4,579 nt of DNA from a virus (taxonomy: Duplodnaviria; Heunggongvirae; Uroviricota; Caudoviricetes), in the IMG/VR virus record IMGVR_UViG_2636416166_000007. The stretch is one strand, 5' to 3'. The notes under the pieces are model-generated. The model was not told the origin of the DNA and ran no database searches. It worked only from the letters and a program-made list of their open reading frames with translations. A program made the translations under genes and the position numbers. Below, in pieces: positions 1 to 4,579 of this stretch; the stretch's first letter is position 1, and each line of letters opens with the position of its first letter.

Positions 1-310
1 AACTCAAATAAATTACCCAGGCCCCAACTTCATTAGCCGCTTTGGCAATTGATTCAACGCTGGTCGCATTGAGTAATTGTGCAAATTCGGGTTCTGACTC
101 AGCCTTATCTACTGCGGTATGAGCCGCAGCATTAACAATTACATCAGGGCGAATTTTTTTGACGGTTTCAGCCACACCTTCAGGATTACTAAAATCACCA
201 CAATAATCAGTGGAGTGAACATCAAGAGCAATCAAATTACCCAAAGGTGCGAGAGCACGCTGTAGTTCCCAACCTACCTGCCCTGTTTTGCCGAAAAGGA
301 GAATATTCAT
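1..310 (-). CDS. rfbD: dTDP-4-dehydrorhamnose reductase (RmlD/RfbD), N-terminal ~103 codons; gene continues beyond the window start
   Basis: Minus-strand ATG at 308..310 shares one nucleotide with the rfbB TAA stop (310..312). Manual translation gives [76 protein letters not shown]..., an open frame to the window edge with an N-terminal glycine-rich nucleotide-binding motif (GKTGQVG), recognisable as RmlD. Absent from the ORF track because its stop lies outside the window. GAGGG lies about 11 nt upstream of the ATG. Confidence 0.85.
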   Translation of the reverse strand, partial: MNILLFGKTGQVGWELQRALAPLGNLIALDVHSTDYCGDFSNPEGVAETVKKIRPDVIVNAAAHTAVDKAESEPEFAQLLNATSVESIAKAANEVGAWVIYLS

Positions 311-1395
311 TACTGGCGGCCCTCATAGTTCTGTTCAATCCACGATTGATAAGCACCACTTTTCACATTCTCGACCCATTTTGCATTAGCCAGGTACCAT
401 TCCACTGTTTTACGAATCCCGCTCTCAAACGTTTCCTGCGGTTTCCAGCCCAATTCGCGGCTAATCTTCTCTGCATCAATCGCATAACGGCGATCGTGTC
501 CCGGGCGATCGGCAACATAAGTAATTTGCTCACGGTAAGATTTCTCTTTCGGTACAATCTCATCCAACAAATCACAAATAGTGAGCACTACATCGATGTT
601 TTTCTTTTCGTTGTGTCCACCAATGTTATAAGTTTCACCCGCTTTACCTTCGGTTACGACGATATATAACGCACGCGCATGATCTTCAACATACAGCCAG
701 TCACGAATTTGATCCCCTTTGCCATAAATAGGTAATGCCTTACCTTCCAGAGCATTAAGAATTACCAGCGGAATCAATTTTTCCGGAAAGTGATAAGGAC
801 CGTAGTTATTCGAACAGTTAGTCACAATGGTCGGTAAACCATAGGTACGTTTCCACGCACGGACTAAATGATCGCTGGATGCTTTTGATGCGGAATAAGG
901 ACTACTAGGCGCGTAAGCTGTCGTCTCAGTAAAGAGGGGTAATTGTTCTTTATTATTTACTTCGTCAGGATGAGGCAAATCACCATAGACTTCGTCAGTA
1001 GAAATATGATGAAAACGGAAGCTATTTTTCTTGTCGCCATCAAGAGCAGACCAGTAATTGCGAGCCGCTTCCAAAAGGACATAAGTACCAACAATATTGG
1101 TTTCAATAAATGCCGCAGGGCCTGTAATTGAACGATCCACATGGCTTTCAGCAGCCAGGTGCATCACTGCATCCGGCTGATGCTGAGCAAAAATCCGCGC
1201 CATTGCAGCAGCATCGCAAATATCAGCATGTTCAAAAACATAGCGTTCAGAGTCAGAAACATCAGCAAGTGATTCCAGGTTTCCGGCGTACGTTAATTTA
1301 TCGACATTAACAACACTATCCTGCGTATTATTTATAATGTGACGAACTACAGCAGAACCAATAAATCCTGCGCCACCAGTAACAAGTATCTTCAC
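310..1395 (-). CDS. rfbB: dTDP-glucose 4,6-dehydratase (RmlB/RfbB)
   Basis: 361-aa ORF from the track, with GTG start codon at 1393..1395 and TAA stop at 310..312. Carries the N-terminal Rossmann motif GGAGFIGS, the YxxxK catalytic motif (YSASK) and STDEVYG, typical of extended short-chain dehydrogenase/reductase dTDP-glucose dehydratases. Full-length sequence is recognisable as enterobacterial RfbB. Confidence 0.95.
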
Positions 1396-1469
1396 TTTAT
1401 TATTCCATATTACTTCAGAGCATGCTGTGAAATAAGCGGCTCTCAGTTTGATTAATAGAGGTATTAATG

Positions 1470-1481
1470 CACGCTACCGCC
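1470..1481 (-). promoter_or_regulatory. ops element (operon polarity suppressor), RfaH recruitment/pause site
   Basis: Plus strand reads CACGCTACCGCC at 1470..1481, so the minus (rfb-sense, non-template) strand reads 5'-GGCGGTAGCGTG-3', an exact match to the 12-nt ops consensus. It sits 74 nt upstream of the rfbB GTG. Confidence 0.9.
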
Positions 1482-1508
1482 CCTGGCTTTACAGCTACCA
1501 GAGCACTG
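1470..1508 (-). promoter_or_regulatory. JUMPstart 39-bp element in the rfb operon leader
   Basis: Minus-strand sequence 5'-CAGTGCTCTGGTAGCTGTAAAGCCAGGGGCGGTAGCGTG-3' matches, as I recall it, the conserved JUMPstart sequence found upstream of polysaccharide gene clusters. It contains two GGTAGC copies and the ops site at its 3' end. Confidence 0.85.
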
Positions 1509-1662
1509 CATGCATGTCTACGATGTGACGAGCGTTACCCACTCGCGCTAAACCCGAAAAATTCAAACGCTAATTGTCTTACCAATCCGCTCTGGAAACA
1601 AGGAAAATCCTGGAAAACTTTGACTAAAATCCTATTGCTAACTCGTTGTTATCCTGATTGTT

Positions 1663-1692
1663 TATATAAAACAACGGCAGGAATATTCGCAA
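1663..1692 (-). promoter_or_regulatory. Candidate sigma70 promoter for the rfb (O-antigen) operon; weak hexamers, position uncertain
   Basis: On the minus strand, TTGCGA (1692..1687), an 18-nt spacer, then TATATA (1668..1663) in an AT-rich stretch upstream of JUMPstart. The hexamers match consensus only 4/6 each. Offered as the best candidate by eye, not a mapped promoter; it would give a leader of roughly 260 nt. Confidence 0.15.
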
Positions 1693-1766
1693 CAAATTAC
1701 TTTCGCCACGAATCTTCACTGCCGTTATAATTTTCTTATCAACCGTTACATCCGGTCAGATTTTCA

Positions 1767-2660
1767 TTATTCGCTTAACAACTTCTCAATCCCTTTACGG
1801 AACTTCGCCCCTTCTTTCAGGTTGCGTAGTCCATACTTCACGAACGCTTGCATATAGCCCATTTTTTTACCGCAGTCGTAGCTGTCACCTGTCATCAGCA
1901 TGGCATCAACGGACTGTTTTTTCGCCAGTTCAGCAATGGCATCAGTCAGCTGAATACGTCCCCATGCACCAGGCTGAGTACGTTCCAGTTCCGGCCAAAT
2001 ATCGGCAGAAAGCACATAGCGACCAACGGCCATGATGTCTGAGTCCAGCGTCTGCGGCTGATCCGGTTTTTCGATAAATTCGACGATGCGGCTGACTTTA
2101 CCTTCGCGATCCAGTGGTTCTTTGGTCTGGATGACCGAGTATTCAGAGAGGTCACCCGGCATACGTTTTGCCAGCACCTGGCTGCGGCCCGTTTCATTGA
2201 AACGTGCAATCATGGCAGCAAGGTTGTAACGCAGCGGGTCGGCGCTGGCGTCGTCGATCACAACGTCTGGCAGCACCACGACAAATGGATTGTCACCAAT
2301 GGCAGGTCGTGCACATAAAATGGAGTGGCCCAAACCTAAAGGTTCGCCCTGACGCACGTTCATAATGGTCACGCCCGGCGGACAGATGGACTGCACTTCC
2401 GCAAGCAGTTGACGCTTTACGCGCTGTTCAAGGAGAGATTCTAATTCATAAGAGGTGTCGAAGTGGTTTTCGACCGCGTTCTTGGACGCGTGAGTTACCA
2501 GGAGGATTTCTTTGATCCCTGCAGCCACAATCTCGTCAACAATGTACTGAATCATTGGCTTGTCGACGATCGGTAGCATCTCTTTGGGAATCGCCTTAGT
2601 GGCAGGCAACATATGCATCCCAAGACCCGCTACAGGAATAACTGCTTTTAAATTCGTCAT
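1767..2660 (-). CDS. galF: UTP-glucose-1-phosphate uridylyltransferase paralog GalF (297 aa)
   Basis: The track ORF 1767..2672 starts at an upstream in-frame GTG. The conserved GalU/GalF N-terminus [14 protein letters not shown] begins at the ATG 2658..2660, preceded by AGGTGG (2674..2669) at 8-nt spacing. Contains GLGMHMLP, with M-H in place of the T-R of catalytic GalU, the GalF hallmark. TAA stop at 1767..1769. Confidence 0.92.
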
Positions 2661-2686
2661 TATTTCATCCACCTGTAAAATGGTTG

Positions 2687-2749
2687 CTGAATTATAGCTT
2701 GTTCGATTTTTTTCGCCAGCATCAATTACCCTGAATTGATTACTGAATT
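2687..2749. repeat. Three copies of CTGAATT within 63 bp in the wcaM-galF spacer
   Basis: Plus-strand CTGAATT at 2687..2693, 2731..2737 and 2743..2749. The last two form a degenerate 12-bp tandem (CTGAATTGATTA / CTGAATTACTTG, 9/12 identical). Seen directly in the sequence; function unknown. Confidence 0.4.
2691..2696 (-). promoter_or_regulatory. Candidate -10 hexamer (TATAAT) of a galF promoter
   Basis: Minus strand reads a perfect TATAAT at 2696..2691, 30 nt upstream of the galF ATG, with an A7 tract (2713..2707) just upstream where a -35 would be expected. No good -35 hexamer is present, so this is unverified. Confidence 0.25.
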
Positions 2750-2834
2750 ACTTGTGATGTTACGCCGCTTCGTTGTGGATTGCAGTAGCATTGTTCCTAA
2801 GTATGGCTCCATTTTTCCAGGAATGGTCGCAAAT

Positions 2835-4229
2835 CTACTCCCCCCGTTCCGGCAATCTAAAGTTAATCTTTTCCACATTAACAATATGGTGATTAATCCT
2901 GTCGATATCGACGGAGCTTTGCCCTCTTTCATTCACCGCATGAACATTTGCAAGAGATAGTAGTGTTTCTTTTTTCGCCATAAAGACGCCGCGAACGTCT
3001 TTGCGCATGTCGAAGTTCATGCTCAATGCTGGTCCAACAGAGGATTCCTGCATCACATTAATATTACGCATAAAAAGGTGTTGTGGTTTGTTGTGTAACT
3101 CCAGCGACGCACGCTTCATCTCAATGTTAGTCAGCGCCACACAGGAGACAGCATTCCCGGCGGAGATTTGGATGCCGCGCAATTTATAAGCAAGATGGGT
3201 GTTATCTAGTTGAATATTATTCACTCGGAAATTTTGCGGTATCGAGAGATATTTGCCTTTAATTACCCCATAGCCGATTAACATCCCGGCGCTATTAATC
3301 ATTTCAATATTATCAATCACGAAATTGTCACAACCGTAAATAGCAACTGTCGCGTTATCAATACCTGCTTTCTTACTGAAATCCGGCGTGATATTGCGGG
3401 CTTTGATATTACGAATAACAAAATGTTTACCATTTTCAACATGGATCAGTTGCCGACAATCCGATCCCGTGATATTCGCCACGACAAAGTTTTTCACTGC
3501 CTGGTCTTCCGGATAATTATTATCGTAGGTACTTCCCGCAAGACCTATGCCGATGCCCCAGTTGATTTTGCCGTTGGTACAGTTGATGCGCTCAATAACG
3601 TGGTCAGATATCAAAATATCACTGTCGTTAATCGCCACGTTCCATTCAATGGCATCGCCCTGTAAGTCGCTGAACTTACAATTGGTGATGTTGGCACCGA
3701 TAATCTGGTTATGAAATCCCTGGCGTAAGATGGCGTAATTAGCGTGGCTAACGGTCAGGTTATCGATGGTCAGGTTGCGCATGACCTGTTTGTTTTTGCC
3801 GCCGATATAAATCTGCGTTACCGGGCCAAAGCCGCTCATAGTCAGCCCTTTGATGGTGCAGTCGGAACCACGCACATCCAGGGTGATGTTATGCATACTG
3901 CCGCCCTCCTCCCCTGTCACCTGGCTGCCGTCCTGTAAAACAAATCGCCCTCTGCCGTTGCCGCGCAGGCTTCCAAGGATGTGTAACGTTTTACCTGCAG
4001 GAATGAAGATGCCGGTGTTGATATTGTCGCAAACCAATCCGCCAGGCACGACGACCGTTTGCCCTTCGCTGAAGGCTTGTTTAAATGAGGCGATCCAGTC
4101 GTGAGGGTTGTAGTCGTTAATGTTAACGCTTTGTCGGGCGGGAAGTGCGCGAGCGAAAGGGGTATGGAGGAAGGCAAGCGCCGAGCTTGCCGTCAGGAAG
4201 GTGCGTCGGGAGAGTTTTTTAAATGGCAT
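2835..4229 (-). CDS. wcaM: Colanic acid cluster protein WcaM (464 aa), predicted Tat-exported right-handed beta-helix protein
   Basis: 464-aa ORF with ATG at 4227..4229 and TAG stop at 2835..2837. The N-terminus [28 protein letters not shown] has a twin-arginine motif (SRRTFLT), a hydrophobic core and an AxA cleavage site. The mature part has reiterated asparagine-containing segments ([72 protein letters not shown]) typical of parallel beta-helix repeats. Recognisable as WcaM, the last gene of the colanic acid cluster. Confidence 0.93.
4146..4229 (-). other. Predicted twin-arginine (Tat) signal peptide of WcaM (about 28 aa)
   Basis: SRRTFLT matches the Tat consensus S/T-R-R-x-F-L-K, with the RR codons at 4203..4208. 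It is followed by a hydrophobic stretch (ASSALAFL) and FARA, with the predicted cleavage after Ala28. The cleavage position is an inference. Confidence 0.6.
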
Positions 4230-4234
4230 GCGTT

Positions 4235-4239
4235 CTCCT
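4235..4239 (-). promoter_or_regulatory. Shine-Dalgarno (AGGAG) for wcaM
   Basis: Minus strand reads TAG-AGGAG-AACGC-ATG: AGGAG immediately follows the wcaL TAG stop (4240..4242) and lies 5 nt upstream of the wcaM ATG. Confidence 0.55.
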
Positions 4240-4579
4240 CTATAAAGCCTGCAACAAGCTGGCGAGTTCTCGATTAATCACCTGCTGGTTAAAATCGTGT
4301 TCGACTTTTTCGCGCGCACGTTTGACAACCGTAGTAAGTTCGTCGGTGTCCAGTTGGCTAAACGCCGCCAGTCGTTGCGCCAGTGCGCGAGCATCGTTCT
4401 CAGGCACCAGCCAGCCGGATTTATCGGCCTCCACCAGTTCCGGTATTCCGCTATGCAGAGTAGAAACCACCGGAATGCCGACCGCCATCGCTTCCATCAG
4501 CGCCACCGGAATGCCTTCCATATCGCCGTCAGCACCCGTTACCGATGGCAACAGAAAGACATCCGCATCGTCGAGCATC
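4240..4579 (-). CDS. wcaL: Colanic acid glycosyltransferase WcaL (GT4 / GT-B family), C-terminal ~112 codons; gene continues beyond the window end
   Basis: Open frame from the window edge to the TAG stop at 4240..4242, ending ...[11 protein letters not shown]. The sequence [27 protein letters not shown] is typical of the C-terminal sugar-donor domain of GT4 glycosyltransferases. Recognisable as WcaL, and its position directly upstream of wcaM fits the known cluster order. Confidence 0.85.

Follow-up and report, generated by a model that had tools for sequence, protein, structure and literature searches.

What is the short conserved element that lies in the spacer between galF and rfbB, and which function can be ascribed to it at the head of the operon that follows? 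The DNA stretch considered here, called the window throughout (IMGVR_UViG_2636416166_000007, 4,579 nucleotides), had been credited in a preliminary description with a perfect JUMPstart sequence ending in an exact ops site. The element is, with high confidence, a canonical JUMPstart/ops that an E. coli O-antigen (rfb) operon carries in its untranslated leader, and nothing in the sequence speaks against this canonical reading.

Identity of the element and its gene context

All the genes of the window are placed on the minus strand and run from the wcaL 3' end through wcaM, galF, the spacer and rfbB to the start of rfbD. At this locus the colanic acid cluster, galF and the O-antigen cluster adjoin one another in the arrangement classical for E. 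coli. Its features are the following:

4578..4240, minus strand: wcaL, 3' end
4229..2835, minus strand: wcaM
2660..1767, minus strand: galF, conserved upstream flank of the O-antigen locus (NCBIfam TIGR01105, 689 bits; annotation in relatives)
Between galF and rfbB: the galF-rfbB spacer, 371 bp, which houses JUMPstart
1508..1470, minus strand: JUMPstart element, 39 nt, CAGTGCTCTGGTAGCTGTAAAGCCAGGGGCGGTAGCGTG, read directly
1481..1470, minus strand: ops 12-mer GGCGGTAGCGTG, the last 12 nt of JUMPstart
1471, minus strand: ops pause position U11
310..1395, minus strand: rfbB (rmlB), dTDP-glucose 4,6-dehydratase, first gene of the O-antigen operon (NCBIfam NF007490, 796.6 bits)
1..310, minus strand: rfbD (rmlD), 5' part (sequence and annotation in relatives)

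The rfbB gene begins with a GTG codon, the same start that RefSeq annotates in the relative strain C-SRM-3; over the galF-rfbB spacer this strain and the window share 99.7% identity. The ATG of rfbD overlaps the rfbB stop codon (TAATG). Since positions 1469..1396 separate ops from rfbB, the gap amounts to 74 nt, as had been counted before. The motif shares the minus strand with rfbB and rfbD and is therefore carried by the non-template strand. With these two genes downstream, and galF and the last colanic acid genes upstream, the earlier assignment of the element to the leader of an O-antigen operon holds.

The spacer is present in 3720 of the 5426 complete E. coli genomes searched by megablast, every time on the chromosome. 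The window takes in only the first 1.4 kb of the operon. In strain C-SRM-3 the full O-antigen cluster extends for approximately 10.7 kb from JUMPstart to gnd, and its GC content drops to 26-31% beyond rfbBDAC. Long AT-rich operons of this type are those that need RfaH.

The other end of the window (2835-4578), containing wcaM and the 3' end of wcaL, is the distal part of the colanic acid operon. In E. coli CFT073 an exact ops precedes this operon too, in the wza leader, where RfaH is bound only in the hns and stpA deletion and the signal reaches wcaL (PMC9765446). Two successive ops-led operons thus meet in the window, the first with its distal end and the second with its start. The wcaM-galF spacer contains an imperfect 17-nt direct repeat on the plus strand (2678-2694, AAATGGTTGCTGAATTA; 2734-2750, AATTGATTACTGAATTA), with the copies 56 nt apart. 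Placed just upstream of galF, it may be part of the galF promoter or a regulator site.

The identity of the element is established by two readings that agree in their coordinates. The 39 nt read directly on the minus strand are also found by the Rfam cmscan search, which places the JUMPstart family (RF01707) at exactly 1508..1470 with 60.0 bits, a gathering score of 35 and an E value of 1.9e-12. The match is full-length (model positions 1-38 of 38). It departs from the Rfam consensus at three positions in the variable 5' part and by one nucleotide inserted in the loop. On the other hand, K-12 (strain J53) and CFT073 have the same 39-mer without a difference, and the whole leader upstream of it is identical or nearly so in both strains. 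JUMPstart has no single canonical 39-mer. The word perfect, used in the preliminary description, is therefore exact for ops and for the comparison with K-12 and CFT073, but not for the comparison with the Rfam consensus.

The JUMPstart sequence was reportedly described by Hobbs and Reeves in 1994. The copy in the window has the properties of the family: 39 nt, a place in the leader of a polysaccharide cluster, ops at the 3' end, a 5-bp stem and a GGTAGC-containing loop. Nothing material sets it apart. This is a known element type, a textbook example as the preliminary description had recognized, and the present copy is identical to the best-studied ones.

The ops consensus GGCGGTAGnnTG, as given in PMC13596475, is matched without a mismatch, including the RfaH-contact bases G4, G5, T6, A7 and G8 and the pause bases T11 and G12. 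The same 12 bases make up the ops12 oligonucleotide with which the RfaH:ops complex was solved (PMC5995543), and they recur in CFT073 at the sites of rfaQ, wzx, wza, tssH and c4518. When the element is aligned to JUMPstart elements of other operons, a check that the preliminary description had proposed, it aligns readily. Its ops has the consensus form, whereas variant bases occupy positions 10-12 at hly and kps (GGCGGTAGCATG and GGCGGTAGCATA in the CFT073 table). As in other known ops sites, the motif is found in the non-template strand of a leader, in one copy, tens of nucleotides before the first gene. The distance from G1 of ops to the first gene is 86 nt in the window, compared with 40-71 nt for wzx, kps and rfa in CFT073 and 87 nt in K-12. 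Within the window GGCGGTAGCGTG has no second match, even when two mismatches are allowed. Given that 0.25 matches per window are expected by chance for a 12-mer with up to two mismatches, loose ops-like matches alone would be weak evidence.

The distribution of the element among other operons was examined by scanning species-representative genomes for the exact 14-mer GGGGCGGTAGCGTG. The matches listed are mostly chance matches in GC-rich genomes, and the true JUMPstart elements were recognized by a GGTAGC placed 10-15 nt upstream. At least 17 elements were identified in this way (alignment A2); the 14-mer used for the selection fixes the 3'-most base of the stem. Among the matches listed, the first genes behind the element are rfbB, wzx, wza, a waaQ-type heptosyltransferase gene, a kpsM-like permease gene and a wzi-type capsule gene. 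The carriers listed belong to approximately 12 genera or more, including Shigella, Citrobacter, Leclercia, Cedecea and Intestinirhabdus, as well as Phytobacter, Symbiopectobacterium and Arsenophonus. The 3' half of JUMPstart, GGGCGGTAGCGTG, is invariant in all 17 elements of A2 among the matches listed. GGTAGCT and AGCC(A/T)GGGGCGGTAGCGTG are essentially invariant in the same set, with one O43 locus carrying an A for the first G of the G-run. The separate plasmid search for tra and hly leaders retrieved none at this sensitivity; of the matches of that search that were inspected, one is a chance match and one the transposed fragment L131 described next.

Two further observations were made among these loci. 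An ISAs1-family transposase gene (H-repeat type) is found just downstream of JUMPstart in the unrelated loci L052 (Cedecea) and L131. The latter, from the Providencia rettgeri plasmid p06-1619-1, is a transposed JUMPstart-ISAs1-rfbB fragment in which the transposase gene is followed by a recombinase-family gene and then by rfbB. Also among the matches listed, GGGGCGGTAGCGTG occurs without the GGTAGC half in Halomonas and relatives (L031, L056, L065, L082 and L096). In Halomonas it is preceded by a different conserved inverted repeat, ATGGATGGC...GCCATC. In a further five loci listed (L030, L078, L092, L098 and L125, several from Pseudomonas), again without the GGTAGC half, the motif (A/C)(T/C)CCT recurs before the 14-mer. 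These arrangements suggest that, outside Enterobacterales, ops sites may have other upstream partners.

Anatomy of the spacer and the serotype junction

The conservation of the spacer was followed in an alignment of eight diverged E. coli loci (A1), two of them with wzx as the first gene instead of rfbB. The spacer contains only four invariant runs of at least 8 nt, which are listed here together with the predicted structures of the minus strand:

1728-1671, minus strand: galF terminator-like hairpin, 58 nt, followed by GTTTTATAT at 1670-1662
1573..1617, minus strand: promoter-like block, with -35-like TTGTTT (1601-1596), a 17-nt spacer and -10-like GACAAT (1578-1573)
1617-1595, minus strand: invariant run TTTTCCAGGATTTTCCTTGTTTC (A1, 8 loci)
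1585-1573, minus strand: invariant run TTGGTAAGACAAT (A1, 8 loci)
1546-1528, minus strand: leader hairpin GCGAGTG-GGTAA-CGCTCGT, 7 bp (-9.7 kcal/mol, z -2.8)
1501-1483, minus strand: JUMPstart stem-loop, in which CTGGT (1501-1497) pairs with GCCAG (1487-1483) around a 9-nt loop, matching the Rfam consensus structure
1500-1491, minus strand: invariant run TGGTAGCTGT, JUMPstart 5' half (A1, 8 loci)
1482-1470, minus strand: invariant run GGGCGGTAGCGTG, JUMPstart 3' half (8 of 8 A1 loci)

In A1 the two halves of JUMPstart are invariant islands amid an otherwise diverging spacer, and, JUMPstart aside, no part of the galF-rfbB spacer is better conserved than the block 1617-1573. This block is probably the sigma-70-type rfb promoter, although it can alternatively be read as an extended -10 element (TGgTAAGAC at 1584-1576). 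The position of the hexamers would place the start of transcription at about 1565-1570. The transcription unit start predicted from RNA-seq in CFT073 is 67 nt upstream of ops and maps to about 1548, approximately 20 nt from the start derived from the hexamers. A full-text literature search for a mapped rfb transcription start found nothing relevant, and for this reason the promoter assignment rests on conservation and on the CFT073 RNA-seq prediction.

Upstream of the block, the galF hairpin has a folding energy of -29.9 kcal/mol (z -6.8), a stability that 0 of 200 shuffles reach. In a locus with 81% identity (L002, 1500-1580) an equally strong hairpin and the T-run are kept despite the sequence changes, and the segment 1728-1662 looks like the intrinsic terminator of galF. 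Because this terminator-like hairpin follows galF and would shield the leader from transcription coming from upstream, the invariant block most likely supplies the rfb leader with a promoter of its own. The ops site is intergenic, and both the hairpin and the promoter-like block lie upstream of it, a placement that supports its transcription as part of the leader. A simple promoter and terminator scan called neither of the two features, the promoter-like block being below its threshold. The only promoter-like sites that the scan found on the operon strand, 1888-1861 and 1789-1760, lie within or overlap the 3' end of galF, upstream of the strong terminator-like hairpin, and are not favoured. 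An Rfam match to MIR8001 (22.9 bits, gathering score 90) is spurious and reflects the inverted repeat of this same hairpin.

The leader hairpin at 1546-1528 sits between the inferred start and JUMPstart. In the O113 locus the same place has a different sequence that still forms a hairpin (L004 1720-1738, -7.8 kcal/mol). A longer stem, in which ATGCATGCA pairs with the 3' part of ops and encloses JUMPstart, appears in the fold of the full leader. This stem is apparently retained in the rfb-type leaders of E. coli but does not recur when other operon types are compared, and it is treated here as locus-specific. Folds of the whole leader are no more stable than those of shuffles (z -1.2 and -1.3). 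For the O7 rfb cluster of E. coli, Marolda and Valvano (1998) reportedly described a galF-rmlB spacer with its own promoter and RfaH dependence. The leader there is said to have about 170 nt with stem-loops and a JUMPstart with 'two ops' copies. The promoter-like block, the leader hairpin and the stem enclosing JUMPstart fit this O7 description.

The 5' half of JUMPstart is predicted to form the short stem-loop listed above, which is weak when folded alone (-4.1 kcal/mol, z -1.1). Across the 17 elements among the matches listed, 96.5% of the stem cells are paired. One pair changes from U-A to A-U in three genera, is G-U in one and is broken in two, and three of the five pairs never vary. RNAalifold across operon types keeps only this 5-bp helix and a tiny helix inside ops. 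The heptamer GGTAGCT is invariant in 17 of the 17 elements among the matches listed, even though it is mostly loop, and such an invariant loop is more than a plain hairpin needs. Within the run TGGTAGCTGT at 1500-1491 the RfaH-contact core of ops, GGTAGC, occurs a second time, upstream of ops, but the flanks that determine the pause are missing there.

On the 3' side of ops the conservation of the leader ends abruptly. Invariance in A1 falls to 0-13% in every 15-column bin, and homology to the loci of CFT073 (O6; L129), O113 (L004) and O43 (L006) stops within 1-2 bases of the ops 3' end. As inter-serotype homology ends at 1469/1470, ops is the exact upstream junction of the serotype-specific DNA. 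The window as a whole is matched above 97.4% by no complete E. coli genome. Relative to C-SRM-3, the leader (1401-1800) has 1 mismatch and a part of rfbB (601-1000) has 54 mismatches in 400 nt. Judged from these alignments, the window is a patchy recombination mosaic. Window positions 1-6 fall outside all alignments. One locus of E. coli IH5 (L008/H30, NZ_CP168949.1 5164770-5164808) was set aside: its 39 nt are identical to the galF-proximal spacer and lie beside a truncated 'tail fiber' pseudogene, amid many partial genes, and the stretch is probably an assembly artefact.

The probable role of RfaH at ops and competing explanations

The function of ops is known from work on identical sites. 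The element is a consensus pause whose non-template strand forms a small hairpin that presents T6; the recruitment of RfaH needs G4, G5, A7 and G8, and the pause is set by T11/G12 (PMC5995543). The C-terminal domain of RfaH recruits ribosomes to leaders lacking Shine-Dalgarno elements (PMC5995543). One primer of this study is an exact match to window positions 1430-1449, and the comparison suggests that its in-vitro ops template carries the present rfb leader sequence downstream of ops.

For the cellular function a comparison is offered by CFT073, where the leader follows the window colinearly, beginning at the galF stop and including ops. The exact 12-mer has six copies in the CFT073 genome: all five leader copies in the non-template strand are bound by RfaH, and the single in-gene copy, in ushA, is unbound (PMC9765446). 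The ops of the O-antigen operon heads a 15,375-bp RfaH ChIP peak (30.6-fold) that is gone in the rfaH deletion. Without RfaH, the occupancy of RNA polymerase declines along the operon, with a relative traveling ratio of 0.1-0.34 of wild type 5.4 kb downstream (PMC9765446). In this strain RfaH counteracts H-NS/StpA filaments and Rho, and its presence on RNA polymerase from this ops through the O-antigen operon is reported for K-12 too (PMC9765446).

The identity to ops12 and the evidence for RfaH at identical sites in CFT073 make the standard RfaH explanation the best one. Sequence, strand, position and context are read in the window itself, and the mechanism is established knowledge for identical sites, from which we infer that the operon of this strain depends on RfaH. 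Transcription would initiate at the putative sigma-70-type promoter (block 1617-1573), approximately 90 nt upstream, and would proceed on the minus strand through JUMPstart. Then, RNA polymerase reaching ops (1481-1470) would pause at U11 (1471). The hairpin of the non-template ops DNA would be recognized by RfaH, which subsequently would load on the polymerase and exclude NusG. Along the long AT-rich operon, RfaH would counter pausing, Rho-dependent termination and H-NS silencing, and at rfbB it would aid the recruitment of ribosomes to a weak ribosome-binding site. The Shine-Dalgarno of rfbB is indeed weak: its best anti-SD duplex has -3.3 kcal/mol, compared with -5.9 to -9.1 for galF, rfbD and wcaM. 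Both this weak site and the terminator-like hairpin behind galF fit the RfaH model.

The question arises whether the sequence could be intact and yet idle, kept only as a recombination anchor at the edge of the locus, or left at the head of an operon that is broken downstream or in a cell from which rfaH is absent. The element does stand at a recombination junction, with inter-serotype homology ending immediately 3' of ops, the window is a patchy mosaic relative to its closest relatives, and the remainder of the operon lies beyond it. A recombination anchor, on the other hand, needs no base-perfect conservation of exactly those bases that RfaH reads. The same element precedes unrelated operons (waaQ, wza, kpsM-like and wzi-type) in many genera among the matches listed, identical sites are bound by RfaH in K-12 and CFT073 (PMC9765446), and the promoter-like block, rfbB and the start of rfbD are all intact. 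An idle site is for these reasons considered very improbable. The probability of a chance resemblance without biological meaning is smaller still, and negligible. The exact 12-mer appears in 0 of 200 dinucleotide-preserving shuffles of the window, the covariance model matches all 39 nt with an E value of 1.9e-12, and position, strand and context are correct. In addition, the chance matches to the 14-mer among those listed do not have the upstream GGTAGC half, which the element of the window has.

A further explanation operates at the level of the RNA; it complements the canonical one and excludes nothing of it. With the polymerase at U11, the nascent-RNA hairpin of 1501-1483 could form in the exit channel and lengthen or shape the pause, or limit backtracking, and in this way widen the window for the loading of RfaH. 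We regard this as possible but rather unlikely, and give the same tentative standing to the sequence of events in which the hairpin would hold the polymerase at ops until RfaH arrives and RfaH would then override the hairpin. The geometry is that of a hairpin pause, and because the 5-bp stem ends 12 nt before the pause position the stem might tune the ops pause. More precisely, the stem has G1483 as its 3' base, at an upstream distance of 12 nt from the pause 3' end at 1471; for pause hairpins, formation at 11-12 nt upstream of the 3' end of the RNA is reported (PMC4227799). The 5-bp stem, the 9-nt loop and this distance are shared with the his-type hairpin-stabilized pause. The ops pause, in contrast, is classed as backtracked or pre-translocated, biochemically distinct from the half-translocated state of hairpin-stabilized pauses, and needs no hairpin in minimal scaffolds (PMC11001881). 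Rfam models JUMPstart as a structured cis-regulatory RNA, and the stem is the only conserved helix outside ops, with the pairing and the U-A to A-U change described above for the 17 elements among the matches listed. Still, with three of five pairs that never vary and two sequences that break the covarying pair, the covariation evidence from these listed elements is thin, and the selection by the 14-mer had fixed the 3'-most stem base of the sampled elements. Weighing on the same side are the low stability of the stem and the invariant loop GGTAGCT, which points to sequence-specific reading over a purely structural hairpin. In favour of such a hairpin, a September 2026 preprint reports that native rfaQ-leader ops pauses longer than bare ops and names RNA structure as a possible cause (PMC13596475), for which the hairpin of JUMPstart would be a concrete candidate. 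Hairpin-stabilized pausing is, moreover, suppressed by RfaH (bioRxiv 10.1101/324400). The recruitment of RfaH by the ops DNA remains the preferred explanation, to which an RNA hairpin would add.

Meaning for the O-antigen operon

The JUMPstart/ops element determines in which direction the O-antigen operon runs, where its 5' boundary lies and what regulatory logic it follows. The DNA 5' of position 1470 is conserved E. coli backbone, and the DNA 3' of it is serotype-specific and, by homology, would be transcribed under RfaH anti-termination. Annotators can rely on JUMPstart/ops to locate where an O-antigen cluster starts, and it also marks a recombination junction. The element adds nothing new to the biology, with the exception of the possible role of its conserved 5' half in the ops pause. 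If the hairpin does act there, it would explain the longer pausing of ops in its native leader relative to the bare 12-mer, and the 39-bp element of 1994 would gain a function beyond its last 12 bases.

Follow-up and report, generated by a model that had tools for sequence, protein, structure and literature searches.

The stretch of DNA analyzed here, referred to as the window, comprises 4,579 nucleotides; its elements, wcaL-wcaM-galF-JUMPstart-rfbB, follow one another in this order and are all encoded on the minus strand. [quoted passage not shown] The coding sequence specifies 464 amino acids plus stop and was matched over its full length by two NCBIfam equivalog models for "colanic acid biosynthesis protein WcaM", NF007517 (1020 bits, cut-off 808) and TIGR04004 (968 bits, cut-off 795); the family PF27800, which is itself named WcaM, is precomputed on all homologs. 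The gene order of the window, with wcaL on one side and galF on the other, identifies wcaM as the last gene of the wca/cps operon, which agrees with the published description of the cluster. Upstream, wcaM is adjoined by the 3' end of wcaL (4240..4578, minus strand), a GT4 glycosyltransferase gene aligned to profile positions 295-406 of 406 in TIGR04005, and the downstream neighbor galF (1767..2660, minus strand; TIGR01105, 689 bits) marks the end of the cluster. As the TIGR01105 alignment begins at residue 5 of a GTG-initiated ORF, the ATG at 2660 was taken as the true galF start. The JUMPstart element (1470-1508) and rfbB (310-1395), both on the minus strand, complete the window.

Only 10 nt separate the wcaL stop from the wcaM ATG. 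A Shine-Dalgarno sequence read from the DNA, GAGGAG (4235..4240, minus strand), precedes this ATG by 5 nt and overlaps the wcaL stop codon TAG (4240-4242) by one base, the initial G of the former being the final G of the latter. Of 5426 complete E. coli genomes, 4628 contain a nearly full-length, single-copy wcaM, and comparison with other genera yielded a dN/dS of approximately 0.08, a figure that is indicative only, given that dS had reached saturation for over half of the pairs of orthologs. As the gene is kept in E. coli genomes, is preceded by a Shine-Dalgarno sequence and shows a low dN/dS, wcaM is a genuine gene and a chance ORF is excluded. In a published measurement, the wcaM transcript tracked the transcript of wza, with which the operon begins. 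An identical WcaM sequence has been recorded in both E. coli and Shigella boydii. That this gene exists, that it carries a Tat signal and that no role has been assigned to it is textbook knowledge.

The first 28 residues of the encoded protein (4146..4229, minus strand) form a predicted signal peptide that appears in a published listing of Tat signals and, following the AxA rule, would be cleaved after ARA. The mature protein would accordingly begin with LPA and span residues 29-464 (2838..4145, minus strand; 436 aa, 47.9 kDa, pI 8.15), a region predicted to adopt a right-handed parallel beta-helix. The twin-arginine signal recognized before, with SRRTFLT at residues 7-13 and FARA at residues 25-28, was recovered as S7-R8-R9-T10-F11-L12-T13 (4191..4211, minus strand), which fits the Tat consensus S/T-R-R-x-F-L(-K) and is combined with a weakly hydrophobic h-region of 14 residues (mean Kyte-Doolittle value 1.04) and a c-region carrying a basic AxA cleavage site, A-R-A. 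R8 and R9 are invariant (81/81), and the arginine pair occurs within the first 25 residues of all species homologs (80/80), with the rest of the signal differing widely. WcaM is included in published Tat substrate lists for E. coli and Salmonella, with an identical signal peptide in both, and is tabulated there beside SufI, AmiA and AmiC, cofactor-less E. coli Tat substrates that share the S-R-R-x-F-L type signal and the periplasmic destination, whereas their mature domains are unrelated to that of WcaM. A periplasmic location of WcaM is thus what the signal predicts.

Across representatives of the whole family, an N-terminal arginine pair was observed in 14 of 21 short members (380-520 aa), in contrast to 2 of 49 long, tailspike-like members, and just one of these two carries a real signal. 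Two low-GC, Bacteroidota-like homologs possess lipoprotein-type signals without Tat features, so that the fold does not strictly depend on Tat. Judged from these sequences, export is general among the cellular members, and the Tat route is a habit of the proteobacterial lineage that the fold does not demand.

Within the mature protein, asparagine accounts for 10.3% of all residues, and segments of the type xFxIxNIxxxN recur (44 residues in total for the segments compiled), in line with the asparagine-rich repeats described previously. Seven cysteines had also been described, and all of them are present in the protein encoded here (positions 67, 124, 184, 217, 258, 300 and 363); C363, though, is specific to this lineage. 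Most homologs (79 of 81), among them the common form in E. coli, have phenylalanine at position 363, and the usual E. coli WcaM therefore has six cysteines. The proposed right-handed beta-helix was borne out by prediction, with an AlphaFold model and Foldseek in agreement. The model, built from 25 orthologs, reached a mean pLDDT of 78 and a pTM of 0.80, with low confidence for the signal peptide, the loops at residues 231-237 and 286-290 and the last 19 residues (after 446). This predicted structure superposes on solved beta-helix enzymes, the best PDB match in Foldseek being chain 6e0v_A, Phi92 gp150 (TM 0.68, E = 8.6e-9). GH28 structures matched WcaM at the level of the fold only, and membership in the GH28, pectate lyase, PL6 or AlgE-type families was rejected, as neither Pfam-A nor the PDB profile search gave a sequence signal. 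A beta-helix fold by itself cannot decide the chemistry of WcaM.

More specific guidance was obtained from sequence comparison. When a profile of WcaM orthologs was searched against all PDB sequences, gp150 of phage Phi92 (6e0v/6e0w) was retrieved with E = 4.9e-27; up to E <= 10, just one further match appeared among all PDB chains, and it covered the signal peptide only. BLASTP aligned WcaM residues 165-352 (3174..3737, minus strand) with gp150 residues 360-556 at 33% identity (E = 6e-27), which defines a core homologous to gp150. Likewise, PHROG phrog_6117, annotated as "colanic acid degradation", matched WcaM with E = 1.9e-52, aligning residues 86-460 with profile positions 194-559 of 711. 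PMC13450770, citing Xu et al. [quoted passage not shown] The earlier suggestion that WcaM processes colanic acid, which had been based on analogy, can hence be placed on homology to a characterized colanic acid hydrolase, with activity of WcaM as the candidate function that this homology suggests. These data also bear on a different chemistry, in which WcaM would be no hydrolase but a lyase acting at glucuronic acid or an epimerase. No enzyme of these kinds was detected by sequence; the only relative in the PDB profile search is gp150, the reported Glc-Fuc hydrolase, and Pfam-A, in a release predating PF27800, contained no family at E <= 0.1 and thereby no lyase or epimerase family, leaving this chemistry very improbable.

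WcaM-like tail proteins were identified in 246 phage records, many of them annotated as colanic acid-degrading, and nearly all of the respective hosts are colanic-acid-producing Enterobacteriaceae, belonging to Escherichia, Salmonella, Cronobacter, Klebsiella, Enterobacter and Kosakonia. The kinship of WcaM with phage colanic acid-degrading proteins is already implicit in phage annotations and in PHROGs. One phage record alone reached 60-80% identity with WcaM; it was excluded, as it consists of an unannotated 1.7-kb fragment that is probably bacterial DNA.

Both gp150 and WcaM share the homologous beta-helix core and the motifs GDAIE(W/L)N, NWGIGIG and HVE, and both are tied to colanic acid. 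Nevertheless, gp150 measures 804 aa, of which about 200 aa at the N-terminus form a virion-attachment region and about 170 aa at the C-terminus a further domain, neither of which is found in WcaM, and it lacks the signal peptide that WcaM possesses. It is a virion protein that acts from outside, whereas WcaM is cellular, encoded in an operon and predicted to be exported; colanic acid hydrolysis has been shown for gp150, while for WcaM it is a candidate activity suggested by homology. The same architecture applies to the long relatives in general, which exceed WcaM by 80-235 residues at the N-terminus and by 160-276 residues at the C-terminus, with WcaM aligning to their middle; the additional parts comprise a tail-fiber-type N-terminus and, in common, a C-terminal domain about 160 aa long, and WcaM has neither of the two. 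In several tailspikes, the similarity starts at about WcaM residue 31, directly past the predicted cleavage site. Given that the alignment is confined to the middle of the tailspikes, WcaM is by sequence a relative of their enzymatic module placed behind an export signal, and no tailspike. The absence of the N- and C-terminal domains counts against an enzymatic function, as trimerization may need them and some tailspikes have their active site between subunits. The homology as a whole points to an exchange of modules between host and phage, that is, between polysaccharide clusters and tail proteins.

As the core of WcaM is common to phage tail proteins, the gene might alternatively be regarded as a decaying tailspike remnant without any role in colanic acid biology. 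Against this stand the position as last wca gene, which is fixed across dozens of Enterobacteriaceae species, the strong purifying selection combined with an invariant export signal, the co-transcription of wcaM with the operon, and the location of divergent homologs, which likewise lie inside polysaccharide clusters. The conservation data effectively refute the idea of a remnant already, and the probability we assign to it is close to nil.

To locate conserved residues, WcaM and gp150 were aligned with 18 divergent bacterial and phage relatives (20 sequences, 23-41% identity). Residues L168, Q170, G191, D192, N197, G225, G229, H263, V264, E265 and G321 were invariant in this alignment and E195, D202 and W224 nearly so, while D192, E195, N197, D202, W224, H263, E265 and Y298 were unchanged in 81 cellular homologs. 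The equivalents in gp150 are D387 for D192, E390 for E195, H461 for H263, V462 for V264 and E463 for E265. The conserved positions cluster in three segments, all encoded on the minus strand. The first, G191-D192-A-I-E195-W-N197 (3639..3659), provides D192 and E195 as candidate catalytic or substrate-binding carboxylates; the second, W224-G-I-G-I-G229 (3543..3560), is a glycine-rich strand that, from its conservation and the strands of the model, probably forms the floor of a sugar groove; and the third, H263-V264-E265 (3435..3443), contributes E265 as a further candidate catalytic carboxylate. Judged by how the strands follow one another in the model, GDAIEWN, NWGIGIG and LIHVE would occupy three successive rungs of one sheet. 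We accordingly propose an arrangement in which D192/E195 and E265 flank the groove, with the glycine-rich strand as its floor, and infer from conservation that D192, E195 and E265 are the candidate catalytic residues of WcaM.

Alternatively, WcaM might bind colanic acid without cutting it, acting in the periplasm as a non-catalytic lectin or scaffold that guides or organizes the polymer. WceF of Pantoea stewartii is described as active on its polymer stewartan but aggregates with it as well, and by analogy WcaM could conceivably have such a binding or structural function. The acidic residues and the histidine speak for another function: none of D192, E195, H263 and E265 varies among the 81 cellular homologs, and D192, H263 and E265 were retained by every bacterial and phage member in the comparison, the active gp150 among them. 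This invariance fits catalysis better than binding alone, and we regard a purely binding function as distinctly improbable.

Further evidence was sought in the gene context of relatives outside the E. coli lineage. Screening of 185,579 species genomes yielded only about 200 WcaM relatives, almost exclusively from Enterobacteriaceae, and a profile search of a set of 5.8 billion proteins returned at least eight proteins. A profile of distant homologs applied to genome and metagenome scans mostly retrieved enterobacterial orthologs, in addition to the useful divergent loci L007, L011 and L144. All divergent cellular homologs with readable surroundings (5/5, a small sample) reside in Wzx/Wzy-type polysaccharide clusters. 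The neighbors comprise Wzc, a hexapeptide acetyltransferase, a WcaD-family polymerase and glycosyltransferases in L002; an acetyltransferase, a WcaD-family polymerase, Wzx and an initiating transferase in L003; Wzy, Wza and Wzc in L004; GT2, GT4 and GT8 glycosyltransferases, a pyruvyl transferase and a WcaD-like polymerase in the Sphingomonas locus L007, the WcaM-like protein of which carries an RRR signal; and a chain-length determinant, Wzx, sulfotransferases and glycosyltransferases in the low-GC locus L144. Among the five, export signals were detected in P0272 and in the proteins of L007 and L144, and P0271 has no arginine pair (P0174 stands outside this count); export signals were found in other divergent homologs as well. 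A WcaD-type polymerase lies within a few genes of the WcaM-like gene in three of the five loci (L002, L003 and L007).

This co-occurrence is one of several observations favoring a role of WcaM in production itself, in which the protein would free the nascent polymer by a cut at its undecaprenyl-diphosphate-linked reducing end or pass it from WcaD to Wza-Wzc, and in the absence of which the polymer would remain lipid-linked with little being exported. Salmonella papers employ ∆wcaM as a "colanic acid-deficient" strain which, if the designation is accurate, suggests a role that is needed in production and goes beyond trimming. Moreover, published work assigns the initiation of the repeat unit with Glc on the lipid carrier to WcaJ and polymerization to WcaD; as WcaJ places Glc first, the Glc-Fuc linkage targeted by gp150 should be the inter-repeat bond made by WcaD. 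Group 1 capsule loci, in turn, lack wcaM, and their polymer remains attached to the cell. On the other hand, WceF knockouts still produce polymer, which is merely longer, most Wzy-dependent systems possess no such enzyme, and the association with the polymerase was counted over five loci only. Taken together, we consider a role in release or transfer unlikely. A more explicit version, in which WcaM is a periplasmic endoglycanase that is matched to the WcaD-type polymerase and provides the missing release step, cutting the Glc-Fuc bond made by the polymerase and freeing finished colanic acid from undecaprenyl-diphosphate, and in which phage colanidases are themselves captured copies of the host module, appears quite unlikely. 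If release were the true function, the lipid-linked stub would be recycled, and the difference between colanic acid as shed slime and the attached group 1 capsules, in which wzi is present and wcaM absent, would find an explanation.

Considering the evidence from homology, fold, conservation and context, the reading that WcaM is a soluble, Tat-exported periplasmic endoglycanase of colanic acid, analogous to WceF of Pantoea, is the one we judge to be reasonably probable. In the proposed mechanism, the Tat signal would send the soluble protein to the periplasm, where colanic acid would bind along the groove of the helix and WcaM would hydrolyze one backbone bond, which, by analogy with gp150, may be the beta-linked Glc-Fuc bond and hence the linkage that WcaD is expected to form between repeat units. 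Catalysis would be carried out by carboxylates from GD192AIE195WN and H263VE265, two motifs placed two rungs apart with WGIGIG between them. In this manner, WcaM may trim the chains or limit their length, or rid the periplasm of polymer, in the course of export by Wzx/Wzy/Wza-Wzc.

The statement in the preliminary description that the activity of WcaM has not been established is in agreement with the accessible literature, in which reviews omit WcaM or name no role for it. Within this literature, outside of which many subscription journals lie, we found no enzyme assay of WcaM, no functional study addressing a depolymerase, a hydrolase or a mucoid context, and no paper in which the protein is connected with tailspikes, with WceF or with the degradation of colanic acid. 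The classic colanic acid operon comprises 20 genes, among which wcaM alone has no step assigned to it; its assignment as an endoglycanase would complete the pathway. In practical terms, WcaM is suggested as a host enzyme with which colanic acid of low molecular weight could be produced; caution is advised for strains in which ∆wcaM is equated with the loss of colanic acid, as these may carry an altered polymer rather than none.

Degrading enzymes that are encoded together with the synthesis genes of an exopolysaccharide and that are periplasmic or exported are also represented by AlgL, BcsZ, PslG and PelA, which follow the same logic as proposed for WcaM, but belong to unrelated folds and families and act mostly in synthase-dependent rather than Wzx/Wzy pathways. 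A closer parallel is offered by WceF, which is encoded in the Wzx/Wzy-type stewartan cluster, just as WcaM is in its own polysaccharide cluster, and combines a Tat signal with a right-handed, tailspike-like beta-helix, features that are predicted for WcaM as well. WceF is enzymatically active on stewartan, its knockout leads to longer chains, and it is thought to trim or limit the chain length of stewartan or to clear periplasmic polymer. It differs from WcaM in its size of 736 aa, its demonstrated trimer, its extra domains and the polymer with which it is associated, and no sequence relation between the two was detected, as the WcaM profile matched no WceF chain among the PDB sequences at E <= 10. 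The resemblance is thus an analogy and not a shared family membership, and within these terms WceF is probably the closest model for the action of WcaM. Following WceF, WcaM would then represent the second case of a Wzx/Wzy cluster that encodes a Tat-exported, tailspike-like enzyme directed against its own product.

The wcaM allele of the window differs at nine positions of its product from the representative of the main E. coli WcaM cluster. Its codon 363 (window 3141-3143, minus strand) encodes cysteine; phenylalanine occupies this position in 79 of 81 homologs as well as in the common E. coli WcaM. Despite a top DNA identity of only 97.1-97.4% against 5426 complete E. coli genomes, an identical WcaM protein is on record from E. 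coli and from Shigella boydii 4444-74. A Shigella strain or a lineage with sparser sampling is the probable origin of the window. Downstream of wcaM on the same strand, the mechanically called galF ORF (window 1767-2672, minus) opens with a GTG that precedes by four codons the start to which the family models point, and the true start is likely the ATG at 2660. The spacer between galF and rfbB carries a JUMPstart RNA element (window 1470-1508, minus; Rfam RF01707, 60 bits) enclosing the ops sequence GGCGGTAG (1474-1481, minus), which, ahead of the O-antigen genes, is the expected signal for RfaH-dependent antitermination.

Among the more divergent loci, a hexapeptide-repeat acetyltransferase gene adjoins the WcaM-like gene in L002 (5366-6101), L003 (10987-11729) and L011 (1561-1974), and in two of these three loci a short ORF of 35-42 amino acids lies between the two genes. 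Together they may form a conserved sub-module. In low-GC homologs (32%), represented by the gene at 9316-10617 of the polysaccharide cluster L144 and by the protein P0187, the twin-arginine signal is replaced by a lipoprotein-type signal (…FLASC, …LFTNSC). As sulfotransferases are encoded in the cluster of these homologs, their substrate is suggested to be a sulfated polysaccharide.

Three phage records (OR845744.1, MG065650.1 and OP562383.1) stand out. The 1.7-kb record of "Escherichia phage ECO95 1-6-1" shares 67% DNA identity with the 5' end of wcaM, and since the match includes the signal peptide region, the record looks like bacterial DNA. Colanidase genes of the coliphage type, which encode tailspikes sharing the WcaM core, are present in the entries filed under Campylobacter phage B15 and under an Acinetobacter phage, which renders both host labels doubtful.

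Unusual domain architectures were also observed. P0051 (761 aa) matches WcaM with 96% identity over 81% of the query and additionally carries the WcaJ-type domains PF13727 and PF02397. Most likely, pieces of wcaJ and wcaM were fused here by faulty assembly or gene calling. The metagenomic polysaccharide cluster L002 holds, besides its WcaM-like gene, a second gene for a PF27800-containing protein of 944 aa (14775-15369, running off the locus end), in which many bacterial Ig-like (Big) domains flank the family domain and which may represent a form of the WcaM-like enzyme displayed on the cell surface. Finally, P0182 (605 aa) combines a genuine Tat-type signal (SLSRRKFITG) and a WcaM-like core with a C-terminal domain of approximately 160 aa that is otherwise found only in phage tailspikes, and may represent an intermediate between the cellular and the phage forms.
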